From the NCBI GenBank assembly GCA_040767965.1, contig JAXGNR010000010.1:32001-96000 (forward strand): a stretch of 64,000 bases of DNA, written 5' to 3'. A model generated the notes under the pieces. That model worked only from the letters and a program-made list of their open reading frames with translations. It was not told the DNA's origin and searched no databases. The first letter of the stretch is position 1. The number at the start of each line of letters is the position of its first letter. Shown piece after piece: positions 1-64,000 of the stretch. This DNA comes from Atribacterota bacterium. Its GTDB lineage: Bacteria; Atribacterota; Phoenicimicrobiia; Phoenicimicrobiales; Stramentimicrobiaceae. Both the position numbers and the translations under genes were made by a program.

Positions 1-618
1 CTGGAATGTGATTTATTTTATAAAGGAGATATCTCAGAAGAAGATGTGTTAAAATCATTTTCTAACCAGGTTTTAAGGAAATTTGGTAAAATTGATTATC
101 TAATTAATAATGCCTGTCTGAGCAAGAAAGGACTCTGGTCTGATTGTAATTATGATGATTTTAATTATGTTTTGAAAGTTGGCATAACTGCACCGTATAT
201 ATTGACTAGATTATTTATGGAACATTTTAATCCTGATGCCGCGATTGTTAATATTGCTTCAACCAGGGCGAAAATGTCTCAACCGGATACTGAAAGCTAT
301 TCGGCTGCCAAGGGAGGCATTAGTTCTTTAACTCATGCCATGGCCATTAGTTTAGCTGGCAAAGTCAGAGTTAATTCTGTTTCACCAGGCTGGGTAAATT
401 TGTCAGTAAATAATCAGCAATTCAGTCAGGCAGACTATGCGCAACATCCGGTAAAAAGAATAGGATCAACTTTAGATATTGCCAATCTTGTTCTCTTCTT
501 ATGCAGTCAGGGCAGCAGTTTTATAAATGGAGAAAATATTACAGTGGATGGAGGAATGAGCAGATTAATGATTTATCATAATGATTTCGGGTGGAAATAT
601 AACGGATGTTTTGATTAA
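1..618 (+). CDS. SDR family oxidoreductase, 5'-truncated by window edge
   Basis: Frame open from base 1; NNA, YSAAKGG catalytic motif and VNSVSPG. Confidence 0.9.
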   Translation: MECDLFYKGDISEEDVLKSFSNQVLRKFGKIDYLINNACLSKKGLWSDCNYDDFNYVLKVGITAPYILTRLFMEHFNPDAAIVNIASTRAKMSQPDTESYSAAKGGISSLTHAMAISLAGKVRVNSVSPGWVNLSVNNQQFSQADYAQHPVKRIGSTLDIANLVLFLCSQGSSFINGENITVDGGMSRLMIYHNDFGWKYNGCFD

Positions 619-641
619 TAAATTAATAAGAGGAATGTTTT

Positions 642-860
642 ATGAAAAAGATATTCTTATTTTTTATAATAACTTTTTTATTGATACTTATTTTATCCGG
701 GTGTAATAATATAATTCCTCAGGATAATACAGAAGATATTGAACAGTCAGAAGAAGGACCAATTGAAACAGGTGATAACCCTGGTCCTGCCCCTAATTCG
801 GGAGATGGTGTTTCTGATGGCTCAGGGTGGAAAGGATTGTTAGGTATTTTTAGCAGCTAG
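642..860 (+). CDS. small lipoprotein
   Basis: RBS GAGGA; signal peptide with lipobox LSGC; acidic/Gly-rich tail GPAPNSGDGVSDGSGW. Confidence 0.7.
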   Translation: MKKIFLFFIITFLLILILSGCNNIIPQDNTEDIEQSEEGPIETGDNPGPAPNSGDGVSDGSGWKGLLGIFSS

Positions 861-1125
861 AGGGTATCTTCCCAATCCATGCACCCAAATTGACCAAGTC
901 ACACAAAGCAGAGAAGGAAATAATTTTTATATCACCATTAAAATAAAATCAGCTCCAAATCCATGTATACAGGTTTTAACTCCTTTTGAAGAAACTATAT
1001 CTCTTGATGTATATGGTTTGCCTGCCGGAATTTATAAGGTAAATGTCAATGGTATTGAAGATATCTTTGTCTTAGACTTAGATAATATTTTACCAGAGAC
1101 TTCCAGCAAGATTGATATGGAATAA
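844..1125 (+). pseudogene. start-less fragment of an extracytoplasmic two-Cys domain
   Basis: Frame +1 reads VFLAARGYLPNPCTQIDQ...PCIQVLTPFEETISLDVYGLPAGIYKVNVNG...DME*; no start codon; overlaps end of upstream lipoprotein. Confidence 0.6.
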
Positions 1126-1271
1126 CTACCTCCTGAACTGTTATAGTAAAAATTTGCAGTAACTTAAGTCTGATTAAGAAAACTATTCAAAATAACCTGC
1201 ATTAATATCCTGTATTGAAAATCTATAGTAAATATTTAATATTTTTTGAAAAACTTGCTATTTTATAAAAT

Positions 1272-1298
1272 ATCTAGTAATCTACTAGATTAGTAGAT
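1272..1298. promoter_or_regulatory. two overlapping 8-3-8 inverted repeats, candidate operator
   Basis: ATCTAGTA-atc-TACTAGAT (1272-1290) and ATCTACTA-gat-TAGTAGAT (1280-1298) just upstream of RBS GGAGG. Confidence 0.55.
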
Positions 1299-1324
1299 AA
1301 CTAATATAATTTGGAGGAAATATT

Positions 1325-1807
1325 ATGAAGATCCCTACAGAATTAAAACATAAGCCCGTTATTGTTTCAGAAGAATACAATAAGATTGACGGGAGAATGG
1401 CTCATGATTCAGATGCAAAAGGATTATCTTTAGGGTTGGCACAATGGAACGACAGGGGTAATCTGGAAATATCTGCTAAAATATGGAGGCATACTGGAGA
1501 AAAATGGTCTCGACAATCAGAAGAAATGCCCTTCCATAGAGTGCTTGATCTGGCAATTCTAATCTGTAAAACAAGAAAGATTTTCCTGGAAAGATATCAC
1601 AAAAATGAAAAGGATTTTCCACATTATCCATTACTTGATAGAATTGGGCTGCAGGGTGGGGCTATGAATGTAGCAGTCTGCACTGAAAATGAGCATATTG
1701 ATACAGATATGAATTTATTTGATGATTGCCTGCATAAAGATGATGAAATAATAAGCGAAAGACTCAGTGTTCTCTATGAATTATTAAAAGAGATTAAGGA
1801 AATATAA
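1325..1807 (+). CDS. DUF6530-like conserved hypothetical protein
   Basis: MKIPTELKHKPV...KGLSLGLAQWNDRG...KWSRQSEE signature recognised; strong RBS. Confidence 0.75.
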   Translation: MKIPTELKHKPVIVSEEYNKIDGRMAHDSDAKGLSLGLAQWNDRGNLEISAKIWRHTGEKWSRQSEEMPFHRVLDLAILICKTRKIFLERYHKNEKDFPHYPLLDRIGLQGGAMNVAVCTENEHIDTDMNLFDDCLHKDDEIISERLSVLYELLKEIKEI

Positions 1808-2179
1808 TATAAAAATATTTTATTGATACTATAGAGAAGTTTAAGCTTGTCCTGAAATTATTTGTATAATAGTCATAGCAATCACTAAAGCTGATTTAAA
1901 ATTATCAATTAATTCAGTATGTTAATTTTGTATTACTATCACAATAATATGAATACCTACTTATTTTGCTGATTAAGTTGTATAATATATATAAAATCAG
2001 AATTGAGCGAATTAAGTAAAATATTTTTTAATTAATGTTGATATGTTGAATACACAATAATATAAAAATAGTTCCGAAATATAAAATAGAAAGGAGCTGG
2101 ATATAGAATTTTCAAAAATTAATAATAATAGAATAATTTTTAGTATCTTTCTTTTTTGTAATTTTGGAGGTTAATAATA

Positions 2180-3163
2180 ATGAAAAAAATACCTTTTATT
2201 AATAGAAAAATAATTTTTCTTATTCCTATCCTGGTACTGTTGTTCTTGTTTTTATGTGTTTCAGTAAATGCCCAACAATTAAAATATGGGACTCTTGCTA
2301 TTAATTCTAATCCAAAAGGGGCTAAAGTTTATCTTGATAATGACTATAAAGGAGAAACACCGTTAGAGTTAAAAAATATTTCAACTGGCCAATATACTCT
2401 TAAGATGACTTTAGATGGCTATGAAGATTGGACCAGTACCGTGATTATATTGCCAGTGCTAACTGTAAGGGTTACAACTGATCTGGTTCCTAAAGAGAGA
2501 GTAGTAGAATCCGGTTCTGTCGCTGTCAATTCAAATCCTCAGGGAGCAAGAGTCTACCTTGATAATGACTATAAAGGAAATACTCCTATAAATTTAAGAG
2601 AAGTTAGACCTGGAAGACATAATATTAAAGTCACTCTTTCAGGCTACGAAGAATGGATAACTAATATTACTATTACCCCATCTAAAGTAGAAAGAATTTA
2701 TGCTGATTTAAAAGTTTTAGAAGATTATGGCTCAGTTTCTATCAATTCTAGTCCCCAGGGAGCAGATATTTATTTAAATGAAGAGTATAGAGGATTAACC
2801 CCTCTTAACCTGCAAAACATTGCAGCTGACAAATATACAGTTAAAGTGTCTTTGCCTGGATATGAGGAATGGATTGAAGATATTACAATCTCACCTGGTA
2901 AAACAGCAAGAGTATATGCTGAATTAGAATCTCGTCCTGCCTATGGTTCTATACCCATTTATTGTGAGCAAAAAGGTGCCCAGATATTTTTAAATGGAGC
3001 TTATGTAAAAGATATTGATAGCAATTCAATGGTACTGGCTAATATCAAAAGTGGGAAATATGAGATTGTCATACTTCAAGATGGATTCCGGGCTTGGATT
3101 AAAGATATAGAGGTTTTTAAAGATGAAACAACAGCAATAGATGTTATTATGACTAAAATTTAA
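2180..3163 (+). CDS. secreted PEGA-repeat protein (four repeats)
   Basis: Signal peptide; repeated INSNPKGAKVYLD...KG.TP...GYEEW units. Confidence 0.9.
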   Translation: MKKIPFINRKIIFLIPILVLLFLFLCVSVNAQQLKYGTLAINSNPKGAKVYLDNDYKGETPLELKNISTGQYTLKMTLDGYEDWTSTVIILPVLTVRVTTDLVPKERVVESGSVAVNSNPQGARVYLDNDYKGNTPINLREVRPGRHNIKVTLSGYEEWITNITITPSKVERIYADLKVLEDYGSVSINSSPQGADIYLNEEYRGLTPLNLQNIAADKYTVKVSLPGYEEWIEDITISPGKTARVYAELESRPAYGSIPIYCEQKGAQIFLNGAYVKDIDSNSMVLANIKSGKYEIVILQDGFRAWIKDIEVFKDETTAIDVIMTKI

Positions 3164-3181
3164 CTAAATAATAATGCATAT

Positions 3182-3224
3182 AACCGGGGTTGATTATTTA
3201 ATCAATTAGCCCCGGTTTTTGTTT
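3182..3224 (+). terminator. intrinsic terminator
   Basis: AACCGGGG...CCCCGGTT stem followed by T tract. Confidence 0.8.
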
Positions 3225-3290
3225 TGATATATTTCAACCCAGCAAAAGATCCGGATTCTGTTCTATAACTGCTTGAAGGAGAATAATTGT

Positions 3291-3896
3291 ATGAATATAC
3301 AAAAGAAGAAAATGCTTTCCGGCAAGCCATATATAGCTTTTGACAAAGAATTACTTCAAGAAAGGCAATATGCCAAAGGATTAATTTATAACTTTAATTT
3401 GCTTCATCCTGAAGAAATTGAGAAAAGAAATGGAATAATAAAAAAACTGTTTGGCAAGGTAAAAGGGACTTTTTTTATAGAACCCCCATTTCGTTGTGAT
3501 TATGGGTACAATATAGAAATTGGTGATAACTTTTATTCAAATTACAATTTGATAATTTTGGATTGTGCCAGAGTAATATTTGGAGATAATGTCATGATAG
3601 GTCCTAATGTCGGCATTTATACCGCAGGACATCCATTGGATCATGAAATTAGAAATACCTTATATGAATTTGCTTTACCAATTACAATTGGTGATAATGT
3701 CTGGATTGGGGGGAATGTAGTGATAAATCCAAACATTAAAATTGGAAATAATTCAGTGATTGGCTCAGGAAGTGTAGTTACAAAGAACATTCCGGACAAT
3801 GTAATTGCTGCAGGTAATCCCTGCAGGGTGCTAAGAGAACTAACTGCAGATGACAAAATATATTATTACAAGAACATGAAATTTGATGAAATGTAA
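3291..3896 (+). CDS. maa: maltose/galactoside O-acetyltransferase
   Basis: PPFRCDYGYNI, hexapeptide repeats, AAGNPCRV; ATG at 3291 follows AGGAG. Confidence 0.88.
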   Translation: MNIQKKKMLSGKPYIAFDKELLQERQYAKGLIYNFNLLHPEEIEKRNGIIKKLFGKVKGTFFIEPPFRCDYGYNIEIGDNFYSNYNLIILDCARVIFGDNVMIGPNVGIYTAGHPLDHEIRNTLYEFALPITIGDNVWIGGNVVINPNIKIGNNSVIGSGSVVTKNIPDNVIAAGNPCRVLRELTADDKIYYYKNMKFDEM

Positions 3897-4220
3897 ACAA
3901 TAAAATATATTTTTGTATAAATCTTTTAAATGAATTAGTTCCCTGTTTAATTAATTCTATTTTCTTATTGCTCTTCGGAAAAGATGTATTTATCATACCT
4001 TATTTTTAGACTTTTCCTTACATCTACTTGCATCTACGAGAAAAATACGTTTAGAAGAAAATAACAAAAAATATCTTTTTTCATAATATTATTGCAATTA
4101 AACAATTTATATAATAATATTTTCATTATTTTTAATTATATAAATAACTTTTTATAGTAAAGTATTATTCTATTCAGCTCAGCTGAAAACTATCTGAAAA
4201 ATAATAAAAAGGATGGCGCA

Positions 4221-4385
4221 ATGAAAAAAGAAAAGAATAAAAAGAATGTATCTCATGAAGAATTGTCTATCCCGGAGTTAAATGCAGAAGAAATAATATT
4301 GTTTGATAAAACTGATAAGCCATTTTTAATTTTATATTTATTTATATTCATTATGGGCATCATTCTGACCATAATTAGTATATAG
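4221..4385 (+). CDS. 54-aa single-TM protein, not in ORF track
   Basis: AAGGA RBS; MKKEKNKK...PFLILYLFIFIMGIILTIISI*; ends 20 bp before the SSS gene. Confidence 0.7.
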   Translation: MKKEKNKKNVSHEELSIPELNAEEIILFDKTDKPFLILYLFIFIMGIILTIISI

Positions 4386-4405
4386 GAAAGGCCAGGTTAA
4401 AAGTA

Positions 4406-5863
4406 ATGCCAATACAGATTATTATATTGATTGCTTATTTTATTTTAATAATATTCCTGGGAATATTAGCAATGAAAAAAGTAAAGGGTTCTGAGGATTT
4501 ACTGGTAGCTGGCAGAAACCTGGGTATGATGTATGTATCAGTTTCTATTGCTGCTGAGTACATGGGAGGTTTAGGGACTATCGGTACAGCCGAAGTAGCT
4601 TTTAATCAAGGGATGGGTGTTATCTGGTATCATATTGCATCAGCCTGTGGTTTGATTTTCTTTGGTATTGGGTTTGCTCATTATTATCGTAAATATAATG
4701 TTATTACTGTGCCAGAGTACTTGTACTTTTTATATGATATTAAAACCTGGAAGGCAGCTTCTTTTCTAAATGTTTTTGCTTATTGGATTTTTACTGTAAT
4801 TCAAATGACCGCAATGGGTTCTTTGGTAGCCAGTGTTACCGGATTTGACCTGAAATGGAGTGCTTTAATATGTGGATTGGGAATGACAGTATATCTGCTT
4901 GCAGCGGGCATGTGGTCTGTTGCTTTTACCAGTGTCGCTTTTATGATTACTATCGGTACGGGAATTCCTTTGGCTTTCTGGTGGGTAATGAAATATGAAG
5001 TTCCATTACTGGCCACCTCTGGTGGGATAACCGGCTTTGCAGGATTGGCAAATTCACTATTGGCAGCAGGTCTTGATGCAGAACATTTAATGAGCCCGTT
5101 CAGTCTGGGTGCAATGGCAATATTGGGTTATTTTCTTGGAGGAGTGTTAGGCATACCGGCTGCTCAAGCAACAATAAACTTTTCTTTTGGAGCCCGTAAC
5201 TGGAAAGTAGCACGACTGGCACCGGTATTGGCAGCTATCTTGATTTTACCTTTAAGCATCTGGACTGGATCTATGGGACTTTTTGCCAGAGCAGCTGATT
5301 TAACTGCTAATCCTAAACTAGCATTGGGAGCAACCCTAATGAACATAAATCCTATTATTGGTGGAATAGGAATAGCTGGTATTTTTGCAGCTTTGGTTTC
5401 AACAGTTGCTGGAATCTTATTTGGATGTGCGTCAATTATGGCTAAAGATGTCTGGCAAAGATGGTTACACCCCGGGACAGATGATAAGTATTTAGCCAAA
5501 TGGACCAGGTTATGGATACTTATAATAGGAGTGAGTTCAGCTTTTGGAGCCATGACATTGCCAAAAATTCTTCATCAGGCTTATTTTGTCTATTCTATAA
5601 GAAGTGCTTTAATGATTGCCGTAGCCTTTGGACTCTGGTGGAAAGCTGCACATCCTAATGCTGCTTACTGGAGTATGGTTGTCGCCTTAATAGGCGGTAC
5701 TATGTATCAATTTAATATTCCCATTAATTTTCAGTCATTTTTTCATTTACATATTGCAGTTTGGTGCGGACTCTTAAGTTTTATTACTTTTATTGTCATA
5801 AGTTTATTCTCAAAATGGACTTCCCAAACAGCCAGCGAACTTCCGCCCGCTGCACATAAATAA
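4406..5863 (+). CDS. sodium:solute symporter (SSS family)
   Basis: Many TM helices; LLVAGRNLG and TVPEYL motifs. Confidence 0.9.
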   Translation: MPIQIIILIAYFILIIFLGILAMKKVKGSEDLLVAGRNLGMMYVSVSIAAEYMGGLGTIGTAEVAFNQGMGVIWYHIASACGLIFFGIGFAHYYRKYNVITVPEYLYFLYDIKTWKAASFLNVFAYWIFTVIQMTAMGSLVASVTGFDLKWSALICGLGMTVYLLAAGMWSVAFTSVAFMITIGTGIPLAFWWVMKYEVPLLATSGGITGFAGLANSLLAAGLDAEHLMSPFSLGAMAILGYFLGGVLGIPAAQATINFSFGARNWKVARLAPVLAAILILPLSIWTGSMGLFARAADLTANPKLALGATLMNINPIIGGIGIAGIFAALVSTVAGILFGCASIMAKDVWQRWLHPGTDDKYLAKWTRLWILIIGVSSAFGAMTLPKILHQAYFVYSIRSALMIAVAFGLWWKAAHPNAAYWSMVVALIGGTMYQFNIPINFQSFFHLHIAVWCGLLSFITFIVISLFSKWTSQTASELPPAAHK

Positions 5864-5880
5864 AAAGAAGGAGGATAAAA

Positions 5881-6063
5881 ATGTATACTTATCTTTTTCC
5901 GGCTTTTTTAAAATTAGATTTAGTTATCTGGGCTATTTTGATAATTGTTTTTGCTTTGTTTACCTTGTATATTAATAAATTACCAGCTGATGCTATCAAA
6001 AAAAGTAATGCTCAGGCTATTGAGAATAAAAAAAGATTAGGAATAAAAATTTATAAAATATAA
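5881..6063 (+). CDS. 60-aa single-TM protein
   Basis: AGGAGG RBS; one hydrophobic helix; directly after SSS gene. Confidence 0.7.
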   Translation: MYTYLFPAFLKLDLVIWAILIIVFALFTLYINKLPADAIKKSNAQAIENKKRLGIKIYKI

Positions 6064-6162
6064 ATTAAATAAAATAGGTATTATTAGCTATTTTCTAAAA
6101 TGATCCATTAAAAGGGAAATAGAGATATAGGAAATTATTTTAAAGACAATAGTAAAGGAAAT

Positions 6163-6858
6163 ATGATTGAAGATATAAAAGAAGAATTCCAAAAATTAAA
6201 AAATCCAGAACATGCAGCCCAATTGCAAAGATATTTCAAAACAGGCAAAGGTGAATATGGTGAAGGAGACATATTTTTAGGTTTGCGGGTTCCTGTTATC
6301 AGGAAAACTGCCAGGAAATACAAAACAATATCATTGGAAATTGCAGTAAAATTTCTCCACTCTCCATTTCATGAAGAACGATTATTTGCTCTGCTTGTAA
6401 TGATAGAAATGCTAAAAAAAGCAAACGGGATAGATAAGGAAAAAATTTATAATCTTTATTTAAACAATACTGAATATATTAACAATTGGGATTTAGTTGA
6501 TTTATCTGCAGGAAAAATAATAGGAAGTTATTTATTTGATCGAAGCAGAGAACCTCTTTATCTTTTAGCCAAATCAAAATATATATGGGAACGTAGGATT
6601 GCCATTATATCTACTTCATACTTTATTTCCAAGAATGACTTTGAAGATACATTAAATATTGCAGAGGTCCTATTACAGGATAAAGAAGACCTAATCCAGA
6701 AAGCAGTTGGCTGGATGCTTAGAGAAGTAGGTAAAAGAGATCTTGAGACTGAAGAAAGATTTTTAAAAATACATTATAAATTAATGCCTCGTACTATGTT
6801 GCGTTATGCAATTGAAAAATTTCCTGAAGCAAAAAGACAGATTTACTTAAAAAAATAA
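6163..6858 (+). CDS. AlkD-like DNA alkylation repair protein
   Basis: YFKTGKGEYGEGD, NNWDLVD and KAVGWMLRE motifs. Confidence 0.9.
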   Translation: MIEDIKEEFQKLKNPEHAAQLQRYFKTGKGEYGEGDIFLGLRVPVIRKTARKYKTISLEIAVKFLHSPFHEERLFALLVMIEMLKKANGIDKEKIYNLYLNNTEYINNWDLVDLSAGKIIGSYLFDRSREPLYLLAKSKYIWERRIAIISTSYFISKNDFEDTLNIAEVLLQDKEDLIQKAVGWMLREVGKRDLETEERFLKIHYKLMPRTMLRYAIEKFPEAKRQIYLKK

Positions 6859-7059
6859 AAATAATTATAAATTGTAAAAGAATAACTTCATTATTAAAAT
6901 CCTCTAACATCACAATCTTGCCTTAATATAAGTAACACAGAAAAAATTAAATAATAATCCTTTCTTATTTTTTTCAAAATAACAAGAGTAATTATGCTGC
7001 ATTAAATGTTTGCAGGTAAATTTGAAATTTATAAATAAGAAATGTTTGTTAAATAAAGA

Positions 7060-7107
7060 TTGACAAAAAATTTTTTCAGATTTACCATGTTAATGGTAAT
7101 CATTATC
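7060..7107 (+). promoter_or_regulatory. sigma70 promoter with adjacent Fur box
   Basis: TTGACA-17-TACCAT (7060-7088), then GTTAATGGTAATCATTATC (7089-7107), 17/19 match to GATAATGATAATCATTATC. Confidence 0.8.
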
Positions 7108-7175
7108 AATAGTGAGCTATTTTATATTTGTTAAATAGAATTGTAAAAAAATAAAAAGGAAGGAAGTGAGTAGAG

Positions 7176-7388
7176 ATGCCCAGGGGAGATGGAACTGGAC
7201 CAGCAAGTACTGGCCAAGGATTCGGGCAGGGTAGAGGATCCAGACAAGGCCGCCGAGGAGGCGGAGGAGTTGGAGTTGAAGGAAATTGTGTTTGCCCTTC
7301 ATGCGACAATATTGTTGGACACCAAATAGGTGTTCCATGTAATAAGGTAAAATGCCCTAAATGCGGGACTTTGATGATAAAACAATAA
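7176..7388 (+). CDS. small Gly-rich protein with C-terminal Cys cluster (DUF5320-like)
   Basis: MPRGDGTGP N-terminus; CVCPSC...PC...KCPKC. Confidence 0.75.
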   Translation: MPRGDGTGPASTGQGFGQGRGSRQGRRGGGGVGVEGNCVCPSCDNIVGHQIGVPCNKVKCPKCGTLMIKQ

Positions 7389-7407
7389 AGTTAAGGAAGG
7401 TTACTAA

Positions 7408-8274
7408 ATGATTATTTCCATAGCCAGTGGCAAAGGCGGAACCGGCAAAACAACAATGGCCGTTAACTTGGCTTTAGTTTTAGCTGAGAATAAAGCCAGA
7501 AATATATTTTTTTTAGATTGTGATGTAGAAGAGCCAAATGCTCACCTGTTTTTGAATCCTGTTATAAAGAAAACAGAACCAGTTGAGGTGCCAGTTCCTG
7601 AGATTGATGATTCAAAATGCAACCATTGCGGTAAATGTGCAGAAGTCTGTGTTTATAATGCAATTGCGGTTACAAAAAACAAAGTCCTTATATTTCCTGA
7701 ATTATGTCATGGTTGTGGGGCTTGTTCTTTATTATGTCCTAAAAAAGCTATTAATGAGGTAGGAAAGTCAATAGGTATTTTAGAAGAAGGAAAATCAGGT
7801 ATGATTCATTTTTACCATGGTCTTTTAGATATAGGTGAACCGATGTCTCCTCCTATTATCAGAAAAATAAAAAAAAGAGGTTTACAGGGCTATTCTAAAT
7901 CTGAAAATAATAACATTATGCTAATAGATGCTCCTCCTGGTACCTCTTGTCCGGTTATTGAGTCAATTAAAGACAGTGATTATACTATATTGGTAACTGA
8001 GCCAACCCCTTTTGGATTACACGATCTTGTTTTAGCTGTAGAAGTGCTTCAAAAATTGAAAATTCCTCATGGTGTAATATTAAATAAAAGTAATGTTGGT
8101 GATTCTGGTGTAGAAGAATATTGTAAGGAAAATAATATTCCCATTTTATTATCTATTCCTTTAGATAAAGAAATTGCTATTGCTTATTCAAAAGGAATTC
8201 CAATTGTTGAGGCCAATCCTTCTTATAAGCAGAAATTTTTGGAGCTATATAAAAAAATAAGTAAAAATCTGTAA
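7408..8274 (+). CDS. MinD-superfamily P-loop ATPase with inserted 2x[4Fe-4S] ferredoxin domain (COG1149-type)
   Basis: SGKGGTGKT, DCDVEEPN, two CxxCxxCxxxC motifs, DAPPGTSCP. Confidence 0.9.
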   Translation: MIISIASGKGGTGKTTMAVNLALVLAENKARNIFFLDCDVEEPNAHLFLNPVIKKTEPVEVPVPEIDDSKCNHCGKCAEVCVYNAIAVTKNKVLIFPELCHGCGACSLLCPKKAINEVGKSIGILEEGKSGMIHFYHGLLDIGEPMSPPIIRKIKKRGLQGYSKSENNNIMLIDAPPGTSCPVIESIKDSDYTILVTEPTPFGLHDLVLAVEVLQKLKIPHGVILNKSNVGDSGVEEYCKENNIPILLSIPLDKEIAIAYSKGIPIVEANPSYKQKFLELYKKISKNL

Positions 8275-8310
8275 ATAATTGTTTATATTGTCATAAAAAA
8301 GAGGTTTTAA

Positions 8311-9186
8311 ATGAAAGAAATAGCAATAATAAGTGGCAAGGGGGGAACAGGTAAAACTATAATTGCAGCAAATATTGCAGTCCTGGCACAAAAAAAAGTT
8401 TTAAGTGACTGTGATGTTGATGCTTCTAATCTTCATCTGTTATTAAATAACAAAATAATAGAAAGGCATGATTTTTATGCAGGACTAATCCCGATTGTAG
8501 ACTTGAAAAAATGTATTAATTGCAATCGTTGTGTTGAGAGTTGCCGCTTTGATGCGATTAAAGAAGTGGGGCAAAAGATTAATATTGATCATATATCCTG
8601 CGAAGGATGCGGCTTATGTTCTCTGGTTTGCCCCGTTCAGGCAATCAAGATGAAAGAGAACCATTGTGGAGAATGGTATATTTCTGATACAAAATATGGT
8701 CCTTTAATACATGCCAGACTAGGCATTGCTGAGGAAAATTCAGGGAAATTAGTTACTTTAGTGCGCCAGAATAGTAAAAAAGTAGCGGGAAAAAACAGTT
8801 TAGATTTAATAGTAACTGACGGTCCTCCAGGGATTGGATGTCCGCTTATTGCTACTTTAACTGGTGTAAATTTAGCACTGATTGTTACCGAGCCAACATT
8901 ATCAGGTATCCATGATTTAGAGAGAGTAACCAGGGTAGCATGTCATTTTGGAGTTAGAATAATTGTTCTTATAAATAAGTATGACATTAATATAGAAAAT
9001 TCTATTAAAATAGAAAAGTGGTGTGAAAATCAAAATATTAAGGTAGTTGGCAGGATTCACTTTGACAATATTTTTACTGAAGCCCTGGCTAACGGTATGC
9101 CTTTAATAGAATATAGTAAAAACAGCAAAGCAAGTTTAGAGATAAAAGATGTCTGGGAAAGACTTAAAAATATATTAAACGAATAG
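8311..9186 (+). CDS. MinD-superfamily P-loop ATPase with ferredoxin insert, paralog
   Basis: SGKGGTGKT, DCDVDA, two ferredoxin motifs, DGPPGIGCP. Confidence 0.9.
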   Translation: MKEIAIISGKGGTGKTIIAANIAVLAQKKVLSDCDVDASNLHLLLNNKIIERHDFYAGLIPIVDLKKCINCNRCVESCRFDAIKEVGQKINIDHISCEGCGLCSLVCPVQAIKMKENHCGEWYISDTKYGPLIHARLGIAEENSGKLVTLVRQNSKKVAGKNSLDLIVTDGPPGIGCPLIATLTGVNLALIVTEPTLSGIHDLERVTRVACHFGVRIIVLINKYDINIENSIKIEKWCENQNIKVVGRIHFDNIFTEALANGMPLIEYSKNSKASLEIKDVWERLKNILNE

Positions 9187-9200
9187 AAAGGAGAGAAAAT

Positions 9201-10142
9201 ATGCCTACTTTTGGACCTGTACCTTCCAGGCGTTTAGGGCAAAGCCTGGGAATAAATAACATTCCTCCTAAGATTTGTTCTTATTCTTGTGTTTATTGTC
9301 AAATAGGTAAGACTCTTCGGGTAAAGACAGATTTACAAAATTATTACTCTCCTGAGCAGATTTTTAAAGAAGTGGAAGAAAAGGTAAAGAAAAGTCAAGA
9401 AAAAGGTGAAAAAATTGATTATTTGACTTTTGTTCCAGATGGAGAACCTACTTTGGATATTAATCTGGGGCAGAAAATTCATTTAATTAAATCCCTGGGA
9501 ATTAAGACTGCAGTAATTACCAATGCTTCTCTCTTAGATAGAGAACAGGCAAGAGATAATTTGCAAGAAGCTGATCTGGTCTCTTTAAAAATAGACGCAG
9601 TTCAAGAAGAAGTATGGCGAAAAGTAAACAGGCCTCATCATGATATAGAGTTAGAATCCATGCTTAAAAATATTCTGTATTTTGCAAAAAACTTTCCAGG
9701 AGAAATAATAACAGAAACGATGCTAATCAGTAATTTAAATGATTCTATGGAAAATGTAATGCAAGTTGCTGCTTTTTTAGGACAAGTCAAACCAAATACT
9801 GCCTTTTTATCTATACCAATCAGGCCACCAGCTGAAAAATGGGTGCAACCACCGTCTGAACAGGTTTTAAGCAGAAGCTTTAATGTTTTTAAAGAAAAAA
9901 TTGATCAGGTAGAATATCTTATAGGCTATGAAGGAAATGCCTTTTCTTTCACCGGAAATGTTGAAGAAGATATTTTGAGCATAACTTCAGTACATCCAAT
10001 GCGCGAGGAAGCATTAAAGGATTTTTTAAAAAGAGCGAAGTCTGATTGGTCATCTATTGTCAGATTAATGAATGAACATAAATTAACAGAAACAGAGTAT
10101 AAAGGACATAAATTTTACATAAGAAAATTCTCACACTCATAA
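9201..10142 (+). CDS. radical SAM protein (COG0731-like)
   Basis: FGPVPSRRLGQSLG; CSYSCVYC. Confidence 0.9.
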   Translation: MPTFGPVPSRRLGQSLGINNIPPKICSYSCVYCQIGKTLRVKTDLQNYYSPEQIFKEVEEKVKKSQEKGEKIDYLTFVPDGEPTLDINLGQKIHLIKSLGIKTAVITNASLLDREQARDNLQEADLVSLKIDAVQEEVWRKVNRPHHDIELESMLKNILYFAKNFPGEIITETMLISNLNDSMENVMQVAAFLGQVKPNTAFLSIPIRPPAEKWVQPPSEQVLSRSFNVFKEKIDQVEYLIGYEGNAFSFTGNVEEDILSITSVHPMREEALKDFLKRAKSDWSSIVRLMNEHKLTETEYKGHKFYIRKFSHS

Positions 10143-10280
10143 CAATAGAAAGAAACGGCAAATACCAATAACTAGCTTTTTATTTTTAGAAAATACATTT
10201 CATGTTTCCTTTTAAAATATAAACCAGCAAATGAATTTTCAAAGGATTAATCCGATAACAACAAAAAAGTATAATCTAAT

Positions 10281-10308
10281 TTGTTAAATTACTATTATGT
10301 GTTATAAT
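10281..10308 (+). promoter_or_regulatory. extended -10 promoter
   Basis: TTGTTA-16-TATAAT with TGn immediately upstream of the -10. Confidence 0.5.
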
Positions 10309-10415
10309 TTTACATAAAAATAGTATCTTTAAAAAAGAGAAAAAAGAATCTTTTAAATATTAACCTGATTTAAAATTAATAATTTAATTTTGCAGGATAT
10401 TAAGGAGGTATAATA

Positions 10416-10490
10416 ATGAGTTTTTTTGAAGATTTAGAATGGTATTGGATTGCTGCAATTGTCGGCTTAATTCTTCTTATTATATTCTAG
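10416..10490 (+). CDS. 24-aa single-TM microprotein, not in ORF track
   Basis: TAAGGAGGT RBS; MSFFEDLEWYWIAAIVGLILLIIF*; own terminator. Confidence 0.7.
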   Translation: MSFFEDLEWYWIAAIVGLILLIIF

Positions 10491-10514
10491 ACATGTCTGA
10501 GTAAAATTGTTTTT

Positions 10515-10558
10515 AACAGGTAATATTTTTCTAACAAAATATTACCTGTTTATTTATT
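10515..10558 (+). terminator. intrinsic terminator
   Basis: 15-bp stem AACAGGTAATATTTT/AAAATATTACCTGTT. Confidence 0.75.
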
Positions 10559-10591
10559 AGTAATATAAAATAAATAAAAGTAGCAAAAGTA

Positions 10592-11191
10592 ATGGAAAAT
10601 AAAATCATAAAACTACCTATTCCCCAAAAAGACCTTGCTTTTCCTCTTATGAAGGCACTGGAAAAACGTCGATCTAAAAGAAAATGGATTGGAAGACCGC
10701 TTTCAGAACAGGAATTATCTAATCTCCTCTGGGCTGCTTGCGGTATCAGCAGGCAAGAATCTAAACAATCAAATAGTAAAAGGACTGCTCCATCTGCTTG
10801 TGATTCACAGGAAATAAAAATATATATTGCCTTAGAAAATGGCCTTTTCCTTTATGATGAAAAGAATCACCAACTAATACAAATTCTGAATCAGGACATT
10901 AGAGCTGACCTGGGTACTCAAAAAATAATGAAAACAGCCCCGGCAGGACTAATCTATGTAACTGATTTTTCAAAAATGAAATCCGTTCTTTTTCAGGACG
11001 ACCAGCAGAAATGGCTTTTTTCAGTTACAGATACCGGATTTATTAGTCAGAATGTCTATCTTTATTGTTCTGCCGCTAATCTGAATACAGTTGTTTTGGG
11101 TCTGGTTGATAGAGATAAACTGCAAAATATTATGGGTTTGCAAGAGCATGAAAGGGTTGTGTTTACTCAGCCAGTTGGGTATTCTGTATAA
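10592..11191 (+). CDS. SagB/ThcOx-like nitroreductase family protein
   Basis: KRRSKR, LSNLLWAA, RTAPSA, GFISQNVYL. Confidence 0.85.
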   Translation: MENKIIKLPIPQKDLAFPLMKALEKRRSKRKWIGRPLSEQELSNLLWAACGISRQESKQSNSKRTAPSACDSQEIKIYIALENGLFLYDEKNHQLIQILNQDIRADLGTQKIMKTAPAGLIYVTDFSKMKSVLFQDDQQKWLFSVTDTGFISQNVYLYCSAANLNTVVLGLVDRDKLQNIMGLQEHERVVFTQPVGYSV

Positions 11192-11394
11192 AGTAATTAA
11201 TCTTAAAATCTCCCTATATTTCCTAACATGATTATTGAAATCGCTCCTGACAGATCTTTTAAATAAAAAGTTTTATAAAAAATTAATATTTTTTTCAAAA
11301 GCTTTTTATTTTTAATTGATACAATAATAAAAATAATAGATTAAAGATTAAATATTCTAAAATTAATGACGGTTAACCTTTAAGGGGGAAGCAG

Positions 11395-12459
11395 ATGAAA
11401 AAGAAGTATTTTATTTTAAGTTGTTCGCTATTATTTCTGGTATTAATTGGGAGTAGTCAGGCAATAGCTCAAGATAATATTATGTTGGGAATATCTGAGA
11501 TGATCACCTTAGCAATGTCTAATAATATTCAACTTAAAAAAGCAAACTTCCAGCTGGAAAATAATAGATTAGAGTCAAAAAAATTAGAAGCTGAAAATTT
11601 GCTGAACAGTTCTGCTATTTCTGATTTACAAAAAAAAATTGCCTTGCTGAATCAACAAGCCCAATATCAAACAGAAAAAGATCAATTATTAATTAAAATA
11701 GCTGATGATTATTTTCGAATTATAATGCTTGAAAAAGAAATTGAAAGTAAAAAGAAAAATGCTGAATTAGAAAAAACTATTCTGGATGGAATTGAGCAAC
11801 AGGTAGCAGCAGGCTACAGGATTGATCTTGATTTGTTACAACAGGGCAATATCTATTTTGATGCTTTTTTCGCTTATCAGGAAAGTGAATTAAAATATCA
11901 GCAACTTTTAATTGAAGTAAAGAACAGACTTGGTTTGAATAAAGAGAGGAGCATTACTCTTACTGAAATGGAAATACCGGAATTACCAGAATTGCCTTTA
12001 GTGGAATTGTTAGAAAAGGCCCGCATAAATAGTGCTCCCTTAAAAGCTCATGTGCTCAAAATTGAATTGGCTCAAAGAGAATTGAAGTCTGCCAAAGCAG
12101 ATAATTTAAGCGAAATTGAAATATTAAAATTAGAAAATAATTTTGGGATTGCCCGTTTAGAAAAATCTATGGATGAACAAGATCTGGATTATCAGGTTGA
12201 ATCCCTGTGGCTAAACTATAATCAGGCCAAAAATGATATGATATCAAGCCAAAGAAGTTTACAGCAAATGAAGGAAAATGAAAAGATAATCAACAGACAG
12301 GTGCAAGCAGGTCTGAGAAGTGAAGAAGAAAGTCTTTCGGCTTCAATAGGAGTGGTTGATGCTCAATATCGGTTTATTTCTTCGGTTAGGCAAGGTTATC
12401 AGTCATATCTTGAATTGCAAAGACTAGTAGGAACTTTAAATGAAGGAGCTTTAAAATGA
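11395..12459 (+). CDS. TolC-like protein, short and largely helical
   Basis: Signal peptide; two repeated coiled-coil halves ending in ...AG....DLL and ...AGL.S..E. Confidence 0.7.
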   Translation: MKKKYFILSCSLLFLVLIGSSQAIAQDNIMLGISEMITLAMSNNIQLKKANFQLENNRLESKKLEAENLLNSSAISDLQKKIALLNQQAQYQTEKDQLLIKIADDYFRIIMLEKEIESKKKNAELEKTILDGIEQQVAAGYRIDLDLLQQGNIYFDAFFAYQESELKYQQLLIEVKNRLGLNKERSITLTEMEIPELPELPLVELLEKARINSAPLKAHVLKIELAQRELKSAKADNLSEIEILKLENNFGIARLEKSMDEQDLDYQVESLWLNYNQAKNDMISSQRSLQQMKENEKIINRQVQAGLRSEEESLSASIGVVDAQYRFISSVRQGYQSYLELQRLVGTLNEGALK

Positions 12460-13928
12460 TAGAAAAAATTAAAGCCAGAATAGTATTTTTAATATTTTTT
12501 CCATTATTAATCTTTTATATCATGATTTTTTGTTTTCAGGTTACTGCAGATGAAATATCAGGAATGAGTTTTGAAGAGGTAATCAAATGGGGCTTGGAGA
12601 ATAATCATGAGTTAAACATAATTCGCAATAATATTAATGAAATAGAAAAGAACATAGAAATAATAAATGCAGGAGAATCTTTCCAGGTCGATTTAAGCAT
12701 CACTCCCATCTGGCACTTTAACGAAATTGAAGAAAATAGCCAAATAATTGAGTTAAATAAAAATTCTTTTTCCCCTAATGCAGAAGTTAGTTTGTCTGCC
12801 ACCAAGCAACTGGCTGGCAATATTAATTTATCAACTGAGTTAAACTGGAAAACAGCCAGCTTGTATCAGGAAAATTTTACTGAGTTAACTGAAAAAATTA
12901 ATGCAGATTTAAGATTAAGCAAAAAAATATATCCGAACACCCCTAGTGAAAACGAAAAACAGGTTTACTCCTTAAGAAACCAGCTGGAGATGTCTTTACA
13001 GGAATTAAAATGGGCGGAAACTGAAAAACAAATTGAATTTATTCAAGATTACCTGAACATTATCAGATTGCAAAAACAGATGGATATCGCCCGGGAACGT
13101 CAACAATTAGCCATGATTGAAATGATAAAAACAGAAAAACGAATTGAATTAGGAGAAGGTGGCTATCAGCAAGAAGCAGAGGCTGAAATAAATATGGAAG
13201 AAGCCTCCAATAATCTTTTCAGTATAGAGCAAAATCTTACGCAGGCTAAACAACAATGGGCTCTTTCTTTGAATTTACCCGCTGATATGAATGTTGTTTT
13301 TAAAGAAGATGTTGATTTGATTAAAAAACTTTTCACAGAGATGGAAAACCTGGTTACTGATTATGAAAGCAGCGAAATCTTAACTAAAAAAATTGTTAAA
13401 ACACATTATCAGCTAAAAAATAGCCAGATTGAGATGGAAGAACTTGTTAATGAATTAAAATGGACTGAAGATGCTGGCAAACCTGCAATTAATCTAGCTG
13501 GCGGTTATGATTATCCTGATACTAACTGGTTTATAATGCTTGATTTTACAATGAAGTTGTCTGATGGTGGATTACAGCAATTAAGAGAAGAGCAGAGAGC
13601 AAGAATTATCCGGCAAAAGGAAATAAATATCACCTATCTAACTGAACAATTAAGATTACAGGCAGAGCAATTATCAGGAAGAGATGAATATAATTATCTT
13701 AACTGGAATACCCAAAAAAAAGCTCTGGAGAAAGAACAAAACAGAGTGGACATCATAAAAATGCAGTATCAGCAGGGAGCAATAAATGAAACACAGCTAA
13801 AAAATGCCTTTTTAACATTGCAGGAAAAAGAAATCCAGGCCAGACAAGCAGCAGATGAATGGTTTATTAATCGCTTAAAATTAGCTCAATTAACAGGTTA
13901 TTTTGAGGCAGACATAAATGTAAATTAA
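12456..13928 (+). CDS. TolC family outer-membrane efflux protein
   Basis: Signal peptide; OEP-like repeats with beta-strand segments; YQQGAI near C-terminus; ATGA overlap with upstream gene. Confidence 0.75.
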   Translation: MIEKIKARIVFLIFFPLLIFYIMIFCFQVTADEISGMSFEEVIKWGLENNHELNIIRNNINEIEKNIEIINAGESFQVDLSITPIWHFNEIEENSQIIELNKNSFSPNAEVSLSATKQLAGNINLSTELNWKTASLYQENFTELTEKINADLRLSKKIYPNTPSENEKQVYSLRNQLEMSLQELKWAETEKQIEFIQDYLNIIRLQKQMDIARERQQLAMIEMIKTEKRIELGEGGYQQEAEAEINMEEASNNLFSIEQNLTQAKQQWALSLNLPADMNVVFKEDVDLIKKLFTEMENLVTDYESSEILTKKIVKTHYQLKNSQIEMEELVNELKWTEDAGKPAINLAGGYDYPDTNWFIMLDFTMKLSDGGLQQLREEQRARIIRQKEINITYLTEQLRLQAEQLSGRDEYNYLNWNTQKKALEKEQNRVDIIKMQYQQGAINETQLKNAFLTLQEKEIQARQAADEWFINRLKLAQLTGYFEADINVN

Positions 13929-14272
13929 TATCTTTAATAAAGAAACCCGCTAACCTGTCTAACTACTTAATAAGTAAAATAAGATATTTAATGCTATGCC
14001 AATTAATATTAAAAAGTCCAAATAAAAACATTTAAAAACAAATTAAATCTAAAATATATTTAGTACAAAAAATATTATTTAAACTAAATAAAAATCATAT
14101 TTATCTCATTTTCATTGATAAAAGTTAATAAAAAAATATTTATATGATTTTTTATGTTTAAAAAATATTATTGCAGATTAAAACCATTAAAATATAGGCG
14201 ATTAAGAGTGTCAGGCGTAAATAGTTATTAATAAAGGTTTTAATAGGAATAATATTTTCTACTGTAAAAATA

Positions 14273-14301
14273 TTGACAAAATATTAAGTATCCTATATAT
14301 T
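14273..14301 (+). promoter_or_regulatory. sigma70 promoter of ABC operon
   Basis: TTGACA-17-TATATT. Confidence 0.6.
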
Positions 14302-14381
14302 AATAAAACAAAATTTTATTGTGATTGACTATTCTGAGAAGGTATAATAATTATATAAAATTTAAAGTATAGGGAGGCAAG

Positions 14382-15038
14382 ATGACATTATCTTTATTCT
14401 GGCAATATTATCAAGACCAGATAATAATGGAATTGCTGCAACATCTGAAAATAATTATAATTAGTATACCGATTGCAATTTTAATCAGTGTTCCATTGGG
14501 TTTTTTCATTTCCTCCCGTCCCAAAACGGCTCGCTATGTTATTAATTTGACCAGCATTTTAATGACCATACCTAGTTTAGCCTTGTATGGGATTATGGTA
14601 GCAGTCTACTCCTTGATTGATCAGGGTCTGGGAGTTGTGCCTGCTGTAACTGCTATCACTATTTATTCCTTGCTTCCTATTACAAGAAATACCTATCTGG
14701 CTTTAAATCAAGTTAGCCCGGAAATGATTGATGCTGCAATTGGTATAGGAATGTCCAGCAAAAGAATTTTATGGCAAATAAAAATACCTTTATCAATTCC
14801 AACTATTATGGCTGGAATCAGGATTGCAATTGTCATGAGTGTTGGAGTAGCAACATTTGCATATTTAGTTGCTGCTGGTGGATTAGGATTTTTTATTTTT
14901 GCAGGAATTGGGCGTGCCAACTACACAATGATTGGAGTAGGGGCTTTTCTTATTTCCTTACTTGGAATTAGTTTCAACTTCTTATTTTTAAAAATAGAAG
15001 ATTTGATAACTCCAAAAGGTTTAAAAGTTAAAAAATAG
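14382..15038 (+). CDS. osmoprotectant (Opu/ProU-type) ABC permease
   Basis: TIPSLAL, DAAIGIGM (EAA loop), AGGLG. Confidence 0.88.
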   Translation: MTLSLFWQYYQDQIIMELLQHLKIIIISIPIAILISVPLGFFISSRPKTARYVINLTSILMTIPSLALYGIMVAVYSLIDQGLGVVPAVTAITIYSLLPITRNTYLALNQVSPEMIDAAIGIGMSSKRILWQIKIPLSIPTIMAGIRIAIVMSVGVATFAYLVAAGGLGFFIFAGIGRANYTMIGVGAFLISLLGISFNFLFLKIEDLITPKGLKVKK

Positions 15039-15076
15039 TAAATTAATTCTGAATTTAATATCAGGAGTCTAAAATT

Positions 15077-16168
15077 ATGATTGAGCTAAAAAATGTAATA
15101 AAGAGATACGGAGAATTAACTGCAGTTAACAATATCAGCATGAATATAGAAAAAGGGCAGATTACTATGCTCATTGGCCCTTCTGGTTGCGGGAAAACAA
15201 CAACTTTAAGAATGATCAACAGAATGGTTCAACATGATGAAGGACAAATTTTAATTAATGAACAATCAGTATATGATATAGACCCGGTACAATTAAGAAG
15301 AAAAATTGGTTATGTTATTCAGGGAGTAGGACTTTTCCCCCATTTTACAGTTTTCGATAATATTGCAGCAGTTCCCAGAATGTTGAGATGGGATAAGAAT
15401 AAGATTAAGGAGCGTGTATTTGAGTTGCTGGAGTTAGTGACACTGGATGAAACGTATGCTTATAAATACCCAATGCAATTATCTGGTGGAGAAAGGCAAA
15501 GAGTTGGATTAGCAAGGGCATTAGGTGCAGATCCTGAAATACTGCTTATGGATGAGCCTTTTGGAGCCATTGACCCCATTAATCGTACAAAATTGCAGGA
15601 TTCTTTTTTGGAAATACAGGAAGAAATTAAAAAAACTATCATTTTTGTAACCCATGATATTAATGAGGCTATTAAGCTTGGAGACAAGATAGCTATCATC
15701 AAAGATGGAAATCTTATTCAATATGATGAAGTGACTATGATTATTAATAATCCTGCTGATGAATTTGTAGAAAATTTACTTGGGAAAGACCGAAACGTAA
15801 AAGCGCTCTCACTGAAAAAAGCCAAAAACTATATTAGAAAAGAAGGTTATCTGGTGGTTGATGAAAAAGAAACCCGGGAAAATGTAAAAAAGATGATATT
15901 AGAAAATGAAACAGAGTTTGCTTTTGCCCTGGATTCAAAGAAGAGATTAAGAGGAAGATTTTTCATTGAACCAAAAGATAAAGACGGGAAAGAATACAGA
16001 ATTATTTACAATTCTAACCCTTATATTGCCGAAAGAAATAGTAACTTGAATGAAATTCTTTCTAAAATGCTGGAAGCCGGTGAAAAAGAATTACCTGTTT
16101 TAAATAATAAACATCAGTTTTTAGGAATAATAAAACTGGATGATATTTTTTCTGAAGTTAATAAATAG
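15077..16168 (+). CDS. osmoprotectant ABC ATP-binding subunit with CBS tail
   Basis: GPSGCGKT, LSGGERQR, LMDEPFGAID. Confidence 0.92.
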   Translation: MIELKNVIKRYGELTAVNNISMNIEKGQITMLIGPSGCGKTTTLRMINRMVQHDEGQILINEQSVYDIDPVQLRRKIGYVIQGVGLFPHFTVFDNIAAVPRMLRWDKNKIKERVFELLELVTLDETYAYKYPMQLSGGERQRVGLARALGADPEILLMDEPFGAIDPINRTKLQDSFLEIQEEIKKTIIFVTHDINEAIKLGDKIAIIKDGNLIQYDEVTMIINNPADEFVENLLGKDRNVKALSLKKAKNYIRKEGYLVVDEKETRENVKKMILENETEFAFALDSKKRLRGRFFIEPKDKDGKEYRIIYNSNPYIAERNSNLNEILSKMLEAGEKELPVLNNKHQFLGIIKLDDIFSEVNK

Positions 16169-16214
16169 AAATATTCAAATAATTTAAATTTACAGCGTAC
16201 AAGAGGTTGATCTT

Positions 16215-16856
16215 TTGATAAACTTTTTCCGATTTTATTTCAATAATATAAATGATATTTTCAATGCCATGCAAACCCACTTATTTATTTTTATAATAGC
16301 CTTAACCGGAGCAATATTTTTTGGTATAGCACTTAGTATAATTATAACTTCAGAGGGTAGAGAAAAAATTGGCAGAGTTATTCTCTCTGTAATGGGAGCA
16401 GCCCAGTCAATCCCCTCAATTGTTATCATTTCAGTAGTGTTTATTTTTGTAGGGATAGGTATCAAGCCAACGATTATTGCCCTGGTTTTCTATAGTCTGG
16501 TTCCAATTATTTTTAATTCTACTTCTGGTTTATTAAGCGTTCCTCATGATGTAATAGATGCCGGGAAGGGAATTGGCTATACAAATAGTCAGATTTTATG
16601 GAAAATTAAAATGCCAATGGCCTTACCAGTCATTATGGGAGGCATAAGAAGTTCAGCAACAATTATAATTGGTTCTGCCACTGCAGCTGCGGTTATAGGA
16701 GGAGGAGGATTGGGAGACTTTATTTTTATTGGCTTGAGAGTTCATAGAATTGAAATGCTGTTAGCCGGGGCTGTAACCGTTGCAATCCTTGCCTTAATTA
16801 TAGACACAATTATCAGCAGAATCGAAGCCAGAATTGTTCCAAAAGGATTACAATAA
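16215..16856 (+). CDS. osmoprotectant ABC permease
   Basis: QSIPSI, DAGKGIG, GGGGLG; TTG start. Confidence 0.88.
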   Translation: MINFFRFYFNNINDIFNAMQTHLFIFIIALTGAIFFGIALSIIITSEGREKIGRVILSVMGAAQSIPSIVIISVVFIFVGIGIKPTIIALVFYSLVPIIFNSTSGLLSVPHDVIDAGKGIGYTNSQILWKIKMPMALPVIMGGIRSSATIIIGSATAAAVIGGGGLGDFIFIGLRVHRIEMLLAGAVTVAILALIIDTIISRIEARIVPKGLQ

Positions 16857-16874
16857 AAAGAAGGAGGAAATTTT

Positions 16875-17783
16875 ATGAAAAAAATAATAAAAATTATTAC
16901 TTTAACGTTTTTGCTAATTATGATAGTTAATTCTTTTGTTTTTGCTCAAACTGACAAAAGAATCACAGTAGGTTCAAAAGATTTTACTGAAAGTTATGTA
17001 TTAGGTGATATTATTTCTCAATTGTTAAAGCATCATGGTTTCCGTGTTGAAGAAAAGTTCGGTATGGCAGCAGCAATTGCCCGATCTGCAATTTTGAACA
17101 GGCAGATTGATATTTTACCTGATTATACTGGTACAGCATTGGGAACATACTTTGAATCAGACGAAAATATTAACGATCCTGTTGAACTATATGAGACTGT
17201 AAAAAAGTTGGATTTAGAAAAAAACAATTTAGTGTGGATGGGAAGAACTAGTTTTAATAATACCTATGCTCTAGCAATCAAAAAAGACATGATTGATGAG
17301 ATTGGCACCACTATTTCCGACTTAGCAGAATATGTAAATAAAAAAAATGGACAGGTTACCTTTGCAGTTAATCATACTTTTTACCAGAGGGAATCGGACG
17401 GGATATTCCCAATGGCAGTAGAATATAATATGAACATAGTCAGAGAAAATGTTAAACCAATGGATACAGGTTTAACCTATACAGCAATCGATCGTGGTCA
17501 GGTTGATGTAGCCATGGTATTTGGGACTGATGCTAAATTAAGAAGTTTTGATTTATTTGTATTAGAGGATGATAAGCACTTTTTTCCGATTTATAATGTA
17601 TCTTTAGTTGTTCGGAAAGAAGTGTTTGACCGCTTTCCTGAAATTGAAGAGATTTTAAAACCGATTACCGAAATAATTGATACTGAAATGATGATAAATT
17701 TAAATTATGAGGTTGATGCAAATGGATTACCAACCAAAATGGTTGCAGATCAGTTCTTAAAACAGCATGGGTTAATTGACTAA
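16875..17783 (+). CDS. glycine betaine/choline ABC substrate-binding protein
   Basis: VGSKDFTE, YTGT, FNNTYAL, LEDDKHFFPIY. Confidence 0.9.
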   Translation: MKKIIKIITLTFLLIMIVNSFVFAQTDKRITVGSKDFTESYVLGDIISQLLKHHGFRVEEKFGMAAAIARSAILNRQIDILPDYTGTALGTYFESDENINDPVELYETVKKLDLEKNNLVWMGRTSFNNTYALAIKKDMIDEIGTTISDLAEYVNKKNGQVTFAVNHTFYQRESDGIFPMAVEYNMNIVRENVKPMDTGLTYTAIDRGQVDVAMVFGTDAKLRSFDLFVLEDDKHFFPIYNVSLVVRKEVFDRFPEIEEILKPITEIIDTEMMINLNYEVDANGLPTKMVADQFLKQHGLID

Positions 17784-17803
17784 ATTTAAGATATTAAGAT
17801 ATT

Positions 17804-17842
17804 AAAAAAATAAGCCTGCATTTATTGCAGGCTTATTTTTTT
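17804..17842. terminator. bidirectional intrinsic terminator
   Basis: A7-TAAGCCTGCA/TGCAGGCTTA-T7 between convergent genes. Confidence 0.88.
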
Positions 17843-17882
17843 AAAAGAGGATTGAATCTAAAGAATGCAAAATATCTTTCTA

Positions 17883-19529
17883 TTAAGATAAAGAAACAAT
17901 CAGCCAGACAATAACTCCAGCGATCAGACCATAAGCAATAGAAATAAATACGTTACTTTTAATAACCTTTCCTTCTTTTCCTATCAGGCCAACTGTGCTT
18001 AAGACTGCTACAATATTGTGGATACATATCATATTTCCTGCTGCTCCTCCTAAAGCCTGTAAGGACAACACTGGAATAACCTTCAAGCCAGAGTTTACAG
18101 CAGTGCTGTATTGAAATGCTCCAAACATAATATTTGATGTTGTGTTACTGCCTGAAATAAAGGCACCTAAAACTCCAACCAGGGCTGCGGGTATATACCA
18201 AATTGAGCCCAAATATCTGGAAACAGTCTTAGCCATTACAATCATCATTGAGTCTATATTGGCAGCTTCTCCGGAATTAATCATGATATAGGTGATTCCC
18301 AAAGCAAAAAACAGGGCAATGGCAGGTGGTCGAATTAATTTAAAAGCATTTTGCCATGACTGATTAATTTTTCTCTTATCAAGATTATGCAATAGAGGAA
18401 TCAGGAAAGCTATAAATATGAAAGGGAAAATGCCTGGATTGTAGAAAGGAGTTATGCCTCTGGTGATATTAGTACCAAATATTTGATTCCAGGTGATGTT
18501 AAACGATTTCAGGATGGGGGTTAGTCCAAAATACTGTATACGTCCAGCAAACAGAATGATGGCTATTAGAATATAAGGAAGCCAGGACTTAAAAGCTCCT
18601 ATTTTTTGGACTTTTTGGTCTTCTTTAAGTTCTATCTTCACATCTCCTACCCATTCAGGGTTCCATTCTTCCTGTTTAGGGAAATCCCATACATCTTTTG
18701 GAACCAGAAAATTTTTCGAAACTGCAAAAATAAAAATAGGTATTGCAATCAAGGCTCCCAACAGAGAAGGAAGCTCCGGTCCTACAAAATTAGCAATGAT
18801 AGCATAAGGAATTGTGAATAAAAAACCACTAAACAATGCCAAAGGCCAGATTGCTAAACCTTTTTTAAAAGAACCGTCTGCTATTTTGGTCATTACTGCA
18901 ACAATTACTACAGGTATAAAAGATCCAACCAGAAGGTGAATAATGGAAGTGAATCCCCCGATATTCAAAATAAACTGATTAAAAGTTATTCCTTCTAAGT
19001 TGGCCACTCCTTCAAGATTGGCAAATCCACCCCAGATAGGAGTTCCAACAGCTCCGAAAGAAACAGAAGTGCTGTTTGCTATAAGGGCACAAACAACTGC
19101 TATCAAAGGAGGGAATCCCAATCCAACTAATAAAGGTGCAGCCACTGCTGCCGGAGTACCAAAACCGGCAGCTCCTTCAAAGAAAGAGCCCATTAACCAG
19201 GCAATAAGGATCACTTGAATTCTCCTGTCTTTGGATATTGCAGACATGGAAAAGGATATACCTTCAATTCCGCCACTGTTTTTCATTAATTGCAGTATTA
19301 GTATAGCCCCAAATACTATTAATAGGATATCCAAAGCATTTATAGCTCCTCCAATTATTGATGCCAGAATCCATTTTGATGGCATTTTCCAGATAAAAAC
19401 AGCAATCAGAATGGCAATGATCCAGCCAAGAGGCATTGCTTTAGTTGCCGGCCAGCCATAGATAACCATCAGGATAAAAACCAGTACTATTGGTATGACT
19501 GCAAATAGTGCCAATAAATTCAAATTCAT
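17883..19529 (-). CDS. L-lactate permease (LctP family)
   Basis: FFEGAAGFGTP, SFGAVGTP, ISGSNTTSN. Confidence 0.9.
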   Translation of the reverse strand: MNLNLLALFAVIPIVLVFILMVIYGWPATKAMPLGWIIAILIAVFIWKMPSKWILASIIGGAINALDILLIVFGAILILQLMKNSGGIEGISFSMSAISKDRRIQVILIAWLMGSFFEGAAGFGTPAAVAAPLLVGLGFPPLIAVVCALIANSTSVSFGAVGTPIWGGFANLEGVANLEGITFNQFILNIGGFTSIIHLLVGSFIPVVIVAVMTKIADGSFKKGLAIWPLALFSGFLFTIPYAIIANFVGPELPSLLGALIAIPIFIFAVSKNFLVPKDVWDFPKQEEWNPEWVGDVKIELKEDQKVQKIGAFKSWLPYILIAIILFAGRIQYFGLTPILKSFNITWNQIFGTNITRGITPFYNPGIFPFIFIAFLIPLLHNLDKRKINQSWQNAFKLIRPPAIALFFALGITYIMINSGEAANIDSMMIVMAKTVSRYLGSIWYIPAALVGVLGAFISGSNTTSNIMFGAFQYSTAVNSGLKVIPVLSLQALGGAAGNMICIHNIVAVLSTVGLIGKEGKVIKSNVFISIAYGLIAGVIVWLIVSLS

Positions 19530-19852
19530 AGAATCCCCCTTCTTTTATTAATTTACAGATTATTCTTTTCTATTTTTTCTATTATCAGGAAAAATGTAAG
19601 CTGCTAACTTAAGCTTAAATATATTATGCAGAAAAAGATAGTTTTAATAAAAAAACTTAATTAAATATTAAGTCAAGGTAATCAATTTTGCAAGAAATAT
19701 CTGGATATAAAGCAGATAGAATATTTATTTTGATTTGAAAGATGTATGGTATATTTAAGTAAAAATGGAAATAATATGAGAAAGTTGTTAATATATTTAA
19801 TGTATTATGAGAAAGTTAAACTATTTTTAATCTAAAAAGGAGGGACTATCAT

Positions 19853-20215
19853 ATGAAATTTTGTTGGGTGACCATCAATGTAAAAGATATGGAAGAGTCT
19901 CTGTTCTTTTATCAGGAAATTATTGGCTTGAAAATTAGCCGAAGATTTAAACCTGATCAGGATAGAGAAATTGTTTTTTTAGGAAACGAAGAGACCAAAG
20001 TAGAGTTGATTTACAATTCTAAAAAACAAAATATAAGCTTTGGAGAGGATATTTCTCTGGGTTTTGAAGTAAATTCAATCGAAGAAATCACTAAAAAACT
20101 GGAAAACAATAATATTAAGATTTATGCCGGACCATTTCAGCCTAATCCTTCTCTCAGGTTTATTTTCGTACTTGATCCAAATGGTCTTAAAATACAATTT
20201 GTTGAAAACAGATAG
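19853..20215 (+). CDS. VOC/glyoxalase family protein
   Basis: TINVKDMEESLFFY...DPNGLKIQF. Confidence 0.88.
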   Translation: MKFCWVTINVKDMEESLFFYQEIIGLKISRRFKPDQDREIVFLGNEETKVELIYNSKKQNISFGEDISLGFEVNSIEEITKKLENNNIKIYAGPFQPNPSLRFIFVLDPNGLKIQFVENR

Positions 20216-20310
20216 CCGGTATAACAACTATTTAATTGAAATATTAAATAAATATAAAAAAGATAAAAATAAGTAAAATATAAGTTTATATAGGGGTAAA
20301 GGAGAACCAA

Positions 20311-20817
20311 ATGGAATTTCTAGAATTAATAAAAAAAAGATACAGTGTTCGTTCTTATAAAAAAGATGATGTGCCTTCTGCTGTGTTAGATAAGGTTTTG
20401 GAAGCAGCTCGTTTAGCTCCAACTGCAGCAAATAGGCAAAGTTTTCAGGTATTTGTTGTGAAAACTGATAAGTTTAAAGAAGAATTAAAAAAAATATATC
20501 CTCAGAGCTGGTTTGTGCAAGCTCCCTATGTGATTGGGATCTGTGGCATTCCTAAAGATTGCTGGATAAGAAGAGATGGGAAAAATTATATTGATGTGGA
20601 TGTAGCAATTGTAATGGATCACATTATTTTAGCTGCAACTGATCTTGGTTTAGGAACATGCTGGATTGGTGCCTTTGATCCTCTTGCAGCTCAAGAATTT
20701 CTAAACCTCTCCAGAGATATGGAGCCAGTTGTCTTCACACCACTTGGTTACCCGGCAGATAACCCAGCTCCCAAAAGAAGAAAACCATTGGAAGAGATAG
20801 TTAGATTTATTAATTGA
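20311..20817 (+). CDS. nitroreductase family protein
   Basis: RYSVRSY, APTAANRQ, GLGTCWIG. Confidence 0.9.
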   Translation: MEFLELIKKRYSVRSYKKDDVPSAVLDKVLEAARLAPTAANRQSFQVFVVKTDKFKEELKKIYPQSWFVQAPYVIGICGIPKDCWIRRDGKNYIDVDVAIVMDHIILAATDLGLGTCWIGAFDPLAAQEFLNLSRDMEPVVFTPLGYPADNPAPKRRKPLEEIVRFIN

Positions 20818-20892
20818 GGCACAAATTAAGTTAATATAGAGGTAATTTTTTTCTAATTTCCATCTAATAATTATTTTCACAATATTAATAAG

Positions 20893-20925
20893 AGGGTAAG
20901 CTTTTTAGCTTACCCTTAATTTTTC
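20893..20925 (+). terminator. intrinsic terminator
   Basis: AGGGTAAGCT/AGCTTACCCT stem. Confidence 0.7.
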
Positions 20926-21044
20926 AGATAAAATATTAGATTTTCCTTTTTATTGAATTTTTTTAAATAACCCTTGTTCATTTCAATTAGTGGTACTAGA
21001 ATAGAATGTCAGGGACAATTAACATTAGAAAGGGAAGTTGAATC

Positions 21045-22313
21045 ATGATATTGGATAAGAATGACCGTTTGACTATCTTTAATTATGAAGCATATTACGG
21101 TTGGGTAATTGTTATTATCGCTTCTTTATGCATGATGTTTAGTTATGGAGCACGTTATGCATTCAGTGTGTTTTTTAAACCTATGTCAGAGGACTTTGGC
21201 TGGTCCAGAGCAATGACCTCAGGAGTTTTTTCTCTTTATATGGTTACTTATGCCTTAGGCTCAGTTGTAGTGGGGAAGATTGTTGATGAATACGGGCCAA
21301 AGTTTTTAATTATTTTTGGAGCATTATTTTTAGGTGTAGGCATTTACGCCTGTTCAACTGTATCCCGGATATATCAATTATATATTTTTTATGGGATTTT
21401 GGTAGGACTGGGGAGTGCAGCTACCGGTTGGGTGAATGCTACCACTACGATAGCCAGATGGTTTGCAAAAAAAAGAGGTTTAGCCACCGGGATTACCAGC
21501 ACCGGGGTAGGATTAGGTAGCGCATTGTTTATTCCTCTGGCAACCATAATGGTTGCATCTGCTGGCTGGAGAGCCAGTTATCGGCTTTTTGGAATAGGAG
21601 TAATACTAATAATGGTCCCGCTGGGATTTTTTTCTATAAAATCTCCCCAGAATAAACCTGTATTGGCTGCAATGAAACAAGGAGTAAAAGCCAGAAATTT
21701 TTCCATTTTAGATGAGAAAAATTCCATAAATTTAAACCAGGCAGCAAAAACGGTCACTTTTCAGATTATGTTTTTAATTCAACTTCTAATGGCCTTTCAG
21801 CTAAATGTTGTCATGGTTCATTTTATACCCTATGCTACAGATATGGGGATTACGCCATTGGTGGCTTCCAGAGATATTGCCCTTTTAAGTATTGTTAGTG
21901 TTTTTGGCAGAATGTATGGTGGATGGCTTTCTGATAAAATTGGCAGGAAAACCATAGTAACATTTGCTATGTTAACTCAGGCTATTTCCTGTTTTTTTCT
22001 GCTGTTTATAAAAGATTATATTTTCCTATACTTATTTATCTATACTTTTGGAATAAGTTATGGTGGATGGGCTTCTCAATCTGCTCCTTTAGCAGCTGAC
22101 ATTTTCGGGAATAAGCATTTTGGTACAATCTGGGGGATTATTACCCTGGCTATTGGTTTGGGTGGAGCAATAGGTCCACTATTGGCAGGTTGGATTTATG
22201 ATTTTACAGGAAATTACATTGCTATTTTTTCTTTTAATGTTTTTATAAACCTGTTATCTTTCATTTTATCGATAATTTTTATTAAACCTTTATTATTGAA
22301 AGATAATAATTAG
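21045..22313 (+). CDS. MFS transporter (OFA/MCT-like)
   Basis: 12 TM; GKIVDEYGPK and GWLSDKIGRK motif A. Confidence 0.88.
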   Translation: MILDKNDRLTIFNYEAYYGWVIVIIASLCMMFSYGARYAFSVFFKPMSEDFGWSRAMTSGVFSLYMVTYALGSVVVGKIVDEYGPKFLIIFGALFLGVGIYACSTVSRIYQLYIFYGILVGLGSAATGWVNATTTIARWFAKKRGLATGITSTGVGLGSALFIPLATIMVASAGWRASYRLFGIGVILIMVPLGFFSIKSPQNKPVLAAMKQGVKARNFSILDEKNSINLNQAAKTVTFQIMFLIQLLMAFQLNVVMVHFIPYATDMGITPLVASRDIALLSIVSVFGRMYGGWLSDKIGRKTIVTFAMLTQAISCFFLLFIKDYIFLYLFIYTFGISYGGWASQSAPLAADIFGNKHFGTIWGIITLAIGLGGAIGPLLAGWIYDFTGNYIAIFSFNVFINLLSFILSIIFIKPLLLKDNN

Positions 22314-22402
22314 ACAGATATTTTAAAAAAACGGTTATTGCAAATCAAAAAACTGGCGGGTAAGTAAGTAATATTTAATAATTTCTTTGCCTGTCAGTCT
22401 TT

Positions 22403-23800
22403 TTAATCCTCTAACATTTCAAATAAATTATTTAATGCTTCAGATATGCTGGGATGTGCAAAAATAGCATCTCTGAGTTCTGTATATGGTAATTTGCCCA
22501 TCATGGCAACCTGTAAAATTGCCATAATCTCTCCACCTTCAATACCTAAAATAGCAGCACCCAGGATTTGCTTGCTGGATGAATCAACAAGAACTTTCAT
22601 TAAACCTGCAGTTTCTCCTGTCTCGATAGCTCTGGCAACCCAGCTCATGGGCATTTTAGCTACCTGGTAATCATATCCCAGATCCTTTGCCTTTTTTTCA
22701 GTTAAACCAATCCGGCCAAGCTGAGGATCAATAAATACTACATAAGGCAATAATCTGCCAGTGGTGTGGGTATTTTTTTTATGCAAGATGTTATTTGTGA
22801 TTATTCTGAAATCGTCATAAGAAATATGAGTAAATTTCGGCCCTCCGTTAACATCACCAATAGCGAAGATGCCTGGAACTATAGTTTCCAAAGAGATATT
22901 TACTGGAATAGATCCATCCTTGGCTGTTTTTATGCCAGTTGCGTTAAGGTCCAGGGCGGATGTATTGGGTATTCTGCCGGTTGCCACCAGAAGGTGTGTT
23001 CCTTCAACTATCTTCTCTTTCTTTTTTTCCTTCAATATTAGTGAAATTTTCTTTTTTTCAGATGAATTAACTTTAATAACTTCTGTTTCCAGATGGATTG
23101 ATAAACCTTCTTTTTGGAGTATTGAAGAAATCTCCTGAGATATATCTTTGTCTTCATTAGGAAGAAGTTGACTATTCCTTTGGATAATAGTAACTTTACT
23201 GCCAAAACGATTGAACATTTGTCCGAACTCCAAACCAACATATCCACCACCAATTATTAAAAGATGCTCTGGTATGCTGGTAAGTTCCATTATTGCTGTA
23301 GAATCCAGATATTTAACATTAGCAAGGCCATCGATTTCAGGTATTGCAGGGCTGGTTCCGGTATTGATAATAATTTTTTCTGCTTTCAAGTATTTCTTTT
23401 CCTGATTTTGTAAAGAGACTACAATTTCTTTTTTCCCGATAAAAGATGCCTCTCCTTCTATAAAAGATAGCCCGGAGGTTGATAATAACTGGTTTTTACT
23501 GCCATCACGGAAGCTATCTACTATTTCTTGTTTGCGCTGCACTATTTTAGATAAATCAATTGACTTCAGAGTGAGGTTGATTCCATAGTTTTCTGCCTGT
23601 TTTATTAGATAAGCAATTCTTGCAGAAGCAATCATGGTTTTGGTGGGGGTACACCCATAATTAATACAGGTACCACCGACATGATTTCGCTCTACTAAAG
23701 CAACTTGCCAACCTGCTTTAGCTAGAGTAGTAGCCAGTGGAGTTCCGCCTTGTCCGGCACCTATAATGATAGCATCAAAGTTTTTAAAATCTTTTACCAT
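22403..23800 (-). CDS. pyridine nucleotide-disulfide oxidoreductase (RclA/YkgC-like)
   Basis: GAGQGG, GGTCINYGC redox disulfide, HPSISE; no C-terminal Cys-Cys. Confidence 0.85.
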   Translation of the reverse strand: MVKDFKNFDAIIIGAGQGGTPLATTLAKAGWQVALVERNHVGGTCINYGCTPTKTMIASARIAYLIKQAENYGINLTLKSIDLSKIVQRKQEIVDSFRDGSKNQLLSTSGLSFIEGEASFIGKKEIVVSLQNQEKKYLKAEKIIINTGTSPAIPEIDGLANVKYLDSTAIMELTSIPEHLLIIGGGYVGLEFGQMFNRFGSKVTIIQRNSQLLPNEDKDISQEISSILQKEGLSIHLETEVIKVNSSEKKKISLILKEKKKEKIVEGTHLLVATGRIPNTSALDLNATGIKTAKDGSIPVNISLETIVPGIFAIGDVNGGPKFTHISYDDFRIITNNILHKKNTHTTGRLLPYVVFIDPQLGRIGLTEKKAKDLGYDYQVAKMPMSWVARAIETGETAGLMKVLVDSSSKQILGAAILGIEGGEIMAILQVAMMGKLPYTELRDAIFAHPSISEALNNLFEMLED

Positions 23801-23977
23801 TTGTTTAACCTCCTTCTGGGAGATGGTTTTTTGGAAGGAATACTTTTTCTTTATCTTTAATATTTGAGAGAATTATTAACTGCATAATATCATGCAATAA
23901 TAAAAATGGTCAAATATCATAGTTGAATTTACAGGATGATTTGTTGACAGATTTATTAAAAAACACGAAAAGTGAAT

Positions 23978-24955
23978 TTACCCTACAATTCCAAAAGTGA
24001 ACAGGATATAAAAAGAATAGGCAAATAATAAAATAAAACCATACCGCCTCTTAAAATATTTATGACTGAAAAAGGAAAAACTTATTGTTGCAAATACAAT
24101 CATTAAACCAAAGGGCAAATGTATATTTAATACTTTCGAATCAATAGAAATAGGGAAAACGGTTGCTGAAGCTGCTATAACCAGTATTATATTTAAAATA
24201 TTTGCCCCTAAAATATTGCCCATGGAAATATCCTGGGCTTTTTTGCGCAAAGCGGTTATTGCTGTCATTAATTCTGGTAGAGAAGTTCCCAAAGCAGTCA
24301 TTGTTAAACCTATTACTATATCCGGAACTCCTATAAGTAAAGCTATTTTCTCACCATTTGCTACAAGCAGACGAGAACCGGTTATGGTTAAGGAAAGGCC
24401 AATTACAAATGAAGTGATAATAAACAAAATTGTTTTATAATCTTTTTTACAAAATTGAGATTCTATATTTTGACTTGTTTTGGCATTAAAAAGAAGACTT
24501 TCTCTAATATTTTGTATTATATACAGAATCAGAATCCCAAATAAGAAAAAGCTGGTAGATTTAGATATTTCTCCATACTTCAAGCCTAGAAGAAAAACCA
24601 ATACTAAAAGAGAAGTCAATAAAATTCCCTTTTGCTGAAATGATTTTTTTTCTTTAAACTCAGGCCTGGAGATAATTATAACCATAGCTAGAATTAAACC
24701 GGTATTACAGATAATTGAACCCAGAGCATTGCCTAAGGCAATATTTGAATTTTGTTGAGCAGATGCGCTTACAGATACCATTAACTCTGGAAGGGTAGTA
24801 CCAACACTGACCAGGGTAGCGCCAATAATCAAATCAGGGATTCTGGTTACTCTGGCAATCCAGATCACAGAATCTATAAACAGATCACTCCCTTTAATAA
24901 TCATTATCAAACCAATTAGAAAGAATGAAAATGGCATTATATTTGTTAATGTCAT
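23978..24955 (-). CDS. CaCA-family cation antiporter (YrbG-like), probably a Mn2+ exporter
   Basis: Alpha repeats GTTLPE...GNALGS and GTSLPE...GNILGAN; upstream riboswitch. Confidence 0.9.
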   Translation of the reverse strand: MTLTNIMPFSFFLIGLIMIIKGSDLFIDSVIWIARVTRIPDLIIGATLVSVGTTLPELMVSVSASAQQNSNIALGNALGSIICNTGLILAMVIIISRPEFKEKKSFQQKGILLTSLLVLVFLLGLKYGEISKSTSFFLFGILILYIIQNIRESLLFNAKTSQNIESQFCKKDYKTILFIITSFVIGLSLTITGSRLLVANGEKIALLIGVPDIVIGLTMTALGTSLPELMTAITALRKKAQDISMGNILGANILNIILVIAASATVFPISIDSKVLNIHLPFGLMIVFATISFSFFSHKYFKRRYGFILLFAYSFYILFTFGIVG

Positions 24956-24985
24956 AAAAACCCTACCTATAATATAATATTAAAT

Positions 24986-25031
24986 AAAAAAGACTTTTAT
25001 CTATAGAATTAATGACTATAGATAAAAGTCT
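24986..25031 (-). terminator. riboswitch expression-platform terminator
   Basis: 16-bp stem AGACTTTTATCTATAG/CTATAGATAAAAGTCT plus U tract, overlapping the aptamer 3' strand. Confidence 0.85.
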
Positions 25032-25136
25032 CGCTATCATAATTATATGAAAATCTGACCGGGCTTTAAAATCTTAGCCGTGTTGACGATCAGATTAATG
25101 GCTTATAAAGTTAAGTCACCAGCTACTCCCTTTTAT
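25022..25136 (-). ncRNA. yybP-ykoY (Mn2+) riboswitch
   Basis: Minus strand reads AUAAAAGGGAGUAGC...CGUCAACACGG...CCGG...GCGAGACUUUUAU, the conserved blocks of this class. Confidence 0.88.
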
Positions 25137-25146
25137 ACTGAATCGT

Positions 25147-25175
25147 ATTATATTATGAAACGTAGAAAAAGGCAA
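25147..25175 (-). promoter_or_regulatory. sigma70 promoter for riboswitch transcript
   Basis: TTGCCT-17-TATAAT ending about 10 nt before the aptamer. Confidence 0.7.
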
Positions 25176-25372
25176 TACCAGTATGATGATTGTTGTGATT
25201 AATTTGTGATAATGTCACCTTATTAATTATCTTGATAAAATGTGTCTACTTGCTAATATGCTGATAAGCTTTATAAATGGTATAATAAAAATAGAAATTC
25301 ATAAATAAAACACGAGAAAAAATGCTAATGTTTTGTTAATGGTTATTTATAGATAGAAAAGGAGTTACTATT

Positions 25373-26494
25373 ATGAAAACTAATTTACATGAGTTATTTA
25401 GCTTTGGTCAAAGCCCGTGGTTGGATTATATCAGCAGAAAAATTATTGATAATGGACATTTACAAAAGATGATAGACAAAGGGATTGTGGGAGTAACTTC
25501 TAATCCCACCATTTTTGAAAAGGCAGTATCTGCAGGTAATGACTATGAGTCTATGCTTGAGAATCTTACTCAAAAAGGAAAAAGTAAGGAAGAAATTTAT
25601 GATAATATAACTATAAGAGATGTTCAGGATGCCTGTGATTTGTTTATGCCAGTGTACCGGAAAACCAACTGCAAAGACGGATATGTAAGTTTAGAAATTA
25701 ATCCACAGCTGGCTTATGACACAAATAGGTCAGTTGAAGAGGCTGAAAGGCTGGTCCAGATAGTCGACAGACCTAATTTAATGATTAAGGTTCCTGCTAC
25801 AGAAGAAGGCTATCCGGTAATTGAAACCTTGCTTAGCCAGGGGATAAATGTTAATGTTACTCTTATTTTTTCTCTTGATCAGTACAGGAAAAGTGCTGAT
25901 GCTTATCTTTCAGGGATAGAAAAGGCTTTTTTAAAAAGAAAAGACTTAAGTAAAATAAATTCAGTAGCAAGCGTTTTTGTTAGCCGTGTTGATAGCTTGA
26001 TAGATTCATTATTAGAAAAAGAGATCAATAAATCAGATAATGAAAGAGAAAAGAGCGAGCTAAAAAGCTTAATGGGTAAATCTGCTATTGCAAATAGTCA
26101 GCTAATTTATAAAGAGAATAAAAAAATATTTTCTTTACCTCGCTTTCAGGAGATGACAAAAAATAATGCCAATAAACAGCGTGTATTATGGGCTTCCACC
26201 AGCACTAAAAATCCTAATTATTCTGATGTGAAATACGTTAAAGAGCTTATCGCTCCGGAAACTGTAAATACAATGACTGAAGATACTATCGAAGCATTTA
26301 TTGATCATGGAAAAGTAGAAATTGCTATAACAGACAATGTTGTTGCAGCTGAACAGGTAATCTCCAATTTAAAAGAGAGAAAAATTTTTATTGATGAAAT
26401 CTGTCAACATCTATTGGAAGATGGAGTTAAGAAATTTATTGATTCATTTCAATCTTTACTGGAAGCTATTGAGAAAAAAAAGGAATCATTTTAA
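25373..26494 (+). CDS. tal: transaldolase
   Basis: GVTSNPTIF, MIKVPAT, NVTLIFS, LWASTSTKNP. Confidence 0.93.
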   Translation: MKTNLHELFSFGQSPWLDYISRKIIDNGHLQKMIDKGIVGVTSNPTIFEKAVSAGNDYESMLENLTQKGKSKEEIYDNITIRDVQDACDLFMPVYRKTNCKDGYVSLEINPQLAYDTNRSVEEAERLVQIVDRPNLMIKVPATEEGYPVIETLLSQGINVNVTLIFSLDQYRKSADAYLSGIEKAFLKRKDLSKINSVASVFVSRVDSLIDSLLEKEINKSDNEREKSELKSLMGKSAIANSQLIYKENKKIFSLPRFQEMTKNNANKQRVLWASTSTKNPNYSDVKYVKELIAPETVNTMTEDTIEAFIDHGKVEIAITDNVVAAEQVISNLKERKIFIDEICQHLLEDGVKKFIDSFQSLLEAIEKKKESF

Positions 26495-26704
26495 TAAACT
26501 ACTATTGATATAGCTTTTGTTTTTTCTAAGGTTATTTGTAATACATAAACCAGGAGTAACATGAAAAGTATGTTTGAAAAAATTATTGAATGAAAAATTA
26601 AAAAATTTGTCAAATTACTTTTGTTCAATATAGAAATTATTTAAAAGATGTTATAATATTTTTTTACCTATTAAAATAGAAAAAATTCTAGGAGGTTTTG
26701 CAAT

Positions 26705-27097
26705 ATGGATGAGTTTTATTATCCTGATATAAATCGTTCAGCATTAATTGTGAAAGTTAAAAAGCCTTTTCTTGATTGGCTAATATATACCAGCAAGGAA
26801 TACGACCCTCCTGAAGATGAATTAGACCCTAATTTATTAAAAACGGAAGGATTTGATTCCAAATTCGTATATCTTATTCCAATATATGATGATATGGACA
26901 GTTATGAAAAATTCTTAAAAGAAAACTATAAAGAAATTTTCGAGCATGAATTAAGTGGTTGGTATACTGATCCTAAAATGTGGCCTAAAAACAGATCATG
27001 GAAAGTATTTCAAGAATGGTTTGAATATGAAATTCAGTCAATGGTTTTTGATATGGTGAAAAATGAATCTTTAAATTACTTAGACTATGATGAGTAA
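26705..27097 (+). CDS. conserved hypothetical acidic protein
   Basis: AGGAGG RBS; INRSALIVK.KKPFLDW...ELSGW...WP..R...F..WF pattern. Confidence 0.7.
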   Translation: MDEFYYPDINRSALIVKVKKPFLDWLIYTSKEYDPPEDELDPNLLKTEGFDSKFVYLIPIYDDMDSYEKFLKENYKEIFEHELSGWYTDPKMWPKNRSWKVFQEWFEYEIQSMVFDMVKNESLNYLDYDE

Positions 27098-27245
27098 GTT
27101 TTCAATGATAATATATTAATTTACCTGGTGAAATATCCATTAAAATCTAAAGCCAAGAAAAACTCTGCTTCTTTAAGTATTAAATGACACCCGATTTACA
27201 ATGAATAATATATATTAAAAAAATTGAAGAAAAAGAATAATTGCA

Positions 27246-27298
27246 TTGACAAAAATTAATTTTTATTTTAGTATAAATACTACTAAAACAATAGTATT
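27246..27298 (+). promoter_or_regulatory. promoter plus palindromic operator, candidate Rrf2 site
   Basis: TTGACA-17-TAGTAT; AATACTA-N9-TAGTATT at 27276-27298. Confidence 0.75.
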
Positions 27299-27320
27299 AC
27301 TAGTAAAAAAGAGGTTTTAA

Positions 27321-27746
27321 ATGAGACTTTCAACTCGTGCAAGATATGGTACCAGGCTAATGGTTGAATTAGCATTAAATTACAGTAAAGGATTGATCTT
27401 TTTAAAAGATATCGCGGAAGAAGAAGAAATATCTGAAAAATACTTAAGCCATCTTGTTATACCTTTGAAGGCAAGAGGATTAATATCTTCTTCCCGGGGA
27501 GCCCATGGAGGGTATAGACTGGCAAAACATCCTGTAGAAATTACCGTTAAAGAAATAGTGCAGACTTTAGAAGGAAATATTAGTCCTGTAGAATGTGTAG
27601 CAAATCCTTCAATTTGCAAAAGGATTTCAACCTGTAAAACACATGAAGTGTGGGATATACTGGATCAAAAAATAACTGAAACGCTTAATTCAATTACCCT
27701 AAGTGACTTGATTGATAATAAAAAACAAGCAAATACAAGCAAATAA
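27321..27746 (+). CDS. Rrf2 family regulator (IscR/CymR-like, three Cys)
   Basis: LSTRARYG, SRGAHGGY, C-x6-C-x5-C. Confidence 0.92.
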   Translation: MRLSTRARYGTRLMVELALNYSKGLIFLKDIAEEEEISEKYLSHLVIPLKARGLISSSRGAHGGYRLAKHPVEITVKEIVQTLEGNISPVECVANPSICKRISTCKTHEVWDILDQKITETLNSITLSDLIDNKKQANTSK

Positions 27747-27815
27747 TTGAAGATTGATCTTACCTGAATTGGAATCAATTTTTTAGAATATTTATCTTGA
27801 GGAGAATAATTCAAA

Positions 27816-29000
27816 ATGAACAATAGATTAGTTTACATGGATAATAATGCCACTACTCCCTTACATCCTCTGGTAAAGGAAGAGATGATAAAAACTATGG
27901 AAATATTTGGTAATCCCTCAAGTCTGCATCAATTTGGAAGACTTGCCAAGCAAAGGGTTAAAGAAGCAAGGACAGCCATTGCCTCCTTTGTTGGCAGCAA
28001 ACCTGAAGAAATTATCTTCACTGGATCAGGATCTGAAGCAAATAATACAGTGTTATCAATAATAGCTTGCTCTTCTACTCAGTGTGATTGTTCTGGAGCA
28101 GGCAAATACCATAAAATTATCACTACAAACATAGAGCACCCTTGTGTTTTAGAAACAGCCAGATGTATTGCAGAAAGAAATATTCCGGTAAAACTTTTAG
28201 AAGTAGATAAATATGGAAAAATCAAGCTGGAAGAATTAGAAAAAGAACTTAAAAAAAGCCCTGCTTTAGTTTCAATTATGGCAGCTAATAATGAAATAGG
28301 TACTGTTCAGGATATTAAGCAAATTGCCGATTTGACACACCAATATGGAAGTTTGTTTCATACTGATGCTGTACAGGCAGTAGGCAAAATACCTATGGAT
28401 GTTAATGATTTGGGAGTAGATTTTCTTTCAATGTCTGCTCATAAGGTATATGGCCCAAAAGGGATTGGGGCATTATATGTACGGAAAGGAACTCCTTTCT
28501 GCCCGTTAATCAGGGGAGGGCACCAGGAAAGCGGACGACGTGCTGGTACAGAAAATACTTTAGGCATTATAGCATTTGGGAAAGCTATAGAGTTGAGAAA
28601 AAAAGAAATGTCTTCTGAACATGATCTTTTATTAAAATTTAAAGAAAAAATAAAGAGTCAATTGAAAAATAAAATAGATCATATCTATTTTAATGGGCAT
28701 CCTCAAAATAGTTTGCCCAATACCTTAAATGTTTCTTTTCCAGGCGCAGAAGGTGAGGCAATTTTATTATATCTGGATTTAGCAGGAATAGCAGTATCCA
28801 CCGGTTCAGCCTGTGCTTCTGGTTCATTAGATCCTTCTCATGTTTTATTAGCTACCGGGACACCTATAGAATATGCTCATGGATCTATCAGGATAAGTAT
28901 GGGTAGGGATACAACCCTGGAAGATGTTGATTATTTGATAGAGACATTACCGGAAGTAATTACTAAAATTAGAAAAATGTCCACTATGAAGACAGGTTAA
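27816..29000 (+). CDS. iscS: cysteine desulfurase
   Basis: YMDNNATT, HTDAVQA, SAHKVYGPKG, STGSACAS. Confidence 0.93.
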   Translation: MNNRLVYMDNNATTPLHPLVKEEMIKTMEIFGNPSSLHQFGRLAKQRVKEARTAIASFVGSKPEEIIFTGSGSEANNTVLSIIACSSTQCDCSGAGKYHKIITTNIEHPCVLETARCIAERNIPVKLLEVDKYGKIKLEELEKELKKSPALVSIMAANNEIGTVQDIKQIADLTHQYGSLFHTDAVQAVGKIPMDVNDLGVDFLSMSAHKVYGPKGIGALYVRKGTPFCPLIRGGHQESGRRAGTENTLGIIAFGKAIELRKKEMSSEHDLLLKFKEKIKSQLKNKIDHIYFNGHPQNSLPNTLNVSFPGAEGEAILLYLDLAGIAVSTGSACASGSLDPSHVLLATGTPIEYAHGSIRISMGRDTTLEDVDYLIETLPEVITKIRKMSTMKTG

Positions 29001-29010
29001 GGAGAAAACA

Positions 29011-29631
29011 ATGAGCAGTCAAGTTGATTGGGTTTATTCAGAAAAATTAAAAGAGCACTTTATTAATCCGCGTAATATCTTAGAGGACGAAGACTCCTAC
29101 CATGATGACGGAAAAGGGATTGTTGGAAATATGAAGTGTGGAGATCAGATGTTGGTTGTTATCAAGGTAGATAAAGAAAAAGGAATTATATCTGATTGCA
29201 AATGGAAAACATATGGTTGTGCCAGTGCTATTGCCAGCACTTCCATTTTGTCAGAGATGGTCAAGGGAATGACTTTAGAACAGGCATACCATCTTTCACC
29301 CAAGGATATAGCCAAAGAGTTAGGCGGATTGCCTGAAAACAAAGTGCATTGTTCTGTATTAGGAGATAAGGCCTTAAGAGCAGCAATTAATGATTATTAT
29401 AAAAGAAACGGAATGCATGATAAAATTAAAACTGAAGAAGCCAGAGTAGTTTGTCATTGCATGAATGTAACTGATGAAGAGATTGAAGATGCAGTTTTAG
29501 AAGGTGCACGTAGCTATATTGAAATTCAGGAAAGAACAAAGGCCGGAACAGTATGCGGTCAATGCAAAGATGATATCTTAAGATTGTTAGATAAATATAC
29601 AAAAGAACATTTTGGAGAAAATAAAAAATAA
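29011..29631 (+). CDS. nifU: Fe-S scaffold: IscU domain plus BFD-like [2Fe-2S] domain
   Basis: CGD, GCASA, VHCS; C-terminal CHC...GTVCGQC. Confidence 0.88.
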   Translation: MSSQVDWVYSEKLKEHFINPRNILEDEDSYHDDGKGIVGNMKCGDQMLVVIKVDKEKGIISDCKWKTYGCASAIASTSILSEMVKGMTLEQAYHLSPKDIAKELGGLPENKVHCSVLGDKALRAAINDYYKRNGMHDKIKTEEARVVCHCMNVTDEEIEDAVLEGARSYIEIQERTKAGTVCGQCKDDILRLLDKYTKEHFGENKK

Positions 29632-29651
29632 AATAAAAAGGAGGTGATAAT

Positions 29652-29846
29652 ATGGTTGTTGATCCGGTTTGCAAAATGGAAGTAGATAAGCAGACTTGCA
29701 AGTATAAAAGTGAATATAAAGGAAAAACCTATTATTTCTGTGCTCCAGGATGCAAAATGGACTTTGACGAAAATCCTGAAAAATACCTGCAATCTTCAGG
29801 GAAACCAGAGAAAAAAAATGAGATGCCACCCTGGGGTGTTTGCTAG
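29652..29846 (+). CDS. YHS domain protein
   Basis: DPVCKM...YKGKTYYFCAPGC...FDENPEKY. Confidence 0.88.
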   Translation: MVVDPVCKMEVDKQTCKYKSEYKGKTYYFCAPGCKMDFDENPEKYLQSSGKPEKKNEMPPWGVC

Positions 29847-30060
29847 AGATATAGGTAAGTTTTGAAAAGTATTCATAGAAACAGGAAAAATTTCTTTTAT
29901 CTTGAATTTTTCTGATTCGGTATCCATTAATAATAGAAAAAATACATTCTAAATTTGCAGAAAAGAAGCAGCCCAATGGATACCGGAAAATATTAATTTA
30001 CATTAGACATAAAAAACATTTAGTGGTTTAATTTTAAGGCCACTATTTTTATTTATTTTA

Positions 30061-30083
30061 TATACTACTAATATAATAGTATA
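30061..30083. promoter_or_regulatory. second copy of palindromic operator, upstream of cysK
   Basis: TATACTACTAATATAATAGTATA, 19/23 identical to 27276-27298. Confidence 0.75.
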
Positions 30084-30216
30084 AGTAGTGAATGAAATTG
30101 TAATTAAAATAATACATCAATTCAGGTCAGAAAAATATTTAAAAAGTTTTAGTAATCATTAATTAATATTTATTTGATATTTGAATTGTTTTTGCAAATA
30201 AGGAGAAGAGAAGAAG

Positions 30217-31155
30217 ATGGTTAAAATTGCCAGTGATATAACTGAACTGATTGGGCATACTCCATTAATTAGTTTAAATAGAATAACTGAAAACACTGAG
30301 ATAAAGATTATTGCAAAACTGGAATTTTTCAATCCGGGAGGCAGTATAAAAGACCGAATTGGTTTACATGATAGTAGCTGCAGAAAAACAGGGAAGTGTT
30401 TTAAAAAGATTCTGTAATTGTTGAGCCAACCAGTGGGAATACACAGGAACTGTAACTTTGGCTTTTGTTTGTGCAGTTAGAGGATACAAATTGATTCTTA
30501 CCATGCCGGAGACAATGAGTGTTGAGTGAAGAAAATGCTGGAAATATTTGGGGCTGAGATTGTTTTAACTCCAGGGAATGAAGGCATGCAGGAGTCATCA
30601 GTAAAGCAGAAGAGATTGTCAGAAGAATCCACAATCTTTTATGCCTCAGCAATCAATAATCCTGCTAATCCTGAAATTCATCAAAGAACCACCGTGATTG
30701 GAAATCTGGGAAGACACAGAGGGCCATAAGATATCCTGGTTTCTGGAGTGGGAACAGAGGAAATAATAACTGGGATATCCTTGCAATCAAAAAGATGAAA
30801 TCATCAGTTAAAACAATTGCAGTCGAACCTGCGAATTCTCCCTGTCTTTTCCGGCGGAGAGCCTGGTGTATACATAAAATTCAGGTATTGGTGCTGGTTT
30901 TGTAAGCCAGCTATTCTAGACAGAAGTATTATTGATGAAATAATCAAAGTTACTGATTTATGTAGCTTTAATTTAGTGCTGTACACTTGCGAAAGAGGAA
31001 GCGAATTTTACAGGTATATCTGCAGGTGCAGCAGTCTGGGCAGCACTAAAGATAGCCAGCAGGAAAGAAAATAAAGAAAAACAACTTCAGAAACATTCTT
31101 CCGGAGGCCCCATATGGTCTTTGCTTGTCTTTCAACTGAGCTTTTTCAAGACTAA
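30217..31155 (+). pseudogene. cysK: cysteine synthase A with multiple frameshifts
   Basis: LIGHTPL, KLEFFNPGGSIKDRI, VEPTSGNT, NPANPEIH and STELFQD* spread over several frames. Confidence 0.88.
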
Positions 31156-31194
31156 AAAGATAGTTGTAAAGATAGTTGGGTCTATAATTGAAAA

Positions 31195-31440
31195 ATAACA
31201 TTCAACTATAGAATAGTCTGATCAATCAGGATAGTCAAACAACTTTCTTTGTGCCAGAATAATACATATGGCCGAAGGAGCATTTGTGGCTTTTGGGGTT
31301 TGTCCAAAGACAACTTGTTTGTCTTAGGTGACTCGATCTGAACTGCCGGATGTTCCTCGGCCTCCTGTATAAGTCTAATGGGAAGATGCCTTTAAAGTGG
31401 CTATTATAGACGCGATAATACAGGAGGCCAGGCCACAAAA
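31195..31440 (+). ncRNA. predicted IS110 bridge RNA; 5' and 3' limits approximate
   Basis: Stem GGCCTCCTGTAT/ATACAGGAGGCC encloses ATGGGAAG (equals right-end sequence) and ATTATAGA (reverse complement of TCTATAAT at the left end). Confidence 0.75.
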
Positions 31441-31455
31441 CAGGAGGAGAAGAAA

Positions 31456-32661
31456 ATGAAAAGACTATCCGGTGGAATCGATATCGGAAGATACACACAT
31501 CATATGATTATTCTGGATGAGAAAGAACAGATCCTATACCAGAGGAGCCTACCCCATCAATTAGGGGAAATAAAGGAAACCATGAAACAGTTGAAATCTT
31601 TACAGAAAAAAGAAAATGCTCAGCTTTCCTTTGCCTTAGAGGGTAAAAACGGTTACAGTAATCCCCTGGACCGGCTGCTTTTATCCGAGGGTTTTACTCT
31701 CTACAATGTGGATAATTACAAACTCAAACGCTTCCGGGAGGCATTTGCCGGAGAGTGGCGGGATGATAACAGAGATGCCCTGATGCTCTCTAAGATGCTA
31801 AACTTAAAAGAACATATTAATGCTAAAAAGGAAAAGGTCTTTATCGAAATAACAAAACCTTCCCTCATTCCTGAAAGCTTGAAACTGTTTTCCCGTCATC
31901 AGCAGCTTTTAATTGATGAAAAGATCAGACTGACCAATCGTCTGGGCAAGAAATTGCTGGAAGTCTGTCCTGAGCTATTAACCTTGGGTAAATTAAAATA
32001 TCAGAAGATCATTGCCATCCTGGCCAAATATCCGGATTTTTCAAGATACTCCAGGATAACCCTCAAATCTCTGTTAAAGATACCGGGAATCGGCAAAAAG
32101 CAGGCACCACACCTATTGGCCGGGTTGCATGAGTTAGCCTATATGCCAGACCTAACTGATATTTACAAAACCATTATCTCCTCCTATAGCAGACGTATCC
32201 TGCAATTACAAAAAGAGATCAAAGAAATTGATACAAAGATGGACGAAATAGGACAACAGGATAATTCAATCAGACATTTAAAGAGCATACCCGGAGTAGC
32301 GACCAAACTGGCCAGCCGCTTTCTTGGAGAAATCGGTGATATCAGCCGTTTCCCCTCAGAGAAGAATTTAGCCATCTACTGTGGTATCGCCTGTGTTAAC
32401 AATGCTTCCGGTAAAACGAATAAGATCAAAGCAGTCTATAAGGCCAACAAGATTGCCAAACAAACCTTGATTATGATGGCCGGCTGCAGTATCCGGGTGA
32501 ATCCTCAGTGTCGGGATTATTATCTCAAAAAACGAACAGAAGGGAAAGCTCATAATCATGCCCTGAGATGTCTGGCCAGGCAGATGATTAAAGTCATTTA
32601 CCGGATGCTAACCGAAGACAGAGATTATCAGATAAAAAGAGAAGCTTTGAAAGTGGCATAA
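31456..32661 (+). CDS. IS110 family DEDD transposase/recombinase
   Basis: GIDIG, ALEG, DNRDA (DEDD); LKSIPGV, EIGDISRF, NASGK serine motif; intact 401 aa. Confidence 0.95.
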   Translation: MKRLSGGIDIGRYTHHMIILDEKEQILYQRSLPHQLGEIKETMKQLKSLQKKENAQLSFALEGKNGYSNPLDRLLLSEGFTLYNVDNYKLKRFREAFAGEWRDDNRDALMLSKMLNLKEHINAKKEKVFIEITKPSLIPESLKLFSRHQQLLIDEKIRLTNRLGKKLLEVCPELLTLGKLKYQKIIAILAKYPDFSRYSRITLKSLLKIPGIGKKQAPHLLAGLHELAYMPDLTDIYKTIISSYSRRILQLQKEIKEIDTKMDEIGQQDNSIRHLKSIPGVATKLASRFLGEIGDISRFPSEKNLAIYCGIACVNNASGKTNKIKAVYKANKIAKQTLIMMAGCSIRVNPQCRDYYLKKRTEGKAHNHALRCLARQMIKVIYRMLTEDRDYQIKREALKVA

Positions 32662-32702
32662 AAAAAGTTTAAAAATTAATTGATTTTTCAGATGGGAAGT
32701 TC

Positions 32703-32760
32703 ATTAGTTCCAACATTTGACATTGTCTTAGTGAAATGTCAAATGTTGAGACCTGACCCC
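32703..32760. repeat. REP-like palindrome interrupted by IS110
   Basis: CAACATTTGACATT (32711-24) / AATGTCAAATGTTG (32735-48); terminal AGACCTGACCCC. Confidence 0.7.
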
Positions 32761-32807
32761 TGAACTGTAATTATCTGCCCGTTAAAAGCAATGGAGGTTA
32801 ATTTCTG

Positions 32808-33449
32808 ATGTTTAAAATTTTAAAAGAAGATATCCAAAATGTATTTGCTAAAGATCCTGCTGCCAAGAGCGTATTAGAAGTTATTCTATGTTATCCAGGC
32901 CTTCATGCTATTTGGCTTCATCGTGTTGCTCACTGGCTCTATAAAGTTAAATTATATACTATTGCCCGAATCATTTCTCATATCAGTCGCTTTTTGACTG
33001 GTATCGAAATACATCCTGGTGCCAGAATAGGGAGAAGATTTTTTATTGATCATGGTATGGGGGTTGTGATTGGAGAAACAACTGAAATTGGGGATGATGT
33101 TCTTCTATATCAGGGAGTTGTCTTAGGCGGGAAAAGTATGGAAAAAAAGAAACGCCACCCAACTTTGGGTAATAATGTAATAATCGGTGCTGGAGCAATC
33201 ATTCTCGGTGCCTTAAACATTGGAGATTATGCAAAGGTAGGTGCCGGGACAATTGTTGTAAAAGATGTTCCCTCTCATTCAACTGTTATGGGAATTCCAG
33301 GGAAGAACAGTAAAGATTTTAATACAGGGAAAACTGACACAGAAAATCCTGATAAATTATCTATACCTGTATCAAAATTAATTCTCTGGCCTCTGGAAGA
33401 ACAGGGGAAAAGTGAAAATAAGCATAGTAATTGTAATATAAAAAAATGA
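32808..33449 (+). CDS. cysE: serine O-acetyltransferase
   Basis: [35 protein letters not shown]. Confidence 0.93.
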
Positions 33450-33457
33450 TATTTAAC

Positions 33458-33919
33458 TTACAAAAATAATAACCAGGATGTTAAAATGCTAAACAGTAAA
33501 CTATATATAATCATTTCATAGTAGAGTTTCCAGAATAAATTCTTTTTCTGATACCGGCTCTTCATGTAGACTAACCCCTCAATATTATTAGGGAACGGGA
33601 CGGCACTGGAAAAATCTGTATAAATAAACATTAAACTACTGAAAAAAATAAATCTAAAAATAAAAGATATATTTCCCAACAATCCTAGAATAGGGTAGAG
33701 GGCAAAAGACATAAGCAGACCTCGAAGCAGCTGTGCTGGCATGAACCATTTTGTTACATGTTTTCTGTCAGTTTCATCAGACATATCTCTTATAAAATCA
33801 AGCAGTCGTTCCTTTTCTTCATAAAGATCCTTGCTAATCTTCAATGCCAGCATACCTGCAATAGTATAAGCAATTGTGTGAATAATTGTAAATCCGAGGC
33901 TAAAAAACAAATATCTCAT
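33458..33919 (-). CDS. hypothetical membrane protein
   Basis: About four hydrophobic helices. Confidence 0.7.
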   Translation of the reverse strand: MRYLFFSLGFTIIHTIAYTIAGMLALKISKDLYEEKERLLDFIRDMSDETDRKHVTKWFMPAQLLRGLLMSFALYPILGLLGNISFIFRFIFFSSLMFIYTDFSSAVPFPNNIEGLVYMKSRYQKKNLFWKLYYEMIIYSLLFSILTSWLLFL

Positions 33920-33985
33920 CTGGTTCCCCCGGTTCTATTCTTTGATTTGTATTTCTTTTCCGAATCATAATAAATATCTTTGAAA

Positions 33986-34897
33986 TCAATGAATATTTTT
34001 TGACATTATTTTTTCATTAGAAAAGTAATAATCATAGATAAAAAGAACTAGATTAATCATTAAAAGAGCTGCAAAACCGGATAATCCTGTTATTCCTGTT
34101 GTTAAATCGTTTCCCCCTTTTAAGACCATTAAAGGTAAACCAATAGAAGCGTTAAGGGAACCATGAATAATTGCTGCTGCAAGAACTGATTTTGCCTTTA
34201 AACGCACATAACTGAAAATAGGAGAAAGGAGCAAGGTAAACATAATCATCATCAAAACACCAAATTGAGGATTTTCCGGGTAGTTGTGCCCTTGTAGGAT
34301 AAGTGGTGCATGCCAAATACCCCAAACAAACCCTATTAACAGGGATGATTTCCAAAAGCCCAGATAGTTTAACTCTTTTTGTAAGAACCCTCTCCAGCCC
34401 AGTTCTTCACCAAAACCGGCAACAGCATTGATAGTCACTCCGGCAAGCAGCGCTTGAAATATTCCAATCCAGAAAGGATGAGCTGGAAAATTTTCTGCTT
34501 GTTGTTTTATCAGTGCCAGCTGTTCAGGACTTAAGGATGATTCAAGTCGGGCAAAAAATCCTCCCAAATCCGGGGAAAATTCCACACCTGGCAACATTAT
34601 ATTAATTCCTAGAGTTAAAAAAGTAAGCAAAATAGGTAAAATCCATGCTATTATAAACCAGCGATTTATCCTGAAGGAAACATCTAATGATTTTTTTATA
34701 TCTTCTTTATAGATTACTTTTTGTAAAAGAATAGTTACAGTCAAAGGAATAAACATATAAGCGGTACTTATAATTAGAGAGCCAGGCATAACCCATTGAC
34801 CACCAAAAATAAAATACATTATTATCAGAATCCAGCTAAGAAAAAAGGTAAGAATTATAAATAAAAAAGCTTTATTAAAAAAAATATCGCTTTGCAT
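33986..34897 (-). CDS. CPBP/CAAX intramembrane protease
   Basis: GEELGWRG, WGIWH, HGSLN. Confidence 0.9.
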   Translation of the reverse strand: MQSDIFFNKAFLFIILTFFLSWILIIMYFIFGGQWVMPGSLIISTAYMFIPLTVTILLQKVIYKEDIKKSLDVSFRINRWFIIAWILPILLTFLTLGINIMLPGVEFSPDLGGFFARLESSLSPEQLALIKQQAENFPAHPFWIGIFQALLAGVTINAVAGFGEELGWRGFLQKELNYLGFWKSSLLIGFVWGIWHAPLILQGHNYPENPQFGVLMMIMFTLLLSPIFSYVRLKAKSVLAAAIIHGSLNASIGLPLMVLKGGNDLTTGITGLSGFAALLMINLVLFIYDYYFSNEKIMSKNIH

Positions 34898-35130
34898 ACA
34901 AAAACCCTTTTTAAATATTTCTAATAATTATAATAAAGGTTTGTCAATGTATCAAATTATGCACCGAATAGTTATTGGAATAAATACCATGCTATTAATT
35001 TAAAACGTAATAAATTTTAAACAACTTTCCTTGCTTTCTATAAACATATCAGAATATAATAAAATCACGATACACGCCTTTTAACTAAAAAAATATATTT
35101 TATTAAAATTAGTAAAAAGGAGATTATGTT

Positions 35131-36327
35131 ATGAATTTAGATTACTTTAAACCTCTGGAAAAATGCCACTTTTTTTCAGCCCCCAAAAGGATCATGTTCG
35201 GTACTGGTGTAGCCAAAAATGTTGGTGGAGAATTAGAATCTTTTCAGCAAAAAAAATTATTAGTAATAACTGACAATAAAATTGCTGAAACAGATTCAGT
35301 TAAGAGCCTAATAAATTCTCTAAGCGCATGCGATTATAAAACAAAAATATTTCTAAGTGAAACAAAAGAACCTACTGCAGAAATGATAACTGAATTTATT
35401 AAGTTTTGCCGAGCAGAGAAAGAAGGTATTGTCATTGGAATTGGCGGAGGAAGTATCATGGATCAAGCCAAGGTAGCTTCTTTTATGACCTTATGTGAAG
35501 GAGAAGTTGATGACTATTTAGGGACAAACAAAGCAATTAAGAGTAGGCTTCCACTGGTATTAATACCTACCACTGCAGGGACCGGTGCAGAAACAAGCCC
35601 AAATGCCGTTATAAAAAAACAGACAAAAAAATATACAATAAGCAGTACTACCATTTTACCAGATCTGGCTGTTGTTGATCCCTTACTAACTCTTTCTTTG
35701 CCAAAAAAACCAACTGCATTTACTGGAATTGATGCCTTGAGTCATGCCGTAGAAGCTATTATATCTTTAAATTCCAATCCTTTAACAATGGCTACTTCTT
35801 TAGAGGCAATTTCTCTAATTGATAAGAATTTGCCACTGGCGTTTTTTAGCGGGTACAATATTGAAGCGAGATACAATATGAGTCTTGCAGCCACATTAGG
35901 TGGATTATCTTTAAATAGTGGAGCAACCTTAGCTCACTCTATCAGCTATACCTTAGAAAAGTTTGGCGTACCTCATGGCCTGGGATGTGCTATCGGTTTG
36001 CCGCAGGTAATCAGATTTAATGTACCGGTAATGAAGGAAAAAATTAAAAGAATAGCAGTTGCTCTGGGATTTGATGAGCTGAATTATAGCAGCTATGCAG
36101 AAATAGCTTCTTATGTAGTTAATAGAGTGAATGATTTAAATGCCATGCTTGATATCCCTTTAACCTTAAAATCCATGTCTATTACAATTGAAAAATCAAA
36201 AGAATTAGCCCAGGAATGTTTTCAGAAATATCCCAGACCAAATAATCCAAGATTATATTCCGAAGATGATATAATCAAACTCTATGCTGATTTATGGGAA
36301 GGAAAATTAGAAATAGAGAATATTTAA
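35131..36327 (+). CDS. iron-containing alcohol dehydrogenase
   Basis: GIGGGSIMD, PTTAGTGAE, DALSHAVE, LAHS, VPHG. Confidence 0.9.
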   Translation: MNLDYFKPLEKCHFFSAPKRIMFGTGVAKNVGGELESFQQKKLLVITDNKIAETDSVKSLINSLSACDYKTKIFLSETKEPTAEMITEFIKFCRAEKEGIVIGIGGGSIMDQAKVASFMTLCEGEVDDYLGTNKAIKSRLPLVLIPTTAGTGAETSPNAVIKKQTKKYTISSTTILPDLAVVDPLLTLSLPKKPTAFTGIDALSHAVEAIISLNSNPLTMATSLEAISLIDKNLPLAFFSGYNIEARYNMSLAATLGGLSLNSGATLAHSISYTLEKFGVPHGLGCAIGLPQVIRFNVPVMKEKIKRIAVALGFDELNYSSYAEIASYVVNRVNDLNAMLDIPLTLKSMSITIEKSKELAQECFQKYPRPNNPRLYSEDDIIKLYADLWEGKLEIENI

Positions 36328-36493
36328 TATCAATTTGTTATAAAATTAGAACACTGGATTATTGCCATAAATATTGATAATATATAAAAATATATTGCAT
36401 ATTTGAATTAAGGAAGAGTAAATTTGTTGAAATAAGGTACCGACAGAGAGTATTTAAGGAACCTGAATAAAATATAGATGTTCGAGGTATTGT

Positions 36494-37663
36494 ATGAAAT
36501 TTAAAGGATATAAAAGAGCTGATGGCAGAATCGGTGTGAGGAATTATCTAGCTGTTATTCCTTCAGTGTTTTGTGCTAATCATGTAGCTCGCAAGATAGC
36601 AGAGAATGTTAAAGATGCTGTTTGTTTAACGCATCAGGTAGGTTGCAGCCAGGTAGGAGAAGATTTAGAGCAAACCGCTAGAACTTTAGTTAACATAGCT
36701 ACTCATCCTAATATAGGAGGAGTGTTGATAGTTGGTTTGGGATGTGAAAGATTTTCCGCTCAGGAATTTTATGAAAAAGTTAAAGAAACCAAAAAACCAG
36801 TGCAGAAAGTTTTAATACAAGATGAGGGAGATTCTTTAAATGCTATAAGCAAAGGAACTACCCTGCTGTTAGATCTCTACAATCAGATTATCAACTCTGA
36901 AAAAGAGGAGTTTGATATTGCTGAACTTATTGTTGGTATTGAATGTGGTGGAAGTGATGCTTTTTCAGGCATTGCTGCCAATCCGTCAGTGGGAGCTTTT
37001 TCAGATAAATTAATATCCCAGGGAGGTACTGTTATTTTCAGCGAGGTTACTGAATTACTGGGGGCAGAAAACATTTTAAAAAAACGTTGTTTTAATGAAG
37101 AAGTGGAAAAACTATTATTGGAAACTATCAAAAAAACAGAAACATCATTAAAAAAGGCAACTGCTGATTTATCCTATCAGAATCGTACTGATTTGATATC
37201 AAAGGGTAATTACGACGGAGGAATTAGCACGGTAGCAGAAAAAGCATTAGGCAACATTGAAAAAGCAGGTAAATCTCCCATAAATGGTGTTTTAAAATTT
37301 GCAGAAAAAGTAAATAAAAAAGGTTTGTTTTTAATGGATACACCAGGTCATGATGCAGAATCCACAACAGGTTTAGTTGCGGGAGGAGCGCAAATTGTTT
37401 TGTTTACCACCGGCAGAGGTACTCCAACCGGTTTTCCTGTTGTACCAGTGGTGAAAATAACCGGGAACTCAGATACTTATAACAGGATGAGAAGTAATAT
37501 CGATATTAATACTGGTGAGGTTATCGAGGGGAAAAGAACAATAATTGAGATGGGAGAAGAGATTTTTAATTTTGTATTAAAAACTGCTTCCGGAGAACAA
37601 ACAAAAGCGGAAATATTTGGAAATGATGAACTTTTTTCAGTTGCGAGGGTTTTGTACAGCTGA
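36494..37663 (+). CDS. UxaA/GarD/SuyB-family dehydratase, large subunit
   Basis: GVRNY, GLGCE, ECGGSD, EKALG, FTTGRGTP; no N-terminal SAF domain. Confidence 0.9.
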   Translation: MKFKGYKRADGRIGVRNYLAVIPSVFCANHVARKIAENVKDAVCLTHQVGCSQVGEDLEQTARTLVNIATHPNIGGVLIVGLGCERFSAQEFYEKVKETKKPVQKVLIQDEGDSLNAISKGTTLLLDLYNQIINSEKEEFDIAELIVGIECGGSDAFSGIAANPSVGAFSDKLISQGGTVIFSEVTELLGAENILKKRCFNEEVEKLLLETIKKTETSLKKATADLSYQNRTDLISKGNYDGGISTVAEKALGNIEKAGKSPINGVLKFAEKVNKKGLFLMDTPGHDAESTTGLVAGGAQIVLFTTGRGTPTGFPVVPVVKITGNSDTYNRMRSNIDINTGEVIEGKRTIIEMGEEIFNFVLKTASGEQTKAEIFGNDELFSVARVLYS

Positions 37664-37731
37664 TTAAAAATAAAATTAAAATCAATCAAAAGAATGTTGA
37701 TATATTAAAAAAAATTCTGGAGGAAAAAATA

Positions 37732-38514
37732 ATGAAGATAGTAAGATATCAGAAAAATAAGGAAACTTATTATGGAATTTTAGAAGGCAATAAGATTAAT
37801 CGAATTGAAGGTAATGTATTTCAAAGCATCAATCCAACAGGCATTATGGATGACAGAAGTGAAGTAAAATTGCTTGCACCTGTAAAACCATTTGATATTA
37901 TTGCTATTGGGCTAAATTACAAAAAGCATGCTCAAGAATCAGGAGAAACCTTCCCTGAAAGGCCATTGATATTTATCAAAGCTAACTCCAGCCTTATTGG
38001 CCCGGAGGATAATATTGAAATCCCTGAAATGGCTCCCAATGAAGTCGATTATGAAGCAGAATTTGCAATTGTTATAGGGAAAGAGGCTAAAAATATTGCA
38101 ATAGAAGATGTGCCAGAATATGTTTTAGGATATACATGCGGAAATGACGTTTCAGCACGGGATTGCCAACTACGTATTGATAAACAATGGGCAAGAGGAA
38201 AATCTTTTGACACTTTCTGTCCATTAGGTCCCTGGATTGAAACAGAACTTGCAGACCCTGATAACTGTAGAATAAAATCTATCTTAAATGGCAAAGTTAT
38301 GCAGGACTCTAATACAGCAGACCTTATTTTTGGAACAAAAGAATTAGTTAGTTATTGTTCAAAAAACTTTACTTTGCATCCAGGAACAGTTATTATGACT
38401 GGTACTCCAGGAGGCGTTGGCTTTGCCCGTAATCCACAGGTATTTTTAAAACCAGGTGATGTTATTGAAATTGAGATAGAAGGCATTGGTAAGTTATCAA
38501 ATAAGGTAATATAA
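37732..38514 (+). CDS. fumarylacetoacetate hydrolase family protein
   Basis: IGLNY, DYEAE, NDVSARD, GKSFDTF, MTGTP. Confidence 0.92.
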   Translation: MKIVRYQKNKETYYGILEGNKINRIEGNVFQSINPTGIMDDRSEVKLLAPVKPFDIIAIGLNYKKHAQESGETFPERPLIFIKANSSLIGPEDNIEIPEMAPNEVDYEAEFAIVIGKEAKNIAIEDVPEYVLGYTCGNDVSARDCQLRIDKQWARGKSFDTFCPLGPWIETELADPDNCRIKSILNGKVMQDSNTADLIFGTKELVSYCSKNFTLHPGTVIMTGTPGGVGFARNPQVFLKPGDVIEIEIEGIGKLSNKVI

Positions 38515-38606
38515 AAATATTAAAGATTTCTTGATCAGAAAAATTTTAAAAAGTTGGCTCCAAAAATTAATTAATTATATTGCAGCAAAGGTTCAAGTAA
38601 AAAGAA

Positions 38607-39770
38607 ATGAAATCAATATCAGGATATAAGAGAAAAAACGGTAAATTTGGCGTAAGAAACCATTTGCTAATTTTACCAACCTCAGTTTGTGCAAGTGAAA
38701 CAGCCGTAAAAATTAGTCAACTTGTTCCAGGAAGTGTTCCTTTGCCACACCAGCATGGCTGTTGCCATGTTGGTGTGGATTATGAACAAGTTCTAAGAAC
38801 CTTGATTGGTTTTGGCAAAAATCCCAATGTCGGTGCAGTCCTTATTATAGCTTTGGGTTGTGAAGGGATTAGTCCTGATATTGTGAAAAATGAAATTGAG
38901 AAATCATTAAAACCTGTTGAACAGCTAGTTATTCAGGAGCAGGGCGATACCTTAAAGACAATTGACGCAGGTGTGAAAATTGCTCAAAAGATGATGCTGG
39001 AAATATCCACCCAGAAAAAAGAAATATTCCCAATAGAAAACCTGATCCTTGCCTTAGAATGTGGTGGTTCTGACCCTACCTCAGGTATTGCTGCTAATCC
39101 TGCAGTAGGTGTGACTTCTGATTTACTTTTAACCGATGGAGGTAGAACTATCCTGTCGGAAACTACTGAATTGATCGGTGCTGAACATGTACTGATTAAA
39201 AAAGCTGCCAATAAACGAATATCCCAGAGAATACTTTCAATGGTGGAGACTGTGGAAAAAAGGGCGAAAGAGATGCATGTGGATTTAAGAGGAACTCAAC
39301 CTACCCCTGGCAATATTGCTGGTGGATTAACCACTATTGAAGAAAAATCCTTAGGATGTATCCATAAAGCAGGCAACAGCCCTATTATTGGTATACTAGA
39401 ATATGCAGAAGAAATTCCAGACAAAAAAGGGCTTTATTTTATGGATACTCCCGGTCAGGACATTGAATCAATTACCGGAATGCTTGCTGGGGGAGCACAG
39501 ATTGTAATTTTTACAACCGGCAGAGGAACACCAACCGGATCTCCAATTGCCCCGGTTATTAAAGTTACCGGTAATAGCATGACTTATCAGAAGATGATTG
39601 CTAATATAGATATTAATGCTGGTGGAATAATAGATGAAAATAAAACAATCACTGAAACAGGTACGCAGATATACGCAAAAATGATTGATGTCTGTAATGG
39701 TGAACTAACCAAAGCAGAATTGCTAGGGCATAAAGAATTCGGAATCTATCGAATTGGCTACACTTTCTGA
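38607..39770 (+). CDS. UxaA/GarD/SuyB-family dehydratase, large subunit, paralog
   Basis: GVRNH, LGCE, ECGGSD, PGNIAGGLTTIEEKSLG, FTTGRGTP. Confidence 0.9.
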   Translation: MKSISGYKRKNGKFGVRNHLLILPTSVCASETAVKISQLVPGSVPLPHQHGCCHVGVDYEQVLRTLIGFGKNPNVGAVLIIALGCEGISPDIVKNEIEKSLKPVEQLVIQEQGDTLKTIDAGVKIAQKMMLEISTQKKEIFPIENLILALECGGSDPTSGIAANPAVGVTSDLLLTDGGRTILSETTELIGAEHVLIKKAANKRISQRILSMVETVEKRAKEMHVDLRGTQPTPGNIAGGLTTIEEKSLGCIHKAGNSPIIGILEYAEEIPDKKGLYFMDTPGQDIESITGMLAGGAQIVIFTTGRGTPTGSPIAPVIKVTGNSMTYQKMIANIDINAGGIIDENKTITETGTQIYAKMIDVCNGELTKAELLGHKEFGIYRIGYTF

Positions 39771-41192
39771 ATCTTTTTTTCGCCAGGAATAAAAAAGTTT
39801 TACTTTTATTCTTTGAGGCCATTTTAAAGGGCTTGATAAACGTTTCCATGCTCTTTTTACTTTTTCCATCTGCTGACTGCTAATTGTTTGTGCACCATAT
39901 ATTTTTTTATTAAAACTATCTATAATTATTCCAATATCATTATGGTTTTGCGGGAAAAATGTTGCTAATAACTGTCCATATTCCAGTGGAGTTCTGGAAT
40001 CTTTTTTAGAAAGCCCATTAAGGTGTCCCCAACGGCATAGTTTCTGAAAAATAATCAGAATATTCTCCTCTTTCCTCATGAATTTTTTCTTTATTTTAGC
40101 TAGAAGTTTTTTACTGAGAACAAAAAAATAGTTAATCCAAAAGCTTAATTCCTGGAAAAATCCTTTTTTATTAGAATCTAATCCGGTTTTTGCAGAAAGC
40201 CATTTCCAGAGAGCCCAAAGTAAAATTCCAATAAAGATTAACAGAACAAAAATAATTAAGATTAAGAACAATCCGCCAATTATTCTACTTAACACTTGAA
40301 CCCACCAGGCAAGTTCGGTTTCTTCAACCATGGCAATTGGCTTTTCCTCAGGAGGAGATGGAATTTCTGTGGAAGCAGTATTTCTGTTAAGTCCAAATAA
40401 AAAAGAAATAATTCTTAATAATAAGCTACCTAAAGGTCTGGAAGCTAGTTTTAACAGGCTGTTTCCTGCCTGAGCAATTGTTGTCATTTGCGGAAGGAAA
40501 AACAGCATCATCCAACTACCCAATATCAATATTAACAGGATAAAAGGGAAAACCAGATTTGTCTTATTTAACTGCCAGGAATTATTGGTAGCAGAAGTTG
40601 AGCTCTCTAAGTTCTTTGCTAAAGAAATAGCCAGCATGCTGAAAAGGAAGTAATATATAATCAGTAAATTTGAATAAGGTAAGAAAAAATTCATAATTCC
40701 GGAAAGTATAAAAACAAAAACCAGAATCATAATACCAAAATCAAAACGGGTGGCAATCAACAAATGATCATGCGAACGATTTGTTAATTTTGTTCCATTA
40801 CTCCAGAAAAGAGAAATAAAAAATAATATTAAAATATAAGAAAAGCCATCTATGGAACCATAATTTCCGCTAAGAAGCATTTCTAACCATTGGAATTTCA
40901 GAAAAGAACCCTGACTTTGCCAAATACCATAAGAATAAAAAGTATATAATAGGATAATTAAGTAAAAAATAGAATGGACTAAAAAATATACAATAACTCT
41001 TTTTCCTCGGCCCTGTAGTGTAAAAGTTATTAAGACTGGTACAAAAAAAGATAAAACAGCTGACCATATTGGTAAAACAGAAAAGTCAAATATAAAAAAG
41101 ATGGTACATGACAAGGCATAGAGCCATGTTAATTCCATCATACTGGCAGAGATAAATAGCATTGTTTTTTTTCTTCCGGTATCCTGGGTCAT
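39723..41192 (-). CDS. membrane protein with DUF4129-like C-terminus
   Basis: Multi-TM; C-terminal SRTPLEYG...KKIYG; third gene of MoxR cluster. Confidence 0.7.
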   Translation of the reverse strand: MTQDTGRKKTMLFISASMMELTWLYALSCTIFFIFDFSVLPIWSAVLSFFVPVLITFTLQGRGKRVIVYFLVHSIFYLIILLYTFYSYGIWQSQGSFLKFQWLEMLLSGNYGSIDGFSYILILFFISLFWSNGTKLTNRSHDHLLIATRFDFGIMILVFVFILSGIMNFFLPYSNLLIIYYFLFSMLAISLAKNLESSTSATNNSWQLNKTNLVFPFILLILILGSWMMLFFLPQMTTIAQAGNSLLKLASRPLGSLLLRIISFLFGLNRNTASTEIPSPPEEKPIAMVEETELAWWVQVLSRIIGGLFLILIIFVLLIFIGILLWALWKWLSAKTGLDSNKKGFFQELSFWINYFFVLSKKLLAKIKKKFMRKEENILIIFQKLCRWGHLNGLSKKDSRTPLEYGQLLATFFPQNHNDIGIIIDSFNKKIYGAQTISSQQMEKVKRAWKRLSSPLKWPQRIKVKLFYSWRKKDSESVANSIDSEFFMP

Positions 41193-41217
41193 CTTATTTC
41201 CTTAAATTTAATATTTA

Positions 41218-42414
41218 TTAAATATTATTATTGATATATCCACCGTGCAACTTTTCTAATAAAAATATTTCTGGTTGACTGCCAATGGCCAAATCAGGCA
41301 TTTCTGAAATTATAAAATAAGCTGGTATATTATATTCCTTTAATAAACCGGTAATTTGGATATTTATTTTATCTAACTTATAAGCGCAAAAAATAACACC
41401 TATTCCCCCAATAAGTAATTTATTTTGAAATAATATTTCTTCCAGAGGATGTTCTGGTTCCATTTGTATTCTTGCTAAAAACTCCATGGCTTCCGAGAGT
41501 TGATCAGATCCGGTAGCAATTGGTAGCCTTGTTGAATATCCTCCTGCCATTTTGCTGTTGGTGATAATTCCAAAAGGGATTCCCTGCTCATTTAACTGGA
41601 GAAAGTAAGCAGCGGTAACTTCCAGTGTTTTTTCAAAAGATTGTTCCTGATTTTCTGAGTTGAAACTGGTAACATCCAATATAAATAGTATCTTTTTTTG
41701 AGAAGAAGGTTCAAAAATCTTTGATTGCAATTGAGAGTGTCTGGCACTGGCTTTCCAATGAATATGTTTTGCCGGATCTCCTGGATAATAATTCTGAGTA
41801 GAAATTGGATATATCGGATCTTTAACCGGACTTGTTATTCCGGGTTTTCCGAATAAATCTTTGGTTGGAGCAGATATGAAATTTAAAGCTATCTGCCTAG
41901 GATAGACAATCATCTCCATAGATTCAGATAAGTATTTCCTTTTTTTAAAAAAACCCAGTAAATCACCAGATTCTAAAAAGGGAGGACCTATTTGAAAACA
42001 TCCTCTTTTAGTGGCAGTTAAATCCCATTGCCAGGAAATCTGATCATACCAAAGCAGATAAAAATCTTCATTTATGGAATTGTTATCTTCCTTAATTATT
42101 TCTTTATCTATTGGTATCCGTAAAGTTATCCAAACCGGTAATAACTTATTATTAGATATCCTGGCCTGCAATTTGACTTTTTCTCCAGGGAATCCTTTTT
42201 TCTTTTCTGCATCAAAACTATAATGAATTTTCCTAATACTGAAATAACTCCATGTTTTAGCTCCATAGAACATGAGTAGGATTAGAATGGAGATTAAAAT
42301 CAAATTTTTTTGTTCATAAAGTAAAGAAACAAAAAGCAGGACTACAGCAAAAAATCGAAACAAGCCATCTACAAAAATAGATGAAAGTGGATTATCATAG
42401 TTTACTTTCTTCAT
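41218..42414 (-). CDS. DUF58 domain protein
   Basis: KRGCF, YYPGDPAKHIHWKASAR. Confidence 0.88.
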   Translation of the reverse strand: MKKVNYDNPLSSIFVDGLFRFFAVVLLFVSLLYEQKNLILISILILLMFYGAKTWSYFSIRKIHYSFDAEKKKGFPGEKVKLQARISNNKLLPVWITLRIPIDKEIIKEDNNSINEDFYLLWYDQISWQWDLTATKRGCFQIGPPFLESGDLLGFFKKRKYLSESMEMIVYPRQIALNFISAPTKDLFGKPGITSPVKDPIYPISTQNYYPGDPAKHIHWKASARHSQLQSKIFEPSSQKKILFILDVTSFNSENQEQSFEKTLEVTAAYFLQLNEQGIPFGIITNSKMAGGYSTRLPIATGSDQLSEAMEFLARIQMEPEHPLEEILFQNKLLIGGIGVIFCAYKLDKINIQITGLLKEYNIPAYFIISEMPDLAIGSQPEIFLLEKLHGGYINNNI

Positions 42415-43354
42415 TTGTTATTTCCGATGCTGGTATTTTGGTTTGCTCTAATATTTCAGTTAAAACCTGTTGAACAGAAATACCTTTTAATTTTTCTTTT
42501 GTATTTAAGATAATCCTATGCCCAAGGATTGGTATGAAAAGTTCTTTGATATCATCAGGCAATACAAAATCTCTATTTCTGAGGGCAGCTAAGGCCTGGG
42601 CAACTTTCATAAAATGAATGGATGAGCGTGGACTGGCACCATAGCGTATTTTAGGTGATTTTCTGGTAGAACCGGTTAAAGCTACAATATATTCATTTAT
42701 TTCATTGGACACATATATATTTTGTCTTTTCTTTTGCAGGGCAAGAATTTCTTCAGGGGTTGTCACTGTGCCTATTTGACCCAAAGGATTTTCTTTTTGG
42801 AAGCGCTGTAAAATTAGTATCTCTTCTTCAACTGTTGGATAGCCAAGGTTAATACACATCAAAAATCTATCCAGCTGTGCTTCTGGTAAAGGAAAAGTTC
42901 CTTCAAGTTCTATGGGGTTTTGGGTTGCTATAACAAAAAAAGGGCGAGGCAACTTCATGGTTACGCCATCCACAGTGACCTGCCTTTCTTGCATGCTTTC
43001 CAATAGACTGGACTGGGTTCGGGGTATAGTCCTGTTTATCTCATCAGCTAGCAGAATATTAGCCATTATTGGCCCTGGCTGAAAAACAAATTGAGCTTTT
43101 TTTTGATCATAAATATTAAAGCCGGTAATATCGGCAGGCAGTAAATCAGGAGTGAATTGTATGCGGTTAAAAGTACCTCCAATACTTTTTGCTAAAGATC
43201 TGGCTAAAATAGTTTTTCCAACGCCAGGAACATCTTCCAGAAGGATATGCCCTTCTGCCAGTAGTCCTGCAAGAATCAACTCTATTGCTCTTTTTTTGCC
43301 AACAACCACTTTATTAATATTTTCAGTAATTTTTTGGCATGTTGAAAAAGTCAT
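42395..43354 (-). CDS. MoxR family AAA+ ATPase
   Basis: DVPGVGKT, RIQFTPDLLP, LADEINR, ATQNPIE, LPEAQLDRF. Confidence 0.93.
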   Translation of the reverse strand: MTFSTCQKITENINKVVVGKKRAIELILAGLLAEGHILLEDVPGVGKTILARSLAKSIGGTFNRIQFTPDLLPADITGFNIYDQKKAQFVFQPGPIMANILLADEINRTIPRTQSSLLESMQERQVTVDGVTMKLPRPFFVIATQNPIELEGTFPLPEAQLDRFLMCINLGYPTVEEEILILQRFQKENPLGQIGTVTTPEEILALQKKRQNIYVSNEINEYIVALTGSTRKSPKIRYGASPRSSIHFMKVAQALAALRNRDFVLPDDIKELFIPILGHRIILNTKEKLKGISVQQVLTEILEQTKIPASEITNEESKL

Positions 43355-43520
43355 TTTGATTAATTCCTTATTCCTTTTATTGATTTATTGATATTGTTTA
43401 TTTTGTATTATAATTCATAAAAACTTGCTAACAGATTATAACAATTTACTAAAATTAAAACAAGCCAAAGAGAAGAACAACTTAATTGTCCTGGTAAATA
43501 TTTAGATAATTCAAAAATAA

Positions 43521-44168
43521 TTATTTAATATTATCAATGATAGCAATTGCTCTTACTGGAGAACCGTCAGAATTCTTGAATTTTAAAGGAAAAACTGCAA
43601 GGGTGAAATATTCCACATTTATGGCATCCAGGTTGGTTAAATTCTCGATAATAAGCATATTTTTTGCAAAAAATAATTTATGGATATTAAAAGTTGTGGA
43701 ATCAGACTTATCAATTGATATAGCATCAATACCAATTCCATTCAAATTAAATTTTGATAACCAGCAGGCTGCTTCTTTGTTTAAAGAAGGATAGTTGTTA
43801 AAATATTTGCCATCCATCCAAAAATTGCTCCAGCCCGTTTTCAGTATAACAAAATTCACTTTAGTTAATTTTTCTTGAAAATTTATAATATCAGACAATG
43901 TAATGAGATGTTTACAAAAATTAGAAAAATCTAAAATAATTGCTCTTCCAATAAAAGAATTAATAGGCATATTTTCTAAATAAAATCCATCTGAAAGCAT
44001 ATGGGCTGGGGCATCAATATGTGTTCCTGTATGGGAATAAAAAGAGAGGATGGTTTCTCGAAATCCGTCTTTTTCTAAATCATTGCCTTTTTTCAGGCTG
44101 GGAGGCTTGGTTCCGGGATAGATAGGTGTGTCTGAACTGAAAAGATGTGTTAAGTCTATTATTTTCAT
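43521..44168 (-). CDS. cyclase family (kynurenine formamidase-like) protein
   Basis: HTGTHIDAPAH, GIDAISID, DGSPVRA. Confidence 0.9.
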   Translation of the reverse strand: MKIIDLTHLFSSDTPIYPGTKPPSLKKGNDLEKDGFRETILSFYSHTGTHIDAPAHMLSDGFYLENMPINSFIGRAIILDFSNFCKHLITLSDIINFQEKLTKVNFVILKTGWSNFWMDGKYFNNYPSLNKEAACWLSKFNLNGIGIDAISIDKSDSTTFNIHKLFFAKNMLIIENLTNLDAINVEYFTLAVFPLKFKNSDGSPVRAIAIIDNIK

Positions 44169-44331
44169 TTATTCTCCTTTTTATGTTTTTTATTTAAATA
44201 AACTTAGAAATTAGACTCAAATAATATTATAATAAAAAATATGTCAAATAGAAAAAATTAATTATTTTATATTTTACTATACAATTCAGCAAGAAAAATA
44301 AATTAATTTTTTGGATATTCAGGAGGAGAAA

Positions 44332-45165
44332 ATGAATATAAAAGCTACCGTTCTTTGTGAGAATTATGTATACGGAAAAGCAGGAGCAATTGCAGAACAT
44401 GGCTGGTCTGTTTATTTAGAAACTAAAGAGGGTAATTTTCTTTTTGATACCGGGCAAGGAAAAGGAATAATAAATAATTCTCTTTATTTTAAGAAAGATT
44501 TAGCAGAGGTTAAAGGTATTATTATCAGCCATCATCACTATGACCACACTGGTGGATTATTATCAGTACTGGAGCAAACTGGAAACGTAAAAGTTTATGC
44601 CCACCAGGATCTTTTTAAGAATAGTTTTGGTATTAGGGATAACTTAGAAAAAAATATAGGGATTCCTTTCCGAAGAGAGATATTAGAAAGCAAAGGTGCC
44701 AAATTCATTTTGAATAAAGATCTTCTTGAAATTGCACCTGATATGTTCTTAAGTGGCGAAATACCCCGCAAGACATTTTTTGAAAGAGGTGATGATAAGT
44801 TAGTAGTGAAAGATGGTCTAGGACACTACATCCAAGACAATCTTTTAGATGACCAGACTTTAATTACCAAAACAAATCAAGGATTGTTTATTCTTCTGGG
44901 CTGTTCTCATGCGGGTATTATTAATATTATTGATTATGCTATTGAAAAAACAGGAATAGATCATATCAGTGCTATTATTGGAGGAACCCACCTTGGTCCT
45001 GCAAGCGATGAAACCAGAACAGAAAGTATAAAAGCTCTAAAAAAATATGATATTGGTAAAATAGGAGTATCTCATTGTACTGGATTGGAGATGTCTTTTC
45101 ATTTAAAGCAGGAGTTTGGAGAAAGGTTCTTTTTCTGTAACGTGGGTACAGTAGTTGAATTGTGA
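44332..45165 (+). CDS. MBL-fold metallo-hydrolase (COG1237-like)
   Basis: AEHG, FDTG, SHHHYDHTGG, GCSH, GGTHL, HCTG; ATG at 44332 after AGGAG. Confidence 0.88.
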   Translation: MNIKATVLCENYVYGKAGAIAEHGWSVYLETKEGNFLFDTGQGKGIINNSLYFKKDLAEVKGIIISHHHYDHTGGLLSVLEQTGNVKVYAHQDLFKNSFGIRDNLEKNIGIPFRREILESKGAKFILNKDLLEIAPDMFLSGEIPRKTFFERGDDKLVVKDGLGHYIQDNLLDDQTLITKTNQGLFILLGCSHAGIINIIDYAIEKTGIDHISAIIGGTHLGPASDETRTESIKALKKYDIGKIGVSHCTGLEMSFHLKQEFGERFFFCNVGTVVEL

Positions 45166-45280
45166 TGAAAGATCCAATATATTTTTATAGAAAGATTGAT
45201 TTATTCATTATAGAATATTAGAATAAAAAAGTCATAATTTAATATTTAAATTTAATTTTTATAAAAAAGGAGAAAGAGAA

Positions 45281-46594
45281 ATGCAGGATTTTTTAGAAAA
45301 AAAGTTTCAATTGTCCGAGAATGGAACTGATGTAAAAACTGAAATCATAGCAGGTTTTACAACTTTTATGACCATGGCTTATATTATCTTTGTTAATCCC
45401 AGTATTTTAAGTGATGCTGGTATGCCATGGAACGGTGTTTTTATCGCAACAATTATGGGTATTATTTTGGGGACGGTTTGTATGGCTTTATTAACAAACT
45501 ATCCTTTTGCTTTAGCATCTGGAATGGGATTGAATGCCTTTTTTGCCTATTCAGTTGTAATAGGAATGGGGGTTAGCTGGCAAATAGCCCTTGGTATCGT
45601 CTTTCTGGAAGGAGTTTTGTTTATCATTTTAAGCGTAACACCAATAAGAGAGATGGTTATTAATTGTATTCCCATGAGCTTGAAGTCATCAATCAGTGCC
45701 GGGATTGGTCTTTTTATAGCCTTTATCGGTTTGCAAAATGCAGGATTGGTGGTAAAAAATGATGCTACATTGGTTGCCTTGGGAAATGTTATGAGTGGAC
45801 CTGGTTTGGTGGCTATTGCAGGACTAATTATCATGGCTGTTCTGCATACTCTCAAGGTCAAAGGCTCAATCTTGTGGGGTATTCTTGGTGCCACTTTGAT
45901 TGGTTATATTCCTGGGTTAAATGTTACACCGCCATTCCAGGGGATATTTGCTATGCCCCAGTTCAGTGACTGGAATCAAGTATTGCTAAAGATGGATATT
46001 GGCGGTGCTTTGGACTTGTCTTTACTTGTAGTTATCTTTTCTTTCTTATTTGTAGATTTATTTGACACTGCTGGAACTCTCATAGGAGTTAGTACTCAAG
46101 CTGGTTATCTTGATAAAGATGGTAATTTACCAAAAGCCAGCAAAGCTCTTTTAGCAGATGCTATTGGCACAACTGGAGGAGCAATCTTTGGAACCAGCAC
46201 TGTAACCACTTATATTGAATCTGCCTCTGGAGTTTCTGAAGGTGGGAGAACAGGCTTAACTGGTATTGTGGTAGCAGTCTTATTCTTTTTGTCTTTGTTT
46301 CTGAGACCTTTAGTTGGCATAGTTCCCGGTGCTGCTACTGCACCTGCTTTGATTGTAGTAGGTACTATGATGATAGGTAATATATTAAGCATCAAATGGG
46401 ATGATTTCTCAGAAGCATTACCTGCTTTTGTTTGTTTAATCGCCATACCTATGACCTATTCTATAGCCAATGGAATTGCCCTTGGATTTATCACCTATCC
46501 TTTAATAAAATTATTAAGCGGGAAAGGGAAAACTGTGCATGGTTTGGTTTATATATTAGGGATTCTATTTGCTATTAAATTTATCTGGTTATAA
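45281..46594 (+). CDS. NCS2/AzgA-type purine permease
   Basis: TTFMTMAYIIFVNP, GMGLNAFF, FDTAGT, YIESASG. Confidence 0.92.
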   Translation: MQDFLEKKFQLSENGTDVKTEIIAGFTTFMTMAYIIFVNPSILSDAGMPWNGVFIATIMGIILGTVCMALLTNYPFALASGMGLNAFFAYSVVIGMGVSWQIALGIVFLEGVLFIILSVTPIREMVINCIPMSLKSSISAGIGLFIAFIGLQNAGLVVKNDATLVALGNVMSGPGLVAIAGLIIMAVLHTLKVKGSILWGILGATLIGYIPGLNVTPPFQGIFAMPQFSDWNQVLLKMDIGGALDLSLLVVIFSFLFVDLFDTAGTLIGVSTQAGYLDKDGNLPKASKALLADAIGTTGGAIFGTSTVTTYIESASGVSEGGRTGLTGIVVAVLFFLSLFLRPLVGIVPGAATAPALIVVGTMMIGNILSIKWDDFSEALPAFVCLIAIPMTYSIANGIALGFITYPLIKLLSGKGKTVHGLVYILGILFAIKFIWL

Positions 46595-46629
46595 AATCAA
46601 AGTTTTTAATATTAAAACCTGAAAACACT

Positions 46630-46678
46630 TCTAAATAAAAAAGAGTGTAGCTAAAAACTACTCTCTTTTTTATTTAGA
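46630..46678 (+). terminator. intrinsic terminator
   Basis: TCTAAATAAAAAAGAG.GTAG/CTAC.CTCTTTTTTATTTAGA stem. Confidence 0.75.
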
Positions 46679-46809
46679 TTTTTCTTCAAAAATCACAATT
46701 AGCACACATAAGCAATCTTTGATTATGCTATAATTATATAATTGTTATCTAACTTATTTTAAAATCTTTATTTTTGAAATAATTATTTGATAGAGAAAAG
46801 GAGACATCA

Positions 46810-47583
46810 ATGAGCATATTTCAAATTGGATTAATACTAATAACGGGCATTGCAGCTGGGTTTCTTAATACTATTGGTGGAGGTGGATCTTTATTAACCA
46901 TGCCTATGCTGATTTTTTTAGGCTTACCAGCGGCTACTGCCAATGGGACTAACCGAATTGCAATTATTATCCAGAATATTGTAGGTGTGACAAATTTTCG
47001 CAGTAAAGGTTTCTTCTTTCCTAAGCTGGGAATTATTTTAGGGATTCCTGCAATAGTTGGATCAATTATCGGAGCAAGAGTTGCTGTTTCTATGTCAGGG
47101 GAATTATTTGAAAAAATATTGGCAATTGTTATGATAATGGTTTTAATACTCATTTTGACACGCCCGGAAAAGAAGTTTATCAAAGAAATTGATAGTGAAA
47201 ATATGAGTACTCCCCGTTTGATTGTTGCTATAATTGCTTTCTTTGGTGTTGGTTTGTATGGAGGTTTTATTCAGGCAGGAGTAGGTTTTATAATCATTGT
47301 TGCTTTAACTTTAATAACCGGTCTTTCTCTGGTAAAAGTAAATTGTCTCAAAGTTTTCATAATATTAATATATACCATTGCTTCCTTTTTAGTTTTTATC
47401 ATAAACGGAAAAGTGAATTTTGTATTAGGCTTTACCTTAGCAATCGGAAATGCCTTTGGCGCATACCTTGGCAGCAATTTTGCAGTGAATAAAGGTGATA
47501 AATGGATTAGAATATTTCTTATTATTACGATACTGGCTATGTCGGCAAAACTGTTTGGTCTTTTTAAATTAATTGGACTATAA
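46810..47583 (+). CDS. TauE/SafE (TSUP) family transporter
   Basis: GGGGSLL, ANGTNR, YGGFIQAGVG. Confidence 0.9.
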   Translation: MSIFQIGLILITGIAAGFLNTIGGGGSLLTMPMLIFLGLPAATANGTNRIAIIIQNIVGVTNFRSKGFFFPKLGIILGIPAIVGSIIGARVAVSMSGELFEKILAIVMIMVLILILTRPEKKFIKEIDSENMSTPRLIVAIIAFFGVGLYGGFIQAGVGFIIIVALTLITGLSLVKVNCLKVFIILIYTIASFLVFIINGKVNFVLGFTLAIGNAFGAYLGSNFAVNKGDKWIRIFLIITILAMSAKLFGLFKLIGL

Positions 47584-47673
47584 GATTTGCTCTAAATGTA
47601 AATTACTTCTATTACAGGTATATTAAATAAAAAATGCTATAAGTGTAAATTAAAAACAGAAAGGTAGGTAAGA

Positions 47674-49290
47674 ATGATTTTTGACACCCAATATTATCCT
47701 TATCCCTCTCAAAGAAAAGTGGTTTTTGCAAAAAATGGAATGGTAGCCACTTCGCAATCTCTAGCTGCGGAAGCCGGCTTGGAAATACTAAGACAGGGAG
47801 GAAATGCAATTGATGCAGCTATTGCTACTGCAGCGTGTCTAACTGTAGTTGAGCCTACTTCCAACGGAATCGGAGGAGATGCCTTTGCTTTAGTTTGGAC
47901 CAAAAATAAGCTTTATGGATTAAATGCCAGTGGTCCTGCTCCCAAATCTATTTCTATTGATTCTGTCAGAAAAAAAGGTTATCAGGCAATGCCTGATTTT
48001 GGCTGGATACCGGTGACAGTTCCAGGTGTTCCTGCAGCCTGGGCAGAGTTATCCCGGAAGTATGGTCGGATTTCTTTACAAAAAACTTTATTACCAGCTA
48101 TTAATTATGCTGAAACCGGGTTTCCAGTTTCACCAGTAGTAAGTTATCTATGGAAAAAAGCTTATAATAAATTTTCAAGTTATCGTAATGAAGAAATAAG
48201 CAAGTACTGGTTTGAATCTTTTACTTTAGATGGGAAAGTTCCCAGCCCTGGTGATTTGTGGAATTTCCCTGCGCAGGCTAAAACATTACAGATGATTGCC
48301 GAAACCAATGCTGAAGATTTTTATCAAGGAGAGATTGCTGAAAAAATTGATTCTTTTTCCAAAAAATATGATGGATATTTACGTTTAGAAGATCTGAACT
48401 CTTTCTCATCTGAATGGGTAGAACCTATTAATATTAAATACCATGATTATCATGTTTGGGAAATTCCTCCAAACGGACAGGGATTAGTTGCTTTGCTGGC
48501 TTTGAATATTTTAAAACAAATGAGCATTAATGGAAAAGAAGACCCGATTACCTATCACCAGCAAATCGAAGCAATGAAATTAGCTTTTGCAGACGGGAAA
48601 AAATATATTACTGATTACAGGCAGTCATCAAAAGTAATTAAAGATTTGCTTTCAGAATGTTATGCTGCTGAAAGAATGAAGATGATTGGTGAAATTGCCC
48701 AGGATCCCTATCCTGGTAAACCTTACGGCAGTGATACAGTATATCTGGCTACTGCTGATAATGAAGGAAATATGGTTTCCTATATCCAGAGTAATTATAT
48801 GGGATTTGGATCTGGTCTGGTAGTGCCAGATACAGGCATATCTCTGCAAAACAGAGGTGCCAATTTTTCGCTTGACATTAATCATTACAATAGCCTGCAG
48901 CCAGGGAAAAAAACCTATCATACAATTATCCCGGGATTTTTAACAAAAGAAAATCTTCCGATAGGACCTTTTGGTGTAATGGGTGGATTTATGCAACCAC
49001 AGGGACATGTTCAGATAATTATGAATATGATTGATTTTAAATTAAATCCGCAAGCTGCTTTAGATGCACCCAGATGGCAATGGTCAGAGGGGAAAAAAAT
49101 AAAAATTGAACAGGTTTTTCCCAGATACGTTGCTGAGTATTTAGAAAGAAAAGGACATTCCATAGAAATACCTATGGATTACAGAGGCCTTGGAGGTTTT
49201 GGAAGAGGTCAGATTATCTGGAAAGATAAAAACAATGTATTGCTGGGAGCTACAGACCCGAGAGCAGATGGGGCTGTTGCAGCCTGGTAA
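47674..49290 (+). CDS. gamma-glutamyltransferase family protein (cytoplasmic, YwrD/HpxW-like)
   Basis: GGNAIDAA, GIGGDAF, DTVY nucleophile Thr, GVMGGFMQPQGH, DPRADG; no signal peptide. Confidence 0.9.
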   Translation: MIFDTQYYPYPSQRKVVFAKNGMVATSQSLAAEAGLEILRQGGNAIDAAIATAACLTVVEPTSNGIGGDAFALVWTKNKLYGLNASGPAPKSISIDSVRKKGYQAMPDFGWIPVTVPGVPAAWAELSRKYGRISLQKTLLPAINYAETGFPVSPVVSYLWKKAYNKFSSYRNEEISKYWFESFTLDGKVPSPGDLWNFPAQAKTLQMIAETNAEDFYQGEIAEKIDSFSKKYDGYLRLEDLNSFSSEWVEPINIKYHDYHVWEIPPNGQGLVALLALNILKQMSINGKEDPITYHQQIEAMKLAFADGKKYITDYRQSSKVIKDLLSECYAAERMKMIGEIAQDPYPGKPYGSDTVYLATADNEGNMVSYIQSNYMGFGSGLVVPDTGISLQNRGANFSLDINHYNSLQPGKKTYHTIIPGFLTKENLPIGPFGVMGGFMQPQGHVQIIMNMIDFKLNPQAALDAPRWQWSEGKKIKIEQVFPRYVAEYLERKGHSIEIPMDYRGLGGFGRGQIIWKDKNNVLLGATDPRADGAVAAW

Positions 49291-49334
49291 AAACTACATC
49301 AATAAAAACATACAATAAATGATATGGAGGGATT

Positions 49335-50141
49335 ATGCTATTAAATCTTGATGAATTAACCAAAAGGGCAATAGAAGTTAGAAACACTCTCTTTGATTTA
49401 AAAGGGAAAAATGCATTGATAGTAGGAGGAAATAAAGGGATCGGACAGGCGATGGCTTTAGGGCTTGCCGGTGCTGGTGCAAATGTTTGCGTTGTAGGAA
49501 GAGGACCTGCAGGATTAGATGAAACAGCAGAAGCTGTAAGAGAAATTGGATCAATTGGTGCATATTTTGCCGCAGACGTTACTGTTGAAGACCAGGTAAA
49601 AGAAATGGTTGCTTATAATGTTGAAAAATTTGGCAAGATAGATATTTTAATAAATAGTCAGGGTTTAAATTATTTACAGGAAGCAACAAACTTTGATACA
49701 GATCAGTGGCAAAAAGTTATTGATGTAAACGTAAAATCAATATTTTTATGCTGCAAGCATGTTGGAAGAATTATGTTACAGCATAAAAAAGGTAAAATTA
49801 TAAATATTTCTTCTGTCCGCGGTTTTCAGGGAAGGAAAGAAGATCTGGCTTACTCTACAAGTAAAGGAGCTATTAATCAGCTTACTAAATCTCTGGCAAT
49901 CGAATGGGGTCCTCAGGGTATAAACGTTAATGCTATTGCCCCGGTATTTACTTTAACAAATATGACAAAATCGTATTTAACTGATAAGGAAAAGCTGAAT
50001 TGGGTATTAAGCAGAATACCCATGGGAAGATTAGGTCAGTTGGATGATTTTTTTGGTCCTCCGATATTTTTAGCTTCAGAAGCCTCAAATTTTGTTAATG
50101 GTCATATTCTTCTGGTTGACGGAGGATGGATAGCCGCTTAA
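49335..50141 (+). CDS. SDR oxidoreductase (KduD/gluconate 5-dehydrogenase-like)
   Basis: GGNKGIG, YSTSKG, RIPMGR, VDGG. Confidence 0.88.
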   Translation: MLLNLDELTKRAIEVRNTLFDLKGKNALIVGGNKGIGQAMALGLAGAGANVCVVGRGPAGLDETAEAVREIGSIGAYFAADVTVEDQVKEMVAYNVEKFGKIDILINSQGLNYLQEATNFDTDQWQKVIDVNVKSIFLCCKHVGRIMLQHKKGKIINISSVRGFQGRKEDLAYSTSKGAINQLTKSLAIEWGPQGINVNAIAPVFTLTNMTKSYLTDKEKLNWVLSRIPMGRLGQLDDFFGPPIFLASEASNFVNGHILLVDGGWIAA

Positions 50142-50180
50142 AATAAAAACCGGTTCTTTTAAAGAGAACCGGTTTTTATT
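50142..50180. terminator. bidirectional terminator
   Basis: AATAAAAACCGGTTCT/AGAACCGGTTTTTATT. Confidence 0.88.
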
Positions 50181-50198
50181 ACTATTTAGTATTTTTAC

Positions 50199-50633
50199 TT
50201 ACTCAGCTTCAATGGTAATTTCTTTGGGTTTGACTTCTGGTTTTTTAGGCATAATTATTTCTAGAATACCGTTTTTAAACTTTGCACTAATTTTATCCTT
50301 ATCTATTTCTGTCGGCAATGAAATAGTTCGAGAGTAACTGCCAAAAGCTCTTTCTCTATAATAATAATCTTCTTTTTTGGTTTCCTCATCTTTTTTCATT
50401 TCTCCCTGGATAGTCAAGTTGTTGTTATCAATAGAAAGTTTGACATCTTTTTTATCCACACCAGGTAATTCAACATTGGCTACTAATTTGTCTTTTTTGT
50501 CGACTAAATCTACTGCCGGTGACCAAATTCCGCCATCAAACCAGTTTCTTCTAGGACTTTCCATCATATCAAAAAATTCATCAAACAAACTTCTTGATAC
50601 ACTTCTTCTAGGTTCCCATTTTATCAGATTCAT
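50199..50633 (-). CDS. Hsp20/alpha-crystallin small heat-shock protein
   Basis: WSPAVD, ELPGV, ERAFGSYSR, AKFKNGIL; start at 50633 after AGGAGG. Confidence 0.93.
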   Translation of the reverse strand: MNLIKWEPRRSVSRSLFDEFFDMMESPRRNWFDGGIWSPAVDLVDKKDKLVANVELPGVDKKDVKLSIDNNNLTIQGEMKKDEETKKEDYYYRERAFGSYSRTISLPTEIDKDKISAKFKNGILEIIMPKKPEVKPKEITIEAE

Positions 50634-50696
50634 AGTGACACCTCCTATAATTATTCTAATAGCACATAATGCCATTAGCATATATTTCTATTAACA

Positions 50697-50724
50697 ATTA
50701 TAATCTAAAAATAAAATTTGTCAA
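50697..50724 (-). promoter_or_regulatory. sigma70 promoter of hsp20
   Basis: TTGACA-16-TATAAT. Confidence 0.65.
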
Positions 50725-50740
50725 GGGTTAATCTGAAATA

Positions 50741-50930
50741 TGTGAATTAAAAATTAAAACTGCACACTTTTTTAACCGATTTAAAAATTAAAACTGCACA
50801 CCTGAAACTATAATCTAAAACAAAAAAATATAAGAGTTTTAATGATTCTGCGGAATTATCTATTTACTACTCCCCAAAAAAGCCAATCAGGAAAATCTCA
50901 GAAGACTTGGAGAGAAGTATTAAAAGAAGA
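50741..50930 (+). mobile_element. deleted remnant of the IS1202-type element
   Basis: TGTGAATTAAAAATTAAAACTGCACAC...CTGAAACTATAATCTAAAACAAAAA matches reverse complement of 55012-55063; AGGAAAATCTCAGAAGAC matches transposase 5' region. Confidence 0.8.
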
Positions 50931-51031
50931 CTAATAGGAGATCTCCATACTGGTCTAATTCCTCTTGTAAAATAGATTTGATTAAATTAATATTTAGTTA
51001 GGACATCTTGAACTATACTCATTAATTTTTT

Positions 51032-51290
51032 AAAGACGCTTTAATACACATAGATGTAGCTGCAAATCATTTTTTAAATAGTAAAAATGGAAAATACAAC
51101 CTATCATCAGAAAACAAACAATTAACTCCTTCTGAAATGATAGAATGTTTGGAAAAATTTGTTAGGCAATATCCTATTTATGCGATTAAAGATGGACCAA
51201 GAGAAGAAGGTTGGAATAATTGGCTGCCCTTACCAAATAAATTGGATCAGAGGTTGAATTAACTGGTGATGATTTTTCGTTACCAATGAA
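51032..51290 (+). pseudogene. enolase internal fragment
   Basis: IDVAANHF...EMIECLEKFVRQYPIYAIKDG..EEGW..W, then shifted ELTGDD.FVTN. Confidence 0.7.
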
Positions 51291-51854
51291 AATATTGAAG
51301 AAAGAAAAGACTTATATTAAATTCTAGAAGAATAGATGGTAGAAGTTATCCTAACAATAATATTAAAAAACTAATAAGGATTGTAAAAAATAATCTAATT
51401 AGAGGTAATCCTGAAAGTATCCTTATAGACAAAAAAGAAAATGAAATTGAACTGAAAAAATTAGAGTTCTTTAGGAGGGCATACATTTTCTAATGAAGAT
51501 CGTGTAAAAGGATGTAAAAAAAATAATTGAGATTGTAAAAGATTGTTGGAAGGAAGATTTAGTTTTCATAGTGGCAACCAATAGGATATCTTCTTTGCCC
51601 TATTAACACCGGTTGTAATGATGGGCCAGGAGATCAATTTAAGAAAGGTAAAAATTTCTACCCTGGCAGGTGGGATGGTAAATGGGTATACTGCAAGAGA
51701 AGCAAGGAAAAAAAGGATTGATTTGTTTAAGGAAATTACAAAACACAATACAAAACCTGCTTTGTTGGAGAAAAATAGTGGGATAATTGCAAAACATAAT
51801 ATTAGCGTAATTGACCTAACTGCTATTTTGATTAAAAATAATAAAAAGGTATAA
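51287..51854 (+). pseudogene. degraded glycerate kinase type-2 (DUF4147/MOFRL)-like gene
   Basis: Fragments NED.VKGCKKIIEI, EDLVFIVATN.ISSL and AGGMVNGYTAREARKKRIDLFKEITKHNT...NISVIDL; stops and large deletions. Confidence 0.55.
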
Positions 51855-51927
51855 AAAACCAAAAAGTGTTTTGTAATGACAAATAACATAAATATAAAGA
51901 AATATTACAAATGAAAGGATTAAAAAG

Positions 51928-53211
51928 ATGGGGAAAGGTACAAATATTAAATCAGTATTTGCAAGGGAGGTATTTACTGAAAGAGGACATCCAGGCGTCG
52001 AAACAACAGTAATTACTGAAGATGGAAGTATTTCAAAGGCAGTATCTACAAGTGGTGTTTCGATGGGGCAATATGAAGCGAAATTTACTCTTGATGGTGG
52101 TACTCGATGGAATGGTTTGGGTGTAATTAAAGCAGTCAATAATGTGAATAATATTATTGCACCAAAAATTATTGGTATTGAATCTGAAAAACAAAGGAAA
52201 ATTGATGAAGTAATATTAGAATTAGATGGAACTAAAGATAAGTCTAATCTTGGTGCAAATGCTACAGGCAGTGTCTCAGCGGCAGTATTGAAGGCAGGTG
52301 CTTCCAGTTTAGGTATTCCTCTTTATCAACATATAGGAGGAGTTCATGCTTGTATACTTCCTGTACCTGGAATAATTTTTATGATAGGTTCAAAAAGGTA
52401 TGGAGGGGGCTCCAAATCAGGAGGTAAACCTTCTTACAGTGTAATGGCTTATGGGTTTGATACATTTAGTGAAGCTTCTTATGCAGCATGGGAAATCAAA
52501 ACAGATTTTGAGAAAAAAATTATTGATAAACTAAACCTTACACCATCTCCAAGTCTTTTTACCAATTTTGTAATACCATTTGGAGTGATTAAAGATGATA
52601 GGGTTTTTTTAGATATTTTAACTGATTCTATTAACTCTTTAGGATATAAAGACAAGGCGGGAATTCAAGTTGATGTGGCTGCTGGTACATATTATGATAG
52701 AAAAAAATATAAATATATTGGTATTTTTTCAGAGAAAGAAAAAAATAGAGAAGAAATGATTTCTTTATATAAAGAATTAGTAGAAAATTATCCTTTTGTA
52801 ATAATTGAGGATCCGTTAGAGGAGGATGATTTTGAAGGTCATTCATATTTGAAGAACAATTTAGGAGTTGAAATTGTTGGTGACGATCTTTTTACAACCA
52901 ATATTGAAAGAGTCAAAATAGGAATAAAAATGGATTCTGCACATTCTGTCCTTCTAAAAGTATATCAAATTGGAACAATAAGCGAAGCCTTTGATATGGT
53001 TAATTTTGCCAATAGGAATGGTATGAATATTCAACCGTGTAGTAGTCGAGGAGAAGGTCAAGATATAGCAGATTATTCAGTAGGTTTAAATGCAGGATAT
53101 ATAAGGGAGAGCGCAATTGGGAATGAGGGGAATAGGTTATTAGAAATAGAAGCTCAATTAGGGAATCAAGCAAAATTTTTAGGGAAAAAAGCTTTTAAAG
53201 GTTTTCTTTAA
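51928..53211 (+). CDS. divergent enolase homolog
   Basis: AREV, LDGT.DKSNLGANA, DVAA, IEDP, GDDLF and LKVYQIGT present; several catalytic motifs replaced. Confidence 0.85.
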   Translation: MGKGTNIKSVFAREVFTERGHPGVETTVITEDGSISKAVSTSGVSMGQYEAKFTLDGGTRWNGLGVIKAVNNVNNIIAPKIIGIESEKQRKIDEVILELDGTKDKSNLGANATGSVSAAVLKAGASSLGIPLYQHIGGVHACILPVPGIIFMIGSKRYGGGSKSGGKPSYSVMAYGFDTFSEASYAAWEIKTDFEKKIIDKLNLTPSPSLFTNFVIPFGVIKDDRVFLDILTDSINSLGYKDKAGIQVDVAAGTYYDRKKYKYIGIFSEKEKNREEMISLYKELVENYPFVIIEDPLEEDDFEGHSYLKNNLGVEIVGDDLFTTNIERVKIGIKMDSAHSVLLKVYQIGTISEAFDMVNFANRNGMNIQPCSSRGEGQDIADYSVGLNAGYIRESAIGNEGNRLLEIEAQLGNQAKFLGKKAFKGFL

Positions 53212-53355
53212 GAATAACCTCAAAAATTAAAAAAGAAAAAATTACAGTAAAATAAAGAATATTTAATAAAGGTTTTAATATTTCTCTTAAAAAATAAATA
53301 ATTTGATGACTAAAATTTTATAATTTTATTTTTTAGAATTTTATGACCCTATTGA

Positions 53356-53407
53356 AATATTTAGAAATATCCTAAATTCTTAAGAATTTAGGATATTTCT
53401 AAATATT
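53356..53407. repeat. perfect 52-bp spacerless palindrome
   Basis: AATATTTAGAAATATCCTAAATTCTT|AAGAATTTAGGATATTTCTAAATATT. Confidence 0.95.
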
Positions 53408-53487
53408 AGACCAGTATTTTAATATTCATTATTCCCAAAATATTTATTAATAATTTTGCTAAGAGTAATCTATTTTTTAAGGTAATA

Positions 53488-53630
53488 AAAAGGGTTAATG
53501 GTACTATATAGCCAGAATATCTGGATCGATTCTATGATGAGACGAATATAGTTAGAATCAATGAAATACTTTTATGACTGTCTCACTGAGTATAATCACT
53601 TCTATCGTCCCTATAGGGGTTTAAATCTTT
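53488..53630 (+). pseudogene. possible integrase-core transposase remnant
   Basis: KRVNGTI*..EYLDRFY..., shifted LTEYNHFYRPYRGLN resembling YN..RPH..L. Confidence 0.3.
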
Positions 53631-53713
53631 TGGATGCCAATAGAATGTTGTAGTAAGTTAATAAATAATAAAGACCCCTGCTATTTTGCAGATGTATTGA
53701 CGCAAACAGGTAC

Positions 53714-55063
53714 TGTTAGTTAATTTTTAAAAGTGCACATTTTAAGTTTTAAAAATGCATATTGAGATCACTATTTTTCACTATTTGTGTACCTAAAAAT
53801 TGATCTTTATGCCAGAATCTAACTTCAGATAGGCCGGATCTTTTTCCGGATATTCGAAGTTGTATTCTTTCATGAATAGGCATTGGGAACTTTGAATTCT
53901 AATTTATTGATAGATATCTTATGATAAGACATTGATCATCCTTTCTGCTCTTAAGCAGAAGATATCCTTGTTTTCTTGACTGAAATGGTGGTGTAATACT
54001 AAAGGTTCGAAAGAGAGTTTTATTTTCTCTTATAGCTCTTTGAAATCTCATATAGGGAACTTCTTTTTTGTGGTAGAGTGAATCCAGTGGTGATTGTATT
54101 GGTTAATTAGCTTATTTAAAAATAATTTGAGCTTTGTTAATATCAGTAATTCCTTCCTGGCACAGGTTCTCACCAAATGATCCTGAATCCATTGATAAGG
54201 TCTTTCAATCTTGCCTTTGGCCTGCGGGGATAAGGCATAAGTCACCTTGATCCGACAATCATCCAATACGTTTCACTGTGGACTTATCTGGTCAGTCAGA
54301 CGGTAATGATTGCTACAGTAACTATCTCTGCCCTGGACAAAGCGAAAGACTAAAATGGCTGTCCACATAATAACACAGGGGAATGCCATAGTTTAATAAA
54401 AATATATTCCAAGGCTAGAATATGCTCCTGCAGCTGGTTTCTTGGCAACCAGGATAGCATAGAGGATAAGCTAAATCATCCAGTGAAGTAATAATACCAT
54501 TTGTCAGCATATGGTGAGAATTTGTGATGAGAGGAATCATGCTGAATGAGCTGTCCTGGATAATAGTCAAAACCTCCTGTCATGAGCTTTCTCTCTTGCT
54601 TTTGGGAAATAGCAATTATTTGCCTCGCCCGGTCAATGATGGTGGAAGTGATACCTTCTGTTGGTAATCCTGTTCTAATAGATCTTTAATATAGCTGTAA
54701 TTGTAATGTTTTATTGGTGTATTCGGATTTTCGATTAATGATTTTTCCATTTGTAGTTCTCTTTAATATTTTTCTCCAGGTCTTCTGAGATCTTCCTGGT
54801 TGGTTTGTTACGGGAATAACAAATAGAGAATCCCTCAGGATCATTCTTGAATTCTTTGACTAACTGAAAGAATCTTCTCTTTTTAATACCCAGGATTTCC
54901 TGCAGGTATTTTCTCTCTATCTTATTCTCCATATATCGCTTCAATAGGTCTTTTGACCTGATCATTGTTAAATTTCTTGTGCAACTGAACCATAACCTAA
55001 AACCTCTCATGTTTTTGTTTTAGATTATAGTTTCAGGTGTGCACTTTTAATTTTTAATTCACA
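53714..55063 (-). mobile_element. IS1202-family (ex-ISNCY) element with 16-bp target duplication
   Basis: TGT...ACA termini; imperfect 26-bp IRs ending TTAAAAGTGCACA; TGACGCAAACAGGTAC at 53698-53713 and 55064-55079. Confidence 0.85.
53760..55010 (-). pseudogene. frameshifted DDE transposase
   Basis: ILGIKKRRFFQL, GQLIQHDSSHH, ALSPQAKGKIERPYQWIQD and YNHHWIHSTT in different frames; 3' end approximate. Confidence 0.85.
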
Positions 55064-56040
55064 TGACGCAAACAGGTACTTGACAGTATTAAAGTATTTA
55101 TTATGATATTTGTTAAGAATAATTAAAAAAACAAAATAAAATAGAAATATAAGTTGTATATTTATATTATATTCGTACCTCATTTACGTAATAACACCTC
55201 AACAGTATTCTCTACATGATAATGTTTGCAAAAAGATTAATATTAGAGAGTATAAATGCAATAATATTAATAGTCCATTATTATTAAAATAAACAATATT
55301 TTTATTGTAATTTTAAGTAAACAAATATCCAAAATTTCAATCATTAATATTTAAAGTACTAAATTTTACAAATTTATTACTCATAAAAATTAACTCTTAA
55401 TCCAAAAAAGATTTCCTTACTAATAGGCTTTTATATTTTTTAGTTTGTTGAAATATAATTACTGAAAAGATAAGTATTTATAATAAAAGAAACGGAAATT
55501 CCTTATTAATTTTCACTAAAAATATATTTTATAAAATTCTTTATATTATCTATATTTCTTTAATTTAGTAATTTATTAAAATATTTTCAAGGTCTAAATA
55601 TAACTTAAATATAACTGAAGGTATTTTTTAAAAAATAGTCTTATAGTCTTAAAAATAGATCTTTGAAAAATAAATATTAAAAAAAACAAGATTAGCTTAT
55701 TTTTTAATGATGAAAACTTTTTTATTTTTATATTCTTATTAAAGAAGATACAAAATACTAATTTGCCAAAAATCTAAACGAATACTCCAAAGAAATATAT
55801 AATCAAAATCTCCAAATCTAAAGACGAGTATTGAATATCTTTAATTCATTTATAAACTAATTTATTTCTTAAAAATTTATAAAAAATTAGACATACTGAG
55901 GCCCTCTTTATTTTAAATAAAAGAACTAGCAAAGTAAAAGAAGGCAAGCTCTAAAGGAGGTGATTTTTAAAATAACATAATAGAAATTTATAAGACTTTT
56001 AAAAATGTTACTGGAGAAAGGAGAAATAAAAAAAGAAATT

Positions 56041-57237
56041 ATGAAAATTACGAGTATAGATGTAATTGAAGTAACTACTGCTAGAGCAACTGTAAAAGGA
56101 GTTCCTTGGTTTCCAGTGATAGCAAGGATTAACACAGATGAAGGAATTAGTGGTTTTGGTGAGGTAGGATTAGCATATGGCAACTCCCAAAAAGCAGCAT
56201 TTGGTATCCTGAGAGATTTTGCTCCTTTAGTAGTTGGCATGGATCCCTTTGATACAGAAAGAATTTGGCAGAATTTATTAACTAAGACATTTTGGGGTCA
56301 AGGAGGTGGTGGGGTAATTTTTGGTGGAATAAGTGCAATAGACACAGCTCTTTGGGATATCAAAGGGAAGGCGTTAAATTTACCTGTTTATAAACTTCTT
56401 GGAGGAAAGACAAGGGATAAATTGAGAGCCTACGCTAGTCAAATCCAGTTTGATTGGGGCAAAGAAAGCAATCCGTTATGTAAACCAGAAGAATATGCCG
56501 AAGCAGCACTTAAAGCAAAAGAAGAAGGGTATGATTGTGTTAAAGTAGACCCGGTGGGGTTTAATCTTAATAAGCAATGGGTTTCAACACATGAAGACTG
56601 GGTTTTATCTGGTGTATTGACACAAGATAAAGTAAGACTAGCTTATGAAAGAGTAAAAGCAATAAGAGAAGCCTGTGGCCCTGATATGGATATTATCATC
56701 GAACTACATTGTTTTACAGATACAAATACTGCTATTCAATTAGGAAGGATACTTGCAGATTTAAACTGTTTTTACTTTGAAGAGCCGACAGCCCCATTAA
56801 ATACCAAATTATTTACTGAAATTGCCAGAGAAGTAAAAATACCCATTGCAAGTGGAGAGAGGATTTATACAAGGTGGGGTTACAGGCCTTTCTTTGAAGA
56901 AAGATCTATCCATGTTATACAGCCAGATTTAGGTACATGTGGAGGCATAGGTGAAGGTAAAAAGATATGCGATATGGCACATATCTATGATATAGGAGTC
57001 CAAATACATGTTTGTGGTAGTCCTATTGCCACCGCTGCAGCTTTACATGTAGAGACTGCTATTCCGAATTTTGTAATTCATGAACATCATGCCGCTGCCC
57101 TTTTAGAAGACAATATTAATACCTGTAAATATGATTATCAGCCTAAAGAAGGTTGTTTTAAAGTACCTGAACTTCCAGGAATAGGTCAAGAACTTTCAGA
57201 TCATGCTATTAAGAATGCAAATATTATTGCTAACTAG
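56041..57237 (+). CDS. mandelate racemase/MLE family dehydratase (DgoD-like)
   Basis: TDEGISGFGE, SAIDTALWDIKGK, KVD, ELH, EEP, SGER, QPD, HEHH; start likely 56041. Confidence 0.92.
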   Translation: MKITSIDVIEVTTARATVKGVPWFPVIARINTDEGISGFGEVGLAYGNSQKAAFGILRDFAPLVVGMDPFDTERIWQNLLTKTFWGQGGGGVIFGGISAIDTALWDIKGKALNLPVYKLLGGKTRDKLRAYASQIQFDWGKESNPLCKPEEYAEAALKAKEEGYDCVKVDPVGFNLNKQWVSTHEDWVLSGVLTQDKVRLAYERVKAIREACGPDMDIIIELHCFTDTNTAIQLGRILADLNCFYFEEPTAPLNTKLFTEIAREVKIPIASGERIYTRWGYRPFFEERSIHVIQPDLGTCGGIGEGKKICDMAHIYDIGVQIHVCGSPIATAAALHVETAIPNFVIHEHHAAALLEDNINTCKYDYQPKEGCFKVPELPGIGQELSDHAIKNANIIAN

Positions 57238-57277
57238 CAATTAAAATTTTTATTTATAAAAATAAAGGAGCTAAAAA

Positions 57278-58336
57278 ATGAAAATTAAAACAGAAAAATT
57301 ATTTTTTGTATCTATTTTAGTTATGGTGGTTATGTTTAGTGCTATTTCTGCAATTAATGCGCAAGACAAGGTTTATAGGTTAGATTGGGTCTCAGGAGAA
57401 CCTGGCACACATACTTATCAAATTTCTGCAAGTTTAATAGATGCATTGAATAAAGCAGCTGAAGGACGTTTAATAGTAAATCACGTTGGGCAAGGCGAAA
57501 TTGTTCCAAATACTCAAGAAATGCAAGGTGTTAATGATGGGATTATTGATATGGGAACATGCCCTTGTGCATGGGCACAATCTCAGGTACCTCAATCTTC
57601 ACTTTTTTCTGGTGCAGTAGGAGGGCTTTCTGATGCTGCTATGGATATTTGGTTAAGACATTATGGTGGTTTTGAATTAATGAAAAAAGCTTGGGAGAAA
57701 GGTTTCCCAAATCTTGTAATGTTTTCCCCTCCAGGCTCAATTATGGGAGAAGTTTGGGGATATTCAAAGAAAAAATTAGAAACACCTGAAGATATAAAAG
57801 GTTTAAGGATGCGTTGTATGGGTGATGCAGGAGAAATCTTCAATAGAATGGGTGCGTCTGTTGTATTCCTTCCAGGAGGAGAAATATATGAAGCAATGAG
57901 CAGGGGTGTTATTGACTGGGCTGAATGGGCTGATATAAGAGCAGGTTGGGATTATGGTTTTCAGGAATTAGCTGAATATGCATATTTTTCATTAACTAGA
58001 GCTCCTTCGAACAGACAGGCTATGTTTATTAATAAAGATATTTGGGAATCTTTACCTGAAGATTTACAAAATTTACTTGTAGTCTGGGCAGAATATTTTA
58101 AGAGAGTTCGTTATGAAGATTATGTAACAAGCGATATGGAATATTTGTCAAAATTAGAAGAATTTGGAGTAAAAGTCCAAAGGGTTCCAGAAAGTATTGA
58201 AAATGCTTTACTTGCAGAAGCAGATGCTTTTTATACTGAAAAATCAGAAAATGATCCGCTTTTTGCAGAAATTTATAAGTCACAACAAGAATTTAAAGAA
58301 AAATATGAAAATTTTGAACAATATATGCTCAGATAA
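57278..58336 (+). CDS. dctP: TRAP transporter substrate-binding protein
   Basis: Signal peptide; DIKGLRMR, PGGEIYEAMSRGVID. Confidence 0.9.
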   Translation: MKIKTEKLFFVSILVMVVMFSAISAINAQDKVYRLDWVSGEPGTHTYQISASLIDALNKAAEGRLIVNHVGQGEIVPNTQEMQGVNDGIIDMGTCPCAWAQSQVPQSSLFSGAVGGLSDAAMDIWLRHYGGFELMKKAWEKGFPNLVMFSPPGSIMGEVWGYSKKKLETPEDIKGLRMRCMGDAGEIFNRMGASVVFLPGGEIYEAMSRGVIDWAEWADIRAGWDYGFQELAEYAYFSLTRAPSNRQAMFINKDIWESLPEDLQNLLVVWAEYFKRVRYEDYVTSDMEYLSKLEEFGVKVQRVPESIENALLAEADAFYTEKSENDPLFAEIYKSQQEFKEKYENFEQYMLR

Positions 58337-58402
58337 TATAAATAGTTTTTTAATTTAAATATGAGTATATAAATTAAGATTAGTTTGATAAACTATTTGT
58401 TC

Positions 58403-58469
58403 ATTAAAACAAAGGGGCTAAAACAGGATTTTAAAAATTTAAAAAGATAAAAGTCCCTTTGTTTTAATG
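58403..58469 (+). terminator. stem-loop after dctP
   Basis: CATTAAAACAAAGGG...CCCTTTGTTTTAATG. Confidence 0.55.
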
Positions 58470-58731
58470 TATTATCTTTTTCTAATTATTCATAATTTTT
58501 AAATTAGAAAGTCAATAACATATAATTAAAAGTTTGAATGGTTTTTCAAATTAATTTGATAGCTTATTAATTTAATTTTAAAAATACTAAAAATAATTAA
58601 TATTATTTTTAACACTTAATGATTAATAATTTTATACAATTAATATTAAAAAGTATATTAAAAATATACTAGAAGAAAAAATAATAAATAATTGTTGAGA
58701 TAAAATATTAAAGGAGGTTAAGAATTATTTA

Positions 58732-59252
58732 ATGCAAAAGCAAAAAGTATTTTTATAAATATATAGAAATAACTGAGAAACTTGTTAATTTGTGCTTTTA
58801 ATATTAATAGATGGGTGACACTTCTTCTGATCTTAGTTATTATTTATGATGTTATTGCTAGATATATATTTAATTCTCCAACTATATGGGGTTATGACAC
58901 AGTATGTATGCTTGGACTTGTTGTATATACTCTTGGATGGAGCTATGTTCAACTCAATGACTCACATGTTAGAATTGATGTTTTTTATGAAAAAATGTCA
59001 GATAGACAAAAAGCCATTGTTGATGCAATTGGAGACATTTTAATAGGAATCCCTGTTTGTCTAATTTATATAAATATTACCTACAACTATACAAGAAGAG
59101 CCTTTTCTTCAGGAGAAGTGTTGCAAAGTTCTTTTTGGTATCCCCCTGCCGGACCTGTTAGAACTGTTTATTTTATTGGAATGGTATTTTCTTTAATTGT
59201 TCGCAGATTAATCCAATCATTTTATTTAATTTTTAAAGGAGAGAAAATATGA
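58732..59252 (+). CDS. dctQ: TRAP small permease, 5' end frameshifted
   Basis: YDVIARYIFNSPTIW, HVRIDVFY; ATG 58732 after AGGAGG is out of frame with the body. Confidence 0.75.
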
Positions 59253-60583
59253 GTCCAGAAGCAATAACATTAATTTTGGTATAGCGATATTGGGGGAGGA
59301 GTAACTGGCTATCCTATAGCATTGATTTTAGGGGGATCGGCACATTGATAGGGTTATGGCAGTTGGGGCCAATGGCCATAAGCCTCATTTATATGAGAAG
59401 CTTTGGACACCTAATGAACTATACCCTATTGGCTATTCCTTTATTTGTTTTTATGGGGGGTATATTCTTGGTCATTCAGGAGTAGCTAGAAAATTATATG
59501 ATACATTATATTTAATGTTTGCTAGAACAAGAGGAGGACTGGCCGCTGCTACGGTTATTATAGGGGCAATAGTTGCTGCATGTGTTGGAGTAATAGGAGC
59601 ATCTATTGCAATTCTAACAGTGCTTGCATTGCCTTCAATGCTTGAAAAAATATGATAAAGCGCTTGCATCAGGAGCAATATGCTCTGGTGGAACTCTTGG
59701 TATACTAATACCACCTAGTGTTATGCTGGTAGTGTATGGGCCGATGGCTCAGATTTCAGTAGGCAGATTGTTTTTGGGGGCTTTTGCACCTGGATTTTTA
59801 CTAGCAATTTTATATGTTGTTTATATTTTAATTATAGCAAGGCTAAAACCAGAATTAGGGCCCTCAGCTCCAGCAGAGGAATTGGAAGGAGTAACCTTAA
59901 GCAAAAAACTAGTTTCACTATTAACCTCTTTGGTGCCAATTGCTTTTATTATTTTAGCAGTATTGGGAGTTATATATTTGGGAATCGCAGCCCCAACGGA
60001 GGCTGCTGGGATGGGCAGTCTTGGTGCTGTTATCTTATGTATTTTTTACAAAAGATTTTCTATGAAACTTGTTAAAGATGCTTTGCTGGATACTTTAAAT
60101 GTTAGTTCTTATATTGCAGCTGTAGGAGTGTTTGCAAACGGGCTTGTTGGTATTTTTTTAAAACTGGGTTGTGGAGATGTAATCAGTAATCTCATTTTAA
60201 GTGCTCCAGGTGGAAGGTGGGGCTCTTTTTTAGTAATTATGTTAGTACTTTTTGTTCTAGGAATGTTTATCAGTTGGGTAGGGATTATTTTTATTATGGT
60301 ACCTTTGATATCACCCATTGCAATTCATCTTGGTTTTGATCCAGTGTGGTTTGCCATAGTAGTGTGTGTAAATTTACAATTATCATTTATGACGCCACCA
60401 ATGGCTCCTTCGATTTTTTATCTTAGAGGTATGGTTACAAAAGAACAAAAAGTTACTACTACACATATTATTAAAGGCGTCTTGCCTTTTTTGGGTATTA
60501 TTGTTTTTACAATAATACTTTTAGTAATTTTCCCTGAAATTATTACCTGGCTTCCTAATAGCATGACCAGAACCGGATGGTAG
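59249..60583 (+). pseudogene. dctM: TRAP large permease with several frameshifts, possibly sequencing error
   Basis: MSPEAIT start; SGVARKLY...GGLA; GTLGILIPPS, APTEAA and TPPM in separate frames. Confidence 0.85.
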
Positions 60584-60650
60584 ATTATTAAAAAATAATA
60601 ATTATTAAAATAAAATTAAAAATAAAAGTAAAATAAAAAGGAGAGTATTT

Positions 60651-61823
60651 ATGAAGATTACGAAAATTGAAGTGATTCAGGTTAAAACAAGTCGTGAATT
60701 GTGGCGTCCAATAATTTGTCGTATTTATACTGATGAAGGTATTTATGGAGACGGTGAAGCTGCTTTGGCTTATAGAAATGCAGCCCCTGGAGCTTGGAAT
60801 GATTAAAGAATTAGCTTCTTTAATCATTGGCATGAACCCCTTAGACAATGAGGTTATCTGGGAAAAATTATACAAACAAACATTCTGGGGACAAAATGGA
60901 GGGCCTGTTTTCTTTGCTGGTTTGAGTGCTTTAGATGTACTTACTATGGGATATTAAAGGTAAGTATTTCAATGTGCCTTTATGTGTACTCCTTGGTGGT
61001 AAGAGGAATGATAATATTCGTTGTTATGCCAGCCAATTACAATTTGATTGGGATTCAAAGATTACTCCAATGTCTTCTACTCAAGATTATATTGAAGCTG
61101 CCAAAAGCTTTAGCTGATGGATATGATGCTGTAAAAGTCGATTTCTTCACATATGATAAAGATGGTACTCCCTTTACTTCTAAAGACACAGCGAAGCTTT
61201 TAAGCCCATATTATGTTGATCTTATAGAAGAAAGAATAGCAGCAGTAAGAGAAACTGTTGGTCAAAATGTTGATATAATTATGGAAAATCATTCATTTCC
61301 TGATGCCCAATCTGCTGTTCAATTAGGACGTAGGGCACAAAAGTATAATATATTCTACTATGAGGAACCCAATACACCAACACCTAAGCTTGCAAAGTAT
61401 ATTTGCGACAAACTGGAGATGCCTATTGCTCATGGAGAAAGAATCTATACAAGATGGCAATATGCTCCTTATTTTGAAAATTGCTCTGTACAGGTTATAC
61501 AGCCTGACATTGGGAACTGTGGTGGATTAACTGAAGCTAAGAAGATATGCGATATGGCCTATACTTATGATGTTAACGTTCAGGCTCATGTTTGTGCTAG
61601 TCCTCTATCTACAGCTGTTGCCCTGCATCTTGAAGCAGTAATTCCTAATTTTTTAATTCATGAGCATCATCGGTATAATTTACTTGATCTTAACAAAGAG
61701 CTTTGTATTTACGACTATCAACCAGTAAATGGTAAGTATAAAATTCCAGAATTACCTGGAATTGGGAATGAATTTTCTGAAGTCGCTTTAAACAATTACA
61801 AAGAAAAAGTAACAGTTGAATAA
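60651..61823 (+). pseudogene. second MR/MLE family dehydratase, split by about four frameshifts
   Basis: MKITKIE...TDEGIYGDGE / TFWGQNGG / LWDIKGK..YASQLQF / KVD, ENH, EEP, HGER, QPD, HEHH. Confidence 0.88.
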
Positions 61824-61847
61824 ATATAATTAATTTTTTTAATAAAG

Positions 61848-61881
61848 AACATTCCCCATCTTTATAAAGATGGGGAATGTT
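61848..61881. repeat. perfect 34-bp intergenic palindrome (mRNA hairpin)
   Basis: AACATTCCCCATCTTTA|TAAAGATGGGGAATGTT. Confidence 0.85.
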
Positions 61882-61917
61882 GTAAGTTTTATTTTTAATT
61901 TTAATAGGGAGGTATTG

Positions 61918-62913
61918 ATGAGTTTTAAGGTAGTTTCTGTTGATAAACGGTTTCAAATAATTGATGAAGATAAAGAAAGGCTAGAAAAAGAAGGAGGCAT
62001 ATACATAACATTAGATAAAGAAAAGCCGACAGAAGAAGAAATAATAGATGCTTGTAAGGATGCAGAAATAATTATATCTGTCTACTCAAAAATTACAAAA
62101 AAAATTATTGATAATGCTAAAAAATGTAAAATGCTGATTAGGACAGGAATAGGAGTTGACAATATTGATGTAGAAGCTGCCACTAAAAAAGGAATACCAG
62201 TTGCTAATGTTCCAGACTATTGTTTAGACGAAGTTTCTGATCATGCTGTTTCCTTGGCTTTAATCTTATCAAGACAAATTTTGATTCTAAATGAGGATGT
62301 TAAAAAAGGTAAATGGGATGAAAGTAAAGATAATATCCAAATATTAGCAATGAAAGGTCAGAAATTTGGATTGCTGGGAATAGGCAAGATTTCTCAAAGA
62401 GTTGTAAAAAAAATAAAACCTTTTGGATTTGAAATAATAACTTATGACCCATATGTGGATAAAAATATAGCAAAAGATCTTGGTGTTGAGATGGTAAGCC
62501 TTGAAAGGTTGTTTAAGGAATCTGACTTTATATCATTACATGCTCCTTTAACAGAAGAAACAAAACACATAGTAAACAAAAATACCCTGAAATTAATGAA
62601 GCCAACTGCTTATTTAATTAATACAGCCAGAGGTCCCCTTATTAATGAAAAAGATCTATATATTGCTCTAAAAGAAAAATGGATAGCTGGAGCCGGAATT
62701 GATGTAACTGAGATAGAACCTTTACCTTTTGATAGCCCTTTGTTAACTTTAAACAATATTATTATTACACCTCATGTAGCTTTTTTATCAGAAAAATCAT
62801 TTCCAAATTTAAGAAAAAGAGTTATTGATGAAGCGATAAGGGTAGGATTAGGTAATAAACCTGTAAATTGGTTTAATAAAAAACAAATGGAAAAAGATTT
62901 AAAAAACGAATAA
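61918..62913 (+). CDS. D-2-hydroxyacid dehydrogenase (CtBP-like subfamily)
   Basis: GIGVDNID, NVPDYC..EVSDH, GIGKI, INTARG, TPHVAF; ATG 61918 after GGAGG. Confidence 0.92.
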   Translation: MSFKVVSVDKRFQIIDEDKERLEKEGGIYITLDKEKPTEEEIIDACKDAEIIISVYSKITKKIIDNAKKCKMLIRTGIGVDNIDVEAATKKGIPVANVPDYCLDEVSDHAVSLALILSRQILILNEDVKKGKWDESKDNIQILAMKGQKFGLLGIGKISQRVVKKIKPFGFEIITYDPYVDKNIAKDLGVEMVSLERLFKESDFISLHAPLTEETKHIVNKNTLKLMKPTAYLINTARGPLINEKDLYIALKEKWIAGAGIDVTEIEPLPFDSPLLTLNNIIITPHVAFLSEKSFPNLRKRVIDEAIRVGLGNKPVNWFNKKQMEKDLKNE

Positions 62914-62933
62914 TAAATTAAAAAGAGGGAAAA

Positions 62934-63725
62934 ATGAAAATAGTAAGATACTTGAAGGATAATGAAATATTTTATGGGAAAATTGATAATGGAAAGATTA
63001 GAAAAATAAAAGGATGTATTTTTGATGAACATAGTGTAACGCAAGAAGAGGTCTCAAGGGAAGAAATAAAACTGCTGGCACCTGTAATGCCCTATGACAT
63101 AATAGCTATTGGGCTTAATTATAAGAAACATGTCGATGAGGGTGGCAGATTATCTTATCCTGAAAGACCAGCTATATTTTTAAAAGCCAGATCTAGTTTA
63201 AATGGTCCTGACAGCCCAATTATAATCCCTTCTATGGCTCCAGATCAAGTAGATTATGAAGGCGAGCTAGTAATTGTAATAGGTAAAAAAGCAAAGAATA
63301 TAGAAAAAGAAGAAGTCAAAGATTATATTTTTGGTTATACATGTGGAATTGATGTCTCAGCAAGGGATTGCCAGCGGACTTTAGATGTTCAGTGGGCTAG
63401 AGGAAAATCTTTTGATACTTTTGCGACTTTAGGACCTTGGATTGAAACTAGCTTACCTGAACCTAACAATTGTACTATTATGACAAAATTAAATGGAAAA
63501 ATTATGCAAAACTCCAGTACATCTTACTTTATATTTAATACAGAAGAATTAGTAAGTTATTGTTCCAAGAATTTCACTTTATACCCAGGGACAGTGATAA
63601 TGACTGGAACTCCTGAAGGAGTAGGATTTGCCAGAAAACCACCTGTTTTTATGAAGCCTGGTGATACGATAGAGGTTAATATTGAAGGGATTGGGACTTT
63701 AAGTAACAATATTGTAAAAGCATAA
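62934..63725 (+). CDS. fumarylacetoacetate hydrolase family protein
   Basis: IGLNY, DYEGE, DVSARD, GKSFDTF; close paralog of 37732-38514. Confidence 0.92.
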   Translation: MKIVRYLKDNEIFYGKIDNGKIRKIKGCIFDEHSVTQEEVSREEIKLLAPVMPYDIIAIGLNYKKHVDEGGRLSYPERPAIFLKARSSLNGPDSPIIIPSMAPDQVDYEGELVIVIGKKAKNIEKEEVKDYIFGYTCGIDVSARDCQRTLDVQWARGKSFDTFATLGPWIETSLPEPNNCTIMTKLNGKIMQNSSTSYFIFNTEELVSYCSKNFTLYPGTVIMTGTPEGVGFARKPPVFMKPGDTIEVNIEGIGTLSNNIVKA

Positions 63726-63886
63726 AAAATTTTCTTCACAATATAGGATATGCTGGTGATTTTATAATTCATTTATCTATAAGACAAATTGAATATTGAG
63801 TATGCTGCTTGTTGATAAGAGATAAGAATAGAATAAAAATAGAAAAGTATAAAAATTAAAATAATAAAAATAAAGAAGGTATAATT

Positions 63887-64000
63887 ATGAATTCCAGAAT
63901 AGAATCCATTAAAGCAAGAGAAGTATTAGATATTGGATGTTTACCCACTGTAGAAGCAGAAGTAGTTCTTGAATCAGGAGTAATGGCAAGTGCTATTTGT
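63887..64000 (+). CDS. enolase-like protein N-terminus, runs off window
   Basis: MNSRIESIKAREVLDIGCLPTVEAEVVLESGVMASAIC. Confidence 0.75.
   Translation, partial: MNSRIESIKAREVLDIGCLPTVEAEVVLESGVMASAIC

Follow-up and report, generated by a model that had tools for sequence, protein, structure and literature searches.

Bridge RNAs were described in 2024 for IS621 of Escherichia coli (Durrant et al., 2024, PMC11208160; Hiraizumi et al., 2024, PMC11208158), and were predicted in 85.7% of the catalogued IS110 elements (PMC11208160). A handshake rule was reported for the same element, according to which bases next to the guides pair with the non-cognate rather than the cognate DNA beside the core (PMC11208158). 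In the IS1111 group, where a DEDD recombinase likewise has its site chosen by an RNA, the seekRNA, this RNA was located in a long right end, and subterminal inverted repeats of 7-17 bp were described (Siddiquee et al., 2024, PMC11187229; PMC11208160). ISPpu9 and ISPpu10 of Pseudomonas putida are further IS110-family elements, which insert into repeated extragenic palindromes (PMC12288879; 10.64898/2026.03.19.712850). Bridge recombinases are under development as programmable DNA-insertion tools, and this work draws its material from their natural diversity.

In the present study a stretch of 64,000 nucleotides of bacterial DNA (the window) was analyzed, in which an original prediction, made without database searches, had proposed a bridge-RNA-like guide loop in the left end of an IS110 element. 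We are confident that positions 31181-32702 represent an intact IS110-group insertion sequence, the 273-nt left end of which encodes a canonical two-loop bridge RNA (approximately 31270-31434). The features are compiled in Table 1.

Table 1. Positions of the features of the element and of its flanks in the window.
Feature	Position	Strand	Remark
Left target flank TTGGG	31176-31180	+	usually GGGG in homologues
Left copy of TC core	31181-31182	+	sole sequence common to both junctions
First left-end bases TATAAT, right donor; also -10 box of the predicted junction promoter	31183-31188	+	
Conserved 5' leader of left end	31189-31269	+	conservation in homologue alignment
GGCC, 5' half of outer helix with GGCC 31431-34	31270-31273	+	
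5' strand, basal stem of target-binding loop, partner 31345-57	31276-31290	+	
Proposed left target guide GGGGUU (mostly GGGGUC in homologues)	31295-31300	+	equals target top strand GGGG + core
Capping stem-loop of target loop: GUC/GAC clamp + AAGACAA/UUGUCUU hairpin	31302-31332	+	
Right target guide GAUCUGA, predicts target TC-AGATC	31335-31341	+	
Handshake bases AC, target loop	31342-31343	+	AC in 75/75
3' strand, basal stem of target-binding loop	31345-31357	+	
5' strand of 12-bp basal stem, donor loop	31359-31370	+	
Left donor guide AUGGGAAG, equals right-end terminus 32692-99	31378-31385	+	
GCC/GGC capping hairpin of donor loop	31388-31401	+	helix 6, 99.5% of cells paired
Right donor guide AUUAUAGA, complementary to TC+TATAAT at 31181-88	31403-31410	+	
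Handshake bases CG, donor loop	31411-31412	+	C first in 75/77 regex hits
3' strand of 12-bp basal stem, donor loop	31418-31429	+	
Shine-Dalgarno-like AGGAGGAG, before recombinase start	31442-31449	+	read in sequence
IS110-family DEDD/serine recombinase, 401 aa, intact	31456-32661	+	PF01548, PF02371, NF033542
TTGATT, -35 box of the predicted junction promoter	32680-32685	+	17 nt before TATAAT after end joining
Right-end terminus (left donor) ATGGGAAGT	32692-32700	+	
Right copy of TC core	32701-32702	+	DNA contig departs from window sequence after 32703
Right target flank: degenerate left arm + perfect right arm of REP-like palindrome	32703-32760	+	

The ends of the element were fixed independently of the guide matches by a second copy in the genome, by 80 metagenome homologues and by contig break points. 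The second copy begins at 31178, its similarity fading at the right end over the last ~30 nt, to about 32692, and the contigs break at 31178 and 32703, in concordance with the element ends. The element spans 31183-32700 and is bordered on both sides by the 2-nt TC core that had originally been proposed. Terminal inverted repeats and a long target duplication are absent, and only TC is common to the junctions. In the 81 sequences, i.e. the window and 80 metagenome loci, the right end was parsable in 75, with TC in 74 and TT in one, and 65 of 67 checkable left ends begin with TC+TA[TC]AATT, the form being TATAATT in 64/65 and TACAATT in 1/65. An AG core, which the left donor guide would directly adjoin, was ruled out, as nothing but TC is shared between the second copy's flanks and those of the homologues. 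A scan of the genome contigs with a single protein retrieved four loci, too few for covariation, and therefore the metagenome scan was based on an alignment. Of the two non-coding ends, the left one measures 273 nt (31183-31455) and harbours the RNA, and the right one 39 nt (32662-32700). Neither the single-sequence fold, which gave no stable consensus, nor inspection of the alignment by eye revealed a convincing hairpin conserved in the 5' leader (31189-31269).

The reading frame of the recombinase is whole, as had been predicted, and an identical protein is encoded by metagenome elements at other sites (L015; also loose ends). It matches PF01548 (E = 2.7e-18) and PF02371 (E = 1e-21), with the DEDD-domain match at residues 7-172, and reaches 160.3 bits with the NCBIfam model NF033542 "IS110 family RNA-guided transposase", for which a score of 140 is the curated cut-off. 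In the PDB, its C-terminal part matched IS621 (8wt6, E = 1.6e-4) and ISCro4 (9t56, E = 4.8e-4). Residue S318 is aligned with the serine of IS621 within the confident part of the alignment; E62, D104 and D107 are aligned as well, but in a weak stretch (-1.2 bits), and D9, which lies outside the aligned IS621 stretch, was assigned on the grounds that it is invariant and that Pfam recognizes the DEDD domain. All of these residues are unchanged in the 14 homologues compared.

For the region 31270-31455 a fold of -68.4 kcal/mol was predicted (z = -4.85; 0/200 shuffles as good), and for the opposite strand one of -51.3 kcal/mol (z = -2.93). Within the 5' non-coding end two internal loops are formed, each with a cap, and this fold is supported by covariation in 72 distinct homologous sequences. 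Two-sided changes were found in 18 of the 57 pairs (72 distinct rows), and the covariation score amounted to 0.145 versus 0.098 in shuffles (0/500 as high; 0.016-0.059 with partners slid), which, as in all shuffle tests of this study, ignore the relatedness among the elements. Two-sided changes affect all six pairs of the target-loop cap hairpin (helix 3) and 8/12 pairs of the donor-loop basal stem (helix 4), and one pair in the basal stem of loop 1 is GC in 8 cases versus AU in 49 and GU in 11; the outer helix (helix 1) is paired in 99.3% of cells and its changes are one-sided only. An Rfam scan of 30900-33000 (4227 families, E up to 10) returned matches at chance level and no bridge-RNA model. 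From the original prediction the AAGACAA/TTGTCTT hairpin was located at 31307-13/31319-25, and the scaffold said to be shared by both loops is present as GTCCA...GACTCGAT and GTCTA...GACGCGAT. The helix of TTTGTGGC (31283-90) and GCCACAAA (31432-39), which was thought to close the whole structure, is indeed complementary and mostly pairable in the 72 rows, but displays no two-sided changes and competes with the basal stem of loop 1 (31276-90/31345-57), which does display them; we regard this helix as possible. The idea of a distinct two-loop scaffold was abandoned, as each loop consists of left guide, capping stem-loop, right guide and handshake bases in the order of IS621.

The donor-binding loop was found as predicted. 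The 12-bp stem (31359-70/31418-29) is perfectly complementary, the GCC/GGC cap lies at 31388-90/31399-401, ATGGGAAG at 31378-85 recurs at 32692-99, followed there by T and then TC, and ATTATAGA (31403-10) is the reverse complement of TCTATAAT (31181-88). [quoted passage not shown] Both 8-nt matches adjoin the independently mapped element ends, and the match of the right guide includes the core; the left donor guide remains unpaired with the core C and with the base before the core. In 74 parsed homologues the left donor guide was present in 70 (68 with the standard guide pair plus two with the RDG variant), and the remaining four possess a different one (UUCAGAAG) although their right end is unchanged. 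The right donor guide occurs in this form in 72/74 and as a G-T wobble variant in 2/74, and both donor guides are unchanged in 68/74. On both strands of the 64-kb window the donor 8-mers were counted five and six times (shuffle means 2.76 and 7.51).

The target guides had been judged not cleanly readable, but by comparison of homologues the right guide GAUCUGA could be read at 31335-41, and it is this stretch that tracks the target. The earlier candidate for this guide, TGAC pairing with a target GTCA, was rejected: the GGUGAC stretch is almost invariant and does not follow the target, and the stretch that does covary is shifted by 6 nt in the 3' direction. The covariation of guide and target, which had been suggested as a check, was clearly visible in 64 independent insertions, where the right guide and the DNA right of the insertion form 411 of 448 possible Watson-Crick pairs, whereas shuffles, which ignore kinship, averaged 367.6 (sd 5.6; 0/10,000 as high). 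Full 7/7 pairing was observed in 44 of the 64 unique insertions. Guide alleles and targets correspond as AGCCUGA-TCAGGCT (8/10), GAUUUGA-TCAAATC (3/3) and GACCUGA-TCAGGTC (32/37). An unbiased column-by-position scan recovered the same antiparallel register, and positions 31335, 31336 and 31338 are complementary to target +5, +4 and +2 in 44/51, 43/51 and 46/51, respectively.

On the left side, positions 31295-31300 are proposed as the left target guide from their agreement with flank and core. Identity reaches 39-55/56 at the four G positions and 37/56 at each core position, and with G-U allowed 50-56/56 at the G positions and 37/56 and 56/56 at the core positions. As many as 311/2000 shuffles scored as high, the flank being nearly invariant, and none of five registers, with and without wobble, rose above shuffling, register 0 showing the highest identity. 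This lack of covariation is explained by a left flank that hardly varies. In the free RNA the bases in question pair with the right guide, and therefore they could be purely structural.

The AC of loop 1 pairs with the final GT of the donor (32699-700) and not with the target GG, its A facing the donor T, and the handshake C of loop 2 pairs with the last target base G and not with the donor T; the pattern matches the rule of IS621, i.e. pairing with the non-cognate DNA beside the core. A natural joint of right end, TC and left end is contained in the metagenome locus L084, where it displays TTGATT-17-TATAAT and was called as a promoter, with 10 of 12 matching; in the window the same hexamers and the 17-nt spacing were obtained by counting. 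The RNA libraries yielded a contig over 31178-31682, from a single run, and it may derive from carried-over DNA; parts of the window left uncovered by the RNA runs carry no information. The four runs were examined as assembled contigs, and therefore starts, ends and strand of the RNA are unreadable; among these contigs none spans the joined ends, which is not an argument against a circle.

By analogy with IS621, the element would exit in circular form, its right end linked to its left end through a single TC. This junction would set TTGATT and TATAAT 17 nt apart and so provide a sigma-70 promoter for both the bridge RNA and the recombinase gene. Loop 2 (31371-31417) would bind the circle junction and loop 1 (31291-31344) the target, natural targets presumably being the arms of a REP-like palindrome. 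The bases 3' of the right guides (AC in loop 1, C in loop 2) would pair only with the core-adjacent base of the respective other DNA, and such non-cognate handshake pairing would, by the rule of IS621, favour strand exchange. The DEDD/Ser recombinase (S318) would swap strands at TC, resulting in target-TC-element-TC-target without further duplication. It is by this analogy that we infer transcription and protein binding, as well as the chemistry and the function of the left target guide.

The favoured targets are the arms of a REP-like palindrome, GGGG-TC-AGGTC. Nine arms of the pattern GGGGTCAGRTC... were counted in the same genome versus none with the reversed-pattern control, and the right arm beside the element (32737-60, minus strand) is one of the nine. 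The palindrome itself is common in this bacterial order. For the last four bases of the left flank (n=64) GGGG was recorded 42 times, AGGG 17 times, GAGG twice, and GGGA, TGGG and a regex mis-hit once each. The single TGGG belongs to the window copy, whose right flank ATTAG moreover forms 3/7 pairs with its own guide and is among the three worst of the 64. Such outlying flanks could mean that the family is RNA-guided and this copy stranded, at a site no longer matching its guides and in a decaying region, so that it may no longer move. Fitting into this picture, the genome contains just one other copy, a pseudogene whose right end is degenerate, the cysK-like reading frame upstream of the element is in pieces, two relatives sharing the cysE region have a different, intact gene upstream of cysE (a pre-insertion, empty site was not recovered from these two), and insertion at a half-match was described for IS621. 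Yet the copy has an intact open reading frame, its two donor ends, two loops and promoter hexamers are likewise undamaged, elements with the identical protein occupy other metagenome sites, and excision was reported in a preprint to depend on recognition of the donor arm and not on the target flank. We consider a stranded copy unlikely.

Far less probable is that the repeats act as DNA, with the direct repeat of ATGGGAAG and the inverted repeat of TCTATAAT and ATTATAGA as subterminal recombinase-binding sites and no guide RNA at all. The matches are just as visible in DNA, the almost invariant donor sequences leave covariation of the donor guides without a test, and in L084 the DNA encoding loop 2 seemingly served as a donor-like site. 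Internal repeats, however, cannot account for a stretch (31335-41) that covaries with flanking host DNA over 64 insertions, and two-sided changes, many G-U pairs and an advantage of 17 kcal/mol for the + strand point to a folded RNA; the protein, moreover, satisfies the curated model for RNA-guided IS110 transposases. That the structured left end is a mere leader controlling translation of the recombinase or transcript stability, with end matches as by-products, is hardly credible: it does lie directly upstream of the ribosome-binding site (31442-49) in the orientation of the ORF, and for ISPpu9 a modulation of recombinase expression by small RNAs was formerly assumed (PMC11208160), but the predicted fold leaves this site free, and a leader would have no reason to track the insertion-site sequence or to follow the handshake rule.

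The bridge-RNA reading is thus retained, and the element is a genuine, fairly ordinary addition to the bridge-RNA family described in 2024, canonical in its architecture. The supplements of PMC11208160 list IS110 orthologues together with cores and predicted bridge RNAs, and this clade, or TC cores, may already be among them. Several unusual features taken together nonetheless make it conceivable, if somewhat doubtful, that the clade is a functionally distinct flavour of bridge recombinase. In this joint reading the TC core may be combined with a left donor guide that does not read the core; the left target guide may be of 4+2 nt, with specificity derived from GGGG-TC and a 5-nt reprogrammable right guide; the target guides may zip onto each other in the free RNA; at least eight natural right-guide alleles may retarget the elements among REP variants; and the DNA of the donor loop may be a decoy donor leading to circularly permuted insertions, as for example in L084. 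In any case, the clade provides a system with a TC core and dozens of naturally matched guides and targets, from anaerobic digester, landfill and other metagenomes, and for genome annotation the 158-nt structured region belongs to an insertion sequence and not to a host regulatory RNA.

Compared with the systems described above, the locus resembles IS621 in a recombinase with a DEDD RuvC-like and a serine Tnp domain, in a long left and a short right end with a 2-nt core at both junctions, in a promoter rebuilt over the joined ends, in an RNA that presents first the target and then the donor loop, in 5' sides pairing with the bottom and 3' sides with the top strand (PMC11208160), in handshake bases pairing with non-cognate DNA (PMC11208158) and in REP-type targets. 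It differs in a very distant protein (E = 1.6e-4), of which only the C-terminal domain could be confidently aligned and which has 401 aa versus 328 residues in the PDB chain of IS621, in the core (TC versus CT), in an apparent left target guide of 4+2 nt where 8-9 nt were given for the 5' sides of IS621, in a left donor guide that skips the core C and the preceding base where the rule of IS621 includes the core (PMC11208160), and in an extra GUC/GAC clamp in the target-loop cap; the present account of the element is a computational one. ISCro4 (IS622; PDB 9t56; 10.1101/2025.05.14.653916), compared here at the protein level, belongs to the same family and matches in the C-terminal domain (E = 4.8e-4), but is a close relative of IS621 and equally distant from our protein. 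From the IS1111 group the element is set apart by an RNA in the left end and a right end of 39 nt, and from ISPpu9 and ISPpu10, to which it was likened by description, by the phylum of its host. Since a clade so remote from IS621 and ISCro4 in its protein shows the same logic of guides, core and handshake, it adds evidence that this mechanism is a general one.

The boundaries of the element, an insertion sequence of the IS110 group, were placed by means of a second copy, the ends of homologues and contig break points (see table). A protein search yielded 635 relatives (E <= 1e-20). Metagenome contigs, scanned with an alignment, gave 242 stretches, of which 80 loci were kept, resulting in 81 sequences together with the window. 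The upstream length was at least 290 nt in 67 of these; 64 of the left ends begin with TC+TATAATT and one with TC+TACAATT, and two (L061 and L084) lack a TC+TA[T/C]AATT start. All 75 right ends that were parsed terminate in ATGGGAAGT, followed by TC in 74 and by TT in one; two loci (L042, L087) have divergent right ends and four further loci were too short to parse. Host flanks vary among the loci, and since TC is the only sequence which both junctions have in common, the crossover was assigned to it. The TC core of the original prediction was thereby borne out (74/75 right ends, 65/67 left ends). DNA contigs from two public runs depart from the window sequence exactly at 31178 and 32703.

The second copy, on contig 8 of the same genome (L002, about 1478-3062), is 90% identical and begins at window position 31178; within the final ~30 nt of the element's right end the similarity fades, extending to about 32692. 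It is a pseudogene: its recombinase strand holds no ORF above 89 aa, its right end and terminus are degenerate, and the right end has gained a 33-bp hairpin. The bridge-RNA region of this copy hardly differs from that of the window element. On contig 4 (L004:1501-1533) a lone 33-bp piece identical to window 31178-31210, composed of GGG, TC and the 28 leading left-end bases and followed by unrelated sequence, was recorded as the remnant of a left end in a GGGG-TC site.

Features of the element and its surroundings in window positions (+, part of the original prediction found in the sequence)
Feature	Position	Found	Basis or remark
Element	31183-32700		one TC on each side; second copy, homologue ends, contig break points
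Recombinase ORF	31456-32661		single ORF, 401 aa, between RNA structure and right-end match
Basal stem of loop 2	31359-70 / 31418-29	+	perfect 12-bp complementarity
GCC/GGC cap	loop 2	+	direct reading
AAGACAA/TTGTCTT hairpin	loop 1 cap	+	direct reading
ATGGGAAG	31378-85 and 32692-99	+	direct reading
ATTATAGA	31403-10	+	reverse complement of TCTATAAT at 31181-88
Right target guide	31335-41		7 nt changing in step with right-flank classes
Insertion site of the window copy	31176-31182, 32701-32709		TGGG-TC-ATTAG
REP-like palindrome, part	32711-32760		right flank of the window copy
cysK-like (cysteine-synthase-like) frame	30217-31074		upstream of element; several short ORFs in different frames

All strings of the original prediction were present by direct reading. 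The region 31270-31455 folds with -68.4 kcal/mol (z = -4.85; 0/200 shuffles as good), and its reverse strand is weaker by 17 kcal/mol. A covariance model built from 60 distinct left ends gave 80 matches overall and, within the window, this locus alone. In the resulting alignment (72 distinct rows), paired cells made up 89.9% and two-sided changes occurred at 18 of 57 pairs, although fitting to the covariance model biases such an alignment toward structure; its covariation score was 0.145 versus 0.098 in shuffled alignments (0/500 as high) and 0.016-0.059 when partners were slid by 1-3 columns. A plain MAFFT alignment with RNAalifold recovered the same helices with four compensated pairs. Two-sided changes affect all six pairs of the hairpin capping loop 1 and eight of the 12 pairs in the basal stem of loop 2. 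The outer helix TTTGTGGC/GCCACAAA, supposed to close the whole structure, is complementary and mostly pairable, but displays one-sided changes only and competes with the compensated basal stem of loop 1.

[quoted passage not shown] Here, the 5' side of loop 2, AUGGGAAG, equals the top strand of the final right-end bases, and TC+TATAAT has its complement in the 3' side, AUUAUAGA. The two guide 8-mers occur five and six times in 64 kb, both strands counted; that both coincide with termini mapped independently is very unlikely to be chance. The proposed donor loop with left- and right-guide geometry matches the element's own ends on both sides. Donor ends and donor guides are nearly invariant, with the standard pair in 68/74 and a G-T wobble variant in two. 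The left donor guide is mismatched at the base preceding the core and at the core C; in IS621, left-donor position 7 is described as unusually mismatch-tolerant (PMC11208160, PMC11208158). Four loci (L033, L063, L092 and L094, aligned to 31377-85) combine a variant left donor guide, UUCAGAAG, with the normal right end ATGGGAAGT. The variant corresponds to the right end minus five skipped bases, and the target guides of the four loci differ from each other.

The target guides had been considered not cleanly readable, yet the right one was read by comparison of homologues. After TC, the right flanks fall into few classes (AGGTC, AGGCT, AAATC, AAGTC, AGATA and others). Among 64 insertions with distinct flanks, the right guide forms 7/7 pairs in 44, six in 11, five in five and four or fewer in four, a total of 411/448 against 367.6 (sd 5.6) in shuffles, or 425 against 403.5 (sd 2.8) with G-U allowed (each 0/10,000 as high, kinship of the elements uncorrected). 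In a blind scan of each variable RNA column against each flank position, with trivial self-matches set aside, 31336, 31335 and 31338 were complementary to target +4, +5 and +2 in 43, 44 and 46 of 51 (kinship likewise uncorrected). Left flanks end in GGGG in 42/64 and in AGGG in 17/64, and the left side of loop 1 carries GGGGUC (GGGGUU in the clade of the window element); identity is high, with a flank too uniform for shuffling to test, and bases farther left match at chance level. We infer GGGG-TC-NNNNN as the recognition sequence, the five N being fixed by the right guide. Left and right target guides (31295-31300 and 31335-31339) are mutually complementary and paired in the predicted free RNA, and their variants change together, e.g., GGGUC/GACC and GGGCU/AGCC. 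This complementarity reflects the GGTC-A-GGTC repeat in the target; guide-guide pairing might keep loop 1 shut until a target is met.

[quoted passage not shown] Directly 3' of its right guide, the target loop has AC in 75/75, complementary to donor GT, its A facing donor T and mismatching target G; at the same place the donor loop has C in 75/77 matches, complementary to the final target G and mismatching donor T.

The element family naturally targets the REP-like palindrome family. The arm GGGGTCAGRTC... has nine copies in this genome versus none for the reversed control; copies of the palindrome lie on contigs 4, 10, 11, 17 and 19, with many matches in relatives in the same order. The guide of the window copy predicts TC-AGATC, AGGTC being tolerated via a G-U pair, and copies sharing it are located at AGATA (two) and AGGTC (two); loose ends in two DNA runs show AGATA after 32702. 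The window copy itself forms only 3/7 right-guide pairs with its site, which among the 64 insertions has the worst-fitting left flank and one of the three worst right flanks. This misfit could be due to half-matched insertion, as described for IS621 (2026 preprint abstract), or to later decay of the flanks. The cysK-like frame looks like a pseudogene and the neighbourhood degraded; upstream of cysE, two relatives possess a different gene, whose 3' end is still recognisable at 32762-32810.

The recombinase contains PF01548 and PF02371 and reaches 160.3 bits with the NCBIfam model NF033542 ('IS110 family RNA-guided transposase', cut-off 140). Among PDB entries, only the transposases of IS621 (E = 1.6e-4) and ISCro4 (E = 4.8e-4) are related to it, the alignment being confident in the C-terminal domain only, where S318 aligns with the IS621 serine; E62, D104 and D107 stand opposite the IS621 acidic residues in a weak N-terminal stretch. 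D9, outside the IS621-aligned stretch, was assigned to the catalytic set because it is invariant and lies in the Pfam DEDD-domain match. All five residues are unchanged across 14 homologues of 71-100% identity.

Joining of the ends would bring TTGATT (32680-85) to 17 nt from TATAAT (31183-88), as counted in the window. Such a right end-TC-left end junction occurs naturally in L084 (1120-1200, 2420-2650), a related element present as a circularly permuted copy, where a promoter scan calls TTGATT-17-TATAAT (10/12). It starts inside donor-loop-cap DNA, continues through the ORF and the joint and stops just past the left donor guide; its flanks, GGGG-TC and AGGCT, fit its own right target guide. 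One base is apparently missing at the right joint. The simplest reading of this arrangement would be a circle that integrated by way of the loop-2 DNA it carries itself, which resembles the donor. The assembled contigs of the public runs compared showed no circle joint. Among the public runs, six come from RNA libraries, and the one with the greatest coverage has contigs over 31178-31682 and 31950-32653. This is a weak hint of expression, as contigs reveal neither the strand of a transcript nor where it starts and stops, and may stem from carried-over DNA.

A literature search found nothing on this clade and one unrelated match for the nearest IS name; published supplementary ortholog tables, outside that search, might list it. 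Bridge RNAs were predicted for 85.7% of catalogued IS110s (PMC11208160), and NCBI already labels such proteins RNA-guided (NF033542). All defining features of IS110-group bridge systems open to a decisive test were found, the left target guide showing only high identity to a near-invariant flank, and production and activity of the RNA being presumed. The element departs from IS621 in several respects: its core is TC, its left target guide is apparently short, its left donor guide leaves the core unread, the loop 1 cap has an additional GUC/GAC clamp, and the recombinase is longer and very divergent. The distinct two-loop scaffold considered possible in the original prediction found no support; these differences are variations inside the published bridge-RNA architecture.
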